Part shown: in pieces, positions 1-64,000 of the stretch
Layout: each line of letters opens with the position of its first letter
Numbering within the stretch: the first letter of the stretch is position 1
NCBI GenBank assembly: GCA_965207445.1
Contig: CBDBLX010000002.1
Span: 2,424,124 to 2,488,123 of the forward strand
DNA length: 64,000 nucleotides
Direction: 5' to 3'
Origin: Nitrosopumilus sp.
GTDB lineage: Archaea > Thermoproteota > Nitrososphaeria > Nitrososphaerales > Nitrosopumilaceae
Translations under genes and position numbers: made by a program
Notes under the pieces: model-generated
Databases searched by the model: none
The model's input: the letters and a program-made list of their open reading frames with translations, nothing else
Told to the model about the DNA's origin: nothing

Positions 1-266
1 CCCATTATCATAGACTTGTCACAGTGCATAGTATCAGAGTTTGCAAGTATATCATGCATGTATGGTAATCCAACAGATTCTGCAAACGCATAATCCACTG
101 CAACACATAACAATCCACCGGCACTCTGGCGCATTCGAGCCACATGTTCCGGACTCGTCATTGCAGCATAAGATACCATATCTACTTCATCTTCTCTACC
201 CTCAGAGTCATGCAATAAAATAAACTCACCTCGTCTCAAGGATTCAAGTGCATCTTCAAGTGCCAT
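1..266 (-). CDS. ribB: 3,4-dihydroxy-2-butanone 4-phosphate synthase (5' part; runs off window)
   Basis: Manual translation MALEDALESLRRGEFILLHDSEGREDEVDMV...RMRQSAGGLLCVA matches the RibB N-terminus (D-x-x-x-RExExD, GGLxCV); follows riboflavin synthase on the same strand. Confidence 0.9.
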   Translation of the reverse strand, partial: MALEDALESLRRGEFILLHDSEGREDEVDMVSYAAMTSPEHVARMRQSAGGLLCVAVDYAFAESVGLPYMHDILANSDTMHCDKSMIM

Positions 267-340
267 GTAAAAAATACACGACATATTCGGATTATAAAGT
301 TTACCAGTATGGTGGTAATTACCCACATATGGGTACAAAT

Positions 341-925
341 TCAATTTAGAATGTATTTGCCAAGAATGTCAACTTCAATGTTAAGTTTGTCACCGACTTT
401 TTTGGTAGAGAGATTTGTCATCTGGATGGTATGAGGAATAAGTGAGATGGATACACGACGTCCCCTTACAGATACAACAGTAAGACTTATGCCATCAAGT
501 GTGATAGAGCCTTTCTCAAGTACGTATTTTGTGAGACGTTTAGGAATCTCAATGTGCAATCTCACTTCTTTTGATCGTTTCTGAATTTTGGTTATAGTGG
601 CCTTGCCATCCACATGGCCTAACACAAAATGTCCTTCTAGTCTGTCACCTATCTTTAAACTACGCTCTACATTCAACACACTTCCAACACCCAAGCTTCC
701 AAAACTAGTCTTTTTGATAGTCTCCTCAACAAGCTCAAACGTACACTCAGAGCCATTGATGTCTACTGCAGTAAGACAAACTCCATTTAACGCAACGCTT
801 TGCCCTTCTTTGAGTCCTTTGGGCTCTTGTGACAAGTCAACTATAATTTTAGCTGCGCTGCGATTTCTAGTAGTAAAAATCACACTCTTGATTACACCCG
901 TATGTTCTATTATTCCTGTAAACAT
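341..925 (-). CDS. ribE: Riboflavin synthase (alpha chain type)
   Basis: MFTGIIE N-terminus, GQSVALNGVCLT and GSITLDGISLTV repeats, GHFVLGHVDG. Confidence 0.95.
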   Translation of the reverse strand: MFTGIIEHTGVIKSVIFTTRNRSAAKIIVDLSQEPKGLKEGQSVALNGVCLTAVDINGSECTFELVEETIKKTSFGSLGVGSVLNVERSLKIGDRLEGHFVLGHVDGKATITKIQKRSKEVRLHIEIPKRLTKYVLEKGSITLDGISLTVVSVRGRRVSISLIPHTIQMTNLSTKKVGDKLNIEVDILGKYILN

Positions 926-1230
926 TAATGTCACATAAATTACACATAGTACGATAATTAAATGCTAAGTACAAAACAAATATTGTGTGAAAAACATTCT
1001 GCCAAGTTTTAATAATACAAACAACATATGATTGGGCAAAATATTCGTGTTTTTACAAACAATCAGATTTAACATGCACAGAGAACAATATGAATATTTT
1101 TCAAAATAATTACTTGTATAAGAATACACGCCATTGCATCAAAATTATGAAATCTGTTTGAGTACATTTTGTCCATAACTGTTAAACTAAAATGCCATAG
1201 CACAACTGCCAACTTTTTACAACAAATAGA

Positions 1231-1962
1231 TCAAGAGTTGGAGTCATGTTGTGCTAAAATATCAGAATATTCGTTGTCACAGAATTGATGAAATACAGTA
1301 CAGTTGTTGTGTTGAGCATCATCTATGATCTGTGCCATGTCACGATCACGTACACCTTGTGCTGCTAAAAACGCATGGTCATCTTTTTTTAGCATTGTGA
1401 ATAAACCAGAGCGAATAAATGCAATGCGTTTTTTGGTATCAAGAGTCAAAGAGTCAGCATCATATATACGATCAAAAATTAATAATGCATCCTCATATCG
1501 CGTCAGTTCCATCAGTGAAAGTCCCTTGTCAAATAGAACAGTTTCATTATTAGGAGATATGTCAAGTGCTTTATCATAATAGGGTAGAGATTCGGCGTGA
1601 CGTTGGAGCTTTGCAAGGGCAAATCCCATTACGGTAAGAGCTGTGACATCACGAGGGTTTGACTTTAAAATATGCCCACATGTTTCCATGGTATTTTCAT
1701 TTTGATCCAGAGCCTCCAATGCATAGAGTTTAACTTTTAGTGCAAACTCATCAAATCCACGTAAATGCAACACCTTGTCACAGTACGGGATAGCCTCATC
1801 GTATCGTTCAAGAGAGATTAATGCAAGTGAAACATTTTGTAGAGCAGTCATATTGTCAGGATCCTTTGCAAGAATATCAGTACAATATTTGTACATTTTG
1901 TCATATTTATGTGACTTGTACAATGAATCAAGTATGATTTTCAGATCAAATGAATTTATCAT
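1231..1962 (-). CDS. Tetratricopeptide repeat protein
   Basis: Repeated ~34-aa helical units (LERYDEAIPYCDKVL, LQRHAESLPYYDKALDISP, LTRYEDALLIFDR). Confidence 0.8.
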   Translation of the reverse strand: MINSFDLKIILDSLYKSHKYDKMYKYCTDILAKDPDNMTALQNVSLALISLERYDEAIPYCDKVLHLRGFDEFALKVKLYALEALDQNENTMETCGHILKSNPRDVTALTVMGFALAKLQRHAESLPYYDKALDISPNNETVLFDKGLSLMELTRYEDALLIFDRIYDADSLTLDTKKRIAFIRSGLFTMLKKDDHAFLAAQGVRDRDMAQIIDDAQHNNCTVFHQFCDNEYSDILAQHDSNS

Positions 1963-2036
1963 AATTACATGTAAAATAAATTATAAATTAAGTTATTGCT
2001 AAAAGCAAAAAAAAATGCTATTACCAAGAGTCTTAA

Positions 2037-2915
2037 TCAGTCACGGACAATAATATCCAATACGGCTTTTGCTTGTTTATAGTGTACCTCATCGACCATC
2101 TTTCCATTTATTGTAATGGCACCTCTGCCTTGTTGAGTTGATTGGGGATAAATCGATACAACTTTTTTTGCCCATGATATCTCCGATGCGCTTGGATGAA
2201 ACATATTATGCACCATATCGATCTGATCTGGATGTATAACGCTCTTGCCTGCATATCCAAGTGACTTGCCAAGTAAGCAATCTTGCTCCAAACCTTTTTG
2301 ATCGTTTAAATCCTGCCATATACCATCAATAGAATTAACCCGTGCGGCGCGTGCATCAAGTGCCACACGTGCGCGTGCATATCTAGCAGCATCAGAACAT
2401 GCAGAGTATTCAATTCCCATGTCTGCTAACAGATCAAACACACCAAATATGATACAATCGATTCTAGAGTGTTTGCCACCTGATGATGCAATTTCATACG
2501 TATTCACTACACCTTGTGCAGACTCAATAGATGGTATTATACCAACTGACTCGAGTCGTCGTTGTTGTTCTAAATCTTCGATAATTTTTATAATCTTGTA
2601 AAGTTGAGTCGTATTATCGAGTTTTGGAATTACAACTCCATCAATACCCTTGCGTATTATTGCGTTTAAGTCATCAGGTACCAATCCAGAGTCAGGGGAG
2701 TTTGTACGAGCATATACAGCAGTGTTTGGACTATATTGATCTCGCTCTTTGAGTGCTTGCTGTATCATCTGCCTTGCAGTATCTTTTTGATCAAAAGGTA
2801 CAGAGTCTTCTAAATCAAAACAGATTATATCGGCTTTGAGTTTTTGTGACTTTGTTATAAAACGTTGATTATTTCCTGGAACAAAAAATAAACTGCGAAA
2901 TAGCAGTGGTGGCAG
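2037..2915 (-). CDS. CitE/HpcH family CoA-ester lyase (citryl-/malyl-CoA lyase-like); probable CTG start
   Basis: The frame extends upstream of the listed ATG to LPPLLFRSLFFVPGN...DIICFDLEDSVP; also IESAQGV, GYAGKSVIHPDQI. Confidence 0.85.
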   Translation of the reverse strand: MPPLLFRSLFFVPGNNQRFITKSQKLKADIICFDLEDSVPFDQKDTARQMIQQALKERDQYSPNTAVYARTNSPDSGLVPDDLNAIIRKGIDGVVIPKLDNTTQLYKIIKIIEDLEQQRRLESVGIIPSIESAQGVVNTYEIASSGGKHSRIDCIIFGVFDLLADMGIEYSACSDAARYARARVALDARAARVNSIDGIWQDLNDQKGLEQDCLLGKSLGYAGKSVIHPDQIDMVHNMFHPSASEISWAKKVVSIYPQSTQQGRGAITINGKMVDEVHYKQAKAVLDIIVRD

Positions 2916-2921
2916 ATCTGA

Positions 2922-3998
2922 TCAACCCTGTGACTTTAGGAGAATCTTTCCAAAGAGTCCCTTGCCAGTAAGCATCTTTGTATGTGCTTCTGCTGCTTGT
3001 TCATATGCATATACAGAGTCTATCTGAGATTTTATCTTTCCCTGCCCCATCCAATACAAGCCTTGGTCAAGTTCTGCTTTGGTACCTTGTGTAGATCCCA
3101 AAATATTGGTTCCTTTGAAGAAGATATGTCGCAAATCAGTCATTGCATCATATCCAGTAGTAGCTCCACACGTGACCAATGATGCACCATACTTTAACAA
3201 TGTAAGTTGTTTGTTCCAATGAGTCTGTCCAATATGATCAAAAGACAGATCAATGCCAGGTGCCTCACCTTTGCGCTTTGCAATGTCCTTTGTGATAGAA
3301 CGGACTTCCTTGTGCCAATCATCTTTACGGTGATCAACTGCATAGTCTGCTCCGAGTTTTAGACATTTGTCAAGCTTGTCTGGGCTAGCAGTAGCTATAA
3401 CATCACAATTGTATAGTTTTGCAATCTGGATTCCAAAGCTTCCTACTCCAGAACCGCCGCCCATTATCAGAACAGTCTGTCCAGGAGTTATCTTGGCTCT
3501 ACCCACTAACATGTGCCATGCAGTCAACAAGGTCATCGATGATGCGGCAGCCTCATCATATGACACACCTTCAGGAATTTTAGACACATTGACCTCTGGA
3601 AGGTGTGTGACTTCTTGATAAGCACCCCACATGGGACCAGTTTGGAAACCCCATATAGTACGTCGTGTGCAGTCATATTCACGACCTTCAAGACACGCCT
3701 TGCATATCCTACAGGCCATATTTGAATGAGATACAACGCGATCACCTACTTTGATATCTAAAACGTCCTCACCTACGGCAATAACGTCACCTGCTGCATC
3801 AGAACCAGACACATGTGGCAACGGAACAGCAACTGGTTGTCCACGCATACCCCAAATATCATTATAGTTTAGTGCAGATGACTTTACCTCAAATATGACT
3901 TCACTTGGTTTTGGTTTTGGCTCATCAATGTCTTTTACCTTTAGTATTCGTGCATAGTTGTCATCAGGAGCATATTCTTCATACACTACAGCTTTCAT
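2922..3998 (-). CDS. Zinc-dependent medium-chain dehydrogenase/reductase, paralog 1
   Basis: CRICKAC..EYDC structural Zn site, GGGSGVG Rossmann motif; start taken at MKAVVY. Confidence 0.9.
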   Translation of the reverse strand: MKAVVYEEYAPDDNYARILKVKDIDEPKPKPSEVIFEVKSSALNYNDIWGMRGQPVAVPLPHVSGSDAAGDVIAVGEDVLDIKVGDRVVSHSNMACRICKACLEGREYDCTRRTIWGFQTGPMWGAYQEVTHLPEVNVSKIPEGVSYDEAAASSMTLLTAWHMLVGRAKITPGQTVLIMGGGSGVGSFGIQIAKLYNCDVIATASPDKLDKCLKLGADYAVDHRKDDWHKEVRSITKDIAKRKGEAPGIDLSFDHIGQTHWNKQLTLLKYGASLVTCGATTGYDAMTDLRHIFFKGTNILGSTQGTKAELDQGLYWMGQGKIKSQIDSVYAYEQAAEAHTKMLTGKGLFGKILLKSQG

Positions 3999-4267
3999 AA
4001 GCAAAGTCCTAAAAGACCTATAAATATATCTTAGTAACAAAATAAAAAATATATTTTAATTTCCATCGTCACACACCACAACAAGCATCAACAAAGAGAA
4101 TTACCCACCACCACCATCATCATCACCATCACCATCACCACCATATCACCGCAAAAATACATAACCCCACATGAATAATAAGTGACCAAATAATTAAAAA
4201 ATAATATACAAAGCACTGGTAAGATATTGTTATTTGTTGAGTTTTAAGATACCATTACCGGTACATC

Positions 4268-4597
4268 TCAAATCCTGTTGATCTTAAAGTCACGTTTTGG
4301 TGGTCGTATAGAGTACAATAGTTGCCTAAGCTGTTCATCAGATATTTGCGATTGTAGTTGTCCTTGAGAAACCATGGCAATAAGTTGTTGCTCTACTAAG
4401 TTTGCAAGATCAGGCTTTACCATTTTGATATTGTTTAGTCTCATCCTAGCATCAGGTGATAATATACGTCGAAGCATTTGTTCTTTTTGGGCATTTGCTT
4501 CTGCATTAAGATTAAATGAACTGTCAGTGCCATCACCACCACTACTACTATTATTATTATTTATGCCAACAGAGTCGTCAGGTTCTGGAAAGTCCAT
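4268..4597 (-). CDS. PDCD5-family dsDNA-binding protein
   Basis: LRRILSPDARMRLNNIKMVKPDLA...ISDEQLRQLL; usual position after S19e. Confidence 0.9.
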   Translation of the reverse strand: MDFPEPDDSVGINNNNSSSGGDGTDSSFNLNAEANAQKEQMLRRILSPDARMRLNNIKMVKPDLANLVEQQLIAMVSQGQLQSQISDEQLRQLLYSIRPPKRDFKINRI

Positions 4598-4604
4598 TTC
4601 AGAT

Positions 4605-5057
4605 CTATGTGTATATTCGTAGTTGTGGATTCTCTTTGATCATCTCAGATAGTATACTAGATGCAAGCACATCAAGTTTCTTCATGCCATCTTTTGATAT
4701 AATTCGACCATTCTTTGTAAATTTTTGAATATAACCGAGTCGCTCAAGTTCATGCACAGCGTTACGGATGATTGCACCGCCAGCATAACGATGGTGCGCC
4801 GCTCCATAACCAGATGGTTTGCCACCTCCATACTCGCTTCTCAATCCATTAATTCCGATTGGTCCATGAAGGTAAATCTTTCGTAAAATTGATGCACATC
4901 TCACATACCACCAATCCCTATTCTGTGGCGGTTTATCTGCATGAGACCCCGTCTTTACAAATGGAATCCAAACAGGTTCTTTGATACCCTCTTGCTTTAG
5001 TGTATCAGCTAGTCTATCAATTAGCACATCAGCAGGTACATCATATGCTTTGGCCAT
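4605..5057 (-). CDS. rps19e: 30S ribosomal protein S19e
   Basis: VKTGSH..PP..DWWYVRCASILRKIY. Confidence 0.97.
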   Translation of the reverse strand: MAKAYDVPADVLIDRLADTLKQEGIKEPVWIPFVKTGSHADKPPQNRDWWYVRCASILRKIYLHGPIGINGLRSEYGGGKPSGYGAAHHRYAGGAIIRNAVHELERLGYIQKFTKNGRIISKDGMKKLDVLASSILSEMIKENPQLRIYT

Positions 5058-5205
5058 GTTGATGAGAACGTCAGAGTCGCTTTATAAACCATTGAAGTCA
5101 GCGACGAATTAAACTGAATTGATTGACTCACGGGGTTCAATACATTCAGGATACTAAAAGGTCAACGACAAGCTAAACTGAATGTGTATTAAAATCTCCA
5201 GTACA

Positions 5206-5541
5206 TCAATTCAACATCTTACGATACACAAATCCACACAAATGGCACGTTGTTCTAATAGAACGAATATTGGATCCTCCAATTCTCACATGTGACGAAA
5301 CACCAGGTACAATAAATGATTTACAACATCGACAAAAAAGCATGCGTAGATGATACGGCATACGTATGCGATGCCTAGAGCACAATCGTAGCGCAATGTA
5401 TGCTTGTTTTGATGCAAGTGTAGGATTTGACTTTGCATTTGAGATAGCGATATTGATGAGAATGTTCATTCGTTTGTATAAAACGATCCGGCGTTGCAGT
5501 GCCTTTTTTCTTCCCATCATATGCCTGCTATGTACAGTCAT
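5206..5541 (-). CDS. rnp4: RNase P protein subunit Rpp21/Rpr2
   Basis: RM..L, FCRCCKSFIVPG..RIG...TCHLCG..YR zinc ribbon; start placed outside the tRNA. Confidence 0.8.
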   Translation of the reverse strand: MTVHSRHMMGRKKALQRRIVLYKRMNILINIAISNAKSNPTLASKQAYIALRLCSRHRIRMPYHLRMLFCRCCKSFIVPGVSSHVRIGGSNIRSIRTTCHLCGFVYRKMLN

Positions 5542-5562
5542 AAAAAATTCTTTTTGCATTAA

Positions 5563-5639
5563 TGGTGCAGTCAGCGGGATTCGAACCCGCGTTACGGGGT
5601 TGGAAACCCCGAATACTAACCAGGCTATACGATGACTGC
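5563..5639 (-). tRNA. tRNA-Gly(TCC), CCA encoded
   Basis: Acceptor GCAGTCA/TGACTGC, anticodon arm CGGGG-TTTCCAA-CCCCG, T arm GCGGG-TTCGAAT-CCCGC, 3' ACCA. Confidence 0.97.
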
Positions 5640-5661
5640 AATATGCCAAATGTCATACGCC

Positions 5662-6387
5662 TTACATAAATGGCTTTATTTCATACTCGTACAAGAGTCG
5701 CGATATCACCACATGGGCCTCAAGTGAATGTGTGTCAACAGAGTACATCTCATGAAAATGAGTGGCAACAGTATTTGAAAAGTGTCCTTTTTGAAAACCA
5801 CCCACAACAATTGCAACACCATCTGTCAAGTTATCTGCAACAGCTCTATAAGCGCAAGGCAGATCAGAGAGTAATCGTCCCTGTGATGAGAGTCCTATGA
5901 CTTTGGAGAATTTTTTTTCAGATACCAAGTCTGCAAATGTCTGATTTCGTTTCAGCTCAAGCAGTACATTACCAGAACAATCACCATCATGAGAAAAGGT
6001 TTTGTCAACAGTTATCAATCGCTTACGATATAGAGTCTCAATCAAACCAACAAATCTATGATATGATTTTGGTATACGCACACTAGAACCAAAGTGTATC
6101 ACATTATTATCAACAGTATGGACATATAAATTAAGATCGTTGTGTCTGTTGTATAATGGAGTTGATGTAGCCATAAGAATTGCAAGGTGGACAAGATCAG
6201 GCCTGCCACGCTTTTCAAAATTATCAAGGTTTTTCATAGCAGCATAATGCCAAGAATTGTCAAGTAATGTATAGGATGGATGTACTCTTGTTTTGCGCGC
6301 ATGTGACTTTACAGAAGGGTGTCCAAATATTGTTTTAGGTATAATTTCTAGTGCAGATTCGGCCAAAATTAATGATATAGTCATCAT
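5662..6387 (-). CDS. nep1: Nep1/Emg1 16S rRNA pseudouridine methyltransferase
   Basis: LAESALE, GRPDLVH, VRIPKSYHRFVGL, VGGFQKGHF. Confidence 0.93.
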   Translation of the reverse strand: MMTISLILAESALEIIPKTIFGHPSVKSHARKTRVHPSYTLLDNSWHYAAMKNLDNFEKRGRPDLVHLAILMATSTPLYNRHNDLNLYVHTVDNNVIHFGSSVRIPKSYHRFVGLIETLYRKRLITVDKTFSHDGDCSGNVLLELKRNQTFADLVSEKKFSKVIGLSSQGRLLSDLPCAYRAVADNLTDGVAIVVGGFQKGHFSNTVATHFHEMYSVDTHSLEAHVVISRLLYEYEIKPFM

Positions 6388-6647
6388 TTTTACTCGTAAA
6401 ATATACTCTCTATATTTTGTACAAATACAATATGCAGTTAATTCAATGTTTACTTTGGGTGATGATACTAGAGGTTGCGTGATGCAATTAATAATTTAGC
6501 ACACACGCTAAAAAATAATCTACATTGAATATTAAAGTAGTATTCCATATAACGTATGACATGTGTTCAATTACAATTTCATGATTATATCATACGTTGA
6601 TAAATCAGCTACTAGTGACAACAGATTACAATTCTCACAGATTAAAG

Positions 6648-8804
6648 TCAAGATGTATGTCGCGGAGCATGACATTTTGGACACTTTATGTCAAAATATT
6701 TTTCTTTATATCCACATTCAGGACAGATAAAAATGTCTTTTATGGGCATAAACGATGGTACTAGTATATACATTTTTTCAATTGCATCTTTAATACTAGC
6801 AGAATCATTTTCATCTTCGGGTATATTCAACTCTATTTGTAACCCGGCACTGAGAGCTCGATTAATCTTGTTGCACATTGTGATCTGCGGGTTTTTGGCA
6901 ACATAGTTTGAGATTTCAGATGCATTAAATTTTAAACCTTGTTTGTAAGGCTTTGTATCAACATGACCTGTGCTATGTTTGCCATATCGTTTATTATCTA
7001 AATTGGCAAAGCGCTCTGCACCATCAGAGTCTGCAATACATATTGTAACAGGTTCTGGTCTATCCTTTGAAGTTGAGTTTCCCACAGATACAGCTTGACT
7101 TAGTATATTTTTAATTGACTCGTTACCTTTACGATTATATGTAAATCCTAAAATATCAAATATAGTATCCTGAAATCCCACCAAATTAATAGTCAAAGAA
7201 GCATATGCATGTTGCATGCATTTTGTATGCTTTGCAATCATAGGGTTTAGTCCAGATCTCGTCGCATCAAATATCGCTTTTTTGCGTTGTAAGAGAGCAT
7301 TGATCACATCATTTATCACCAAAATCAAGCGTGCCACAAAGTACTCTGTATCACCTTTATCGACTTGGTAGGCCAAACTTGGTAAATTTATCGACACAGA
7401 TTGCAACGCCATGGACATTATACTATCAGCTTTGTTCAAGCTACCACCAACAACACCACGACTTGACACTTGTGGTTGTTTTGTAAAGAGTACACGACCA
7501 CCAAGTAGTACAATCTCAGCGACACGAGAAGATATTGATGCGATCGCTTCTTTTTCGCAATTTATGACAAGTCCTATACTTGGTTTTGGTGTTTGTTTCA
7601 CGTATCGTGCATATGCATTAATTATACAATTTGTTGTTTTAGGATCGGAACTCAGATTGAGTCGTATTGATGTAAGTTTAGTGTCAAATTCACGAGATAG
7701 TCTTCCAGCAAGTGTGCTAGTGGGGGTATTTGTGACAGATCCAACCACTACAGATGAGGTCATAAATGCAAACAACAAACCCAATTCTATTTCAAGATCA
7801 GATTTATCTCCACATCTTTTAGCAAGTAGTTGTGGCAGGCCAGCCAAGACTAGCTCATTTGATGTCTCTTTTAACAACAATTGAATCATTAGAGAGAGTG
7901 AGGACATTACATCATAGATCTGTGTTGTCTTTGTAACCCTTGATGTGGTAGTGTGTTTGCCACCAATGTCCATACCATTATCAAGAATCTCTTTTATGTT
8001 GACAAAAAGTACATCAGGAAGAAAAGTCCACGTTGCAAGATTAGACAAATGGATAAAACCTTCCATATGTTTGTCTACTAAATCTTTTGGAAGTGTAGAA
8101 AACATCGTGTTTTCGGCAAAGACATTTTTTCCTGCTGCAAGCAAGAGATCGTCCATGCCACCATCCACATTATTCAAATTATCAAACATTTGTTTGATAT
8201 CATGCACAGGCATTCCAAAACGAACATACCTACTTCGATACTCTTCATGATTATTTGCAAGTAAGAAGAAATTTACTACATCTCTGATCAATGAACCTGT
8301 AATGTATGAAAGGTCATACTTGTGAATATTGTTCTCAATCTTCTTTGCCATCTTATCTGCTAGTTCGTATGGCATGTCACTCTCTTTAACAAGTGATTGC
8401 AGTATCCGTTGTTTATTAAACTCATCAATAGAAGAGTTTGACAATCTGACGCGTAACTTGCCACTTTCTACAAATGAGTGGGCCTCTATTCTATCTACAA
8501 GTTCTAAAACTAATTTCCCCTTGTTTGTTATATCATAACGACGCTCAGTTGTGTTTCTTTCAATTAGTCCCAAATCACTCAACCTGTGTAAATGATATGA
8601 AAATTTTCCACCATTTCTTTTAGTTTCAAATCCTGCTTCATCGCGAATACCAGTATATGTGGAAGGACCTTTGGAGTATAAAACTCGGATAATCTGAAGT
8701 CTACTTAGATTAGCCATCGAACTGAATATTGAACGCATGTGTTTTTCAGCAGGTGTTGAGGGTGTTTTTTTTGGAGGCACAAAAACAATTTTTTTAGTAC
8801 TCAT
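6648..8804 (-). CDS. ArsR-like wHTH + ATP-cone + degenerate class III ribonucleotide reductase (NrdD)-like protein
   Basis: N-terminal RLQII..L...FSYHLHRL..LGLI (wHTH); VRLSNSSIDEFNKQRILQSL (ATP cone); H..GFIHL, SINLPSLA, AERFA..D..YG, CPECG...CPKC (NrdD-like); no RxxGY glycyl-radical loop. Confidence 0.8.
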   Translation of the reverse strand: MSTKKIVFVPPKKTPSTPAEKHMRSIFSSMANLSRLQIIRVLYSKGPSTYTGIRDEAGFETKRNGGKFSYHLHRLSDLGLIERNTTERRYDITNKGKLVLELVDRIEAHSFVESGKLRVRLSNSSIDEFNKQRILQSLVKESDMPYELADKMAKKIENNIHKYDLSYITGSLIRDVVNFFLLANNHEEYRSRYVRFGMPVHDIKQMFDNLNNVDGGMDDLLLAAGKNVFAENTMFSTLPKDLVDKHMEGFIHLSNLATWTFLPDVLFVNIKEILDNGMDIGGKHTTTSRVTKTTQIYDVMSSLSLMIQLLLKETSNELVLAGLPQLLAKRCGDKSDLEIELGLLFAFMTSSVVVGSVTNTPTSTLAGRLSREFDTKLTSIRLNLSSDPKTTNCIINAYARYVKQTPKPSIGLVINCEKEAIASISSRVAEIVLLGGRVLFTKQPQVSSRGVVGGSLNKADSIMSMALQSVSINLPSLAYQVDKGDTEYFVARLILVINDVINALLQRKKAIFDATRSGLNPMIAKHTKCMQHAYASLTINLVGFQDTIFDILGFTYNRKGNESIKNILSQAVSVGNSTSKDRPEPVTICIADSDGAERFANLDNKRYGKHSTGHVDTKPYKQGLKFNASEISNYVAKNPQITMCNKINRALSAGLQIELNIPEDENDSASIKDAIEKMYILVPSFMPIKDIFICPECGYKEKYFDIKCPKCHAPRHTS

Positions 8805-8989
8805 CCAAAATTAATTTTAAAATCCACTAAATAAAATTTATGGCATTAAAAATTTGCCAAAATATATACTTACAAACCAATACACATGTCAATATTGATC
8901 ATATAATATTTGCTTTTGATTTACAAAGTATATTTTGAGCAATAAGTTTAGATTTTTAAATTAAAAATGTGAATATAAAAAATATACCA

Positions 8990-9352
8990 CTAGTCAACAT
9001 CTGTATTGACTATCTCCAGTGAATTCAACACAAAACGGTATATTGCCTTCATATCAACATTTTGTTCACTTTGTAGATACTTTACTGTCTTTCTACTCAA
9101 CGGAGCCTTGTGCTGTTCGAAAATAAAATGATAGACGGTTCCCTTTTCCAATGTATTCATCTTGATGTCATCTCCAATGTCAACTGTTACGATATGTCTG
9201 CCATCCTCAACAGGTGCAAACAACTCTATGTCAGCCTTGCTATCTTTCTCATAGATCTCTAGTATGTAACCCGTACCATCTAGCGACGTGGTACTTTTGA
9301 ACTTTGCATTTTGAATATCACCTACTACCCAATCAGGTAAATCATCAGTCAT
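8990..9352 (-). CDS. Hypothetical protein
   Basis: Clean 120-aa ORF starting 4 nt after the stop of the upstream gene. Confidence 0.75.
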   Translation of the reverse strand: MTDDLPDWVVGDIQNAKFKSTTSLDGTGYILEIYEKDSKADIELFAPVEDGRHIVTVDIGDDIKMNTLEKGTVYHFIFEQHKAPLSRKTVKYLQSEQNVDMKAIYRFVLNSLEIVNTDVD

Positions 9353-9356
9353 CTTC

Positions 9357-9665
9357 TTAATCGACCTGTTTCTCTTTTTTGCTCATCTGCCACCACTCAT
9401 GAATCCTGTCCTGTCTATCCTCTCTTGTTTCTGCTTTTTCGTTTAGTTTGCGTCTAATATCTGATATCTGCTCTCGTGTAGCGTACAGACCGCATGTTTT
9501 GCATATAAAGTGCTTTGTAGATGGATCAAGTTTCATAGGCTCACTAATTGCATCAAATAGTTTATAGAGTTCATCTCTACTTCTATCTTCCTCAGGAGTT
9601 TCAAGTTCATACTTTTCCTGTATTCTTTTTTTTTCCTTAAAGACACACTCGGGACAATTAGGCAT
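9357..9665 (-). CDS. Hypothetical Zn-binding protein
   Basis: CPEC and CKTC pairs; TTTAAA TATA-like box about 25 nt upstream. Confidence 0.75.
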   Translation of the reverse strand: MPNCPECVFKEKKRIQEKYELETPEEDRSRDELYKLFDAISEPMKLDPSTKHFICKTCGLYATREQISDIRRKLNEKAETREDRQDRIHEWWQMSKKEKQVD

Positions 9666-9950
9666 GTGATTTTTGCCAAATTTTTTCCTTTAAAAAGCCT
9701 TCTTGATAACATTAAACACGCAAGTAACCCATCAGTGTTAAAAATTATTTTGCATCCATAATATACAGCCACATCATATAGCCATATTATACAGCATAAA
9801 TTGCAAACACTATCAAATATAACAACTAATTAAATAGAATACATAAAAAATTAATCAAATGAAATCTAAATGGTCATACAAGTATGCAACAGACATAATT
9901 TGTAGATATTTTATATTATGATATATGTTTTAAAATAATTCAGATTTAAA

Positions 9951-10058
9951 ATTCGATGAGTGTGTAATTGTCTGGCACACTAGCTCTTATCATCATCCCT
10001 TTTGGTCAGTTCGCCCATCGAATGTACGCTACGTGCCAGACTGTACAGGCGTACAATT
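9951..10058 (-). ncRNA. Putative structured small RNA with a C'/D' kink-turn
   Basis: Minus strand: CTGA-ccaaaaggg-ATGATGA enclosed by a long stem (GTCTGGCAC/GTGCCAGAC plus TAGC/GCTA); GC-richer patch in AT-rich spacer. Confidence 0.5.
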
Positions 10059-10075
10059 CATCTTCTTATTATCTG

Positions 10076-11326
10076 TCAGTGTAACATCTCAGATGCAATC
10101 TTTGCTGCATGTTGCGCACCACACCCATCAAAATTTTTTGCAAATTCGTCTAGTTTATCTACATATTCAGATTTGTTATTCTTGATAGTATGTATAGCTT
10201 TGATTATTTGATCTGTGTTATTTGCTAAAATTCCCAAGCCATGTTCATGAGCCCATCTAATATTATTTGTATGCTCATCATATATTGGAATTCCAATTAT
10301 GGGTTTTTTCTTGATCCCCATTATCTCACCCATGACAGTATGTGAACCATTTAAGACAGCATAGTCACACATCTCAAGTACCACATCCTTTTCATATTCA
10401 GAGAGAAATCCTATGTCTATCTGTACCCAATCTATCTTTTTGTCAATAGCTTCTTTTATCGTGTATCTATTATTATTCACATCCATCACAGAATTTATCT
10501 TTGGATCATCTCTTGCATGGGAGATCAATCTACGTTCACTATTTTTGATTTCGTCTGTGGCAAAAACGTCTTCATATCGTTTGCCTGTTCCATCATTGGT
10601 AGATTTGTTTCCAGTACGCATCCAATAACCAAAATCACCTAATTCTAATAATTCTTTTAGATCAGTAGTTTCACATATCTGACCAGTTTTATTTATATCA
10701 ACATCTGTTGCAAAATGGCCTACATACACTACTTTTTCCTTTAGCGAATTATTTGGAAAATTTAGGTTGTATTCACATATGGTATAAGGTGGAGGCGAGT
10801 CTGCTACTAGTATTTTAGAGGCTTTTGCTATCTGTTTTGATACAAACGAAAGAGCAGGATACAGATACGTTCGTGACTTGTACAATTTAGGTTTGAATTG
10901 ATTTGTGATGAATAGACAAGGTATGCCTCTGTTCTTTGCGAGTATATTTGATCCCATATCACCATCATTTACCACTAGATCAAACTTTTGTGTGTCGTAT
11001 AGTTTACGTTCCTCACGCAGATAATTTGTAATCTGCGTTATGAGTGAAGGGTTTTTCTCTATAGGAAAGAGTATATTTGCAAGTGATTTTGAGACACTAG
11101 GTCCCATCTTACCATCGATTGGAGTTGGCATTAGTATCTCATGTATATTGGCAGTGTTATCTACAAAACGCTCGAGTAATTTTTGATATATTTTTCCCTT
11201 ACTTGAATAATGAACCTCCACGTTGTATGAACTAGTCATATGTTGTGCTAATGCACGATCAAATCGCATCATTCTAGAATAATGCCCACCACCCCATGGA
11301 TAGATAAACTCACCTATCTTGTACAT
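10076..11326 (-). CDS. GT-B fold glycosyltransferase (GT28/MurG-like)
   Basis: GGGHYSR N-terminus, FDLVVND, NGSHTVMGE...PIIGIP..DEH..N. Confidence 0.85.
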   Translation of the reverse strand: MYKIGEFIYPWGGGHYSRMMRFDRALAQHMTSSYNVEVHYSSKGKIYQKLLERFVDNTANIHEILMPTPIDGKMGPSVSKSLANILFPIEKNPSLITQITNYLREERKLYDTQKFDLVVNDGDMGSNILAKNRGIPCLFITNQFKPKLYKSRTYLYPALSFVSKQIAKASKILVADSPPPYTICEYNLNFPNNSLKEKVVYVGHFATDVDINKTGQICETTDLKELLELGDFGYWMRTGNKSTNDGTGKRYEDVFATDEIKNSERRLISHARDDPKINSVMDVNNNRYTIKEAIDKKIDWVQIDIGFLSEYEKDVVLEMCDYAVLNGSHTVMGEIMGIKKKPIIGIPIYDEHTNNIRWAHEHGLGILANNTDQIIKAIHTIKNNKSEYVDKLDEFAKNFDGCGAQHAAKIASEMLH

Positions 11327-11813
11327 GATATGTCAAATAATATCCCGTTTAAATTATGATCTTCGTGTGTGCTCACCCTTTCTCTAACAAAGACATATTA
11401 TATTACAACAGTACGATAATTTTTACAACTAAACCGTACAAACATAAATTGTTACAAAATATAGTAACACTAAATATTATCAATAAGAGTTCATGTATAA
11501 TCAACCCATGCCTAAAATAATTATTTATGTTTTACAATAAATTAGTTTAAATGATACATGTTTTTTAATATAGTATAATATATTAGCTTGATGTAAAATC
11601 TCAATAAAATGGCGGTAGTTTTTGACGAGTGATTACATAATGTGAAAATGACATGATAATATTGATGGCATGCCACCGTACGTCAGCTGCAAAGTAGGAC
11701 TCAAGGGACTGCTGATGATGATGACACTCATTTAGATTACCAACGTTGATGGTACTATATTCTGCTCACAGAATATAGACAGACGGGTGTTGTAATAGTC
11801 TGGCCCACTTTCA

Positions 11814-13016
11814 CTATTGCTTATCGTCTTTCTTCCCGCTTGGCATTTCAGTCCAACCATAACCCGCACTATTAGTTGAATCGGTAGTAGTATGCAGCAT
11901 ATCTAATATTTCATGGACATTGTTTTGTCCTGGCCGAATTGTGATTTTTTGAGTGTTTATGATTTGTGTTTGTGTTGGTTTGATTATAGATTCTGTATTT
12001 TTAACAATGGCAGCAGACATTATTGTCTTTTCGAGACTTTTGATTCCCGCTTGGCCCAGACTCAACTCACGCGCAATCTCATACACACTTACACCGGATC
12101 CTACCAACGGTACGATTGGAATCATACCATACTCAAACACATATCTCAAATATGCATCAGTCACATGTATAGGAAAGATTCCATGTGGGATTGCAAGTGC
12201 AATTCTATGGTGAACACCTTTCTTAGAGTATCGGTCCAATACAATTTGTGTAATTGCATTTACATATTTTATGTAAGATTTGCTTTTATTATCATATTTT
12301 AGATGAATGAACTCTAATCTCACTTCAACGTCCAACATTCTAGGGATCAATCGGTTGAACAATCGTACTAGATTTCGCAACTCGGTCTTTTTTTTATAAA
12401 AGATCATTATTTTAACATCGTATCCTTGACGCATACACTCAAAGCAAGATATAGCAGATAATTCGTCATATATAGCACATATTGTGTAACGCTCCTGTTG
12501 GGTCTTCTCTGTTGGCCTTCCCCACATAGCACCATCAGAAAATATACAGACATATGCGTTTTTTCTAGTAACATACGTATATAGCTCCTTGTCAAATTTT
12601 TCCTCTGTTCCAGGTATGGCTCCATGTTCTTTTCTTTCTATTATCTTTGATGTGGCTGCAATTTCTGCATCTTTTGCAATATATCCCTTTGTGATTCCAT
12701 CCACTCGAACCAAAAAACGCTCACCACGCAACAACATATTACCTCCAATCGATGCAATTTTTGAGATCACTTCATCAAAATTATTGTTGATCTTTCTTGC
12801 AATAGCAACTCTACTAACTCCAAACAACAATCCTATTGCAGATGATGCAAATACAGGATCATTTGTCTGAACCAATATTACATCACAATCGCGTTTTATG
12901 GATTGATATTGCTGTCCCCTAATTTTTAAAATGGTCTTGATATTGATTAAAAGTTGCGGAATTCTTTTTTTTGCAAATATGGCCGGAAAAACAACGACAT
13001 ATGATACAGTCTCCAT
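11814..13016 (-). CDS. THUMP-domain ThiI-like protein with degenerate PP-loop
   Basis: FGVSRVAIA, FLVRV (THUMP region); the expected SGGxDS reads AIYDELS. Confidence 0.7.
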   Translation of the reverse strand: METVSYVVVFPAIFAKKRIPQLLINIKTILKIRGQQYQSIKRDCDVILVQTNDPVFASSAIGLLFGVSRVAIARKINNNFDEVISKIASIGGNMLLRGERFLVRVDGITKGYIAKDAEIAATSKIIERKEHGAIPGTEEKFDKELYTYVTRKNAYVCIFSDGAMWGRPTEKTQQERYTICAIYDELSAISCFECMRQGYDVKIMIFYKKKTELRNLVRLFNRLIPRMLDVEVRLEFIHLKYDNKSKSYIKYVNAITQIVLDRYSKKGVHHRIALAIPHGIFPIHVTDAYLRYVFEYGMIPIVPLVGSGVSVYEIARELSLGQAGIKSLEKTIMSAAIVKNTESIIKPTQTQIINTQKITIRPGQNNVHEILDMLHTTTDSTNSAGYGWTEMPSGKKDDKQ

Positions 13017-13244
13017 TGTCAACTTTAATTGTAATATGGTTTTTAATCTAACGTTACAATACGTATAGCAAGTCATAAAATGATTTTGTGTGCAAGCTTT
13101 GCAACAAATTTAGTTAAAAGAATTTTTTAGGTGTTTTTTATTATTATGTATATATAATGTGCAAGATAATATAACAGATAATTTATACAAAACATTATAT
13201 TATTTTTTGATTTGCTAATAATTTCTAGTAAGCTGTATGATCTT

Positions 13245-13865
13245 TTATATGACTTTTGTAGGTTTTTTAAGATTGTTTACCACCAATCTTATTGCATGGG
13301 GATACGCAATGTGTTCCTTTTGTAAGATACGTTTGGCAAGTGTCTCCTCAGTATCATCTTCCAATACAGGAACTGCATACTGTACTATAATGGGCCCCGT
13401 ATCCACACCTTCATCTGCATAATGAACGGTACAACCAGACCATTTAGCACCATCTTGTATGGCTTGTCTTTGTGCATGCAATCCAGGATACATAGGCAAC
13501 AAAGCAGGATGTATATTCAATACGACATACTTGTTTACCACATCAGACGGAACTATACGCATAAACCCCGCCATGCATATAATATCAGGGTTTAATTCTT
13601 TGAGTTTGATAGACAATTCCTTTTTTACATCACTTATCACACTACATGCTATTCCATGATTTTGTGCTATCACTAAACCATGTGCATCTGCAACATTTGA
13701 TATTACATGTGATACACGTACATTTGGTATATTTTGCATCTCTACAGCATCAATTATTGATTTCATGTTACTGCCTCTGCCAGATATTAAAATGACTATA
13801 TCGAGTATGTTTATTGGTAAATCAGTTATCTCTGATTTTGTACAATTTGTAAATGAAGAATCCAT
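13245..13865 (-). CDS. purN: Phosphoribosylglycinamide formyltransferase
   Basis: LISGRGSNM, LNIHPALLP, GCTVHY..EGVDTGPII. Confidence 0.95.
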   Translation of the reverse strand: MDSSFTNCTKSEITDLPINILDIVILISGRGSNMKSIIDAVEMQNIPNVRVSHVISNVADAHGLVIAQNHGIACSVISDVKKELSIKLKELNPDIICMAGFMRIVPSDVVNKYVVLNIHPALLPMYPGLHAQRQAIQDGAKWSGCTVHYADEGVDTGPIIVQYAVPVLEDDTEETLAKRILQKEHIAYPHAIRLVVNNLKKPTKVI

Positions 13866-13916
13866 GAGACAAAAAAGATCTATTATATTATATTCGTTAA
13901 GCGGCAAACGTCAATT

Positions 13917-14159
13917 ATGACACTACATTGTATTGATACAGATACCATATCTCAAATAGCAGCAGAGATACTTCAAAAGTCCACAGAGTGTAAAAAACCA
14001 ATATATCTACACATTGTACACACACAGGAACAAAATAATGACAAAGTACTGAAAATTTATAACGACAAACCGCCACACAACCACCCATCAATAGTAGCAA
14101 CACCAAACGACACACAAAGTACAGTTGAGAATAGAGTTGCCAGATTATACAAATTATGA
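13917..14159 (+). CDS. Small hypothetical protein
   Basis: 80-aa ORF divergent from purN and upstream of cysH; no recognised motif. Confidence 0.45.
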   Translation: MTLHCIDTDTISQIAAEILQKSTECKKPIYLHIVHTQEQNNDKVLKIYNDKPPHNHPSIVATPNDTQSTVENRVARLYKL

Positions 14160-14206
14160 TTACATAATATATTGTAATTAATATATGGTAAAGATATGAC
14201 AAAAGT

Positions 14207-14923
14207 ATGAGTAAATTTACCCAAAAAGAGGTAGAAGAATTAAACGCCACAATTACTAGTGCACAAGAGGCATTACAATGGGCATCAGATAATCTGCACC
14301 CAAAGGTGGCAAAAGCATCTAGTTTTGGCGCCGAGGATGCAGTTATCATGGACTTGATGTTAAAGATAAATTCCGACTTTCGTTTTTTTACATTAGATAC
14401 AGGACGTCTACCCAAAGAGACATACGAGACGATAGATGCTGTATATAGAAGATATGGCATCAAAGTAGAAGTCTTGTTTCCAGATGCTACTCTAGTACAA
14501 GAGATGGTCAATACAAAAGGTATCAATCTATTTTATGATAGTGTAGAAAATCGCAAGCTCTGCTGCAATATACGCAAGGTTCAGCCAATGAATAAAATGC
14601 TTACAACTCTAGATGGATGGATTACCGGATTGCGCAGCGAGCAGACAAAATTACGTCATGCCGCTACAATGTTCCAGCTAGATGTAGCACACGACAACAT
14701 ACTCAAGATAAATCCTATAATAAATTGGAGTTGGGAAGATGTTCAAAAGTACCTTAAATCACATGATGTGGTGTATAATTCACTGCTTGATAAAGGGTAT
14801 CCAAGTATAGGATGTGATCCATGTACACGACCCATAAAAGAAGGACAATCATTGCGAGATGGTAGGTGGTGGTGGGAAAATACCGGTGAGATTAAAGAAT
14901 GTGGAATTCATATAGAACCATAA
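14207..14923 (+). CDS. cysH: APS/PAPS reductase (CC and CxxC Fe-S motifs of the APS-reducing type)
   Basis: LDTGRLP, LCCNIRKV.P, WITGLR.EQ, GYPSIGCDPCT, RWWWE...ECGIH. Confidence 0.95.
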   Translation: MSKFTQKEVEELNATITSAQEALQWASDNLHPKVAKASSFGAEDAVIMDLMLKINSDFRFFTLDTGRLPKETYETIDAVYRRYGIKVEVLFPDATLVQEMVNTKGINLFYDSVENRKLCCNIRKVQPMNKMLTTLDGWITGLRSEQTKLRHAATMFQLDVAHDNILKINPIINWSWEDVQKYLKSHDVVYNSLLDKGYPSIGCDPCTRPIKEGQSLRDGRWWWENTGEIKECGIHIEP

Positions 14924-14943
14924 TCTAAGTAAATTTGATTACA

Positions 14944-16098
14944 ATGGCGCAAAATGGAATGATCAATGCACACGGTGGCAAGCTGATAGACCGTATGGTC
15001 AAAAATACCAAAGATACAGAAAACATGTATGCAGTGAGTATATCAGATGATTTGGCAAATGATGTCGAGAATATCGCAGACGGTATATTCAGTCCACTTG
15101 AAGGATTCTTGGACCAAGATGATGTAGAATCAGTTGTAAAGCGAGGAAGACTAGCAAATGATGTGGCATGGACTATACCCATTGTGTTGGATGCATCCAA
15201 AGATGATGCAATGGCAATAAAAGATGCAGGAGAGGTGTTGTTGAAAAATTCACAAGGCGTAGGAATTGCAATACTGTCTGTCAATGACATATACAAATCA
15301 GCAAAAGAGGATATAGCACAAGGCGTGTATGGTGTAGTTGATACATCACATCCAGGCGTTGCATATACATTATCACTGCAAGAGTATTTTGTATCAGGTA
15401 AAATTGATTATATACAAAGACCCGATGATAGTAAAATATCTTTGCGCTCTGACAGACAGACACCACAGCAGACACGCAAAGCATTTGAGAATGCAGGGTG
15501 GAAAACAATATGTGCATTTCAAACTAGGAACCCACCACATGTAGCACATGAAATACTGCAAAAGACATCTATTACAACACGTGATGGTGTCTTTGTAAAT
15601 CCGCTTGTAGGCCGCAAAAAAAAGGGCGACTTTGTAGACGAGTTGATAATATCATGTTACAAGGAGGTGATAAAGCTATACTATCCAGAAAAACGATGTC
15701 ATTTTGCAACCGTGCACACAGAGATGAAATATGCAGGTCCAAAAGAAGCCATACATCACGCCATAATGAGGCAGAATTATGGGTGTACGCATATTATAAT
15801 CGGGCGAGATCATGCAGGAGTAGGATCCTTTTACAGTCCATTTGCAGCCCAAGAGATATTCTCAGAGTATCCTGAACTAGAAATACAACCAGTATTCTTT
15901 CCAGCATTCTTTTACTGTAATTTGTGTCTCACGTATACAAACATAAAATGTTGTCCACACGATGACAGCTCAAGAGAACAGATAAGTGGTACGATGCTCA
16001 GAGAGATGATTCAGAACCACAAGACACCCTCAAAATTCATTTTGCGCCCCGAAGTATCAGAGATCATATTAAAGCACCCAAATCCATTTGTAACATAA
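14944..16098 (+). CDS. sat: Sulfate adenylyltransferase
   Basis: [46 protein letters not shown]. Confidence 0.96.
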
Positions 16099-16241
16099 AC
16101 CATATTATAAAAAATACAAAGTATCTACAGGTATAGTATCTAAAATAAATTGTTCAAAATAAGTTATCCAAAATCATACCAGAGTACAATCCAAATATTA
16201 CACGTGACAACTACTTTATTCAGATCATACTATCATATATT

Positions 16242-17036
16242 ATGGATTTTAAAGGAAAGACAGTACTTGTCACAGGGGCATCATCTGGTATAGGTAGAGA
16301 GACTGCCATACAATTTGCACGCAAAGGTGCTAATGTAATTTTGGTTGCAAGAAGAAGCGAATTATTAAAAAAGATTGCAGCAGATATAATCTCCAAGTGT
16401 GATGATCAAAATATCCGTGTCACAGCACACATGTGTGATATATCAAAAAAGGACCAAGTAACAAACATGATAAAAACAGTATTAAATGAATTTGAGAATG
16501 TGGATATTTTAGTGAATAATGCAGGATTTGCAATTAGTGGTGCTGTCTCAAACACCTCAATTGAAGATATCGAGTCACAAATGCGCACCAATTATTTTGG
16601 TATGATATATTGCACAAAAAGTCTACTACAGCACATGACACAACGTGGTTCTGGACATATAATCAATGTAGCATCAGTTGCTGCAAGTTTCGGGTTACCA
16701 GGAATAGCTCCGTACTGTGCATCGAAATTTGCAATGCTAGGTTTCTCAGAGGGACTCAAACATGAGTTAAAGGGGACGGGGGTCGGGGTGACGGTGGTAA
16801 GTCCCATTATGGTCAGAACTGAGTTTTTCAACCATCCATGTTTCAAGAATGTTCCGACTAATCCAGCCATGTCGCTGCACCCAAAAACAGTAGCAAAGGC
16901 GGTTCTAAAAGCAGCAAACTCTCCAAGACTCGAGATCATAGTGCCACCCATAGTCCGAGTAGCGGTATGGTTCAAGAATACATTCCCATTTTTTACAAAC
17001 CCAATACTTGGGAATGTATTCAAACGTTATATGTGA
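16242..17036 (+). CDS. Short-chain dehydrogenase/reductase
   Basis: TGASSGIG, NNAG, YCASK. Confidence 0.93.
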   Translation: MDFKGKTVLVTGASSGIGRETAIQFARKGANVILVARRSELLKKIAADIISKCDDQNIRVTAHMCDISKKDQVTNMIKTVLNEFENVDILVNNAGFAISGAVSNTSIEDIESQMRTNYFGMIYCTKSLLQHMTQRGSGHIINVASVAASFGLPGIAPYCASKFAMLGFSEGLKHELKGTGVGVTVVSPIMVRTEFFNHPCFKNVPTNPAMSLHPKTVAKAVLKAANSPRLEIIVPPIVRVAVWFKNTFPFFTNPILGNVFKRYM

Positions 17037-17107
17037 ATATTAAGTAAAGTATTAAATAAAGTATTAAATAAAGTATTAAATAAAATATTGTAAGAGTTCA
17101 AACACAA

Positions 17108-17269
17108 TTATTTTTTCTCAACATCAATATCAAACTCAGAAAATGATATGTCGGTACCACAAAAAGGGCATTTCCCACTTTTTAGCTCCGAATTATCTTT
17201 TAGAGGTTTTATCATCGTCATATGTGTAATCAATTTACCACATTTAGCACACATAATGCTTACAGACAT
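17108..17269 (-). CDS. 53-aa zinc-ribbon microprotein (not in ORF track)
   Basis: MSVSIMCAKCGKLITHMTMIKPLKDNSELKSGKCPFCGTDISFSEFDIDVEKK; two CxxC motifs. Confidence 0.7.
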   Translation of the reverse strand: MSVSIMCAKCGKLITHMTMIKPLKDNSELKSGKCPFCGTDISFSEFDIDVEKK

Positions 17270-17465
17270 ATTATGATTTTAAATATTATTAGATAAAATG
17301 TTTTTTATTTGAAATAGATTAAAAATTACATGTTCAGAACAGACTTTTAGTTAGTAAAGTATAGTTAATACAAAATTGACTAGATTCAACAATTTTAATC
17401 AACAATGTATATTTGAAAATGTTCACATGTACAAACAAAAATATAAAATCTAGGCAGAGTTGCGA

Positions 17466-17834
17466 TCAATTATCTTTAGATATTACAATTCCGCGCTCAT
17501 CAAAATCAACCACTCTAGCTCTAGTGTATACGGGCAGGTCATCAGGAGTCGCAATATTTGCCATAAACCCAGATATTCTCAGATCAGAGTTATCAACGTT
17601 CATTACAACAAATGCATATGGGGTATATTTTTCAAATCCAGTAGGTGGGACGGTTATGATCGTGTATGTGACGATTTTTCCTTTACCATCCAACATCACT
17701 GGTTCAAACTCTTTTGCACCACATTTTTGGCAAAAGTATATGGTGCTTAAATGCAAGTATCCACATTTTGTACATTTGTGTACAAGTATCTTGCCTTGTT
17801 TAGCACAATTTTTTATCTCTTCTTTGACAGACAT
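17466..17834 (-). CDS. DUF35 Zn-ribbon/OB-fold protein (thiolase partner)
   Basis: CTKCG...CQKCG, GKIVTYT, PY.FVV; coupled to thiolase. Confidence 0.9.
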   Translation of the reverse strand: MSVKEEIKNCAKQGKILVHKCTKCGYLHLSTIYFCQKCGAKEFEPVMLDGKGKIVTYTIITVPPTGFEKYTPYAFVVMNVDNSDLRISGFMANIATPDDLPVYTRARVVDFDERGIVISKDN

Positions 17835-17836
17835 CT

Positions 17837-18991
17837 TTACACACTTTCAAATATGTGAACAGCACAACTGGCACCTGTTGCACCAAAGTTGTGTGTAAGG
17901 CCTATATGAGCATCTTTAACCGTTCTCTCTCCTGCGCGTCCAGTGAGTTGATCATACACTTCAGCTACTTGCCCAACACCAGTAGCCCCAATTGGGTGTC
18001 CTTTGGACTTTAAGCCACCAGATGGATTAATTGAAATATCAGAATTGAGACTAGTCTTCCCCTCTCGAGCTGCCTGTACACCTTGACCTTTCTCAAAAAA
18101 GCCTAAATCTTCAGTATCGACTACCTCTGCGATTGTAAAACAGTCATGAACTTCTGCAAAGTCTATATCACTAGGCCCAACGTTTGCCATCTTATACGCA
18201 GCATCAGCAGCAATTTTTGTGCTAGGAATTGTAGTTAGGTGTTCACGTCCTTGTAGTGCAGCAGGTGAGCCGCCTCGTCCAGAACCTATAACCTTGACAT
18301 AATCACCACCATGTTCTTTTGCAAACTGCTCTGAACACAAAATCACAGAACTAGCACCATCAGAAAACGGACAGCAATCAAAGAGTTTTAATGGACTTGC
18401 AATTACAGCAGACTTCATCACATCATCTACAGTAATGCGTTTTTTCAGATGAGCCTTTGGATTCAAGATCCCATTTTCATGGTTCTTGACTGCAACATGT
18501 GCAAAGTCTTCTTCTGTTGCTCCAAATTCAGTAATGTATGCACGTGCCATAGATGCAAAGAGTCCTGGAAATGATGCACCAGACTGCCCTTCGTAAAAAT
18601 AATCAGAACAATAAGCAAAGTATGTCGTAGTCCACTCTGTACCTGTATGTGTGACCTTTTCAACACCAGTGACAACTAAACAGTCATAAAATCCTGCTGC
18701 CACATTTGCAAATGCCTCTCTAAATGAGACAGAACCGCTACCACAAGCAGATTCAATCGATAGTGATGGTTTATCAGATATGCCCAAATTACTCATCAAG
18801 ACAGGTCCAATGTGTACTTGTTTATCTGCAACACCAAACACATTTGATATATAAGATGCCTTGATCTCTTTTGGCTCTATTCCAGCATCTTCAATTGCAG
18901 CAACAGAAGCCTGTGTAGTGATATCAGATATACTATCAGAAAGATTGCCATATTTCGTACTTCCTGCTCCAAGAACGCAAACTTGTTCCAC
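17837..18991 (-). CDS. Acetyl-CoA acetyltransferase (archaeal thiolase)
   Basis: IESACGSG, AEVHDCFT, NPSGGLKSKGHPIGATG; GTG start at VEQVCV. Confidence 0.93.
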   Translation of the reverse strand: MEQVCVLGAGSTKYGNLSDSISDITTQASVAAIEDAGIEPKEIKASYISNVFGVADKQVHIGPVLMSNLGISDKPSLSIESACGSGSVSFREAFANVAAGFYDCLVVTGVEKVTHTGTEWTTTYFAYCSDYFYEGQSGASFPGLFASMARAYITEFGATEEDFAHVAVKNHENGILNPKAHLKKRITVDDVMKSAVIASPLKLFDCCPFSDGASSVILCSEQFAKEHGGDYVKVIGSGRGGSPAALQGREHLTTIPSTKIAADAAYKMANVGPSDIDFAEVHDCFTIAEVVDTEDLGFFEKGQGVQAAREGKTSLNSDISINPSGGLKSKGHPIGATGVGQVAEVYDQLTGRAGERTVKDAHIGLTHNFGATGASCAVHIFESV

Positions 18992-19050
18992 AAAACGAAT
19001 CAGAATGTTCCCTATAAAAATTGTAATAACAGAAATTTTTACATATTTGT

Positions 19051-19905
19051 ATGGCAAAGACGACAAGAGGCAAAACCAAAGACGGCAAAAAGATGACACA
19101 AACAGTTAACAAATCTAAAACTAAAGAAAAGGCATCATCATCGCACAAAGCATCATCATCGCACAAAGCATCATCATCGCACAAAGCATCATCATCGCAC
19201 AAAGCATCATCATCGCACAAAGCATCATCATCGCACAAAGCATCATCATCGCACAAAGCATCATCATCGCACAAAGCATCATCATCGCACAAAGCATCAT
19301 CATCGCACAAAGCATCATCATCGCACAAAGCATCATCATCGCACAAAGCATCATCATCGCACAAAGCATCATCATCGCACAAAGCATCATCATCGCACAA
19401 AGCATCATCATCGCACAAAGCATCATCATCGCACAAAGCATCATCATCGCACAAAGCATCATCACGTTCAAAATCAAAAAAACGCCAACAAAATACAGAC
19501 AGACATACAGTTCAAACCATCAAATCTGAAGCCAAGATTCTAAAAAACCAGATTCAACAGTATATGGATTCTAGTGGATACGTATCATGGTCTGCAAAAA
19601 AGCGGCAATATGCAATATTTGGCGTCAACTCAGCAAAAGACGGACTTGTTCCATGTCCAAACTGTGGCATAGGTCAACTGCATGTAATAAAGTCACCGAA
19701 AAGTGGCAAGCGTTTTATTGGATGTACCAATTTTTATGGCGGATGTGACGCATCGTCACCCTTGTTGCAAAAAGCAAGACTACGGGCAACAAAAAAGGCA
19801 TGCAGTATATGCAAATGGCCAGAAGTGATATTTCGATACTCATCAAAACAGAAATGGACCAGACAGTGTTCCAACATTGCATGTCCTACTAGATCAGATA
19901 CGTAA
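19051..19905 (+). CDS. Topoisomerase-type C4 zinc-finger protein with (ASSSHK)n N-terminal tract
   Basis: CPNCG.G.L...KS..GKRFIGCTNF..C and CSIC...CSNIAC; start uncertain (19051 or 19093). Confidence 0.8.
   Translation: MAKTTRGKTKDGKKMTQTVNKSKTKEKASSSHKASSSHKASSSHKASSSHKASSSHKASSSHKASSSHKASSSHKASSSHKASSSHKASSSHKASSSHKASSSHKASSSHKASSSHKASSSHKASSSHKASSSHKASSRSKSKKRQQNTDRHTVQTIKSEAKILKNQIQQYMDSSGYVSWSAKKRQYAIFGVNSAKDGLVPCPNCGIGQLHVIKSPKSGKRFIGCTNFYGGCDASSPLLQKARLRATKKACSICKWPEVIFRYSSKQKWTRQCSNIACPTRSDT
19132..19464 (+). repeat. Perfect 18-bp tandem repeat GCATCATCATCGCACAAA, ~18.5 copies
   Basis: Read directly; encodes (ASSSHK)18. Confidence 0.97.
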
Positions 19906-20700
19906 CGACGGATAGATATCAGTTCTGCGGTTATTCAAGAGTGGGAGAGATTTACGTGTATCTTTGACTTTAGAGATATCAATTTCGACGTATCCTATAC
20001 CGTGCTGTTGCTTCATGTCAAGCAGTATCTTGCCATACGGATCAACTGCCATACTATGTCCACAATAAATGTGTCCGATCTGGTCAGGTGCGATCACATA
20101 ACACCCATTCTCAATCGCACGTGTTTTGTTTAATGTACGCCAATGTTCTTTTTTCATATATCCATTCACCCACGCAGAAGGGGCCACTAGTACCTCAGAG
20201 CCAGATGCAGCAAGTGAGCGTGAAATTTCAGGAAATCGTAAATCATAGCACACCATCATGCCAACTCTACCAATTGCAGTTTTAACTGGTTTGGTAATAA
20301 AAGCACCCGGTGTCATTTTGTTGGATTCTTTGAATCCAAGCGCATCATATAAATGAATTTTTCTATATGTCGATATTACTTTGCCTTTTTTATCAGACAC
20401 AAACACAGTATCATAAACACGATTGCGCACATTACTTGTCTCATAAATTGAGCCGATAACTTGTATGTTGTGTTTTTTAGCAGATTTAGAGATGGTAGAG
20501 ACAAAATTACCAGTTATGGGTTCTGCCTCTTGTGCAAGTTGATGTGACGTTTGAGACGAGCTCGTATAAAACATCATAAATTCTGGAAAAGCACATAGTG
20601 CGGCGCCATTATCAGCTGCTTTTTTTATATATGATAATATTTTATCAAGATTCTTTTGCTTGTCAGTCGATGCCTTGAATTGAACTATTGCAGCCTTCAA
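19894..20700 (-). CDS. Carbon-nitrogen hydrolase (nitrilase superfamily)
   Basis: FPE, YRKIHLYD, CYDLRFPE catalytic motifs; TTG start assumed. Confidence 0.92.
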   Translation of the reverse strand: MKAAIVQFKASTDKQKNLDKILSYIKKAADNGAALCAFPEFMMFYTSSSQTSHQLAQEAEPITGNFVSTISKSAKKHNIQVIGSIYETSNVRNRVYDTVFVSDKKGKVISTYRKIHLYDALGFKESNKMTPGAFITKPVKTAIGRVGMMVCYDLRFPEISRSLAASGSEVLVAPSAWVNGYMKKEHWRTLNKTRAIENGCYVIAPDQIGHIYCGHSMAVDPYGKILLDMKQQHGIGYVEIDISKVKDTRKSLPLLNNRRTDIYPSLRI

Positions 20701-20818
20701 TGCAACAATACACACAATACACAATAAAGGTTTAATCAAAATAATTAGTAATATTAAATTTTTACATACAAGATCATTTTTAGCAATTTAAAATGAATTT
20801 GGCTAAAAAATAGAATAG

Positions 20819-20995
20819 TTAGAGTTGTTTGCCTGCAAGAAACCAATTATCTTTTGAATTCTCATCAAAGACAACGATCACATGCTCTTTTTTTGTCCCG
20901 AGTATTTTAACTGCAGATTCGGTCAAGGATTTTGCAAACTCTTCTTTTTGTTCTTGCGTTCTGCCAGGATACATTGACACCGTAATTAAAGGCAT
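20819..20995 (-). CDS. 4-oxalocrotonate tautomerase family protein (58 aa, not in ORF track)
   Basis: MPLITVSMYPGRTQEQKEEFAKSLT...VIVVFDE....WFLAG; catalytic Pro1. Confidence 0.9.
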   Translation of the reverse strand: MPLITVSMYPGRTQEQKEEFAKSLTESAVKILGTKKEHVIVVFDENSKDNWFLAGKQL

Positions 20996-21026
20996 AACAT
21001 CATCACTGTACGTTTAGATATATTTG

Positions 21027-21791
21027 TTAATAGTCAGGTCTGTACCCATATCTTGTACCATACAAGGGTTGTGAATCAAACGCTTTTTTGTATATATAAG
21101 CAGTTATCAGACCAATGATAAAGCCCCCAATATGTGCAAGATATGCAGTTCCACCACCTGCAACACCAAACCCACCTACAAAATATGGCAATAAATTCTG
21201 CATGATGAGCCAAAACGGCAAAAACCATTTTGCCTGTATATGCAACATAAAATATCCAACAAATGTAAGAATTCGGGCACGAGGAAATAGTACCAGATAT
21301 GCCCCCAATACGCCAGATATTGCACCAGACGCGCCAACTGCCGGAATTACACTAGTCGGGTCACCGTATATGTGTGCTAATCCAGCTATTATTCCCCACG
21401 CCAGATATATTCCAAGATATTTGAACTTGCCGAACTTTTGTTCTATATTATCACCAAACACCCACAAAAATAACATGTTGCCACCAAAATGTAACAATCC
21501 ACCGTGCATAAATACAGAACTGAGTAATGGCAAAAATTGCACGTCATGACATGGTATTGATACTTGACCACCACCAAAATTTATCAATGATGAGGTAGCG
21601 CCAGTTATACAATTTGGTACAGCACCCCATCCATAAAACATCTCAAAAGCTTTGGAGTTTGTAAAGTCAAATATCTGACCGGTAAAGATAACAGATAGTA
21701 TAAACACAATAGTATTTGCAATTATTAATAATATAGTCATAATAGGTTTAAAGCCTGGAGGATGGGGATTTTCATCTTTTAGTGGAATCAT
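21027..21791 (-). CDS. Rhomboid intramembrane serine protease
   Basis: HGG..HF.GNM, GASGAISG, AHIGG. Confidence 0.95.
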   Translation of the reverse strand: MIPLKDENPHPPGFKPIMTILLIIANTIVFILSVIFTGQIFDFTNSKAFEMFYGWGAVPNCITGATSSLINFGGGQVSIPCHDVQFLPLLSSVFMHGGLLHFGGNMLFLWVFGDNIEQKFGKFKYLGIYLAWGIIAGLAHIYGDPTSVIPAVGASGAISGVLGAYLVLFPRARILTFVGYFMLHIQAKWFLPFWLIMQNLLPYFVGGFGVAGGGTAYLAHIGGFIIGLITAYIYKKAFDSQPLYGTRYGYRPDY

Positions 21792-22607
21792 CTTACGATT
21801 TGGCTAGTAGAAATTCTCTAATAAGATTTGCCAATTTGAGTCGTAAATTTAACTGTGTAAGTTTAATTGTTTACGCTTGTCATTGCACATGATTTTGTAC
21901 GATAAATTCTGCTACTAGAAATATTAAAAGTACATATTGTATAAAAATACTCATTAGTGCAACATCCAATTATCCGTGTGAACCAAGCTCTTTGGACGCA
22001 ATAATGAAATCATATACTTGTATTTGGTGTGTATGTCATTGTTACGACTGGTGTATTTGTTATATATAGTTTCATTAAAGATCCGATAGTTTTTAGACAT
22101 TGTTATAATCATATATTTGGAAATCAAGCAGGCCCCAGTTGTAATCCATACATGCTCCATGTAAAGTGCCAGCCGTGTATTCAGGCGTGGCAAAAAGTAT
22201 GTGGAATATCAAATATCTGACCGGTAAAGATAACAGATAGTATAAACACAATAGTATTTGCAATTATTAATAATATAGTCATAATAGGTTTAAAGCCTGG
22301 AGGATGGGGATTTTCATCTTTTAGTGGAATCATCTTACGATTTGACGATGCTAGTAGAAATTCTCTAATAAGATTTGCCAATTTGAGTCGTAAATTTAAC
22401 TGTGTAAGTTTAATTGTTTACGCTTGTCATTGCACATGATTTTGTACGATAAATTCTGCTACTAGAAATATTAAAAGTACATATTGTATAAAAATACTCA
22501 TTAGTGCAACATCCAATTATCCGTGTGAACCAAGCTCTTTGGACGCAATAATGAAATCATATACTTGTATTTGGTGTGTATGTCATTGTTACGACTGGTG
22601 TATTTGT
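21667..22607. repeat. ~395-bp direct duplication (21667-22060 and 22209-22607) of the rhomboid 5' end and upstream region
   Basis: Copies appear identical apart from a 5-bp ACGAT insertion in copy 2; 148-bp unique spacer. Confidence 0.93.
22181..22333 (-). pseudogene. Truncated duplicate of the rhomboid N-terminus
   Basis: MIPLKDENPHPPGF...GQIFD identical to rhomboid, then unrelated tail IPHTFCHA*. Confidence 0.8.
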
Positions 22608-22814
22608 ATCTGCTACACATAGTGCCAATTACGTCTATTTTTCCACTCAGTACACAACTGCCTATATCTTTAATGAAACTGGCACTTGTTGTTGTATTGC
22701 GGCATGTATTGCGGCATGTATTGCGGCATGTATTTTATATACATATACTAAATATTTAATTTATAATAATACAGTCATAGAGATGTGTCACGTTGAATAA
22801 TAATAATAATAAAA

Positions 22815-24440
22815 TTACATTGGTGGTGCGCCAGGTGGTCCACCGCCAGGTGCACCTGAAACTGCAATAACATCATCAATCCTCAAGATCATGCATGCTG
22901 CCTCAGTAGCAGATTTGATTATCTGCTCTTTGACTGCGACAGGTTCAACAATATCAAGTTCAAACATATCACCGATTTCTGTGTTGCGTGCATCAATTCC
23001 AGTACTCTTGTTACCTTGGTCTTGTCTAGCCCTTAAAGTTGCCATTGTATCAATAGGATCCATTCCTGCATTTTCTGCAATTGTAAGTGGGATTGCCTCG
23101 AGTGCTTCTGCAAACTTTTTGATTGCAAGTTGTTCTCTACCATCAAAACTATCTGCCCATATCTTTAATTGTGATGCAACGTATGCTTCTGGTGCACCTC
23201 CACCTGCGACAATGGCAGGTTTCTCAATAACATCCTTTGTTACCATCAATGCATCATGAATAGAACGATCAACCTCATCTACAACTCGTTGTGAGCCACC
23301 TCTAATCAGCAACGATACAGAACGTGCATCCTTGCACCCTTCAATGAATACCCACTTGTCAGACTCTACTTTACGCTGTTGTGCCAAGCCTGCAATACCC
23401 AAGTCTTTTGCAGATAGATCGTCAATATTACTAGTGACACGTCCACCAGTTGCTTTTGCTAGTTTGGTCATATCACTTTCCTTTACACGACGAATTGCCA
23501 TTATTCCGTGTTTTGCCAAGTAATGTTGTGCGATATCATCAATACCTTTTTGACATATTACCACATTTGCGCCAGCATCTTTGATCTTGTTAACCATATC
23601 ACGTAACATACGATTTTCCTCCTCCAAGAATAGCTGCATCTGAGTAGGATCAGATATACGAATCTCAGAGCTCATCTCTGTCTTTTCAATCTCAAGGGCA
23701 GTATCCACAAGTGCAATTTTTGCATCTGTAATCTTTGATGGCATGCCACTATGTACAATCTCTTTATCCAGTACAATGCCATTAACAACTTGTGTGTCAT
23801 GTATAGAACCACCAGCCTTTTTCTCTACCTTTATGTTATCCAAATCAACCACATACGAGTCACCAGACTGTTCTGCAATACTTAGTATTGCATCTACAAC
23901 TACATCTGCTAGCTCTGTACTATCCTCAGATATTAGTTTGGACTCCATGCTAGTCTTTGCAATTTTTATTAGTTCATTACGATCATCAGGTTTTATCGTC
24001 TTTGCCATCTTTGAGTAAATTTCAAGTGCCTTTTCTGATGCGGCTTGAAATCCTTCTATTATGGTAGAAGAGTGAACGTCTTTTTTAAGTAAATCTTCGG
24101 CTCTGCCCAACAGAGTACCACCAAATACAACAGATGATGTAGTACCGTCACCGACTTCATTGTCCACAGTCTTTGATATCTCTACAATCATCTTTGCAGC
24201 AGGATGTTGTACATCAATCTCTTTTAGTATTGTAGCACCGTCATTTGTTATAGTGACATCTCCTAATGAGTCAACTAGCATCTTGTCAAGTCCTCTTGGT
24301 CCTAGACTACTCTTGACCAACTCTGCTACTAGTTTTGCAGCAGTAATGTTGTTTTGTTGAGCATCCTTGCCTTTTTGCTGTAGGGCACTCTCCTTTAGAA
24401 CTAGTACCGGTCCGTTTGGTCCTTGCTGTATTGACGCCAT
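22815..24440 (-). CDS. ths: Thermosome (group II chaperonin) subunit
   Basis: [30 protein letters not shown]. Confidence 0.97.
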
Positions 24441-24650
24441 ATTACAAAAATTGTGGCGAAATAACCCCTTTTTTAATATTACTTAAGCAGAATATAATCA
24501 TATATAGAGTAATTTTGGAGTCAAAAACCACACATTGAGTAAAAAATTTGAGTAGATGCATATGATAACCAGCAAAACAATGCACATGTTATGTGATGAT
24601 TATTGGAATAATTATAATATGATCAAATTACCCAAAATATACCATAATAA

Positions 24651-26504
24651 TCAATCATATATTAGTGGCTTTATCTTTGTCTTACGCTTTACATCTATCA
24701 TACCACCATCAGACGTGATTCTGATTGCAGGCAACGCTAAAAATGGTAAAAAGAGTGGTATCAGTATAGGATTCTTAAAGCGGCACCCCGCATCTGCAAA
24801 TGCATCATTTATCTGCGACTGTTGCTCTAATACACAATCAAAAGGTTTAGTCGATACAATTCCTGCAAACTCAAGTGGCATAGAGGCGATGATCTTACCA
24901 TGATTTGATACTGCCACACCTCCATTGCAACGTTTCAGATGATTTGCCACAAGAGCCATATCATTGTCATTTGAACCAATTACAATCATGTCGTTTTCAT
25001 GAAATGACCATGTACTTGCAAATGCTCCAATATCACATCCAAGCCCCTGTAAAAATCCAATCGAAGATTTAGGTTTGTGGTTTGTAGTGCGGTTTGCAGT
25101 GCGGTTTGCAGTGCGGTTTGCAGTGTGGTTTGTAGTGTGATACACACGCCTAATTGCTGCCACTTTCCATATATCAGAATCATCGATATCCTCAGATATG
25201 ATAACTCTGTTGTGCTCATCAATATCAATATCAATCAAACCAGCGCCTGTTATAATCTCAGTTTTTAGTATGATGGTATTTGCTCTGATAGGTTTTCTCT
25301 TTGATACAATCTCAAAATCACGTGCATTCATCTTTGGAATCTGAACTGTACGTTTGATCCAAGGTGGTATGCGTTTTAAAGGAATATCTATTACAAGTTT
25401 TCCATTATGCACAACAACATTACCACCCACCATTACGATATCTGGTTTAAACGATATGTCATCTTTTAACACAAGTATATCAGCAAATCTTCCAGGCGCA
25501 ATACCACCAAAATCGCGTTCCAATTTATAATAGTCAAAGACGTTTCTAGTTGCCATTATAATCGCATCAATAGGTCTTACACCAAGTTTAACTGCCTCAC
25601 TTACACAATAATCAATATGTCCATACTTTCTGATTGCACTAGGATCAAGTCCATCAGAACAAAACATCAATCTATCAATATACGTCTTATTTGATAATAG
25701 TCTAGTTATGATTGTAGCCAAATCACGACGAATAGATCCTTCACGTATCATCACCCACATGCCTAGTCTCAATCGTTGTATGACTTGATCAAAGTCTATA
25801 GGTTCATGGCATGACAATATTCCAGATGCAATATACGCCTCTAATTTCTTCTCAGAGGTACCAGCAGTATGACCATTTATTATATAGTTGTGGCGTATCA
25901 TATTTGCCATGGAATTGATAGTATGCGAGTCTTGTTGTGTCACTTTGGTCCATGAAAAAACCTCACCCATTCCGACTACATCAGAATTATCTTTGATAAG
26001 TTTGATCTGTTTTGATGAAGATAATGCTCCGTTGTCATTACGGCGGCCAAGTAAAGGCTCAACAGGTAATCCACCTGGCACAGTCTGAAATATTCGAATT
26101 GGTAAATTGCGTCCTGCATTCAAAAATGCTTCAAATCCTCTATATCCTGCTACATTTGTGACATCTATTGGATCAGAGAAGAGTGCAGTCACGCCACACA
26201 ATAGTGCTTCTTTGGCAAACTCAGATGGCATTACGAACTGATCTATATGTAGATGTGGGTCAGCAAAACCTGGACAGACATATCTGTTTTTGGCATCAAT
26301 GATCTTTGTGTCCGGTCCCCTTGTGTGTGATGCATCACACCCCACATAAGATATTCTGTCCTTGTGTATTGCAATTTGCATATTGTGTAATATTTCGCCG
26401 GTGTATACTGAGAATATAGTACAATTAGTTAGTATGGTTGTAGAAGGTATCTCACCCAAGGCAGCAGATATACTGTTTTGTATTGTAGAATGCTCAAAAG
26501 CCAC
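24651..26504 (-). CDS. ade: Adenine deaminase
   Basis: PGFADPHLHID, MGEV, NGH, SCHE, REGS, FCSDG, HENDM.VIG. Confidence 0.9.
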   Translation of the reverse strand: MAFEHSTIQNSISAALGEIPSTTILTNCTIFSVYTGEILHNMQIAIHKDRISYVGCDASHTRGPDTKIIDAKNRYVCPGFADPHLHIDQFVMPSEFAKEALLCGVTALFSDPIDVTNVAGYRGFEAFLNAGRNLPIRIFQTVPGGLPVEPLLGRRNDNGALSSSKQIKLIKDNSDVVGMGEVFSWTKVTQQDSHTINSMANMIRHNYIINGHTAGTSEKKLEAYIASGILSCHEPIDFDQVIQRLRLGMWVMIREGSIRRDLATIITRLLSNKTYIDRLMFCSDGLDPSAIRKYGHIDYCVSEAVKLGVRPIDAIIMATRNVFDYYKLERDFGGIAPGRFADILVLKDDISFKPDIVMVGGNVVVHNGKLVIDIPLKRIPPWIKRTVQIPKMNARDFEIVSKRKPIRANTIILKTEIITGAGLIDIDIDEHNRVIISEDIDDSDIWKVAAIRRVYHTTNHTANRTANRTANRTTNHKPKSSIGFLQGLGCDIGAFASTWSFHENDMIVIGSNDNDMALVANHLKRCNGGVAVSNHGKIIASMPLEFAGIVSTKPFDCVLEQQSQINDAFADAGCRFKNPILIPLFLPFLALPAIRITSDGGMIDVKRKTKIKPLIYD

Positions 26505-26607
26505 GCATATGCTATGACATGGATCTATTTATTTTCAGTTTTAAGGCCTCTTTATACTATAACCACACAATCCAATGCTTAAATTACGGTTAAAAAGGTG
26601 GCATCTC

Positions 26608-26889
26608 ATGAACATTCCCAAAGTCATCCGCAAATACTGCGCCAAATGCAAGACACATGCAGAACACAAAGTCTCAATATACAAAGCAGGTAAGAGACGC
26701 GGGTCGGCTAGAGGAGAACGTAGACATGCTGAGCGTAAAAAAGGATACGGAGGCCAAAAGTTTCCTAAGCTTGCAAAGCCTGCAAAGGTGACAAAAAAGG
26801 TCACACCATTGTTGACATGCACATCATGCAAGAAAAAGTTCAACAAGCCAGGAATACGTATAAAGAAATTTGAGTTGGTGGCAACATGA
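26608..26889 (+). CDS. rpl44e: 50S ribosomal protein L44e
   Basis: YCAKCKTH.EHKV..YK.G...GYGGQKFP...KVTKK...C..C. Confidence 0.97.
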   Translation: MNIPKVIRKYCAKCKTHAEHKVSIYKAGKRRGSARGERRHAERKKGYGGQKFPKLAKPAKVTKKVTPLLTCTSCKKKFNKPGIRIKKFELVAT

Positions 26890-27122
26890 AAAAAAATCAC
26901 ATTGATATTCCAATCCCATCTAGTAAGTTTTACAAACTAGAGTGCTCAGAGTGTACTGAGATACAAGTAGTATACTCACACGCCACAACACAAGTATTTT
27001 GCAACCAGTGTGGGAGTCCGCTTGCAACACCATCAGGATCAAAATCAAATTTAGCAGGAAAGATCAAAGGGGCAGTTGATACCACTATAATAGATATTAC
27101 TACACAAACAATAGAGAAATAA
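26886..27122 (+). CDS. rps27e: 30S ribosomal protein S27e
   Basis: PSSKF..LECSEC...QVVYSH....V.CNQCG..LA.P.G. Confidence 0.95.
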   Translation: MKKNHIDIPIPSSKFYKLECSECTEIQVVYSHATTQVFCNQCGSPLATPSGSKSNLAGKIKGAVDTTIIDITTQTIEK

Positions 27123-27869
27123 TTACAATTGTGTAGAGTTTTCAATGTATGTTGTATAGTCATTTGCAGTGTTAATTGAGATTGTAATTCTGTGATCATC
27201 TATTATGACATGTCGTTGAGGCAATTCATCGCATGTAGATGAGCCAACACAATTGAGATCCACAATAGATATGCCAGTGTAATAACAATATGTGCCATTA
27301 TGATTATTATTAGTAGTATAATTATTTACAAAAACCTCATACTCAAACTCACGGTTCCACAGTGTTGCATATGATTTTGATACAACAATACATGTGCACA
27401 TGTTTTTTGCATAATGATTGGCAATACGTAAAATTATTGCAGTATCTAAAAATGGCATATCACCAGATACAACAAGAGCACCCATATCACCATCACATGT
27501 ATTTGTATCATGTGAGATTACATGTAATGCGTCTTTCAAGTCTTGAGAGTATCCTGTCCCTTTTGAGTCAATTATACTGACAAGTGGATGGTCTCCATAC
27601 GTCTCATAAATTTTGTTTTGAGTTGCAGGGGCATTTTTATTAGATGTTATGACAAAGATTTTACTCATACAGCCAGAACTCAAAAGTGTATCTATTACAT
27701 GTGCAACTAGTGGTTTTTTAGAAGATGTAAAAGATGGGGCACAAAAAAGTAATTTTTCTATATTGCCATCTTTGTAAAATGATTTGATTTTGTTAATAGT
27801 AGTAGTAGTAGTAGTAGTAGCAATATTGATTCTACTACCCTTCCCACCTGCCATTACAATGCCGATCAT
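27123..27869 (-). CDS. cobY: Adenosylcobinamide-phosphate guanylyltransferase (CobY-like NTP transferase)
   Basis: MAGGKGSR, EK, GYSQDL, SGDMP, INT..D; within cob operon. Confidence 0.8.
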   Translation of the reverse strand: MIGIVMAGGKGSRINIATTTTTTTINKIKSFYKDGNIEKLLFCAPSFTSSKKPLVAHVIDTLLSSGCMSKIFVITSNKNAPATQNKIYETYGDHPLVSIIDSKGTGYSQDLKDALHVISHDTNTCDGDMGALVVSGDMPFLDTAIILRIANHYAKNMCTCIVVSKSYATLWNREFEYEVFVNNYTTNNNHNGTYCYYTGISIVDLNCVGSSTCDELPQRHVIIDDHRITISINTANDYTTYIENSTQL

Positions 27870-28666
27870 ATAGATACGAACACCGCCAAAACAAAAATAC
27901 GTACAATATCATTTGTAGCTCCAATCACATCACCTGTAATACCTCCAAAACAACGCTTGGCAACATATGCCAAAGATATAGGGATTATCAATACTGTCGC
28001 TGTCACTAAAATTATACCATAAAACCACACACCATCAAACACAAACATAATCATAGTAATAACTGCAATAGTAATTGCAATAGTAATTGCAATAGATGCC
28101 ATCATCTTACGTCTGTCTGTCTGTATTGCATTTGCAAACAAGAAACCGGTCCCATTTCCAACAGGTTTGCCGACCACACTTATTACAACCATTGAGAACT
28201 TTGCCAAGGTCTCTGCAAGTATTATACCAAATAGTACATGTATGCTAGATGATGTAAAGAGAGACAATGTAATTACAAGTCCTGCAATAGAGAGTACAAC
28301 TGCTACAATACCACCTGTTCCAGTTGTACGATCTTTCATAGCATCTAGTTTACGTTTGTGATCTCCACGAGCCATTAAACCATCTGCCATGTCGGCCAGA
28401 CCATCTGTGTGATGTAATCCAGTAATTACAAGTAAAACAGCAGATACCAGCAATCCTGCAAGCAACGGTTCTACTATTTCAAATACCCCCCATGCAAACA
28501 ACCCAACCACAAGTCCAATTGTAGCACCTACAACTGGAAAGAGATGCATGCTTCTCGCAGCACTATGAAGACTCACACAAGAATTCCCTGGCATGGGTAT
28601 GATACTAAGAAATGCAAACACTGATGCAAGTCCGCCCAATTTTCGAATTGTAAAAGAGTCTGTCAT
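27866..28666 (-). CDS. cobS: Cobalamin synthase
   Basis: TGLHHTDGLADMADG, MKD...G, FGGITGDVIGA. Confidence 0.93.
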   Translation of the reverse strand: MTDSFTIRKLGGLASVFAFLSIIPMPGNSCVSLHSAARSMHLFPVVGATIGLVVGLFAWGVFEIVEPLLAGLLVSAVLLVITGLHHTDGLADMADGLMARGDHKRKLDAMKDRTTGTGGIVAVVLSIAGLVITLSLFTSSSIHVLFGIILAETLAKFSMVVISVVGKPVGNGTGFLFANAIQTDRRKMMASIAITIAITIAVITMIMFVFDGVWFYGIILVTATVLIIPISLAYVAKRCFGGITGDVIGATNDIVRIFVLAVFVSI

Positions 28667-28716
28667 TGTGTATCTCCATCAACCATACTTTCTAAGTATA
28701 TGTAAACTATCAATCA

Positions 28717-29733
28717 TCACAAAAAATAACGTCCAAATATCACACCATACAAGAATCCAAGCGGCAAGACCACACCTATGGTAAACAAAAGTATGCTAGT
28801 CTTCATTAGCATAACAGCACGAGACACATCATCAAGCATCGGAGCATCACCATTAGCACATAATGTATACTGTCCGCTCTTCTCAAGTTTAATGTTCAAT
28901 GCTCCTGCCAGAGTTGCCATAGGATATCCAGAATTACGTGATGCAGTTGCATTACCATCACGTATCATAACACGATACGACTGTCTCCAATCATACTTGA
29001 GTAAAAACGCAGCACCTATCATTGATAGAGCTGTAAGCCTAGCAGGCAGATAGTTCAATATTGTATCTGCATGTGCAGCAAACCATCCCAAATTCTTAAA
29101 CATATCACTTTGATACCCGATCATAGAATCCGCAGTATTTATTACGCGATGTGCAAATGCCCCAGGTAGTCCAAACAGTCCATAATAAAATAAAGAGCCC
29201 GTCACTCCATCAACTGTATTCTCAGCTATACTCTCAAGCACACCTGATATGATATGTCTCTGATCAAGTTTACTTGTATCCCTCTTTACGATCATCGAAA
29301 GATTATTCCTTGCACGTGTCATATCATTATCATGTAATGATTCGATTACCGCATTAGCATACTTTTGCATACCGCGTATTGCAATTGTGCATTTTAATAG
29401 TATACAACTTATCAATACCGATACAAACGTATACGCAATAGCATCAAATATCATATTATGTGAATTATGCAGATAACTAGTATCACCCATACTAATCACA
29501 AAAAAGAACAATGACACTGCAGATACTACAACCATAACAACTATAACAACTGTTATTATTCCTCCAAGCCGCTCTACTCTAAATCCACGACATGCAAAAC
29601 ACGATACTAGAATTGATAAAAGACGGCCCATCCATGCCGTAGGATGAAAACGATTTCTCGGATCACCAAATGCCAAGTCAAGTACAATTGCACCAAATAC
29701 GACAAGACCAAACTCAAAAAAAAACATCATCAT
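28717..29733 (-). CDS. cbiB: Adenosylcobinamide-phosphate synthase (CbiB)
   Basis: GDP...HP, IVKRDT, ESIAENTVDG, NTADSMIGY, NSGYPMA. Confidence 0.93.
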   Translation of the reverse strand: MMMFFFEFGLVVFGAIVLDLAFGDPRNRFHPTAWMGRLLSILVSCFACRGFRVERLGGIITVVIVVMVVVSAVSLFFFVISMGDTSYLHNSHNMIFDAIAYTFVSVLISCILLKCTIAIRGMQKYANAVIESLHDNDMTRARNNLSMIVKRDTSKLDQRHIISGVLESIAENTVDGVTGSLFYYGLFGLPGAFAHRVINTADSMIGYQSDMFKNLGWFAAHADTILNYLPARLTALSMIGAAFLLKYDWRQSYRVMIRDGNATASRNSGYPMATLAGALNIKLEKSGQYTLCANGDAPMLDDVSRAVMLMKTSILLFTIGVVLPLGFLYGVIFGRYFL

Positions 29734-30593
29734 TACGTTATCATCTCCAAGATTTGATCAATCTCAAGATGGGCTTTAACATTTTTTGCAAGTGTATGTA
29801 ATCCCTGCTCTACATATGATGGTACATCACCAGTACTCCAGCGAGGCGCATCATCACGCGCATCAAGTGAATCCTCATCAGGAATACCAGTCAAGTCATC
29901 TAATACAGGAACCGTTCCGAGTGTGGGTACATTTGTGATATTATACAATGTATCATATCCTGGTTTTAGTATAGACTCGTCACCACGAAATTTGTTGAAT
30001 ACGAATCCCTTGACTAGACGAGCATCTTTATCAGGTAACAACTGCATTGTACCTGCAAGGGCTGCAAATGCCCCCCCTCGCTCAATATCACAAACCAAAA
30101 TGACAGCAGCATCATTTACCATATGTGCCATCTTCATGTTTGCTATATCGTATTTGACCAAGTTTATCTCAACAGGAGATCCTGCACCTTCCAATACCAC
30201 AACATCATACATGGCACTCAATGAACTCAACGACTCAGATGCAACTTTCAACCCATCAGTTAGTACAAAATTATTATAATAGGTGACAGAGTCCATCACG
30301 TCATACAGACGACCATTGACGTATACTTCACTTGTCATAGCACCTTTTATTGGCTTTAACAGTATGGGATTCAAGTGTGTGGTTATATTACATCTAGCTG
30401 CTGCTGCTTGCACTGCTTGGGCAGATGATATCTCCAGATCACGTATATGGTAAGAGTGTCTTGACATGTTCTGTGATTTGAATGGTGCCACTGTATACCC
30501 AAAGTCAGAGAGTATGCGACACAATGCAGCAGTAATAGTGCTTTTGCCTGCACCAGACGATGTTCCTTGTATCATTATGTGTCTTGCAGTCAT
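29733..30593 (-). CDS. cobQ: Cobyric acid synthase, synthetase domain only
   Basis: IMIQGTSSGAGKS, PFKSQNMS, EGAGSPVEINL, NKFRGD, EDS; ends without a glutaminase domain. Confidence 0.9.
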   Translation of the reverse strand: MTARHIMIQGTSSGAGKSTITAALCRILSDFGYTVAPFKSQNMSRHSYHIRDLEISSAQAVQAAAARCNITTHLNPILLKPIKGAMTSEVYVNGRLYDVMDSVTYYNNFVLTDGLKVASESLSSLSAMYDVVVLEGAGSPVEINLVKYDIANMKMAHMVNDAAVILVCDIERGGAFAALAGTMQLLPDKDARLVKGFVFNKFRGDESILKPGYDTLYNITNVPTLGTVPVLDDLTGIPDEDSLDARDDAPRWSTGDVPSYVEQGLHTLAKNVKAHLEIDQILEMIT

Positions 30594-31723
30594 TGTTTTG
30601 TTATATCCTCCAAGGCGTCTAATAATGCAACATTGTCTTTGTGTCTTTTGATAGCCACACGTATATGATTATTGTCATGTATGCCTCTAAAATCAGAACA
30701 ATCTCGTACTAGAATACGGTATTTTTCTATTAGTTTTGCTTGCAGTGTTGAAGAGTCAATTTGTGTGCGCAATAAAATAAAGTTTGCATCTGTGTGATAA
30801 TATTCTATACCATCAATATCTGCAAGTCTGTTTTGCATATATGTTGATTCTTTGTGTATGAATTGGCGCGTCTTTGCAAGTGTCTCTTTGGCATTTTGTA
30901 GCGCCATTGCACCTATAGTTGATGCAACATTATTTACACTCCACGGCACTTTGACTCTGTATAGTATATCTATAACGTCATCTGAAGCTATTGCATATCC
31001 TAGACGAATTCCTGCCAACCCAAATGATTTTGTCATGGAGCGTACAACTATCAAATGTTCATATTTTGGAACAAATGATAAAACAGATGCAAGTGGATTA
31101 GAACATAGTTCAATAAAGCATTCGTCGACTATCACATGACACTTGCGTTTCTTTGGCTTGCTAGTTATGGTGGCAGCAGCATCAAGTATACTTTTCATAT
31201 GCTTGCGTGGCAATAAACGTCCAGTAGGATTGTTTGGATTGCATACAAATATCATTCCAGTATAATTATCATTTTGAGTGGTAGTGATCTTTTTGATAAA
31301 CTCATCGATATCAGATGCCATATCCATACTCTCAAAGTGTATAATTCGTTTGTTGCCATGATGTAATCGAATAGCAGTCTCGTATTCTTGGAACGTAGGA
31401 GATGGGATCAATATTTGACCTTTTTGTGCAAATGCAAAAGATACATTATATATGATTTCAATTGCGCCATTTGCAGCAATAATATTTGATCGTTTCATAT
31501 GAATATATTTTGATAATTCTGTGATAAACTTACGTGATGCTGGATCTGGATATTCAGAAATATTATAATTTATGTTATCTTTTTTTAATGCTAAAGGGGC
31601 ACGTAATGGAGTTGTGTTTGAGCTAAAATCTATCAAAAATTTATGATTATTTGGGTCAATTGCAAGTTTGCCGCCATGTTTTGCTGGCGTGTGTTGTGTA
31701 ATGCGAGATGGTATTTGATTCAT
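30590..31723 (-). CDS. cobD: PLP-dependent threonine-phosphate decarboxylase (CobD/HisC family)
   Basis: HGG, DFSSN, CNPNNPTG, DECFIEL, RSMTKSFGLAGIRLGY; first gene of cob operon. Confidence 0.85.
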   Translation of the reverse strand: MNQIPSRITQHTPAKHGGKLAIDPNNHKFLIDFSSNTTPLRAPLALKKDNINYNISEYPDPASRKFITELSKYIHMKRSNIIAANGAIEIIYNVSFAFAQKGQILIPSPTFQEYETAIRLHHGNKRIIHFESMDMASDIDEFIKKITTTQNDNYTGMIFVCNPNNPTGRLLPRKHMKSILDAAATITSKPKKRKCHVIVDECFIELCSNPLASVLSFVPKYEHLIVVRSMTKSFGLAGIRLGYAIASDDVIDILYRVKVPWSVNNVASTIGAMALQNAKETLAKTRQFIHKESTYMQNRLADIDGIEYYHTDANFILLRTQIDSSTLQAKLIEKYRILVRDCSDFRGIHDNNHIRVAIKRHKDNVALLDALEDITKQ

Positions 31724-31866
31724 GCAATGTGTGTGAGATTAGATAGTATAGTATCTTTTGGGTATGTATGTGTGTAGTGGCATATACCAAGTCTACAAAG
31801 AGCAATCATGAGAGAACAATATCAACAAAGGTGTCAATATAATTTTATAAAATATTTTATTTGTAA

Positions 31867-32961
31867 ATGAGTATGACAAACTCATATGCAATAGGGGTGG
31901 ATCTGGGCGGTACAAAGACTGAGGTAGTGTTATGTATTCATAATGATGGTGGGGGTAATTATGGTGGCGGTGATTATGGTGGTAGTGTCAGTAATCGTGA
32001 TGGCAGTAATTATGGTGGTAGTGTCAGTAATCGTGATGTCGGCAATCATGATAGAAACCACGATAACAGCATAACAGTCAAAGAACGTATCAGGGTTAAG
32101 ACACCAAGTGACAATTATGATAAGATAGTAAACACAATTGTAGATTTAATCACTTGCGTATCAAAACAACTTCCAAATGGACTAGAGGATGTAAAGAGAA
32201 TAGGAGTTGGAACACCAGGTACCGAATATGGCGCAAAAAAATTAATCACAAATAGTAATACCAAATCACTTCAAGACAGACCGCTACGCCGTGACATACA
32301 ACATAAGATAGGTAGAGAGATTACAATTGAGAATGATGCAAACTGCTTTGCATTGGCAGAAGCAGTGCTAGGGGCAGGTACCACATACAATACAATATTT
32401 GGAGTAATAATGGGAACAGGTGTCGGTGGGGGTATTATAATTGACAAAAAGATACACAAGGGTAGAACAGGCATGTCAGGTGAGTGGGGACACCACACAC
32501 TTCACACTAGAGGTAACCTGTGCTATTGTGGAAGACGCGGGTGTGTTGAGACGTACATTAGCGGACCTGCTCTTGAGCGAAGATGGATGGAACTTACACG
32601 CAACAAGATGAATATGCCACAGATCATATCTCATATAGTGACAAAACAAAACATCGGTGGTGGCAGCAGTGGCAACAATAACAATAATTCAAGTAGAAAT
32701 AACAAAACAGAGCAAAATGGTGAGCGCATGTGGCATCAAGAAGCTTTAGAGAACTTTGGCCATGCACTTGCAAATGTAATTAATATTATAGATCCCGATG
32801 CCATAATACTTGGTGGAGGATTATCAAACATACCAATGTGGTATGATGAAGGAGTAAAATCTGTACGAGAAAAGATATTCTCGCATGTGGCATCGGACAT
32901 ACCAATTTTAAAAAACAGGTTAGGTGACTCTGCAGGTGTTATAGGAGCTTGTTTAATATGA
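31867..32961 (+). CDS. ROK family sugar kinase with low-complexity insertions
   Basis: GVDLGGTK, ENDANCFALAE, GTGVGGG, GEWGH..L...CYCG..GCVE. Confidence 0.92.
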   Translation: MSMTNSYAIGVDLGGTKTEVVLCIHNDGGGNYGGGDYGGSVSNRDGSNYGGSVSNRDVGNHDRNHDNSITVKERIRVKTPSDNYDKIVNTIVDLITCVSKQLPNGLEDVKRIGVGTPGTEYGAKKLITNSNTKSLQDRPLRRDIQHKIGREITIENDANCFALAEAVLGAGTTYNTIFGVIMGTGVGGGIIIDKKIHKGRTGMSGEWGHHTLHTRGNLCYCGRRGCVETYISGPALERRWMELTRNKMNMPQIISHIVTKQNIGGGSSGNNNNNSSRNNKTEQNGERMWHQEALENFGHALANVINIIDPDAIILGGGLSNIPMWYDEGVKSVREKIFSHVASDIPILKNRLGDSAGVIGACLI

Positions 32962-33140
32962 ATACCACTACATGCAACTGTTCAGATCCACAAATATGTA
33001 TAAATTCACCACTTAATATGGCGTAGACGTAGGGATTAAACAGTGACGACAAAAAACACATTCCGGGGATTAATCTCTAACATAATACAACGAAACATCC
33101 TGGCATAATACCTTAATAGATAAATACGTTCATCAAACTA

Positions 33141-33842
33141 TTGGTAAAAAAGATCAACTCAAAAAATAATGTTGTTTATCCTGCAGATTACAAACCACAC
33201 GTAACAGATGATAATACCAATACAAATGATGAATCTGTTATTAGAAACAAGCTCTTAAACTTCATACTACACTCAAAATACACATCATCGGATGATCAAG
33301 AATTAGGTACGGTTCCAATTAATACTGATCTGTTTGACGCGATGGCATCAAGGCGCTCTACTCGAAAATTTAGCAACAAACCAGTAGAGCCTGAAAAGGT
33401 TGACAAAATTATAGCAGCAGCAGATACAGCCCCTACAGCAGGTAATTACCAAGGTTTTGAGATATTTTTGATTCGCAGTCCCAAGGTAAAAGAAAAGTTG
33501 GTAAAGGCATGCAATAAACAACCATATGTAAATGCGCCACTTGTGTTGGTGTTTTGTAAAAATCCCTCTAGAGTAAAGTTTGATTTTGATGATTATATAC
33601 TCAAAAAATTTGCAATACAAGATGCCACACTAGCAGCAGGATACTCACAACTAGCAGCGCAGGCATTAGGACTTAGTTCTATATGGATTGGAATGTTTGA
33701 TGAAAAGATGGTCATGGATGCAATTGGTACTGACTTGGTGCCATCTTCTTTGTTGTGTGTGGGATATCCAAAACAGACCAAATATCCAAAACCTAGGCGA
33801 AATCTCTCTGATCTAGTACATGTTGTATACGATGAAAAATGA
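33141..33842 (+). CDS. Nitroreductase family protein
   Basis: RRSTRKF, APTAGN.Q, LGLSSIWIG, VGYP. Confidence 0.9.
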   Translation: MVKKINSKNNVVYPADYKPHVTDDNTNTNDESVIRNKLLNFILHSKYTSSDDQELGTVPINTDLFDAMASRRSTRKFSNKPVEPEKVDKIIAAADTAPTAGNYQGFEIFLIRSPKVKEKLVKACNKQPYVNAPLVLVFCKNPSRVKFDFDDYILKKFAIQDATLAAGYSQLAAQALGLSSIWIGMFDEKMVMDAIGTDLVPSSLLCVGYPKQTKYPKPRRNLSDLVHVVYDEK

Positions 33843-34202
33843 TCAATCCTTCCAATTAAACATTATACTTAAAAAGAATTTAATAAAAATGTTTTAATTA
33901 CTAGCGCTGTGGTTATGTATTTTTTAATAATTATAAAAACAATTTTTGTAAAATCATTTAAATCAAAAACAATTAAAATTTTATTGATTGTATTTAGAGT
34001 TTGACTGCACAGCACCAGTAAACAAATGTATTTACTCACAGTTATGTTGTAATTTGTCACAATTTTATCAAAATGGCAATAATTATTATATACATATAAA
34101 ATCTACATTTTATATATCATATATAATTATATATAGTCACATAATATAACAACCAGCATATACAAAACGCCATTTATATGATCTTCATTTAACATACAAC
34201 TA

Positions 34203-35747
34203 TCATTGAGGTTCGATAGTTGCAGGTGGCTTGCTTGATATTGCATAAGAGACCCATGTCACATTCTCAATCTCGTTTGTTATTCGATTGCTCATCTTCT
34301 CAAGCAGATCATGGGACAGACGCGTCCAATCAGCAGTCATTGCATCAACAGAATTAACAACTCTGATCATTACAATATTCCCATACATACGTCCATCACC
34401 GACCACGCCAACTGCTTTGTCATCACCAACAGCAGCATATGCTTGCCAGACCTCATCATATAACCCAGCATTCACAAGTTCACTTTCCACTATCATACCA
34501 GCAGTACGAGCAATATGCAACTTTTCTAGAGTCACCTCACCTATAATACGAACAGCCAAACCTGGGCCAGGAAACGGATGTCGCATGTAGATATCTTTGG
34601 GTACTTGTAGTATACGTGCAACTTGTCTCACCTCATCTTTGTACAAGTCACGCAGAGGCTCTAACACCTTGAGATCAAGCCATTTAGGTAAGCCACCAAC
34701 ATTATGGTGAGATTTGATCACTTCAGCAGGTCCTTTTGATACACCACTCTCAATGACATCCGGATACAACGTTCCCTGTGCAAGCCAATCAAAAGAACCG
34801 TTGCTTTTTGCAAAATTGCTAAACACTTTGACAAACTCTTCACCAATTATCTCTCTTTTTGCTTCTGGGTCCGATACCCCTCTTAGTTTACTCAAAAAAG
34901 CATCTGTAGCATCAATAGCCTCAAAGTTTACCCCAAAATTATCACGAAATATGGTTGTAATCTCTTGAGCCTCTCCTTGGCGCAACAGACCATTATCAAC
35001 AAACACGCATTTGAGTCTATTGCCAATTGCCTTGTGTATTAATAGAGCAGCTACTGTAGAGTCCACACCTCCGCTCACACCACACAGCACATTACCAGAT
35101 ATAGATGCAATGTCAGATACTGCAGTATCTACAAACTTCTCCATTGTCCATTCTTGCTTTGCACGACATATGTTCAAAACAAAATTTTCTAGTATACGAG
35201 TGCCATGTTGGGTGTGAACTACTTCAGGGTGAAACTGTATACCATACACATGTTTACTATTAGAAGCAATTGCTGCTGCCTTTGAGTTTTCAGTATGGCC
35301 AATTACATTAAAGTCATCAGGTATTGATTCTGCCTCATCACCATGACTCATCCATGCACGTATAGAGCCTCCTATACCACGTAGTAAACTCGTATCATCA
35401 TCTATCGATAGAATAGATGAGCCGTACTCTCGATTTGCGCGTTTTACACGACCACCGTATCTGTCCACTATAATTTGATGCCCATAACATATTCCCAATA
35501 CGGGTAGTCCTAGATCAAATATACCATCAGCAGGAATTGGGGCATGTTCATCACTGACACTAGCAGGGCCTCCTGAAAAGATTATACCTTTTATATTATT
35601 ATTATCATTGATGAGTTTTTTGACATCTACATTATAGGGAACCAACTCTGCATATACTGAGAACTCTCTGATTCGCCTGCATATTAGATGGCTATACTGT
35701 GAGCCAAAATCAAGTACAATTATCTTCTCAATTATAGTTTCTGTCAC
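34203..35747 (-). CDS. guaA: GMP synthase (glutamine-hydrolysing)
   Basis: LDFGSQY, GICYG, FHPEV, SGGVDS, IKSHHNVGG, KPPATIE. Confidence 0.97.
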   Translation of the reverse strand: MTETIIEKIIVLDFGSQYSHLICRRIREFSVYAELVPYNVDVKKLINDNNNIKGIIFSGGPASVSDEHAPIPADGIFDLGLPVLGICYGHQIIVDRYGGRVKRANREYGSSILSIDDDTSLLRGIGGSIRAWMSHGDEAESIPDDFNVIGHTENSKAAAIASNSKHVYGIQFHPEVVHTQHGTRILENFVLNICRAKQEWTMEKFVDTAVSDIASISGNVLCGVSGGVDSTVAALLIHKAIGNRLKCVFVDNGLLRQGEAQEITTIFRDNFGVNFEAIDATDAFLSKLRGVSDPEAKREIIGEEFVKVFSNFAKSNGSFDWLAQGTLYPDVIESGVSKGPAEVIKSHHNVGGLPKWLDLKVLEPLRDLYKDEVRQVARILQVPKDIYMRHPFPGPGLAVRIIGEVTLEKLHIARTAGMIVESELVNAGLYDEVWQAYAAVGDDKAVGVVGDGRMYGNIVMIRVVNSVDAMTADWTRLSHDLLEKMSNRITNEIENVTWVSYAISSKPPATIEPQ

Positions 35748-35750
35748 TTG

Positions 35751-36443
35751 TCATTCACCACTGTCGTTGATCTGCTTCAGCATACGTCTAAATGACCACC
35801 CTACAGTGTTAAGTAGTTCCGTTGCGCGTCGCTCATCTCGATAATTTCTAATTATGACATTTATGATACGATTCGTATCAGGGTCAGTCTCCACATCATA
35901 ATCCATTGCAGATTGTGGTGTTAATGTGCCATTTTGAACTTCTTCTTGATCTTTTCTTTTCATCTGCTCTAGTATCTTTTTGACAAAAAAAGAGTCAAAT
36001 GGTTCTACGTCAGTACTCAAGTTTAATGGGGCATCATCAGATATCATGATACTAATATAGTCAGGTGTTCTATACGCATTCGCAATTATCTGATCAGTGT
36101 TATTACCGTGTATAGGAGTGATGAGAGGATCTTTTGTCTGTTGTGTTGTATTTGCATTATTTTGTGTATCGGCACTTTGATTTTTGTCAGTGGGTGACGG
36201 TGATGTCTGTTGTTGAGTTATACTAGCAGTATTATTTTGTTCATAATCAGAAGATTCATCAGGTATGTTTTGCTCTTGTATTAGATCAGCGGCGTTTGTA
36301 AAACTTGATTCTGCGACTACACGATCAAGTATTTCCCAATTTTGCTCTAGTATTTTTAACTCTTTTTTATGAGCCTCGATCTTTGACTCTAATCTCTTTT
36401 GTATCGCAAGAACATTTTTTATTTCATTTTCTGAGAGCTTCAT
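35751..36443 (-). CDS. Hypothetical protein (N-terminal coiled coil)
   Basis: Long ORF ending 3 nt before the guaA start; same strand. Confidence 0.75.
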   Translation of the reverse strand: MKLSENEIKNVLAIQKRLESKIEAHKKELKILEQNWEILDRVVAESSFTNAADLIQEQNIPDESSDYEQNNTASITQQQTSPSPTDKNQSADTQNNANTTQQTKDPLITPIHGNNTDQIIANAYRTPDYISIMISDDAPLNLSTDVEPFDSFFVKKILEQMKRKDQEEVQNGTLTPQSAMDYDVETDPDTNRIINVIIRNYRDERRATELLNTVGWSFRRMLKQINDSGE

Positions 36444-36492
36444 GGCCTTGGCAAACGTTGACTGATATTAAATTCATTCTAGTCATCGCATA

Positions 36493-37302
36493 TCAGTTAT
36501 TTACTATAGTAGTCTTGTCTAGTATCGAGTCTATACTACCATATGCAATAGATTCAACTCCTTCAATCACACTATCACCATCACCATCATCACCAGATAT
36601 CGCATATATGCGACAAGCCAAAGAACTATCATTTACAATCCACCTCTCCAAGAGTTCTTTTCCAATCTTCATCTTTTGCACCTTTGTTGCATAATCGGAT
36701 TTAGTAGTATTGGAGTATTGTCCAACTTTAAATCCAAAGTCCATACCAAACAGTACAATACACCTTGGCATAAAATGAGTTGCCAAGAATATTGCCCTAT
36801 CTCCGTCTGTAAATCCACCAAAGTTTTGAATATGACGTACAGGTGCAGTCTGAGTAGTGCCAATACATCTTTTGTACTGTTTTGCATAATGTAGCATGTG
36901 TGTATTATCTGCATGTGCATGTACTACCATTATGGCACCATACTCAGATGCTTTTGTATGAGAAGCCATGTCACCGTCAAGATCTGTGACAACTACATTG
37001 GGTATAATCTTATGTTCTAATAATGGTTTTAATGAAGTATCAGATGCAATAACAACAACATTTTTTGCATAATGTTCAATTGTATCAAATGAGTCATGTA
37101 AAGACGGACCAGATCCCACCACAAAGACATCTCTGTCTTTGATCAAGGTATGTAATATGGAATTTGTATCAAAGACAACTTGTTTGTTTAATATATCTGC
37201 AAGCATCTCTGCACTCTTTTTATCTGCTCTTACATTACACTCAAAGTTGGCAGATATCACATCATACATTTGATGCCACACATCATTTCCCAACATATTC
37301 AA
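36493..37302 (-). CDS. mptE: 6-hydroxymethyl-7,8-dihydropterin pyrophosphokinase (DUF115)
   Basis: GSGPSL, VTDLDG, VHAHADN, NFGGFTDGDRA, GMDF; divergent from folP. Confidence 0.88.
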   Translation of the reverse strand: MNMLGNDVWHQMYDVISANFECNVRADKKSAEMLADILNKQVVFDTNSILHTLIKDRDVFVVGSGPSLHDSFDTIEHYAKNVVVIASDTSLKPLLEHKIIPNVVVTDLDGDMASHTKASEYGAIMVVHAHADNTHMLHYAKQYKRCIGTTQTAPVRHIQNFGGFTDGDRAIFLATHFMPRCIVLFGMDFGFKVGQYSNTTKSDYATKVQKMKIGKELLERWIVNDSSLACRIYAISGDDGDGDSVIEGVESIAYGSIDSILDKTTIVNN

Positions 37303-37345
37303 ACATAGGATTCAATTATGATATATCTTGTTAAATCCTTGTAGA

Positions 37346-38248
37346 ATGGATATTAAAAAAATATGTAGTACAAAAAAGATACACATTATGGGAATACTCA
37401 ACACTAGCCCAGAATCATTTTACAAGAGTTCCATACACACAACAATACAGTCCATTTGGGATCGAGCAAAAGCGATCGAGGACGAAGGGGGCTCAATAAT
37501 CGATGTGGGTGGAATGTCTACTGCACCATATCTAAACACTATGGTGTCACAACAAACAGAGACTGAGCGCATTATAATGGCAATCAAAACCATCAAAAAT
37601 GCTTGTAACCTTCCAATATCAATCGATACATGTAGAGCCGAAGTGGCGCAAGCGGCCCTAAAAGAAGATGGAATAAGTATAATCAATGACATTACTGGTT
37701 TAAAATATGATCAAAAAATGGCAGATGTTATAAAACTGTATGATGCATCAGTTATACTTGGCGCATACGGCGGCAAAAATCACAAAATTACACACGCAAT
37801 AAACAAAAACAACAGCAAGCCAAAAAATACACACAATGCAAACGTGCAGATGGTAAGAACTCTGCTTGAGCAGAGTTTTAAGATTGCATTAGATGCAGGC
37901 ATTAAAACATCCAAGATTGCAATAGATCCGTCGATCGGATTCTTTCGAGACAAGGCTACTGGAGATTTTTATACAAAGATATCATCAGACTGGATTACAC
38001 GAGACATTGAGATATTATCGAATTTAGCAAAACTCAGACATAAACAATACACTACACCAATTGTTGTATCAGTATCAAACAAGTCATTTTTGGGTAGTAT
38101 CACAGATCGTAAACATGCACACGAGCGAATACATGCATCAGTAGCAGCAGAAACTATTGCCATGATGTATGGTGCAAACATAATTAGAACGCATAATGTG
38201 GCAGCAGCGCATGATGCAGCACTGACAGTGTCTCGACTTGATATTTAG
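37346..38248 (+). CDS. folP: Dihydropteroate synthase
   Basis: MGILN.SPESF, DVGGMSTAP, SIDT, IDPSIGF, SNKSF, IRTHNV. Confidence 0.93.
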   Translation: MDIKKICSTKKIHIMGILNTSPESFYKSSIHTTIQSIWDRAKAIEDEGGSIIDVGGMSTAPYLNTMVSQQTETERIIMAIKTIKNACNLPISIDTCRAEVAQAALKEDGISIINDITGLKYDQKMADVIKLYDASVILGAYGGKNHKITHAINKNNSKPKNTHNANVQMVRTLLEQSFKIALDAGIKTSKIAIDPSIGFFRDKATGDFYTKISSDWITRDIEILSNLAKLRHKQYTTPIVVSVSNKSFLGSITDRKHAHERIHASVAAETIAMMYGANIIRTHNVAAAHDAALTVSRLDI

Positions 38249-38303
38249 AAAAACAAGTAATATGTTCTGTACATATAACATAGAATAGACCTTATGCACA
38301 ATC

Positions 38304-38384
38304 GTAACCGTTCAACCCCCGTACCTGCGCCAGACATTAGGCGGTGAATTTGTGCCTAAATTTGGGAAGGGGTTGAACGGTTAC
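38304..38384 (+). mobile_element. Miniature inverted-repeat element, copy A (81 bp)
   Basis: Perfect 16-bp TIRs GTAACCGTTCAACCCC...GGGGTTGAACGGTTAC; homologous to copies B and C. Confidence 0.9.
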
Positions 38385-38596
38385 ATGTTGTGTTGAGTAT
38401 GCATGAATTCTAAGTTCCCGCCACGTTTGAGAATATTGAAACTCCACATAAATTTAAGTTCATTTACTGTTTTGGTAAATTTTTCTATTATCTTGTATTT
38501 TTTCTGAGTTATTTCTTTTTGTACTTGTAACTGTAGTTTTGTTTTTTGAAGTTCTTCTTTTAAATCTCTTATAGTTTGCTCTTGTTGTAATGTCAA
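38381..38596 (-). pseudogene. Coiled-coil ORF fragment ending inside MITE copy A
   Basis: QEQTIRDLKEELQKTKLQL heptads; its stop codon lies in the MITE TIR. Confidence 0.35.
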
Positions 38597-38750
38597 GTGT
38601 GTGACCTAAATGCGACCATATATTAAATGTTTGGATAAATTTTCATAAATGATTATAAATAATTTTAAAATTAACTGATCAAAAATATTTAATATAATCT
38701 TTTAAATATAAAAAAATAATATGTACTGATAAAATATCGATTATGTATAA

Positions 38751-39035
38751 GATCTATTTGTCAAATATCCGGGCATGCCATCTACCAACAACAAATCCGA
38801 ACGATCACTGTGGCGCGTCGTGATTCACAAAAAGATTCGTCAGATGTTTCGCAGTACAACAGGAATGGAAGTTTATGATATATTGATGTCGTGTATGATG
38901 ACGTGGTATGATCAGGACAAGGATCTTGTAAAGAATATTCATGACACCATCATGGCAAGCTAAATCATTTACCCAACTTCAACGCATAGCGGTGGTTGTG
39001 TGTTGAGGTGTACAGGTAGAGGGTTTAACTGTTAC
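38751..39035 (+). mobile_element. IS66-family transposase C-terminal remnant with right TIR
   Basis: PSTNNKSERSLWRVVIHKKIRQMFRS..G matches the IS66 TNNxxERxLRxxVxxRK motif; ends GGGTTTAACTGTTAC, 13/15 to the MITE TIR. Confidence 0.8.
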
Positions 39036-39132
39036 GATCCTTCTTTGCGAAAGCCTTATTTTTACACATCAACGACTTTGGAATTCGGTCTGTTACTAAA
39101 ATCCATAAAAAAAGAAAGGGGGTGGTTGGTGG

Positions 39133-39234
39133 CTATTTCTCTTGGTAGCCATCGTATTCTTCGTTGTTCGGATTGCACTGGTCTGAATGGTTGTCAAGGT
39201 CGTCTTTGTCGCCAGTGCCGGTATATTTCTCCAT
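39133..39234 (-). CDS. 33-aa acidic microprotein with DNHxxQxNPNN motif (not in ORF track)
   Basis: MEKYTGTGDKDDLDNHSDQCNPNNEEYDGYQEK followed by a T-rich terminator-like run on the minus strand. Confidence 0.55.
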   Translation of the reverse strand: MEKYTGTGDKDDLDNHSDQCNPNNEEYDGYQEK

Positions 39235-39348
39235 ATGTCTACTGCGATAAAAGGTACTTTATGGGTGCTGTTGACACGCAATACCACCGACGACCCTAGA
39301 GAATTGGCTGGTATTGGCGTTTATTAATATCAAAGAGTATGGTCAATT

Positions 39349-40161
39349 GTGTCAGAAACGAATAGTATAGACTGCAGAAAGAAGGACATACACTCCATCG
39401 TAAAACGCTATCCCGGAATATCTAAGAGCAACATTGTCAAAAGATGCAGCACGGCATCTAAGAACACCGTCATAAAAACACTGGACTATATGGCCGAGAA
39501 TGGGGAATTGCAGGTAGAATACGGAGGCTTGAAGCGTGGCAAAAAACCGGGCAAGGTTACGAGGAATAAGAACAAAACTCAGCGGAGTATTATAGGGTAT
39601 TATGCCCCTGACTTTCCTATGGACAAGACTCTTGACAAGCAAGTGAAGGGCAATCTTGAAAAGCTTCGCAGCATAATTGATGAAATCGAGAACGACTCTG
39701 AAACATACAATTACACTCTCAAACTACAGGTAAACGGAATACTTGAGCATACGCTGGCATATATTCCGGAGTCGATAGCAGATCATCGGGATTATTATGC
39801 CAGTCTGCTTCAGTCACATGAGCGTGACATACATTACGAAACCTGTGAAGTTCTGGAACTCGTGGATGGGCGCGTGGATATTGATCCTGAGATCCGTCTA
39901 AAAGTGCGCTACATCTTGGGCAAGATCAGGGACAATCTTTGCCATATTGAACGTCAAAGAGCAAAACATGTCAAAGAAAAACAAAACGCGTCGTCCCCAA
40001 GCAAGCGCAAGGAGATCGACCAAAAGCTCGAGAAAGCCTGTAACGAATACGAGAAGCAACATAAGGCATTTCTTGGCCTCCGATTCAGGGTAGAGACACA
40101 AGACTTGAGCCATGAAGACGTAGAGAAGATCGCTGAGAAACATGGCGAATTGACAATGTAA
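39349..40161 (+). CDS. Island-encoded protein with N-terminal winged-helix and C-terminal coiled coil
   Basis: IVKRYPGISKSNIVK...SKNTVIKTLDYMAENGEL (wHTH-like); visibly higher GC than flanking genes. Confidence 0.65.
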   Translation: MSETNSIDCRKKDIHSIVKRYPGISKSNIVKRCSTASKNTVIKTLDYMAENGELQVEYGGLKRGKKPGKVTRNKNKTQRSIIGYYAPDFPMDKTLDKQVKGNLEKLRSIIDEIENDSETYNYTLKLQVNGILEHTLAYIPESIADHRDYYASLLQSHERDIHYETCEVLELVDGRVDIDPEIRLKVRYILGKIRDNLCHIERQRAKHVKEKQNASSPSKRKEIDQKLEKACNEYEKQHKAFLGLRFRVETQDLSHEDVEKIAEKHGELTM

Positions 40162-40608
40162 CTGTGATCGCCGATACCACAAAGGACGTCTCGAGTGTTG
40201 GACACATGCACGAAAAATTGACTAAAATCTCGGTATGTGACAGGGGGTCAAGGTTCAAACCGATTAATTATATGTAACCGGGAGACTCCAACTCTAATTG
40301 ATCAATTGGACGGACAAGTCGCCTGATCACACATAAAGGTACATGTCAGAAATTAGGCATGACGTGACCGCGTACATTTTTCAATAACTCTTGGTACAGG
40401 AAATCTTTTCTCCGGAAAAAAGACTGGACGTACCTTTTGTGGCGCGTGGTCTCTCCAGACATCATGAGGACACAGGTGGACGACTCCAAGGAGTCGCTCC
40501 TTTGTCTGGCAAACGATACACATTCTCCATATTTTAGCGCTCGGCTGCCTATTCCTAGCGGCTCTTCCAATCATGCATTCGCTTAAAAGCCACACGGCGC
40601 ATCATATA

Positions 40609-40689
40609 GTAACCGTTCAGCTCCTTCCCAAATTTAGGCACAGACTCACCGCCTAACGTCTGGCTCATGCACAAGGGTTGAACAGTTAC
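40609..40689 (-). mobile_element. Miniature inverted-repeat element, copy B (81 bp, inverted relative to A)
   Basis: GTAACCGTTCAG...GTTGAACAGTTAC; CTTCCCAAATTTAGGCACA is the reverse complement of the copy A core. Confidence 0.9.
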
Positions 40690-40747
40690 GAAACAAGATT
40701 GCTAGCAAAATTTATAATCGCCATACAGGAATTATAACAGGGTATAA

Positions 40748-42184
40748 TTGGAATTTAGAGAAGGGTTAACGTTTGATGATGTCTTACTTGTACCCAAATA
40801 TTCCGATATAACAAGTAGATCACAAACTAATTTGTCTACGAGACTCTCACGCAACATAACACTGAACATACCAATTGTCAGTGCCAATATGGATACTGTC
40901 ACAGAATCCGCAATGGCAGTGGCAATGGCACGCGCAGGTGGAATTGGAATAATACATAGATTCCTATCAATAAAAGAACAGTCCGAGGAAGTACTATTGG
41001 CAAAACGCTCAGGGAGTGTCATGATAGAGCACCCATACCTGATATCAGCAGAAAAGACCATACAAGACGCCAAAAACTATTCAGAGGAAAAGAGAGTATC
41101 AGGATTGCTCGTGGTATCTGACACATCTACAAAGATATTGCAGGGTATAATTACAGGGCGCGATATACGGTTTGCTAACCCCGATGATCTTGTATCAAAT
41201 GTTATGACTTCAGATGTAGTGACTGCAAGATTAGGTGTGAGTCTAGATGAAGCAAAAAAGATACTGCATGAGAATCGTATAGAGAAACTACCAATCACAG
41301 ACGAGGATGGTAAAGTCAGAGGACTAGTCACGTCTCGAGATATAATAAATACATTAGATTACCCAAAGATGTCAGTCGATGGTAAGGGTAGACCGCTTGT
41401 GGGAGCAGCAGTAGGTGTAAAGGGCGACTTTATGGAGAGAAGTGAATCATTACTTAATGCAGGGGCAGATGTCTTGGTTGTAGACATTGCACACGGACAC
41501 AGTGATAATGCTATGAATACTGTTCGAAATATCAAAAAAGCGTTTCCAGACTGTGAGTTAATTGCAGGAAATGTAGCTACAGCGCAAGGTGCAAAAGATC
41601 TTATCAGTGTAGGTGTTGATGCAGTAAAAGTGGGTGTAGGGTCTGGCTCCATATGCATTACTAGAGTAATAACCGGATCTGGTGTGCCACAACTAACTGC
41701 AGTAATAGATTGTGCCAAGGTAGGTAAGGACTGCGACATTCCAATAATATCTGATGGTGGAACACGTACATCAGGGGATGCAACAAAGGCATTGGCGGCA
41801 GGTGCCTCGTCTGTCATGGTAGGAAGCATGCTTGGTGGAACTGATGAATCACCAGGTACTGTTTTGACTAAAAATGGCAAGAGATTCAAAGTATACAGAG
41901 GTATGGCGTCACTTGCAGCATCCATTGGTAGAAAGTCCAAAGATACAGGATACGAGTCACTAGATGATGATCTCAACGACTATGTAGCAGAAGGTGTAGA
42001 AGCAATGGTCCCATACAAAGGTGGCGTCACGGATATATTAAAACAACTTACAGGCGGACTACGCTCTGGATTAAGTTATTGTGGAGCGCACACCATATCG
42101 CAGATGCAAAACAATGCAGAATTTATCAAAATGTCAAGAGCAGGATTTGCAGAGAGTAACCCACATGATGTCTCGCTAATGTAG
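40748..42184 (+). CDS. guaB: IMP dehydrogenase (with CBS domains)
   Basis: LTFDDVLLVP, SANMDTV, GVGSGSICITR, YRGMAS, AEGVE. Confidence 0.97.
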   Translation: MEFREGLTFDDVLLVPKYSDITSRSQTNLSTRLSRNITLNIPIVSANMDTVTESAMAVAMARAGGIGIIHRFLSIKEQSEEVLLAKRSGSVMIEHPYLISAEKTIQDAKNYSEEKRVSGLLVVSDTSTKILQGIITGRDIRFANPDDLVSNVMTSDVVTARLGVSLDEAKKILHENRIEKLPITDEDGKVRGLVTSRDIINTLDYPKMSVDGKGRPLVGAAVGVKGDFMERSESLLNAGADVLVVDIAHGHSDNAMNTVRNIKKAFPDCELIAGNVATAQGAKDLISVGVDAVKVGVGSGSICITRVITGSGVPQLTAVIDCAKVGKDCDIPIISDGGTRTSGDATKALAAGASSVMVGSMLGGTDESPGTVLTKNGKRFKVYRGMASLAASIGRKSKDTGYESLDDDLNDYVAEGVEAMVPYKGGVTDILKQLTGGLRSGLSYCGAHTISQMQNNAEFIKMSRAGFAESNPHDVSLM

Positions 42185-42310
42185 TCTTTTTTGTATTAAC
42201 AAATATTTGATATTACTTATGTGTAAATATTATGTGTAAATATTATGTGTAAATACAAAGTTTGTAAATGTTTTATTTTTAATCAAGTAGAATCACCAAG
42301 AGCGCATACC

Positions 42311-42442
42311 TTACTCCCCACCCTCGTGTGTCCAACCACAAATTATGCATATAATGCGAGACTTATCAGGTGGCACAACTATGCCATCTTTTCTTCCACA
42401 GTCAGGGCACGGCAACTGATCATCCACATACGTTCTTGTCAT
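42311..42442 (-). CDS. 43-aa zinc-ribbon microprotein (not in ORF track)
   Basis: MTRTYVDDQLPCPDCGRKDGIVVPPDKSRIICIICGWTHEGGE. Confidence 0.6.
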   Translation of the reverse strand: MTRTYVDDQLPCPDCGRKDGIVVPPDKSRIICIICGWTHEGGE

Positions 42443-42520
42443 GTTATATTATTATTATATTATTTTTTAACCTATACGAACATAATAAAGATTTTTATAT
42501 GAACATGGTATATTAAAAAT

Positions 42521-42685
42521 ATGGACTGCCCACGTTGCCACACCAAATGTGAACCCAAAATTATACGACTTTGTGAGATATGCCGACGTGGCGAGATGTA
42601 TGACTATGTGTGCCCAGAGTGTGACGAGAGTTGGGGATGTGGATGTACTGGTGTCGGATGCAATGGGGCCAATAAATACGCATAA
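42521..42685 (+). CDS. 54-aa Cys-rich microprotein (not in ORF track)
   Basis: MDCPRCHTKCEPKIIRLCEICRRGEMYDYVCPECDESWGCGCTGVGCNGANKYA; 10 Cys; TTTTTATA about 25 nt upstream. Confidence 0.65.
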   Translation: MDCPRCHTKCEPKIIRLCEICRRGEMYDYVCPECDESWGCGCTGVGCNGANKYA

Positions 42686-42813
42686 TCTAGATTATAGTGT
42701 TTTGATTAAAGATTAGATAAATTTCTCAATTTAGTATATGTGTATAGTTAATTTATCGTAAAATTAAAATTTGTTATTAATTATCTGATGTGTGATTGTC
42801 GAGCTCTCACATA

Positions 42814-45765
42814 TCATACAGAGCAAGCGCTAAATCCACAATGATGGCAATAAGCACAACCTTCAGCTAATATTACTTGTTGATCGCATATTGGACATGT
42901 GCGATCTACATTTGAGTCAGGTGTTATAGTAACTGTAGAATGTATTGTCTCAGTAGTTGGTTTAGTGTTATTGTTACTACTACCCATTGCAAAATATTGG
43001 TGATTGGTAGGGTTTTTTGTCTCAACAGTTGGTTTAGTGTTATTACCACTACTAGATGGTTGTTGAGGAGCTGATACATATGGGACCTCCATTGCGTCTA
43101 CGGCAACTTGTTTATTGCTTGTCGGGACAGTAATTTTGTCGATATTTTTCACAATGTTATCAGTTTTGTCATTAGATGCAAATGCATAGGATAGCACATC
43201 ACGCACGTACTCACTACCACGTTGTATCTGCTCTATTATACTACGCGTGATGTCAGATACATCACACATTATAATATTATCAGCAGAAATTGCCTTTTTG
43301 CCACCACCTATTGCAGAATCTACATCTTCCATACCACTAGCTGTTTTCGTAGTAGATGCATCAGACTTGCCATGGTGCAGCACCTGTTTGTCGCGTGAAC
43401 CATCTCGGTATACAGTAATACCCTTTAGTCCAAGCTCGTGTGCCAACGCGTATGCAGCCTTTACATCATTAACATCAGTACCAGAAGGCATGTTAATCGT
43501 CTTGCTAATACCATTTGATATCCATCGTTGCCATACGGCCTGAGCCATCAAGTGATCTGCCCAATGAATGTCAGCAGCAGTCACAAAGACACGACGTAGA
43601 TCCTCTGGCATCTCTTCATCAGCATATATGCTACCACCCATCTCAGTTATACGCTCGGCGACCTCCTCACTGTATAATCCCCGTGCTTCTAATTCTGTAC
43701 GCAGATCGCGATTAGCATAATAAAAACTCCCCACCGTCACATGTTTTTCATATGATAGTGCAAATACAGGCTCCATACCATTACTACAACTTGCAATCAT
43801 GGCAATGGTGCCAGTTGGTGCTACTGTTGTAGTCACTACATTACGTATACCATGCTGTATGATACGCTTGGTAAGTCTGTCCCAGTCACATGTACATCCG
43901 CGCAACGGTGAGTCTTCAGGTCCCATACCATCGTCGCGCGCACCAGCCACAGGAAGCAATCCTTTTACATAATCTGTCTTTTCAAATAGACCAAACGTCC
44001 CACGAGTCTTTGCAAGATTCACAGATTCGTCCATTGAATAATATGTCAGATACTCTGCCAATTTTGATTGTAGTGCAAATCCCTCTTTAGAGTTGTATGG
44101 TATACGCATCTTGTACAACAAGTCAGCAACACCCATAACACCAAGTCCAATACGTCTAGATTCTTTAGCAGCACGTGCAATCTCAGGTATAGGATATTGA
44201 TTCATGTCAACAACAGCATCAAGAAATCGTGTAGTTGTACGTATAGCACGCACATATTGTTCCCAGTCAAACGTACCGTCTGCTGCAATTAATCCTGCTA
44301 CATTGATAGAGCCAAGATTACATGACTCATACGGATACAGACTTTGTTCGCTACAAGGATTCGTAGCTCGTAAGGGCCCACCGCGTGCGCTTGCAAACAC
44401 ATTATGAGTATTGGAATTGTCAAAAAATATCAACCCAGGTTCAGCAGACATATATGCACTTTCTGCTATATCGTTGAACAGTTTTCGTGCGTCTGTCTCA
44501 CCAGTGATCTTGCCATTACGTGGATTGTGCGATGCGTACTTTGTACCTTCCAAGACACACTTCCAAAAATCTTCCCATATACCGACGGATACGTTAAAGT
44601 TTTCTAGAACGCCTGGTTTTTGTTTTGCACGGATAAACTCTCCAATGTCAGGATGCCACACCTCCATTATGCCCATATTTGCGCCACGTCTCTTGCCACC
44701 TTGTTTAACAACATTGGTAATTGAATTTATAATCTCCATAAATGATACCGGTCCTGATGCGACACCCGACGTGCTAGCAACAGTGTCACCAGATGGTCGC
44801 AAGTCCGAATAGTTAATTCCAACACCTCCCCCGGATTGGAATATCATAGTTGCATCAGATGCAGTCTTCATAATACTACCAAGTGAGTCATCCATTCCCA
44901 ACACAAAACATGCAGACAGTTGTCCCAAACGGCCACCAGCGTTCATGAGTGTCGGGGAATTGGGCATAAATTTTTGAGATATCATCAGTCCATAATATTG
45001 ATCTATACTTTCTGACACATGCTCAAAGTCACCGCGCGCCATCATATCAAGTAGATTCTTAAATGACACAGATATGCGCGGTGCTACATCCACGTATGCC
45101 TTTATCAGAGCACGCAAGTGCCATTTGTTGAGTGTGTATCGGCCTATGTTTAATTTGCCATCAAAACTATCCAGTAAGCTAAAGTATGACATTGCATCTT
45201 CTCTGCGTATACGTACATCAGTATCAGTAGCAAAACCTTTTTGGGCAATTGATTCATCATGCACCAAGTCCGCAAGCCCCATCATCAAGGCCACACGCTC
45301 AAACATCTGTTTTGGTGTCTCTACTATATCCCCAGCATCATCTCTGAACAAGTATCTAGAAGCCATTACACGTAGACACGCTATATCAAATTTTTTTGAG
45401 ACATCACACAATCGTACGCGCTTTCCTAATATCTCTTGTTTTTCAGCCCTAGCCTGACGGTGTTCATGCCTATATCTGATATAGTCACGGGCGATCTGCA
45501 CATGACCTTCATCAAGCAATGCAGTCTCTACCATGTCCTGTACATCTTCAACTGTCAATACACGACGTGAATGATCAGTGAGTTCTATACGCTCCATCAC
45601 AGTTCTGCTGACTTTGTCTGCTATACTCTCAGCATCCATACCACTTGATTCAGCAGCGGCCTTGTGAATGGCATTCTTTATGAGACTCTGATCAAAGACA
45701 GCTTCCGTCCCATCCCGTTTTCTGATAGATTGTACTGGGACAGTAGAGGTTGTAGTTGATGACAA
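42814..45765 (-). CDS. nrdJ: Class II (adenosylcobalamin-dependent) ribonucleotide reductase with ATP cone
   Basis: IRKRDG ATP cone, PNSPTLMNAG, LSACFVL, RRGANM, ATNPCSEQ, SCNLGSIN, VAPTGT, C-terminal CxxC..CxxCG..C. Confidence 0.95.
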   Translation of the reverse strand: MSSTTTSTVPVQSIRKRDGTEAVFDQSLIKNAIHKAAAESSGMDAESIADKVSRTVMERIELTDHSRRVLTVEDVQDMVETALLDEGHVQIARDYIRYRHEHRQARAEKQEILGKRVRLCDVSKKFDIACLRVMASRYLFRDDAGDIVETPKQMFERVALMMGLADLVHDESIAQKGFATDTDVRIRREDAMSYFSLLDSFDGKLNIGRYTLNKWHLRALIKAYVDVAPRISVSFKNLLDMMARGDFEHVSESIDQYYGLMISQKFMPNSPTLMNAGGRLGQLSACFVLGMDDSLGSIMKTASDATMIFQSGGGVGINYSDLRPSGDTVASTSGVASGPVSFMEIINSITNVVKQGGKRRGANMGIMEVWHPDIGEFIRAKQKPGVLENFNVSVGIWEDFWKCVLEGTKYASHNPRNGKITGETDARKLFNDIAESAYMSAEPGLIFFDNSNTHNVFASARGGPLRATNPCSEQSLYPYESCNLGSINVAGLIAADGTFDWEQYVRAIRTTTRFLDAVVDMNQYPIPEIARAAKESRRIGLGVMGVADLLYKMRIPYNSKEGFALQSKLAEYLTYYSMDESVNLAKTRGTFGLFEKTDYVKGLLPVAGARDDGMGPEDSPLRGCTCDWDRLTKRIIQHGIRNVVTTTVAPTGTIAMIASCSNGMEPVFALSYEKHVTVGSFYYANRDLRTELEARGLYSEEVAERITEMGGSIYADEEMPEDLRRVFVTAADIHWADHLMAQAVWQRWISNGISKTINMPSGTDVNDVKAAYALAHELGLKGITVYRDGSRDKQVLHHGKSDASTTKTASGMEDVDSAIGGGKKAISADNIIMCDVSDITRSIIEQIQRGSEYVRDVLSYAFASNDKTDNIVKNIDKITVPTSNKQVAVDAMEVPYVSAPQQPSSSGNNTKPTVETKNPTNHQYFAMGSSNNNTKPTTETIHSTVTITPDSNVDRTCPICDQQVILAEGCAYCHHCGFSACSV

Positions 45766-45786
45766 TACAATACGAAATATAATGTC

Positions 45787-45821
45787 TTATATAACACTTT
45801 ATGAATATTTGATCAAATATT
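45787..45821 (-). promoter_or_regulatory. nrdJ TATA box (45787-45794) and perfect 18-bp palindrome AATATTTGATCAAATATT (45804-45821)
   Basis: TTATATAA 22-29 nt upstream of the start; palindrome read directly. Confidence 0.5.
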
Positions 45822-46256
45822 TATGACATCTCAATTTATATCAGTAAATATATATTTAAAAATGATCAATGTCTAATTTTATATTTGTATGTGATTATAA
45901 TAATGAGCTTGTTTTTGCCGCTAACAACCTCAACAAGTAATTACCTTTTATTTGAAATTCTAAAAAATGTAGTAAATATACAATAAATATGTATAGATTA
46001 TTCCATAAATATGAATATAATTAGGCATAATTTCCGGCATAATTTCCGGCATAATCTTCAACACAATTTTATGGTTCACTCGGAACAAAACATATTCATC
46101 TTACAAAACTCAATAATCCAAAATGCAGTTGATTGAATCAAGATTAGATTAGAAACCGACTCAGTTAACATGGCACACCTTAACAATAAAGTGCTTGAGA
46201 TGAATCAGTAATGGCTGACACTTAATCTTTTTATTCAGAGTAAACTATCTTATGTT

Positions 46257-46724
46257 ATGTGGTCACGAATAACCGTAATAGGTGTAATAATCGGCGCTAT
46301 TATCATAGGAATTGGAGCATCATCGTTTGTGCTTCACCTAGGGCCAATCACAGTAGAGGAAAACTACACGGTATTACAAGGTGAATCAGTCTCATATTTG
46401 ATACCCGCACCTGAGAATACAAATCAAGTCATGAAAATAACAGGAGATAGATTTAGTGTTACGCTATCTAGCCCAGGTGATGGGCTTCAGTTATCAGATG
46501 CAGAATATCGTGACAATGCGACGCTACAATGGACACATGTAGAGTCAGGTGACACTACCATTTACATTAAAAATATTGGAGGAGATGAGTTATTTATCAA
46601 ACCTACAATAATTCGAAGTTCAGATCCGATCTGGATAGCATTTGACTTTATGGTGATAATATCGGGAATTATAATAATCGGGTTTAGTTTAGGATTTGCA
46701 ACGCGCAGACCAAAAGGATTCTAA
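46257..46724 (+). CDS. Hypothetical membrane protein
   Basis: Hydrophobic helices at both termini around a beta-rich domain. Confidence 0.75.
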   Translation: MWSRITVIGVIIGAIIIGIGASSFVLHLGPITVEENYTVLQGESVSYLIPAPENTNQVMKITGDRFSVTLSSPGDGLQLSDAEYRDNATLQWTHVESGDTTIYIKNIGGDELFIKPTIIRSSDPIWIAFDFMVIISGIIIIGFSLGFATRRPKGF

Positions 46725-46869
46725 TTGTAAGCACAGCAACACTAAAGACTACCACAAATTTAGAATGTGTTTTGTAGTATTAGACAAAAATTAATCATGT
46801 AATATAGTGTGAGATATAGTGTGAGATATAGTGTGAGATATAACAATGTGAGGATCGTACTATAATCAT

Positions 46870-47712
46870 TTATTTGTGAGATGGTTCTTTAACTGATGGG
46901 TATGACCCCAACACGCGCACAAACGCATTCTTGCCTATAGTTTTCATCATATGTGACACACGAGGATCATCTACATGTCCCTCAAAGTCAACGTAAAAGT
47001 TGTACTCCCATGCATTTGTTTTAGTTGGCCGTGACTCTATCTTTGTCATGTTTACGTTATTATGATAAAATGTCTCTAGTATCTTGTACAAAGAACCAGG
47101 CTCGTGTTTAATTGAGAACGTTATAGAAGTCTTGTCGTATCCTGTTGCTGACATCTTTTTGTCCTTTGAGAGTATCAAAAATCGAGTATAATTGTGCGTG
47201 TTGTCTGCAATGTCTTTAGTTATTATTGGAACATCATATAACATAGCAGCATTCTTGCTTGCAATACCTGCTATTGTGACATCATCTGCGTCATCACTGA
47301 TCTTTTTAATGCTTCCTGCAGTATCGTAAGCCGGCACAGCTCTAATCTCATGCTCTTCTAAAAACTGTCTACATTGACCTAGTGCCTGAGGATGAGAGTA
47401 AGCAACCTTGATTTGTTCTAGTGTTCCATACCCTATCAAACAGTGCCGTATCCTTTGACGTATTTCACCTGATACGATAAGAGGAGTCGACATTAATAGA
47501 TCATAACTCTCACCTACACTCCCTTCAATTGAATTTTCAACAGGTAGTATAGTATATTCAGTATCACCACCCACAGTACTATGTAGTGCCTTTGAAAAGT
47601 TTTCATGTGGAACAGTCTCTATATTTGTATCAGAAAAAAAAGAGACAGCAGCTGCCTCACTATACGCACCTCGTTCTCCTTGGAACGAAACTCTAACTGT
47701 CATTATTGTCAC
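46870..47712 (-). CDS. pheA: Prephenate dehydratase
   Basis: FQGERGAYSE, PVENSIEG, SHPQALGQC, NYTRF, ESRP ACT domain. Confidence 0.95.
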   Translation of the reverse strand: MTIMTVRVSFQGERGAYSEAAAVSFFSDTNIETVPHENFSKALHSTVGGDTEYTILPVENSIEGSVGESYDLLMSTPLIVSGEIRQRIRHCLIGYGTLEQIKVAYSHPQALGQCRQFLEEHEIRAVPAYDTAGSIKKISDDADDVTIAGIASKNAAMLYDVPIITKDIADNTHNYTRFLILSKDKKMSATGYDKTSITFSIKHEPGSLYKILETFYHNNVNMTKIESRPTKTNAWEYNFYVDFEGHVDDPRVSHMMKTIGKNAFVRVLGSYPSVKEPSHK

Positions 47713-48308
47713 CGTACAGTAGTTTTGGTAACATGATTCAAAGGTACACTATTGTTCACAAAATCAGCATTGTTAAACTTGTTTGATAGTTTACGCTCGT
47801 CAATCCACGAGCATTCAGTACATTTTATCACATCTCGAAGTGGCACTACGGAACCTACGCATTTACGACATTTGGTAAAGATAACACCAAACTCAGGGCC
47901 ACTCATGGAGCTGTGTATAGTGCCATTGAGACTACCCAATATGCGCAGAGTTACTATATCTCCTTCTAGCGCAATGATCTTTCTTCGTATGTTACGTGTA
48001 GGACACACACACTCGACCTTTGAGGTAGTGGGAACGCCATTGATGTAATCAATACTTACTGCAATCATAGAAGACATTACTGCCGCTACAGTACCAATGA
48101 CAACATCATCTTTTTTCGGAATACAAGGTGCCACTTTATGTGTGACACTTACTGTTCGTGTTTCTTTGTCTATTACCTTTTGACCTATTGCAGTTGCTCT
48201 TACCATATCCCCATCATCAAATGTGTTTGCACCTGCTTCGTATTCTTCAATAGATGCAATTTTTTCACCAGGTAATATGGTTATTGTTGTGTCATTTGTA
48301 ATTGACAT
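47709..48308 (-). CDS. csl4: Exosome RNA-binding subunit Csl4
   Basis: LPGE.IA..EEY..G, S1 domain, GVI.TKCRKC...C.EC...ERK. Confidence 0.92.
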   Translation of the reverse strand: MSITNDTTITILPGEKIASIEEYEAGANTFDDGDMVRATAIGQKVIDKETRTVSVTHKVAPCIPKKDDVVIGTVAAVMSSMIAVSIDYINGVPTTSKVECVCPTRNIRRKIIALEGDIVTLRILGSLNGTIHSSMSGPEFGVIFTKCRKCVGSVVPLRDVIKCTECSWIDERKLSNKFNNADFVNNSVPLNHVTKTTVR

Positions 48309-48732
48309 GCGCTACGGCATAAAGTAATGATTATAATTGTTTGTTAGTACTTGGAAATATAATATTTACATGGCCAAACATAGATTCAAAACAATTAATC
48401 ATATTGATTACATTGATAAAAAGTATACTCATTGTTTTTAAGATCGCATTATATGAATTAATAGCTCAGATAGTAATCTAATGGTTTTAATTGTCATTTT
48501 TAAATAATATGTAAGGTTTAAAGTTGTTTTATTTTTAAATGAGTATATTTATGGGAATGCTATATTTGTATTTTTGACTGTTAGTGTTCAAAATTATTTT
48601 CTAATTGTTATTTTTTGTTAAAAAGTAATTTATGTGATATAATTTATATTAATATAATATGTCCACACTAGTAAAATCCATTAAATGAAACATAGTAGTT
48701 TATGTGTAATAAATTAGACACTAACTTGTTAT

Positions 48733-48821
48733 GTAACCGTTCAACCCCCCCCCCCCCCTACCTGCACTAAAAATTAGGCGATGAATCTGTGTCTAAACTT
48801 GAGAATGAGCTGAACGGTTAC
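48733..48821 (+). mobile_element. Miniature inverted-repeat element, copy C (89 bp, poly-C expanded) with target-site duplication
   Basis: GTAACCGTTCA...TGAACGGTTAC flanked by ACTTGTTAT and ACTTGTTAC (8/9 direct repeat). Confidence 0.9.
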
Positions 48822-48936
48822 ACTTGTTACACTGAACACATACTGAGCATTACACTCAACATTACACTCAACATTACACTCAACATTACAACACACATTA
48901 ACAATCAATAATAAGCAAGGTTCAACAGTGTTGTTA

Positions 48937-50031
48937 ATGAAGGCACTTGTATATGACCGCTATACAACTGATGATAATTTTGATTCTATATTAGAGATCA
49001 GAGATATACCAATACCAGAACCAGGACCTAGTGATGTTATATTCAAAGTAGAGACAGCCGCACTTAACTATGATGACATATGGGGCATGAGAGGTAAACC
49101 ACTAGCAGTTCCTCTTCCACATATATCAGGTAGTGATGCAGCAGGTAAAGTTGTCAAGGTTGGGTTAGATGTTAAAAGCATAAAGCCAGGGGATAGAATA
49201 GTCTCACACGGTAATTTATCGTGTAGAATATGCAAGATGTGTACAAGCGGAGCCGAGTACAATTGTAAAAGCAGAAAGGTATGGGGATTTGAGACGGGCC
49301 CATTATGGGGCGGATACTGTGAATACACAAGATTACCAGAATCAAATGCAGTGAGAATTCCTGATAATGTCTCGTACGATGATGCAGCAGCCGCATCCAT
49401 GACGTTACTCACATCATGGCATATGTTAGTGAGTAGGGCTCAGATTAAACCAGGCCAAATTGTGTTAATAATGGGTGGCGCATCAGGTGTTGGAAGTTAT
49501 GGTATACAAATTGCAAAACTATACGGATGCAGAGTAATTGCTACTGCTAGCCGTGACAAACTAGACAGTCTGCTAAATCTTGGTGCAGATTATGCAGTTG
49601 ACCATCGCGCAGACGACTGGCATAAAAAAGTACGGCATATAACATCAAAGATGCCAAAACAGTACGGAGAGCCACTTGGGGTGGACATAATATTTGAACA
49701 TATTGGGGGAACACATTGGGGGAAAGAACTCGGGTTACTCAACTATGGCGGAACCATAGTAACCACAGGGGCAACTACAGGGTATAATGCTCCAACTGAT
49801 CTGCGACACATATTCTTCAAAGGAATAAACATACTAGGATCAACACAAGGCACACGAGCTGAGTTAGAACAGGGACTGTACTGGATGTCACAAGGAAAGA
49901 TACGCTCGATAATTAACTCTACATTTTCACTCAATAATGCAGCACTTGCGCACAAAACGATGCTGCGAGGAAAGGGATTGTTTGGGAAAATTCTAATCAA
50001 ACCTCAAATTATGACACACACTCAAAAGTGA
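48937..50031 (+). CDS. Zinc-dependent medium-chain dehydrogenase/reductase, paralog 2
   Basis: Collinear and highly similar to 2922-3998 (DIWGMRG, TLLTSWHMLV, TDLRHIFFKG, GLYWM). Confidence 0.9.
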   Translation: MKALVYDRYTTDDNFDSILEIRDIPIPEPGPSDVIFKVETAALNYDDIWGMRGKPLAVPLPHISGSDAAGKVVKVGLDVKSIKPGDRIVSHGNLSCRICKMCTSGAEYNCKSRKVWGFETGPLWGGYCEYTRLPESNAVRIPDNVSYDDAAAASMTLLTSWHMLVSRAQIKPGQIVLIMGGASGVGSYGIQIAKLYGCRVIATASRDKLDSLLNLGADYAVDHRADDWHKKVRHITSKMPKQYGEPLGVDIIFEHIGGTHWGKELGLLNYGGTIVTTGATTGYNAPTDLRHIFFKGINILGSTQGTRAELEQGLYWMSQGKIRSIINSTFSLNNAALAHKTMLRGKGLFGKILIKPQIMTHTQK

Positions 50032-50136
50032 TTACCAAATATGACAATAAGAGTCACTGTTTTACACAGGTGTATTTAATATCATCATTTATTATATAAT
50101 GAATATGAAAGTATGCAAGTAGCGTTGGGATGCCAC

Positions 50137-51153
50137 TTAGAGCCAGTGTTTAATCTGCAAATATTTTTCATCTTTTTCTGTAATATCTTTGCCTTGCAAC
50201 AACTGTATCAGCATTTTTGCCTGCGGTGTAGACAAAACTGGCTTGTCAAATGTATTATCAGTTGATATGCGCGGACAAGCTACTTGAATAAACGCATCAA
50301 TACCACGTATGTTTACAAGTCTCTCATTAGTGATATTAGTCATTGCAAAGAGTTGAACATCTTTATTTACTGACTCTAACTCGCGCTTGATTTGAAGTGC
50401 AAATGTTTTTGAGAGTTGGCCCTCTTTTAATCCCACAATTACACCAAACTTTTGAGCTTCTGCTGCCTTGTATATTGCAAGTGTGGCTTTTCGCTTTAGT
50501 TTTTGCGCAAATTCTGATATTTCACGAACTTCATTAAAATATGGATCGAGTACATATGTGGGTAAACCAGTAGATAGTGCTACTCCGGCGGCATGAAAGT
50601 TGCTCTGTCCCATAAACACATGAGCAGCAGACTTTTCTTTTGCGTTGTGAGCTGGATAGAACTCACAACCAAATACCTGTCCGTCGTTAAGCTGCCCCCC
50701 ACCTTTGCCAATTATTACATTTATGCCACCCTTTTGTTCTAGAATGGTCTTGACGGCATCTAATTGATGCAGATGCTGGCTGTCAGTCACTAGTGATACA
50801 GTCATATTTTGTAATTTTTTGGCGCACTGCATGGCGACTCGATCAAATGATACATCATCAAAAGCATTAATCAGGATAGTGTTCTTGCTTCCAGGTATGG
50901 TCTCTGAGTTTATTGTATGTCCAATGTTAAAATGAATATCAGCTCCCAGTGTTGCGGCCCCATTTGAGTTCAAGTCACATGTACCCCATGTAGTATCTGC
51001 TATTACATATGCAGGTATTGTGAATTTTTTTGTAATGTATGATGCTACATTTTGAACTTGAGGGAGCATTCCGTCGGGGCCATTAAGTGAAACTGATGCA
51101 GGTTTACGTTCTTGTATTATACTTGAGATCTTTTTAACATCGATTACTATCAT
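50137..51153 (-). CDS. dph2: Diphthamide biosynthesis enzyme Dph2
   Basis: WGTCD, GQVFGC, KEGQ, VACPRI (three Fe-S Cys). Confidence 0.93.
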   Translation of the reverse strand: MIVIDVKKISSIIQERKPASVSLNGPDGMLPQVQNVASYITKKFTIPAYVIADTTWGTCDLNSNGAATLGADIHFNIGHTINSETIPGSKNTILINAFDDVSFDRVAMQCAKKLQNMTVSLVTDSQHLHQLDAVKTILEQKGGINVIIGKGGGQLNDGQVFGCEFYPAHNAKEKSAAHVFMGQSNFHAAGVALSTGLPTYVLDPYFNEVREISEFAQKLKRKATLAIYKAAEAQKFGVIVGLKEGQLSKTFALQIKRELESVNKDVQLFAMTNITNERLVNIRGIDAFIQVACPRISTDNTFDKPVLSTPQAKMLIQLLQGKDITEKDEKYLQIKHWL

Positions 51154-51249
51154 GATGTGATCAACGTACCTATTAATTTAAAGCAATATTTGTAAGTGAT
51201 AGCAACAATAATGACAACAACAATAAATTCTCAAATTACACGATAACAC

Positions 51250-52680
51250 ATGGGTACAGACTCTAAAACTACAACGTTACGTGTAGGCTTTGATGATACA
51301 GATTCGCCTGTTGGAATGTGCACCACGTATTTGGCATATCTGATTGTGAGAAAATTTTGTAAATTTGTACCAAACATCAAAAAATCCTCTGCCGTCTCAC
51401 ATGACACAGATACACAGGTTGAATTTCTTGATTATCCAAGATTAATCAGATTCAATCCAAATGTTCCATGGAAGACTAGAGGTAATGGTGCAGTTGCATT
51501 ACATATTAAAACTAACAATCCGGAATATGTTAAAAATCTGATAAAAAATATGGTCTTTTCACATGCAGATATTGAACATGGTGCAAATCCAGGGTTGGTA
51601 TTTTTTGAATATGAGAAAATAGATGGCGAGATTACAAAGTTCGGAGAACAAGCGTTGTGGCAGCTAGTAAGTAGAACAGATACAAAACGTTTTGTAAAGA
51701 AACACAAACTAGAGCACTATTACAAAGGAAATGGACAAGGGTTAGTAGGTGCTATAGGCGCCATCGGATACGTATGGGATGATTATACACTAGAGTTGTT
51801 AAGCTATCGTACACTCAAAATGTGTGGGACACCAAGAATAATAGATGCAAAGAGTGTAAAGAGAATGCAAAGACAGACTGCACCACACACCTTTAACAGT
51901 TATGATGAAAAAAAGGACAGAGTCTTGATAACACCGCGGGGTCCAGACCCAGTATTTTATGGCATTCGGGGTGAAGACACCACATCATTAATTACAGCAG
52001 CACAGATGGTGCAAAGTAGCGAAACACCTCAAGGATATATGATATTTAGAACAAATCAAGGAACAGGTGCACATATGCACAACGAACTTACACCGCAATA
52101 CATCAAACCATACGCGTCAGGATGGATAATAGGTACAATATCATATGTGGAACCTTATCCGATAAGACGTGGAGGACATGTATTCTTTGATGTTCTAGCA
52201 ACATCTTCATCAGGAAACAACACAGTTATACGCTGCGCAGTATACAAACCGACCAAACTTACACATGTTGCATCTCATTTGATCAAAGGTGACAAAGTAC
52301 GCATTGGAGGTGGCATCCGCAAGGCATCAAAGAACCATAATCAAAGAGTCCTCAATGTCGAGTATCTAGATGTGATTTCACTAGCACAAGACGTATACTT
52401 GACAAATCCTACATGTCATATTTGCAAAAAAAACATGAAATCAAAGGGCATTGGTCAAGGTTTTGAGTGCGTCAAATGCAAAGAACACCCACACGCAGAT
52501 TCAAAGATCATTTGTGAGAGACCCAGAGTGATAAAACAAGGACTCTACATACCAGATATCGGAGCACAGCGCCACCTGACTAGGCCAAGGCAACGACACG
52601 ACAGATACAACCAAGATATGACATTTGAGAATAATATTGAATGGTTGCAAGTTTACAATAGTAATAATAGCGGGGAGTAG
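51250..52680 (+). CDS. tiaS: tRNA(Ile2) agmatidine synthetase
   Basis: GFDDTDS..GMCTTY, PRLIR.NPNVPWKTRGNGAV, GPDPVFYGIRG, TNQGT, zinc ribbon, RHL. Confidence 0.95.
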   Translation: MGTDSKTTTLRVGFDDTDSPVGMCTTYLAYLIVRKFCKFVPNIKKSSAVSHDTDTQVEFLDYPRLIRFNPNVPWKTRGNGAVALHIKTNNPEYVKNLIKNMVFSHADIEHGANPGLVFFEYEKIDGEITKFGEQALWQLVSRTDTKRFVKKHKLEHYYKGNGQGLVGAIGAIGYVWDDYTLELLSYRTLKMCGTPRIIDAKSVKRMQRQTAPHTFNSYDEKKDRVLITPRGPDPVFYGIRGEDTTSLITAAQMVQSSETPQGYMIFRTNQGTGAHMHNELTPQYIKPYASGWIIGTISYVEPYPIRRGGHVFFDVLATSSSGNNTVIRCAVYKPTKLTHVASHLIKGDKVRIGGGIRKASKNHNQRVLNVEYLDVISLAQDVYLTNPTCHICKKNMKSKGIGQGFECVKCKEHPHADSKIICERPRVIKQGLYIPDIGAQRHLTRPRQRHDRYNQDMTFENNIEWLQVYNSNNSGE

Positions 52681-52757
52681 ACTTGAACTACTGATCTGCG
52701 GGTTATGAGCCCGCCGGGATGACATAGCCCTAAAGAGTCTGACTTCCCCACCCCGCT
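52668..52757 (-). tRNA. Initiator tRNA-Met(CAT) with 15-nt D-loop intron (52724-52738)
   Basis: A1-U72 acceptor AGCGGGG/CCCCGCT, anticodon stem GCGGG/CCCGC with three G-C pairs, CAT anticodon; BHB with central helix AGTC/GGCT and bulges AGA and ATG. Confidence 0.92.
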
Positions 52758-52958
52758 AGAGAATAGGTGTTAGTGTGCCGTATATACGCTTTTCAACTCA
52801 TACAGCAATGATACATTTCAGAGTGTTGTAAAATAAGTTTACATCGCATTACAGTAAATAAAAATACGTTATAAAAATATAAAGAGATTAGTAGTCAATG
52901 GTGTGTATGTTCTTCTCTGTCAAAAGATAATTAGCAGAGATATTATTATAATAATAAT

Positions 52959-54128
52959 ATGAACAAAAAGATTCAGATTGTAGTTCTTGTCGGTGCAATA
53001 GCTTTCTCTGTTATGGTTCTCTCATCTCCTTCAAACCCACTTCCACTACCTGATCCTGCTACAATAGATACAACAAACACTAACGATAGTTTGGCTTCTT
53101 TATCATCATCATCAATATCAATACTTGCCACCAACCTTGAAAAACCACGTGCAATAGCAGTGTATGATGATCGTGTATTCATAACAGAACAGAAAGGAAA
53201 AATACGTATTGTACAAAATGGTACTCTATTAGAGCAACCACTTGCCATCTTTCGAGATGTTAACGTGTTTGATGGCGGGCTACTTGGAATAGCAGTTCAT
53301 CCCGACTTTGATAAAAATCATTATCTGTATGTCTTTTTGACATACAAAGATAAACCACACAATGATACCACATCATCTACACAACCTAATGCCTTGTGGA
53401 ATAAAGTAATTAGAATTACAGAATCAGAAAACCGCATATACGATGCTGTAGACATTATAGATGGTATACCAGCATCCAAATTTACAAATGGTGGTTTTGT
53501 AAAGTTTGGTCCTGATAAAAAATTATACATTGGTACAGGCACCACATCAGATGCATCTCATCTGCCACAAGACGTTAATTCACTTGCAGGAAAAATATTG
53601 AGAATAAATGATGATGGTAGTATTCCTACAGATAACCCATTTGGTCATGATTCCCCAGTATATTCGATTGGACATAGGAATCCACAGGGTATAACATGGG
53701 ATAACAGTGATACAATGTACGTAGCAGATCATGGCCCTGGAAAAAATGATGAGATTAATATAATTATACCCGGTGGTAACTATGGCTGGCCTAACTATGA
53801 GTGTGCAGATAATGATAATTCCGCAGAATCTCCAATTTTATGCTATGATCCGAGCATAGAGCCAGGTGGCATCATATTTTATGATCATGATAGACTATTA
53901 GGAGTCGAGCAACCATTCATAATGACATCGTTGAGAGCATCAAACCTTTACCAACTAGATTTTGAGCAAGGGTTGGCATCACAACAGTCAATTCTAAGTG
54001 GAGCGGGACGTATCAGAGATGTAGTTGTACATCCTAGCGACGGTACGATTTATCTGATAACATCAAACACTGATGGTAAAGGTTTTCCCAATCTAGATGA
54101 TGATAGACTTATACAGATATTGAGATGA
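52959..54128 (+). CDS. PQQ-dependent glucose/sorbosone dehydrogenase family protein (exported)
   Basis: Signal anchor; GLLGIAVHPDF, FGPD.KLYI.TG, GKILRIN.DG.IP.DNPF, GHRNPQG, GGNYGWP. Confidence 0.9.
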   Translation: MNKKIQIVVLVGAIAFSVMVLSSPSNPLPLPDPATIDTTNTNDSLASLSSSSISILATNLEKPRAIAVYDDRVFITEQKGKIRIVQNGTLLEQPLAIFRDVNVFDGGLLGIAVHPDFDKNHYLYVFLTYKDKPHNDTTSSTQPNALWNKVIRITESENRIYDAVDIIDGIPASKFTNGGFVKFGPDKKLYIGTGTTSDASHLPQDVNSLAGKILRINDDGSIPTDNPFGHDSPVYSIGHRNPQGITWDNSDTMYVADHGPGKNDEINIIIPGGNYGWPNYECADNDNSAESPILCYDPSIEPGGIIFYDHDRLLGVEQPFIMTSLRASNLYQLDFEQGLASQQSILSGAGRIRDVVVHPSDGTIYLITSNTDGKGFPNLDDDRLIQILR

Positions 54129-54141
54129 GAAAAGTGTTGAA

Positions 54142-55470
54142 ATGAGTAACAAAAAAGATGACCAACTATCATCCTCATCAATATCAGGATTTTATAAAAA
54201 GACTCGCGACCAGCGACTCGATACATTACTCAAACTCGGATATATCAATCACACAGACATTGAGACGCTAAAGAACAAAGATTATGGTGGTGGACTGGCA
54301 TTTGAGCACGCCAATGCAATGGTCGAAAATGCCATAGGTGTGTTTGGTATGCCCTTGGGAGTAGCAACGAACTTTGTGATAAATGGTAAAGATGTACTAG
54401 TTCCAATGGTAATAGAGGAACCATCAGTTATTGCAGCAGCATCAAAAGGCGCCAAAGCGACACGCGAGATGGGAGGGTTCACTGCCACCATGTCATCTGA
54501 GACACCATACAGTATAGGCCAAATACAACTGCTAAATGTAAGTGATGTGAAATCCGCAATTGACAGAATTCATAATTCCGAGCGCAAAATCATATCACTT
54601 GCCAATGGTAAGAGGGAAACAGATCCAAGTATAAAACGAGGTGCAAAGTCAGTATCGTGCCGCACTATAGATACACCATCAAATGGTACAATGTTGATTG
54701 TAGAGTTACTCATTGATACGGACAATGCAATGGGTGCAAATATGACAAATAGTATGTGCGAAGCAGTGTCACCGCTCTTGGAGCAAATATGCAATGAAAA
54801 CAGTGATGGTGGTGCACGCGCACTTTTACGCATATTATCAAATTATTCTACACATCGTACCGTGACTGCAAAGGGCGTATTTGCAAAAGATAGTGTAGGA
54901 GGAGCAGATACGGTAAATGACATTATATCTGCCTTTGAGTTTGCAGACTGTGACATTTATCGAGCAGTCACACACAACAAGGGCGTGATGAATGGTATAA
55001 TTGCAGTAGCAAACGCAACAGGACAGGACAGTAGAGCGATCGAAGCTGCTGCAAACGCATATGCATCAAGAACAGGCAGATACCGATCCATTACACAATG
55101 GTCAAAGGATGAAAACGGGAATTTAGTGGGTGAGATCGAGTTACCTTTGTCAGTTGGAATTGTGGGTGGCGTGACTAAAGTGCACCCCATAGCAAAACTA
55201 TGTGTAAATATGTTAAAAGTCAAATCAGCCAACGACCTAGCATGCATAATGGCGTCTGCAGGACTTGCTCAAAACTATGCAGCCATGAGAGCACTTGTAA
55301 CAGATGGCATACAAAAGGGGCATATGAGTCTACATGCAAGAAACTTTGCAAGCGAGGCCGGTGCAAAATTCGACGAAATTGATAATGTTGTAAAAGAGAT
55401 GATCTTAAAAGGTGACGTGTCAGTGCAAGGAGCAAAACACGCGCTAGATTCGATAAGATCACATGATTGA
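54142..55470 (+). CDS. mvaA: Class II HMG-CoA reductase
   Basis: ENAIG, EEPSVIAAAS, AMGAN, RILSN, THNKG.MNG, GIQKGHMSLH. Confidence 0.93.
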   Translation: MSNKKDDQLSSSSISGFYKKTRDQRLDTLLKLGYINHTDIETLKNKDYGGGLAFEHANAMVENAIGVFGMPLGVATNFVINGKDVLVPMVIEEPSVIAAASKGAKATREMGGFTATMSSETPYSIGQIQLLNVSDVKSAIDRIHNSERKIISLANGKRETDPSIKRGAKSVSCRTIDTPSNGTMLIVELLIDTDNAMGANMTNSMCEAVSPLLEQICNENSDGGARALLRILSNYSTHRTVTAKGVFAKDSVGGADTVNDIISAFEFADCDIYRAVTHNKGVMNGIIAVANATGQDSRAIEAAANAYASRTGRYRSITQWSKDENGNLVGEIELPLSVGIVGGVTKVHPIAKLCVNMLKVKSANDLACIMASAGLAQNYAAMRALVTDGIQKGHMSLHARNFASEAGAKFDEIDNVVKEMILKGDVSVQGAKHALDSIRSHD

Positions 55471-55720
55471 TGATAGTAATTTGCCAAAAAAAAATATTCC
55501 TTATTCAAAGATGAGCACTAAACACCCAAAAACAACACAGGTCTCTATTGTATATAATCATCCACAGCTAGTCGAATTAATATTATACATGATAAAAACT
55601 ACTTAATAAAAATCATATAATAATATATATCATATGAGAATATTAAACAGATATTGAGAAAATGACACACAGTCTTTACAATTACATATCAAATATTAAA
55701 AAAATATGAAATTATATGAA

Positions 55721-55751
55721 TTATTAATAAATTTTAAAGATTTATTAATAA
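55721..55751 (+). promoter_or_regulatory. Inverted repeat straddling the znuA TATA box (candidate metal-responsive operator)
   Basis: TTATTAATAAAT-tttaaag-ATTTATTAATAA with perfect 12-bp arms, ending 18 nt before the ATG. Confidence 0.5.
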
Positions 55752-55769
55752 CAATATTTTGCGTACAGT

Positions 55770-57053
55770 ATGGTATCTACTACTGCATATGCAGCCATTG
55801 CAATTGCAATTATAATTCCAATCGCAATATTTGCAGTATACAGTACTACATTAGAACCAGAGATTATGGAGCCGAGTACTGTTGAACCAGAGATTATGGA
55901 GCCGAGTACTGTTGAACCAGAGATTATGGAGCCGAGTACGATCGAAGTAGAGCCAAAAATATTTGTACTTTCGTCATTTTATCCAATAGAACAATTTACA
56001 TCCCAAGTTGGAGGTGACAAGATACGTTCAGAACTTGTCTTGCCACCTGGAGCAGAACCACATGATTGGGAGCCAACTATAATAGACGTAGAGAATATGA
56101 AAAACGCAGACGCAATTGTGATTAATGGTATAGGATTTGAAACATGGATAGAAGATGTAGAAGATGTAGGATTTGAAGGTATTATAATAGATACAAGTGA
56201 AGGTATCGAGATCATTATGCCTGAAGATGAAGAGCACGGTGATGAGCATGAAGAGCACGGTGATGAGCATGAAGAGCACGGTGATGAGCATGAAGAGCAC
56301 GGTGATGAGCATGAAGAGCACGGTGATGAGCATGAAGAGCACGGTGATGAGCATGAAGAGCACGGTGATGAGCATGAAGAGCACGGTGATGAGCATGAAG
56401 AGCACGGTGATGAGCATGAAGAGCACGGTGATGAGCATGAAGAGCACGGTGATGAGCATGAAGAGCACGGTGATGAGCATGAAGAGCACGGTGATGAGGG
56501 ACGTGATGACGACCACCACCACCACCACGATCATTCACTTGGAGATCCACATATCTGGTTGAATCCAAATCACGCACAAATACAAATACAAAATATTGCA
56601 GATGGGCTTTCTCAAATTGATCCCAAAAATGCCGAATATTACCAAAACAATGCAGATGAATACATCGAAGAATTAAAACTTCTAGATTCGGATATTAGAA
56701 TGACTTTAGAATCCTGCTCAAAGGAATTTATCGCATTCCATAAAGCATTTACATATTTTGAAGTAGAATATGACTTGGTACAATATACCGTAATAAAGTC
56801 ATTAACGCCACACGGTGAAGTGTCTACAAGGACACTTCAAGAAATAGTGGACATTGCAAGGGAACATAATATCAGAACAGTGTTCACCGAGGAAGCAGCA
56901 GATCCTAGAATAACACAAGTTATTGCAGATGAGATAAACGGTAAAGTACTCACCCTCACTCCACTTGAAATAGGACAGCCTGGAGAAACATACATTTCAA
57001 GTATGTATAAAAACCTCAATAATTTAGAGATGGCATTATGCAACGACCAATAG
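55770..57053 (+). CDS. znuA: Zn/Mn ABC transporter substrate-binding protein with His-rich repeat loop
   Basis: PGAEPHDWEP, DPHIWL, FH.AF.YF, F.EE. Confidence 0.9.
   Translation: MVSTTAYAAIAIAIIIPIAIFAVYSTTLEPEIMEPSTVEPEIMEPSTVEPEIMEPSTIEVEPKIFVLSSFYPIEQFTSQVGGDKIRSELVLPPGAEPHDWEPTIIDVENMKNADAIVINGIGFETWIEDVEDVGFEGIIIDTSEGIEIIMPEDEEHGDEHEEHGDEHEEHGDEHEEHGDEHEEHGDEHEEHGDEHEEHGDEHEEHGDEHEEHGDEHEEHGDEHEEHGDEHEEHGDEHEEHGDEGRDDDHHHHHDHSLGDPHIWLNPNHAQIQIQNIADGLSQIDPKNAEYYQNNADEYIEELKLLDSDIRMTLESCSKEFIAFHKAFTYFEVEYDLVQYTVIKSLTPHGEVSTRTLQEIVDIAREHNIRTVFTEEAADPRITQVIADEINGKVLTLTPLEIGQPGETYISSMYKNLNNLEMALCNDQ
55854..55939 (+). repeat. 30-bp tandem repeat x~3 encoding EPEIMEPSTV
   Basis: GAACCAGAGATTATGGAGCCGAGTACTGTT repeated. 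Confidence 0.95.
56229..56498 (+). repeat. Perfect 21-bp tandem repeat x~12.9 encoding EEHGDEH
   Basis: GAAGAGCACGGTGATGAGCAT repeated. Confidence 0.97.
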
Positions 57054-57817
57054 AAATTTCGGATCTATCGGTCAGTTATTCAGGTGTACCAGCACTTAAA
57101 AATATATCAATGACAGTAGACGAAGGTGACTTTTTAGGCATCATAGGGCCCAATGGAGCAGGAAAATCAACTCTGTTTGCATGTATGCTTGGACTCAATA
57201 CAGAGTATGATGGTACTGTGCAAATATTTGGAGAGGATGTACGTAAGACAAAAGAGCCTCTAAAAAAACTAGGATACGTACCACAGATGATACACTTTGA
57301 AAGAAACTTTCCAATTACAGTCAAAGAGGTAGTCAAGATGGGTATGTGGCACAACCTCAAAGAAGAACGTGTAGATGAAGTAATGGAAGAGCTCGGGATA
57401 CAAGAATTGGCAAAAAAGAGAATTGGAGAATTATCTGGAGGACAACAACAGAGAGTGTTCATCGCAAAGGCAATTATAAATGAGCCCGAATTACTTGTAA
57501 TGGACGAGCCTGTAACAGGAATTGATCGTGCAAGTGTTGATATGTTTTATGAAATATTAAAACATCTTAACACTGAACATGGGATAACCATTGTCTGGTC
57601 ATCACATGATATAGAAGCCGTAGATCGTTTGGCACAGCAAGTAGTGTGCCTCAACAAAAAACTACATTTTCATGGTACGGCAAAACAATTCTTTACAGAT
57701 GAAAAACTAGTTAATATGTACTCAGAAATTTCCATGTGTCTCCGTACAAAAGAGTGTAGTGACACAGACACTAATGTTAAATTATACAAGAAAGAAATAT
57801 CTAACAATATTAAATAA
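57038..57817 (+). CDS. znuC: Metal ABC transporter ATPase
   Basis: GPNGAGKST, LSGGQQQR, MDEP. Confidence 0.92.
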   Translation: MQRPIEISDLSVSYSGVPALKNISMTVDEGDFLGIIGPNGAGKSTLFACMLGLNTEYDGTVQIFGEDVRKTKEPLKKLGYVPQMIHFERNFPITVKEVVKMGMWHNLKEERVDEVMEELGIQELAKKRIGELSGGQQQRVFIAKAIINEPELLVMDEPVTGIDRASVDMFYEILKHLNTEHGITIVWSSHDIEAVDRLAQQVVCLNKKLHFHGTAKQFFTDEKLVNMYSEISMCLRTKECSDTDTNVKLYKKEISNNIK

Positions 57818-57838
57818 TCACTAAACAGACGATAAAAT

Positions 57839-58681
57839 ATGGTGTTTCCGTTATTTGAGATATTAGAATATGGATTTATGCAGAGGGCGCTTTTAACAGG
57901 CGCTGTAATAGCAGTACTCTGTTCAGTTGTAGGAATGTTTCTAGTCTTGAAACGTTACTCACTCTTTGGTGATGCACTAGCTCACTCAGCATTTGGAGGT
58001 GTTGCGGTGGGATTGTTTGTAGGAATTTATCCAATATGGGCAGCGTATGTTTTCGCAATAGTTAACGCTTTACTAATCACGCGAGCCAAACAAAAATTCG
58101 ACATATCAGGCGATGCATTAATAGCAATAATGTTATCTACAGGGATTGCAACGGCACTAGTTATCATAGGATTATCAGGGGGATTTTCAATTGACATATT
58201 CAGTTTTCTATTTGGAAGTATACTACTTATTGGTGTTAATGATACCATAACGGCACTAGCCATAGCAAGTGGTATTTTACTTGTTATACTATTTTTATTT
58301 AAACAGATCATATATACAACATTTGATGAAAAGCAGGCCAAGGTAAGCGGCATACACGTAGAGCGCATAAATTATCTAATAATATTTATGGCAGGAATAA
58401 CAGTAGTGACAGCAATACAGCTTATAGGTGTGTTATTGATATCTGCACTTTTTGTCATGCCAAATGTTACAGCAATGTTGATGGGCAGAGGTTTTAAAGA
58501 TACAATGATAATATCGATCATAACATCCGTATCATGTGTCATAACAGGTATAATGTTATCATATGTATTGAATATTGCTCCTGCAGGAAGTATTGTGCTG
58601 ATTGCAATATCCACACTTATAGTAACAATGATAGCCAAATCAAAGGGTGCCTTTTCTAAAAGTCAAGAAAAGATTGTCTAG
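57839..58681 (+). CDS. znuB: Metal ABC transporter permease
   Basis: FMQRAL, GDALAHSAFGG, LFGSIL, TFDE..AKVSG. Confidence 0.92.
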   Translation: MVFPLFEILEYGFMQRALLTGAVIAVLCSVVGMFLVLKRYSLFGDALAHSAFGGVAVGLFVGIYPIWAAYVFAIVNALLITRAKQKFDISGDALIAIMLSTGIATALVIIGLSGGFSIDIFSFLFGSILLIGVNDTITALAIASGILLVILFLFKQIIYTTFDEKQAKVSGIHVERINYLIIFMAGITVVTAIQLIGVLLISALFVMPNVTAMLMGRGFKDTMIISIITSVSCVITGIMLSYVLNIAPAGSIVLIAISTLIVTMIAKSKGAFSKSQEKIV

Positions 58682-61558
58682 TCTTTGTTTGTCATGAACC
58701 GCTCTTACATAAAACAACGAAGTCGCCAGCACACCAAGAGCCATAAGAGGTGAAACCAGATCAGCGTATTTGACATCACTTGGATCGAAAAATAAAAATT
58801 GTGAATCTGCTTGATCAGAAATCCGATATGTGCTAGGTCTCTCTGTAATTGAGATCATATTTATCTTGTTAGCCCTTTGTTCGGCAAACCATAGGTTACC
58901 ATTATCATCTGATTCGATAAACTGTACTGACTGCGTTGTTGCAGGAATTTCAATCTCACGTATTGCCCCATTTTGAGGATCAAGCACTGCAATACTATCT
59001 ATAGTGTGTTGAGCAAACCACACATTTCCATATCTATCAAATGCCATTCCAAACGGAGATGAATCTGGATTCGACACATTAAATCTCTTCAATGTATCCA
59101 ATACATAATCATATTTTACTATAGTCCATCCAGTGTGTTCTGTAATCCAAAGAGTACCATCCATCTCATCACCACCCACCAAAAGAGCCTCCGGTGATGC
59201 AAGTGTTCTATTGCCACCAATTACCTCTGTAATTGTATTATTATCATAACTGACGTAACCTACTGTTCCAGCTCCAATTGCAGTATACCACATCTTTTCA
59301 TCATGTCCTGCGGCTAATGCAAATGGCAATGTATCCCTACCTGATATTGCAATTGTGGTAAATTCCTCAGAATTAGGATCAAATTTTGCCAACAACCCTT
59401 TGTTAATTATAGTCAACCATATGTTACCATTATCATCGGCTTCGATGAAAAATGGCATTGCGCGATCCCTTGGAGTTGAGGTGGGTGCATCTGACTTGAA
59501 ATCAGGTGTTTTTATGGTTTGAACATGTCCATTTTGCACATCAACATATCCGATCTGCCCACCTCTACTGTCTGTAAACCATATGTTTCCATCATATTTG
59601 TTGTATGCCAAAAATGACGAAGACTCTCCATCAAACGGATATTCGACAATTTCTTCAGTGTTAATGTCTATCTTCCACAATCGTGGTGAGAGGGCATCAC
59701 TAAACCACATACCACCAGCATAATCATATGCAGCGTGAAGAGGACTAGTACCGTTTGGCAACATGTGTGATGTGATCGTCACATCAAGGTCTGTTAGTTG
59801 AGGCTTTGCAAATACATCAAGACGCACAGCCTCATTTGCACTCTGTGTTCTTTGAGCCTCGATTTCTAATAACCATTGTCCTGAAAATGCAAGAATTAAC
59901 TCCCCAGAGTATGTTTGTTGTGAGTCGTGTGATGGTACCTCTTTTACATCTAACTCAATTGGTGGAATACCTTTGCTAGGATTTGACACCTTGATCTTGA
60001 TTTTGTCTAGGTCTGGTATAGATGTGCCATTTGTGTTTGATGTAGATACTGTAATCAAGTTCTCACCCGTTCCAAATGGCGTGATCTCTATATCAAACCG
60101 TGCGTTATCTGAGAATTGTGTAGTGACAAGACCAGTAAACACTTGTTGCGCCTCGACATTGCGAATCTCGCCTGCAGGTAATGTGCCATTGGTAAGCAAG
60201 GCAACTACCAATAGTAAAGAGACACCAAGTATGACATCGATCTTTAATGTCTTTTTGAGTCTGTTGTGTATTGTGATGTTTTTTTTAGTAGTAATAATAT
60301 ATGAAATCTCTGCATTTCTCTGAATTCGATACTGTATGAACGCACCCATACCGATCATGGCAGAAGCAATTGCAATTTTTAATATGATTAATCTTCCAAA
60401 CATTGATTCTGTTATAAGACCCACGTCACTCTCCAATGTCCATAGTAGTGTGGGACCTGTCACTATAACAATACCCACAGATATTATAAACATCATTGAA
60501 AATCTTGGTATCATTGTAATACATAGTCGCTCTTTGTACACATCAGAGCATTTTGATAGTACAGGTAACAACCCAAATACAATATAGATCAAGCCACCTA
60601 TCCAGACTCCTGCCACTATGTTATGTATATAATCAAGTGCAATTGCACCTATAGATTCAGTTGCTGCACCATGTCCAGAAATACTTGATGTCATCATAAG
60701 TGCGAGTCCAGCAGCCAACATCAAGGACTGGACTAGTCTTTGTGCTTTGATTTTGTTAGATGCAAACCATATTCCAAAAAGTGTTATCGTAATGAGTAAC
60801 CGTACAAGCCAGATCATTCCAAACTGCGTTTGAATACTCTCAACAAGCCCAGACTCTAACCTTGACATCTGTAATATGATTACAGACACATTAGATACAA
60901 GTATCAAAAGAAGCCCAACACTTGACAACTGCAAAAATCTTTTGCGATGTCTATCTTCTATTCTCACAAGCTCATCTTTGTTAATTGAGCGTTTGTTCTG
61001 TGTACCCCATACTACAAGAGCCGATACGGCAGCACCTACTATTATTGTTTGACCCACAATACCTGGAAAATCACTTGCGGCTTCGGGTAGCAACAACAAC
61101 TCAGTTTGTTTTTCTTGCTCCAATAATTTTGGGTCTATCGTGACGTCCCCCACTCCAAAGAGAATGACGCCTGGCACCAAGTGCCCATCTACTTTGGATA
61201 ACACTTTAGTCGATACCGTATAAACTCCATCTTGTAAGGGAGGAGTTGAGACTGCTAAAACCAAATCATCATCTTCGTGATAATATCGCAAGTCTTTGTT
61301 GTCTATACGGTCACCTTTGTCATTTAAAACTACGATCTCACTAAATTCGATATCCACAGACTCTGAAAAAGAGACCACGATCTCTGTTGTACCCACAGGC
61401 GCGTTTTGAGAAATGTTGGGCGTGCTATCTACTATAAAGGGGTGCGCCGATGCCGCAGGGACAGAAGGTACAAACAACACAAATGAAGTCAACAAAAGTA
61501 ATGAGAGTATAGAGTATGAAAAATATGGTGAGTGTATAGGTAAAAATTTTCTTTGCAT
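58640..61558 (-). CDS. Copper resistance CopC/CopD fusion with C-terminal beta-propeller
   Basis: Signal peptide then HPFIVDSTP, LSKVDGH (CopC); SGHGAA, H...AGVWIGG (CopD); repeated GNIWF/GNVWF blades. Confidence 0.85.
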   Translation of the reverse strand: MQRKFLPIHSPYFSYSILSLLLLTSFVLFVPSVPAASAHPFIVDSTPNISQNAPVGTTEIVVSFSESVDIEFSEIVVLNDKGDRIDNKDLRYYHEDDDLVLAVSTPPLQDGVYTVSTKVLSKVDGHLVPGVILFGVGDVTIDPKLLEQEKQTELLLLPEAASDFPGIVGQTIIVGAAVSALVVWGTQNKRSINKDELVRIEDRHRKRFLQLSSVGLLLILVSNVSVIILQMSRLESGLVESIQTQFGMIWLVRLLITITLFGIWFASNKIKAQRLVQSLMLAAGLALMMTSSISGHGAATESIGAIALDYIHNIVAGVWIGGLIYIVFGLLPVLSKCSDVYKERLCITMIPRFSMMFIISVGIVIVTGPTLLWTLESDVGLITESMFGRLIILKIAIASAMIGMGAFIQYRIQRNAEISYIITTKKNITIHNRLKKTLKIDVILGVSLLLVVALLTNGTLPAGEIRNVEAQQVFTGLVTTQFSDNARFDIEITPFGTGENLITVSTSNTNGTSIPDLDKIKIKVSNPSKGIPPIELDVKEVPSHDSQQTYSGELILAFSGQWLLEIEAQRTQSANEAVRLDVFAKPQLTDLDVTITSHMLPNGTSPLHAAYDYAGGMWFSDALSPRLWKIDINTEEIVEYPFDGESSSFLAYNKYDGNIWFTDSRGGQIGYVDVQNGHVQTIKTPDFKSDAPTSTPRDRAMPFFIEADDNGNIWLTIINKGLLAKFDPNSEEFTTIAISGRDTLPFALAAGHDEKMWYTAIGAGTVGYVSYDNNTITEVIGGNRTLASPEALLVGGDEMDGTLWITEHTGWTIVKYDYVLDTLKRFNVSNPDSSPFGMAFDRYGNVWFAQHTIDSIAVLDPQNGAIREIEIPATTQSVQFIESDDNGNLWFAEQRANKINMISITERPSTYRISDQADSQFLFFDPSDVKYADLVSPLMALGVLATSLFYVRAVHDKQRLDNLFLTFRKGTL

Positions 61559-61836
61559 GTTTGTCTTGTAAAATATCTGGTACATTTACATATTTGTGCA
61601 CCCTTTCCACAAATAAACGCATTTGATACTATTCATATTTTGTACCAATTAATTTTATGAATAATTAATGGCCACACATACTAAATGAGAAATATCTTTG
61701 GTGCAGATTAGTGCACAAAATCAAAATTTGTACCATATTGTGTACACCTGTAATTGGTTTTATTTTCTAATAATCTTGATACTGAATTTTTAATGTTCGT
61801 TGACGTAAATATAAAAAGCCATACGAGAAAACAGTT

Positions 61837-62331
61837 GTGTTGAAAACATTATTAATTATTTGTACAATGTCTATATTTTTATTGTCGACAACAGTTTGGA
61901 GTGCTACACCTTTGTTTGCTCATACCACAATCCCAGTGGATAAATATGATGTAGAGGCAGGTTGGAGTGTAGAGCCACCTATTTAGTTCAAATAAAATGG
62001 CGATATTCGTGGCACACCTATAGAAATTACAATTCCAATAGAGGATGTTGAGCATACGGCCGCATTAGATTTTCCTCCAGTTGTAGGTAGTGGTGGTAGT
62101 AGTGGTGGTGGCGATAGTGGTAATGCAGCAGAAATCTTTGCAATGCAAAAGGCAATTACATCTTTACAACAGGATATAGCACGATTAAAATCGGGTGAGA
62201 CGGTTGTTTCATCTAACCCTACTGATGACGGTACTTTATACAGCTTTGCAGTTATGGGACTCTCCATGTCCGCTGTTGCCGTAGTGTTGAGTGTGATAGC
62301 GTTGACTCGTAGTAAACAGAATGTAGGGTAA
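61837..62331 (+). pseudogene. Disrupted secreted, membrane-anchored protein divergent from copCD
   Basis: Signal peptide + AHTTIPVDKYDVEAGWSVEPP, stops at 61984 and 61993, then the same frame resumes GDIRGTPIEITIPIEDVE...LDFPP, coiled coil and C-terminal TM helix. Confidence 0.7.
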
Positions 62332-62550
62332 CATTAAACGTTTGGTTTTATTTCAACTATAAATAATAATGCAAAATAATAATGCAAATGAAATACAATA
62401 TAAATAATTATTAAATTAAAAATATAAATATATATACATATATTTATAAAACATGTAACAATACAAGTTAATTTATAATAAAAGTGAGTTTAATTTTGAT
62501 TCTAGAAAAATTAAAAATATGATAGATAATGAGTCTGATTTAACACCACA

Positions 62551-63618
62551 TCATCTATTTTGGAGTTTTCCATTATGTAGTCTTGCTCGTACAAGTTTGG
62601 TACATGTTAGAATTGCAAATGCTGGAGCGCCAACATACATTCCCAAATTCAACAGTATTACAGATATACCATATCCTAGCATTTCTGACTCAGAGTCAAT
62701 CTCAGCGTAGTTTAGAAGTGAAAGTGACGACAACATTGGAGTCAATGTTACCTGAACTACTTCTCTAAACATTGGATTTTCTCTTTCAAGATCTGCTACT
62801 GCTGGAGAGAATGCATAATAGACCTGATTGAAACCAGACATAAATGCAGTTCCGGATTCAGTTGCAAGCACAGTGTTGTCCCTCAACTCTCTAAGCTGCT
62901 GAACCTGCGGAGCAAGTTCAGAGCCAAATGCAGCAGTTGCTATGAGGCAACCACCATTTCCGTCATCACCGGTAGTGTCATCTACTGGGGGGTCATCCAT
63001 CATCATGTCAGAGTCATCTACCATCATGTCAGAGTCATCTACCATCATGTCAGAGTCATCTACCATCATGTCAGAGTCATCTACCATCATGTCAGAGTCA
63101 TCTACCATCATGTCAGAGTCATCTACCATCATGTCAGAGTCATCTACCATCATGTCAGAGTCATCTACCATCATGTCAGAGTCATCTACCATCATGTCAG
63201 AGTCGTTATCAGAGTGTGGATCTGCAGATGCAGACACTATGATCTGACCAGTCATCCACGGATGAACAAGACAGTAGTGGTCATACGTACCTTCTTCATC
63301 TATTGTGAATACGTATGAACTACCAGCAAGTACAAGACTACTATCAAACACACCAGTAGCACCATCTGTAGGTGAACCAGATGTTAATGTGTGTGCCACA
63401 TTATCTGTGTTGTCAAAAGTAATCTCGGTTCCAGGACTCACAGTCAGGATTGGCATATTGTAGCATAGTTCTTCTGTATCTTGACATCCAGGTACACCTG
63501 AACCTTCGACAGGTGTTAGTATTGGATGGACATCAGCAAATGCCGAGGGTGCAATAGCAACCATTCCCGTTACAAGCACAGACAGTAAAAAAAAGGAACT
63601 GACTGCTTTAGTCATCAT
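62551..63618 (-). CDS. Blue-copper (cupredoxin) protein with Met-rich repeats and CFI-box-CTERM anchor
   Basis: AHTLTSG...YCLVHPWM type-1 Cu ligands; GGCLIATAAFGSELAPQVQQLRELRD; C-terminal TM helix. Confidence 0.88.
   Translation of the reverse strand: MMTKAVSSFFLLSVLVTGMVAIAPSAFADVHPILTPVEGSGVPGCQDTEELCYNMPILTVSPGTEITFDNTDNVAHTLTSGSPTDGATGVFDSSLVLAGSSYVFTIDEEGTYDHYCLVHPWMTGQIIVSASADPHSDNDSDMMVDDSDMMVDDSDMMVDDSDMMVDDSDMMVDDSDMMVDDSDMMVDDSDMMVDDSDMMVDDSDMMMDDPPVDDTTGDDGNGGCLIATAAFGSELAPQVQQLRELRDNTVLATESGTAFMSGFNQVYYAFSPAVADLERENPMFREVVQVTLTPMLSSLSLLNYAEIDSESEMLGYGISVILLNLGMYVGAPAFAILTCTKLVRARLHNGKLQNR
63001..63204 (-). repeat. Perfect 21-bp tandem repeat x~9.7 encoding VDDSDMM
   Basis: CATCATGTCAGAGTCATCTAC repeated on the + strand. 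Confidence 0.97.
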
Positions 63619-63764
63619 AGTTTAGGATTATAGAATGGGTTTTAAAAATCTAGCCATTTTTATACTAAACTGTTACTTGTACTAACTGTGAAAAATTATT
63701 TACCACACACAACAATGCTCGCAAATTATATCTCATCAAACATAATTTTTAGATATATGGGCCA

Positions 63765-64000
63765 TCATCTTTTTCCAAGTTTTTTACGTAACAAAATTAC
63801 AGTAAAAACAGGCAGACCAATATAGATTAACAAATTGAGTATAATTATACCAACACCATAGATGATCATCTCATAGTCTGTATCTATGTCGATATGTTGC
63901 AATAGGGAAAGTGACGTGAGTAATGGTGTCAACATGATCCTTGTCATCTCTCTGAGAATTGGGTGTTCCCTTTGAATATCAGATATTGCAGGTGAGAATG
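63765..64000 (-). CDS. C-terminus of a second CFI-box-CTERM protein (partial)
   Basis: FSPAISDIQREHPILRE...LTPLLTSL...YGVGII.LN..IY.G.P parallels the C-terminus of the adjacent protein. Confidence 0.8.
   Translation of the reverse strand, partial: FSPAISDIQREHPILREMTRIMLTPLLTSLSLLQHIDIDTDYEMIIYGVGIIILNLLIYIGLPVFTVILLRKKLGKR

Follow-up and report, generated by a model that had tools for sequence, protein, structure and literature searches.

A class III ribonucleotide reductase that has lost its catalytic residues and carries a winged helix is a candidate regulator of ribonucleotide reductase genes in ammonia-oxidising archaea

What does a protein do that is built like an anaerobic ribonucleotide reductase (RNR), lacks the residues needed for catalysis and carries a DNA-binding domain at its N-terminus? 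The question is raised by a gene of Nitrosopumilus sp. that lies in the 64,000-nucleotide stretch of DNA analysed here (the window). A sequence-only reading had taken its product for a dead RNR scaffold repurposed as a putative regulator, and our analysis supports that reading. A single open reading frame with an ATG start occupies exactly the interval of the gene, the parts of which are as follows.

6648..8804, minus strand: whole gene, 718 aa, winged helix-turn-helix (wHTH), ATP-cone-like domain, NrdD-like body and Zn ribbon
8499..8732, minus strand: wHTH (DUF7347, ArsR-like), residues 25-102, containing an invariant GKF.YHL stretch
8223..8453, minus strand: divergent ATP-cone, residues 118-194, VRLS replacing the canonical KRDG
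6735..8219, minus strand: barrel of class III RNR type, residues 196-690, its catalytic residues lost
8040..8051, minus strand: HLSN, residues 252-255, replacing the substrate-triphosphate motif HxHD
7449..7466, minus strand: SSRGVV, replacing the finger-loop thiyl Cys (E. coli PMGCRS)
7371..7394, minus strand: SINLPSLA, a retained NrdD motif, with the Asn conserved in 111 of the 115 relatives aligned
6663..6734, minus strand: C-terminal Zn ribbon CPEC...CPKC, residues 691-714, with no glycyl-radical loop

The proposed order of ArsR-like wHTH, ATP-cone and NrdD-like body was borne out by Pfam matches, that of the ATP-cone lying just under the cut-off, and all the NrdD landmarks that had been named were located (HMEGFIHLSN; SSRGVV at residues 447-452, SINLPSLA at 471-478, AERFA at 596-600, CPECG at 694-698 and CPKCH at 708-712). 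The NRDD profile scored 62.9 bits (Pfam cut-off 26.2), with positions 275-529 of its 562 falling on residues 454-713, and the NCBIfam equivalog TIGR02487 stayed below its cut-off on the 718-aa protein (49.5 bits vs 326.35). When the single protein was compared with PDB sequences by phmmer, chance matches only were obtained; NrdD chains in the PDB were reached with the family profile, not with the single sequence. The AlphaFold2 model of the 718-aa protein (pLDDT 73.8) had class III RNRs as its best match, and the likeness to NrdD expected of a structure prediction was indeed obtained with Foldseek (E 2e-19 to 9dca_A). Alignment of the model with T4 NrdD 1h78 by VIA-align gave a Z of 27.0 and an rmsd of 3.2 Å over 443 aligned residues. 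The body is predicted to adopt the NrdD-type ten-stranded barrel fold. Class III NrdDs of the SCCR/QCCR finger-loop subclass (T. maritima and the neighbouring archaeal NrdDs) share this fold (Z 23-27), the same order of cone, linker, barrel and Zn ribbon, and the NLPR motif, whereas here a wHTH is added and the glycyl-radical loop, catalytic Cys, HxHD and activase are missing. Judged from its sequence, the protein descends from NrdD and is not a functional NrdD member.

Alignments show that neither catalytic Cys remains in the RNR-like body and that its glycyl-radical loop and HxHD substrate motif are lost as well. As the sequence-only reading had it, the protein ends just after the Zn site without RxxGY, seven residues beyond the last Cys (C711) and four past the ribbon part, and the MGCR position reads SSRGVV, Cys being absent. 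The loss of RxxGY proved systematic: 34 of 34 aligned orthologues end no more than 14 residues past the Zn ribbon, the four Cys of which are invariant in the orthologue alignment. A truncation artefact is ruled out by the same end in all orthologues. Among 149 cluster representatives (P0121-P0269), RxxGY was present at the expected place in only three (P0180, P0201 and P0269), and P0269, at 1206 aa, resembles a real NrdD. For residue-column counts, 115 diverse relatives were aligned to E. coli NrdD. None had Cys at the C384 or C175 column (Cys lay within 3 columns in 12 and 5), and none had Gly at the G681 column (Gly lay within 2 columns in 28, the alignment being unsure there). HxHD, the substrate-triphosphate motif according to the accessible part of PMC11226230, was intact in 2 of the 115, and the NxN flap was likewise degenerate or lost. 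As both these motifs are lost, the former active site is an unlikely place for ligand sensing. Twenty members from more distant archaea outside the ammonia oxidisers (non-AOA) were also aligned to bona fide NrdDs, four of these from the same loci. All 20 lacked Cys in the first-Cys column as well as QCC and RxTGYY, the near misses being a finger-loop Cys one residue off in locus L149 and a Gly one residue off in L150; NLPR/NMPR was kept in 20/20 and the Zn ribbon in 19/20. In members adjoining active NrdDs the C-terminal tail is still there, its glycine loop dead, and in the ammonia-oxidiser branch the tail is deleted.

The genome (2.6 Mb, 96.4% complete) was searched for other RNR components. 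The only RNR found in it was class II NrdJ, encoded within the window.

42814..45765, minus strand: class II RNR nrdJ, candidate target, 983 aa, ATP-cone and RNR barrel, ~34 kb from the candidate regulator gene

This nrdJ is intact, as had been stated (TIGR02504, 704.1 bits vs cut-off 399.95). The claimed absence of nrdG from the window extends to the genome, where the best radical-SAM match fell short of the cut-off (34.7 vs 126.1 bits); that match was rejected as NrdG, its best families being QueE and its gene adjoining folE. PF01228, PF00268 and TIGR00244 gave zero matches in the 96.4%-complete genome, and NrdG, NrdR, NrdB and a glycyl-radical domain were not found there, the nrdR search suggested earlier thus yielding no TIGR00244 match. 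A separate glycyl-radical peptide, which had been named as a way to restore activity, was not detected by tblastn with NrdD C-terminal segments (chance matches, best E 0.12). A split gene with a downstream glycyl-radical frame was discarded as well, no such frame lying in the 260 nt from the stop codon to Nep1. The downstream neighbours in the window are Nep1, Rpr2, S19e and a dsDNA-binding protein, and an 8.5-kb insert lies upstream. Synteny in the window was considered as a functional clue and set aside, the neighbours being uninformative.

The N-terminal domain scored 35.5 bits with DUF7347 (Pfam cut-off 27.6), and HTH_20 on the same protein 19.6 bits, under its cut-off of 27. A model of residues 21-205 (pLDDT 82.3) resembled ArsR/MarR-type regulators with target TM 0.58-0.81 and weak E-values, including 3cuo, 3f6o, CzrA, NolR and YodB (target TM 0.62-0.81, E 0.008-0.02), while the cone part of the model matched NrdR (9a6n_B, E 1.7e-4; 9fvr, 7p37) and RNR cones. 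The ATP-cone Pfam score was just under the cut-off in the protein (25.4 bits vs 25.8), 29.4 bits in a six-frame genome search and 26.5-36.3 bits in relatives. The cone starts with VRLS or VRTS instead of KRDG, and VRTS is also found in the active sister NrdDs of loci L155 and L165. ATP-binding residues of the cone were assigned from the accessible part of PMC11226230; Arg120, Tyr189, Arg190 and Arg195 are invariant across the family. At the level of residues, the cone and its ligand-binding features appear weak. The wHTH and cone are better conserved than the rest of the protein, in agreement with what had been expected of orthologues, their mean pairwise identities being 0.78 and 0.76 as compared to 0.54-0.56 for the NrdD body.

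Among the genomes sampled, the gene was found in 43 of 43 from the window's family and in 217 of 301 from the phylum to which that family belongs. Species genomes hold at least 568 loci, and such conservation indicates that the gene is functional. In a quick tree the members formed one clade, sister to the NrdDs adjoining them (SH-aLRT 99), and the branch to the ammonia-oxidiser clade was long (1.35). On this tree the family is derived from a lineage of archaeal NrdDs, with an ArsR-like winged helix added at its N-terminus. NrdR was detected in none of the 43 genomes of the window's family; NrdR and the dead-NrdD protein coexist in one family (f12).

Beyond the sequence-only reading, we found that in many relatives the gene is paired with nrdJ or nrdD. 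Across the ammonia oxidisers nrdJ is the next gene downstream, in the same orientation, in 97 of 110 related loci from many genera, and 10 of the other 13 have less than 1500 nt of contig left. The pair is split in the window's genome. Among 20 non-AOA loci, six have the gene directly upstream of an RNR gene, which is nrdJ in two (L147 and L150) and a bona fide nrdD in four (L149, L155, L160 and L165). The four NrdDs carry the C-terminal RxTGYY, and the three that were scanned scored 488-523 bits with PF13597. Cross-compared genome tables gave further RNR pairs (G157, G195, G218, G245, G256, G303 and G333). No RNR gene adjoins the family member in the other 14 non-AOA loci, and in 7 of the 20 pyrB stands tail-to-tail with the gene. 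The spacer between the gene and nrdJ is mostly 200-215 nt long and has its own TATA-like element, which suggests separate transcription units. The usual place of the gene, just upstream of a working RNR gene, makes control of that gene its most likely role. In the anaerobic relatives the adjacency to nrdD could instead be a relic of tandem duplication, which is conceivable as the adjacent NrdDs are the sister clade of the family.

The upstream regions of the candidate regulator gene and of nrdJ carry the following putative elements.

8824..8843, minus strand: promoter-like element CCATAAATTTTATTTAGTGG, upstream of the candidate regulator gene, putative promoter role
8888..8905, unstranded: single TGATCA box (TATATGATCAATATTGAC), upstream of the candidate regulator gene
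45804..45821, unstranded: perfect 18-nt palindrome AATATTTGATCAAATATT, 39-56 nt upstream of the nrdJ start
45784-45797: TATA-like GTGTTATATAAGAC, with the palindrome just upstream
45853..45871, unstranded: second GATC box before nrdJ (CATTGATCATTTTTAAATA), 53 nt from the first GATC

The promoter-like element resembles a TCAyAAGTCTTATTTAC element conserved in relatives, and the palindrome before nrdJ is one of only 35 perfect palindromes of at least 18 nt in the 2.6-Mb genome. In related loci, GATC occurs at 20.9/kb upstream of the gene and 13.1/kb in the nrdJ spacer as compared to 4.5/kb in other non-coding DNA, a ~3- to 4.6-fold enrichment upstream of both genes that was counted over related, non-independent genomes. 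The spacing of GATC peaks at 10-11, 20 and 19-21 nt, and in 31 of 62 loci the 120-nt segment densest in GATC within the 10-14 kb locus fell in these two short regions. The 10-mer TTTGATCAAA was dismissed as a specific box by itself, 17 matches with at most one mismatch being present in the window vs 7.0 expected. The palindrome-core 12-mer ATTTGATCAAAT has eight copies in the genome, four of them inside ORFs, and the seven copies other than that before nrdJ lie in or beside genes that, as far as annotated, show no obvious connection with nucleotide metabolism. No regulon could be drawn from these copies, the other intergenic ones lying by genes for a glycosyltransferase, a coiled-coil protein, a helicase and a rotamase, with no pattern. 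The GATC boxes could also be bound by some other factor.

On balance, we favour the view that the protein is a transcription regulator of RNR genes, derived from a dead class III RNR and NrdR-like in action. In such a scheme, the winged helix would bind operators in two promoters, that of its own gene and that of the RNR gene, the candidates being the phased GATC-centred boxes in relatives and the 18-nt palindrome before nrdJ in this genome. The retained cone, the allosteric dimer interface of NrdD, or both, would bind ATP/dATP or other dNTPs, and ligand-dependent oligomerisation would alter DNA binding, so that RNR expression would be tuned to dNTP supply. The logic would be that of bacterial NrdR, with an unrelated architecture. 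More tentatively, the family may represent an undescribed archaeal class of RNR regulators, of which the present protein would be the founding member, and in which the catalytic subunit of an RNR became a sequence-specific factor reading dNTPs through its own allosteric apparatus (cone and/or specificity site).

A DNA-binding regulator might also be imagined with a regulon that is not RNR-centred (covering, for example, replication, the cell cycle or nucleotide metabolism at large), its RNR adjacency having been inherited from the founding tandem duplication. The family is sister to the adjoining NrdDs, so that adjacency may be historical; the 14/20 non-AOA loci without an RNR neighbour, the 7/20 with pyrB tail-to-tail, the separation of the pair in the window's genome and the occurrence of the GATC-core motif elsewhere all fit such a regulon. 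We nevertheless regard it as unlikely, as RNR adjacency persists despite the change of class of the downstream gene (nrdJ vs nrdD), the pair is retained in 97/110 loci of many genera, and GATC is enriched upstream of both the candidate regulator gene and nrdJ. Adjacency to RNR genes would also suit a protein that is no transcription factor but a partner of the active RNR, either as an allosteric or sequestering subunit or as a tether to DNA or the replisome, with the wHTH used to contact proteins or to bind DNA non-specifically. Conserved interfaces mediate the dimerisation of RNR-fold proteins, as is established for NrdD, and the full-length NrdD body with its conserved NLPR motif and Zn ribbon is in keeping with this role. 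It is rendered rather improbable by the two RNR classes among the paired genes, whose surfaces differ, by the 200-215 nt spacer with its own TATA-like element, which suggests separate transcription, and by the wHTH, whose ArsR type is characteristic of sequence-specific regulators and which no other domain matches in conservation.

Enzymatic explanations fare worse. The conserved barrel, NLPR motif (Asn in 111/115) and Zn ribbon might be taken to mean that the old barrel has some other enzymatic or nucleotide-processing activity, coupled to DNA by the wHTH; we consider this very unlikely, given that catalytic Cys, HxHD and NxN flap are all lost, that the body evolves faster than wHTH and cone, and that the branch to the ammonia-oxidiser clade is long (1.35). 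That the protein works as an anaerobic RNR, its radical being supplied by a separate glycyl-radical peptide together with some unrecognised activase, is hardly credible: the fold and nothing more speaks for it, the missing residues contradict it, and no Gly_radical domain, GRD-like segment or NrdG was found in the 96%-complete genome. The hosts, moreover, are aerobic ammonia oxidisers.

The favoured role, regulation of RNR genes, invites comparison with NrdR, the bacterial repressor of RNR operons made of a Zn ribbon and an ATP-cone. In the proposed scheme both would do the same job by joining a nucleotide-binding module of RNR origin to a DNA-binding one; both are encoded beside RNR genes and have phased boxes in RNR promoters. 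NrdR has an N-terminal Zn ribbon where the present protein has an ArsR-like wHTH, and is ~150 aa long as against wHTH, cone, NrdD body and Zn ribbon here, the dead ~500-residue NrdD body being extra. The sequence relation is confined to the cone, and the dead-NrdD protein is not a member of the NrdR family. NrdR boxes are a motif different from the GATC boxes. With ArsR/SmtB-type regulators (Pfam DUF7347, HTH_20, HTH_5) the protein has the N-terminal domain family match and fold in common, and differs from them in being fused to ~600 residues of RNR origin. Fusions of a helix-turn-helix to an enzyme-derived sensor are known, for example the MocR/GabR-type GntR-aminotransferase fusions. The design is the same, a DNA-binding head with an enzyme fold as sensor, and the enzyme fold here is the RNR barrel. 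Our literature search, which covered main texts outside subscription journals, found neither a regulator with an RNR barrel as sensor nor a published description of the dead-NrdD family, and the accessible parts of PMC4390871, PMC9531940, PMC2795772, PMC9110341 and a Tn7 preprint do not describe it. NrdR is rare in archaea according to the accessible part of PMC9110341.

Mislabelling of such proteins as anaerobic RNR had been anticipated, and this was borne out in part; among the relatives listed, 4 of 120 are named 'ribonucleoside-triphosphate reductase' by JGI. In the Atlas, automatic naming yields 'ArsR family transcriptional regulator' as well as 'anaerobic ribonucleoside-triphosphate reductase family protein', and look-alikes from Asgard and DPANN archaea are listed there too. 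An 'anaerobic RNR' label wrongly implies anaerobic capacity in aerobic ammonia oxidisers, and annotation pipelines should drop it. Transcriptional control of RNR in archaea is largely unknown, and the family offers a concrete candidate that can be tested on a defined target promoter close by, in hosts of importance to the global nitrogen cycle, some of them in culture. If the proposal is true, an essential radical enzyme would have been recycled as a sensor domain, a clear case with intermediate forms still alive. The protein would then provide feedback on whichever RNR class the cell uses, universally in ammonia-oxidising archaea and widely in other archaea, and the role that NrdR has in bacteria would be filled in archaea.

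The gene at 6648..8804 on the minus strand is a single ORF of 718 aa, in which Pfam profiles gave the following matches (residues of the protein).

Residues 25-102, minus strand: DUF7347 winged helix, 35.5 bits against a cut-off of 27.6
Residues 118-194, minus strand: ATP-cone, 25.4 bits against a cut-off of 25.8
Residues 454-713, minus strand: NRDD, 62.9 bits against a cut-off of 26.2, profile positions 275-529 of 562

The NCBIfam NrdD equivalog reached 49.5 bits with this protein, against a cut-off of 326.35. All the sequence landmarks quoted in the sequence-only reading were found, and the stop lies 7 residues past the last Cys of the CPEC...CPKC ribbon. The AlphaFold2 model of the full protein (pLDDT 73.8) had class III RNRs as its best matches (Foldseek E 2e-19); VIA-align superposed it on T4 NrdD with Z 27.0 and rmsd 3.2 A over 443 residues, ranking 21 class III RNR rows on top (Z 23-27), followed by class I RNRs at Z <=20. 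Residues 21-205, modelled in a separate run (pLDDT 82.3), resembled ArsR/MarR-type winged-helix regulators (target TM 0.58-0.81) and also matched the cones of NrdR and of RNRs; E-values were weak throughout, one alone of the whole set being <=0.001.

A word-indexed search returned 215 relatives, of which 120 were read for features; among these, lengths were 686-761 aa and the precomputed domains included DUF7347 in 120/120 and NRDD in 119/120. The RxxGY loop, reported missing from the window protein, is missing from its orthologues as well, as all 34 sequences in an alignment of close orthologues end within 14 residues of the ribbon, whose four Cys are invariant there. The same 34/34 rules out a truncated copy. 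An exhaustive search of cluster representatives found 780 proteins at E <= 0.001, and 115 family sequences of 560-820 aa (5 from the word-indexed search, the window's own included, and 110 cluster representatives) were aligned by column with E. coli NrdD (annotated K-12 record). Cys was found at the C175 or C384 column in 0/115 rows (within 3 columns of C175 in 5 and of C384 in 12), and Gly at the G681 column in 0/115, with 64 rows gapped; a Gly lay within 2 columns in 28 rows, where the alignment is unsure. HxHD was intact in 2/115 relatives, the Asn of the NLPR motif was retained in 111/115, and each ribbon Cys in 82-83 of the 115. Longer members (~740-790 aa) carry a C-terminal tail past the ribbon, with GRSSAIY, SRSLAKY and similar as the glycine loop. 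RxxGY stood at the expected place in three of 149 cluster representatives (P0121-P0269), one of which, P0269 (1206 aa), resembles true NrdD. The data show that the family is a conserved, catalytically dead NrdD descendant with an ArsR-like head.

We searched the window's genome (2.61 Mb, 2 contigs, 96.4% complete) for other RNR genes. The only NRDD match was the family gene itself, and no match was obtained for Gly_radical, NrdB or NrdR, nor for any segment like the glycyl-radical C-terminus of NrdD (best E 0.12). The absence of nrdG, claimed earlier for the window, held for this genome, with no NrdG match over the cut-off; a radical-SAM match of 34.7 bits was rejected, being QueE-like and adjoining folE. 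The class II nrdJ was confirmed as a 983-aa RNR at 42814..45765 on the minus strand (TIGR02504, 704.1 bits against a cut-off of 399.95), and the only two ATP-cones in the genome are those of the family gene and this RNR.

A scan of species genomes located the family gene at at least 568 loci. The 80 of these considered by record title belonged to Nitrosopumilaceae, Nitrosotenuis, Nitrososphaera or 'Thaumarchaeota', bar one uncultured archaeon and one MAG labelled Lishizhenia; such hosts are aerobic ammonia oxidisers. In sampled lineage genomes, a profile search found the gene in 43/43 of the window's family and 217/301 of the phylum. True NrdDs (NRDD over 400 bits) were confined to genomes outside the window's family, in all 43 genomes of which the sole NRDD match was the weak one of the family gene. 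NrdR over the cut-off occurred in 0/43 genomes of the window's family and in 16/301 of the phylum, all of one family (f12). In f12 the true NrdR gene adjoins the high-scoring NrdD type in 16/16 genomes (e.g. G193:C2:113576-116100), and since f12 carries both, NrdR and a winged-helix NrdD-like gene can coexist. As leads only, Atlas clusters with the same three domains came most commonly from Nitrososphaerota, Bathyarchaeota, Thermoproteota and Promethearchaeota, and a related HTH+NRDD cluster from Nanobdellota.

In related loci, nrdJ lay directly downstream of the family gene on the same strand in 97/110; of the remaining 13, 10 had less than 1500 nt of contig left, 2 had another arrangement and 1 had no nrdJ within 1507 nt. 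The spacer was mostly 200-215 nt and the usual order thiolase, family gene, nrdJ, a gap and Nep1. The window's genome departs from this order: nrdJ has moved out of the slot to a place ~34 kb off, and Nep1 comes directly after the family gene. An IMP dehydrogenase gene with a CBS pair (40748-42184) adjoins the relocated nrdJ convergently, so that its new neighbourhood is also one of nucleotide metabolism. The ~8.5 kb between the family gene and the thiolase/DUF35 pair (8990-17036) resembles an inserted block: its ORFs had no tblastn match in 80 related loci, the thiolase/DUF35 pair being found in 77-78/80. The block holds two small ORFs without family match (the second with two CxxC pairs), a glycosyltransferase-like gene, an unknown 420-aa ORF, and formyltransferase, PAPS reductase, ATP sulfurylase and short-chain dehydrogenase genes. 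At four loci (L047, L052, L073, L075) the nrdJ match spans ~3.4 kb instead of the usual ~2.4 kb, which indicates an insertion in the gene, possibly an intein.

In a set of 20 non-AOA loci, taken from the phylum's other families, the family gene was directly upstream of nrdJ in two and upstream of a bona fide nrdD in four, two of these with a glutaredoxin gene between; the other 14 had no RNR neighbour. The four adjoining NrdDs keep QCC and RxTGYY, and the three scanned gave 488-523 bits over the full PF13597 profile. Comparison of both profile tables added family gene-nrdD pairs in seven genomes (G157, G195, G218, G245, G256, G303, G333). The family gene is thereby shown to be tightly linked to RNR genes of two classes. 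In 7/20 non-AOA loci (L148, L149, L151, L154, L156, L159, L161) the family gene's tail-to-tail neighbour is a pyrB-like gene for an aspartate/ornithine carbamoyltransferase, a second link to nucleotide metabolism.

A quick maximum-likelihood tree (62 rows, LG+G4, SH-aLRT only, E. coli outgroup; wHTH columns dropped by a 50% fill rule) separated 27 family members from the rest by one branch (support 99), with the four NrdDs adjoining family genes as their sister group (99); 30 NrdDs of the phylum's other type stood apart. The ammonia-oxidiser clade has a long branch (1.35), and the family's internal order is unsure because the program warned of long branches. In the cone and linker, homology with the sister NrdDs is plain and extends to VRTS for KRDG. 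The family is shown to have arisen once, from the NrdD type that adjoins it; in the simplest history, an archaeal nrdD was duplicated in tandem, acquired a winged helix and lost catalysis, and the AOA branch also lost the post-ribbon tail. Among the 34 orthologues, pairwise identity averaged 0.78 in the winged helix and 0.76 in the cone, the NrdD body lying at 0.54-0.56; the window protein's identity to the others across the broad set was 0.34, 0.39 and 0.20-0.23, respectively.

The window's candidate cis elements are as follows.

45804-45821: perfect 18-nt palindrome AATATTTGATCAAATATT, 39-56 nt ahead of the nrdJ start and immediately preceding a TATA-like element
8888-8905: single TGATCA box upstream of the family gene

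Perfect palindromes of at least 18 nt number 35 in the entire genome. In relatives, the 150 nt preceding the family gene had 20.9 GATC per kb and its spacer to nrdJ 13.1, whereas the remaining non-coding DNA of these loci had 4.5 per kb and the overall density was 4.46. Successive GATCs ahead of the gene were most often separated by 10, 11 or 20 nt, those in the spacer by 19-21 nt. The densest 120-nt GATC window fell in one of these two regions, together ~3% of the locus, in 31/62 loci of 10-14 kb. All these GATC counts overstate independence because the genomes are kin. At one locus (L014:5650-5850) a GATC-rich unit of ~48 nt forms three tandem copies upstream of the family gene. The nrdJ-promoter 18-mer recurs outside the window within a perfect palindrome of 22 nt, which lies inside a HAD-hydrolase-like ORF (G000:C2:420847-420868). 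Many Nitrosopumilus-type loci (L011, L013, L022, L028, others) have a 13-nt palindrome, TATGAA[C/G]TTCATA, ~95-140 nt upstream of nrdJ, each of its two 12-mers occurring in 26 of 94 distinct spacers. It was found neither upstream of the family gene nor in the window, and for this reason another factor may use it as a second operator.

On balance we lean towards the family protein being a transcription regulator of RNR. It would bind the GATC-box arrays or the palindrome, and its ligands would be ATP/dATP or dNTPs, sensed through the cone, the old specificity site or both; DNA binding and sensing together would control RNR transcription. In P. copri NrdD the substrate is reported to be held by HxHD and an NxN flap (PMC11226230). 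The old active site is an unlikely sensor, since HxHD and the NxN flap are lost. The 10-mer core is common and the 12-mer has 8 genome copies, the other 7 patternless among annotated genes, both of which count against specificity. Of the main rivals, a regulator whose regulon is broader, or not the same, seems unlikely to us, and a non-transcriptional partner of RNR we consider slightly less likely still.

No description of the family was found in full-text searches of openly available papers; its public names are automatic and mutually contradictory, and its winged-helix head is still a DUF in Pfam. Regulators in which an enzyme-derived sensor carries a DNA-binding head are of a known kind; an RNR catalytic subunit as such a sensor appears to be undescribed in that same literature. 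The window's lineage is shown to be without NrdR, whose job is the one that the family protein would do.
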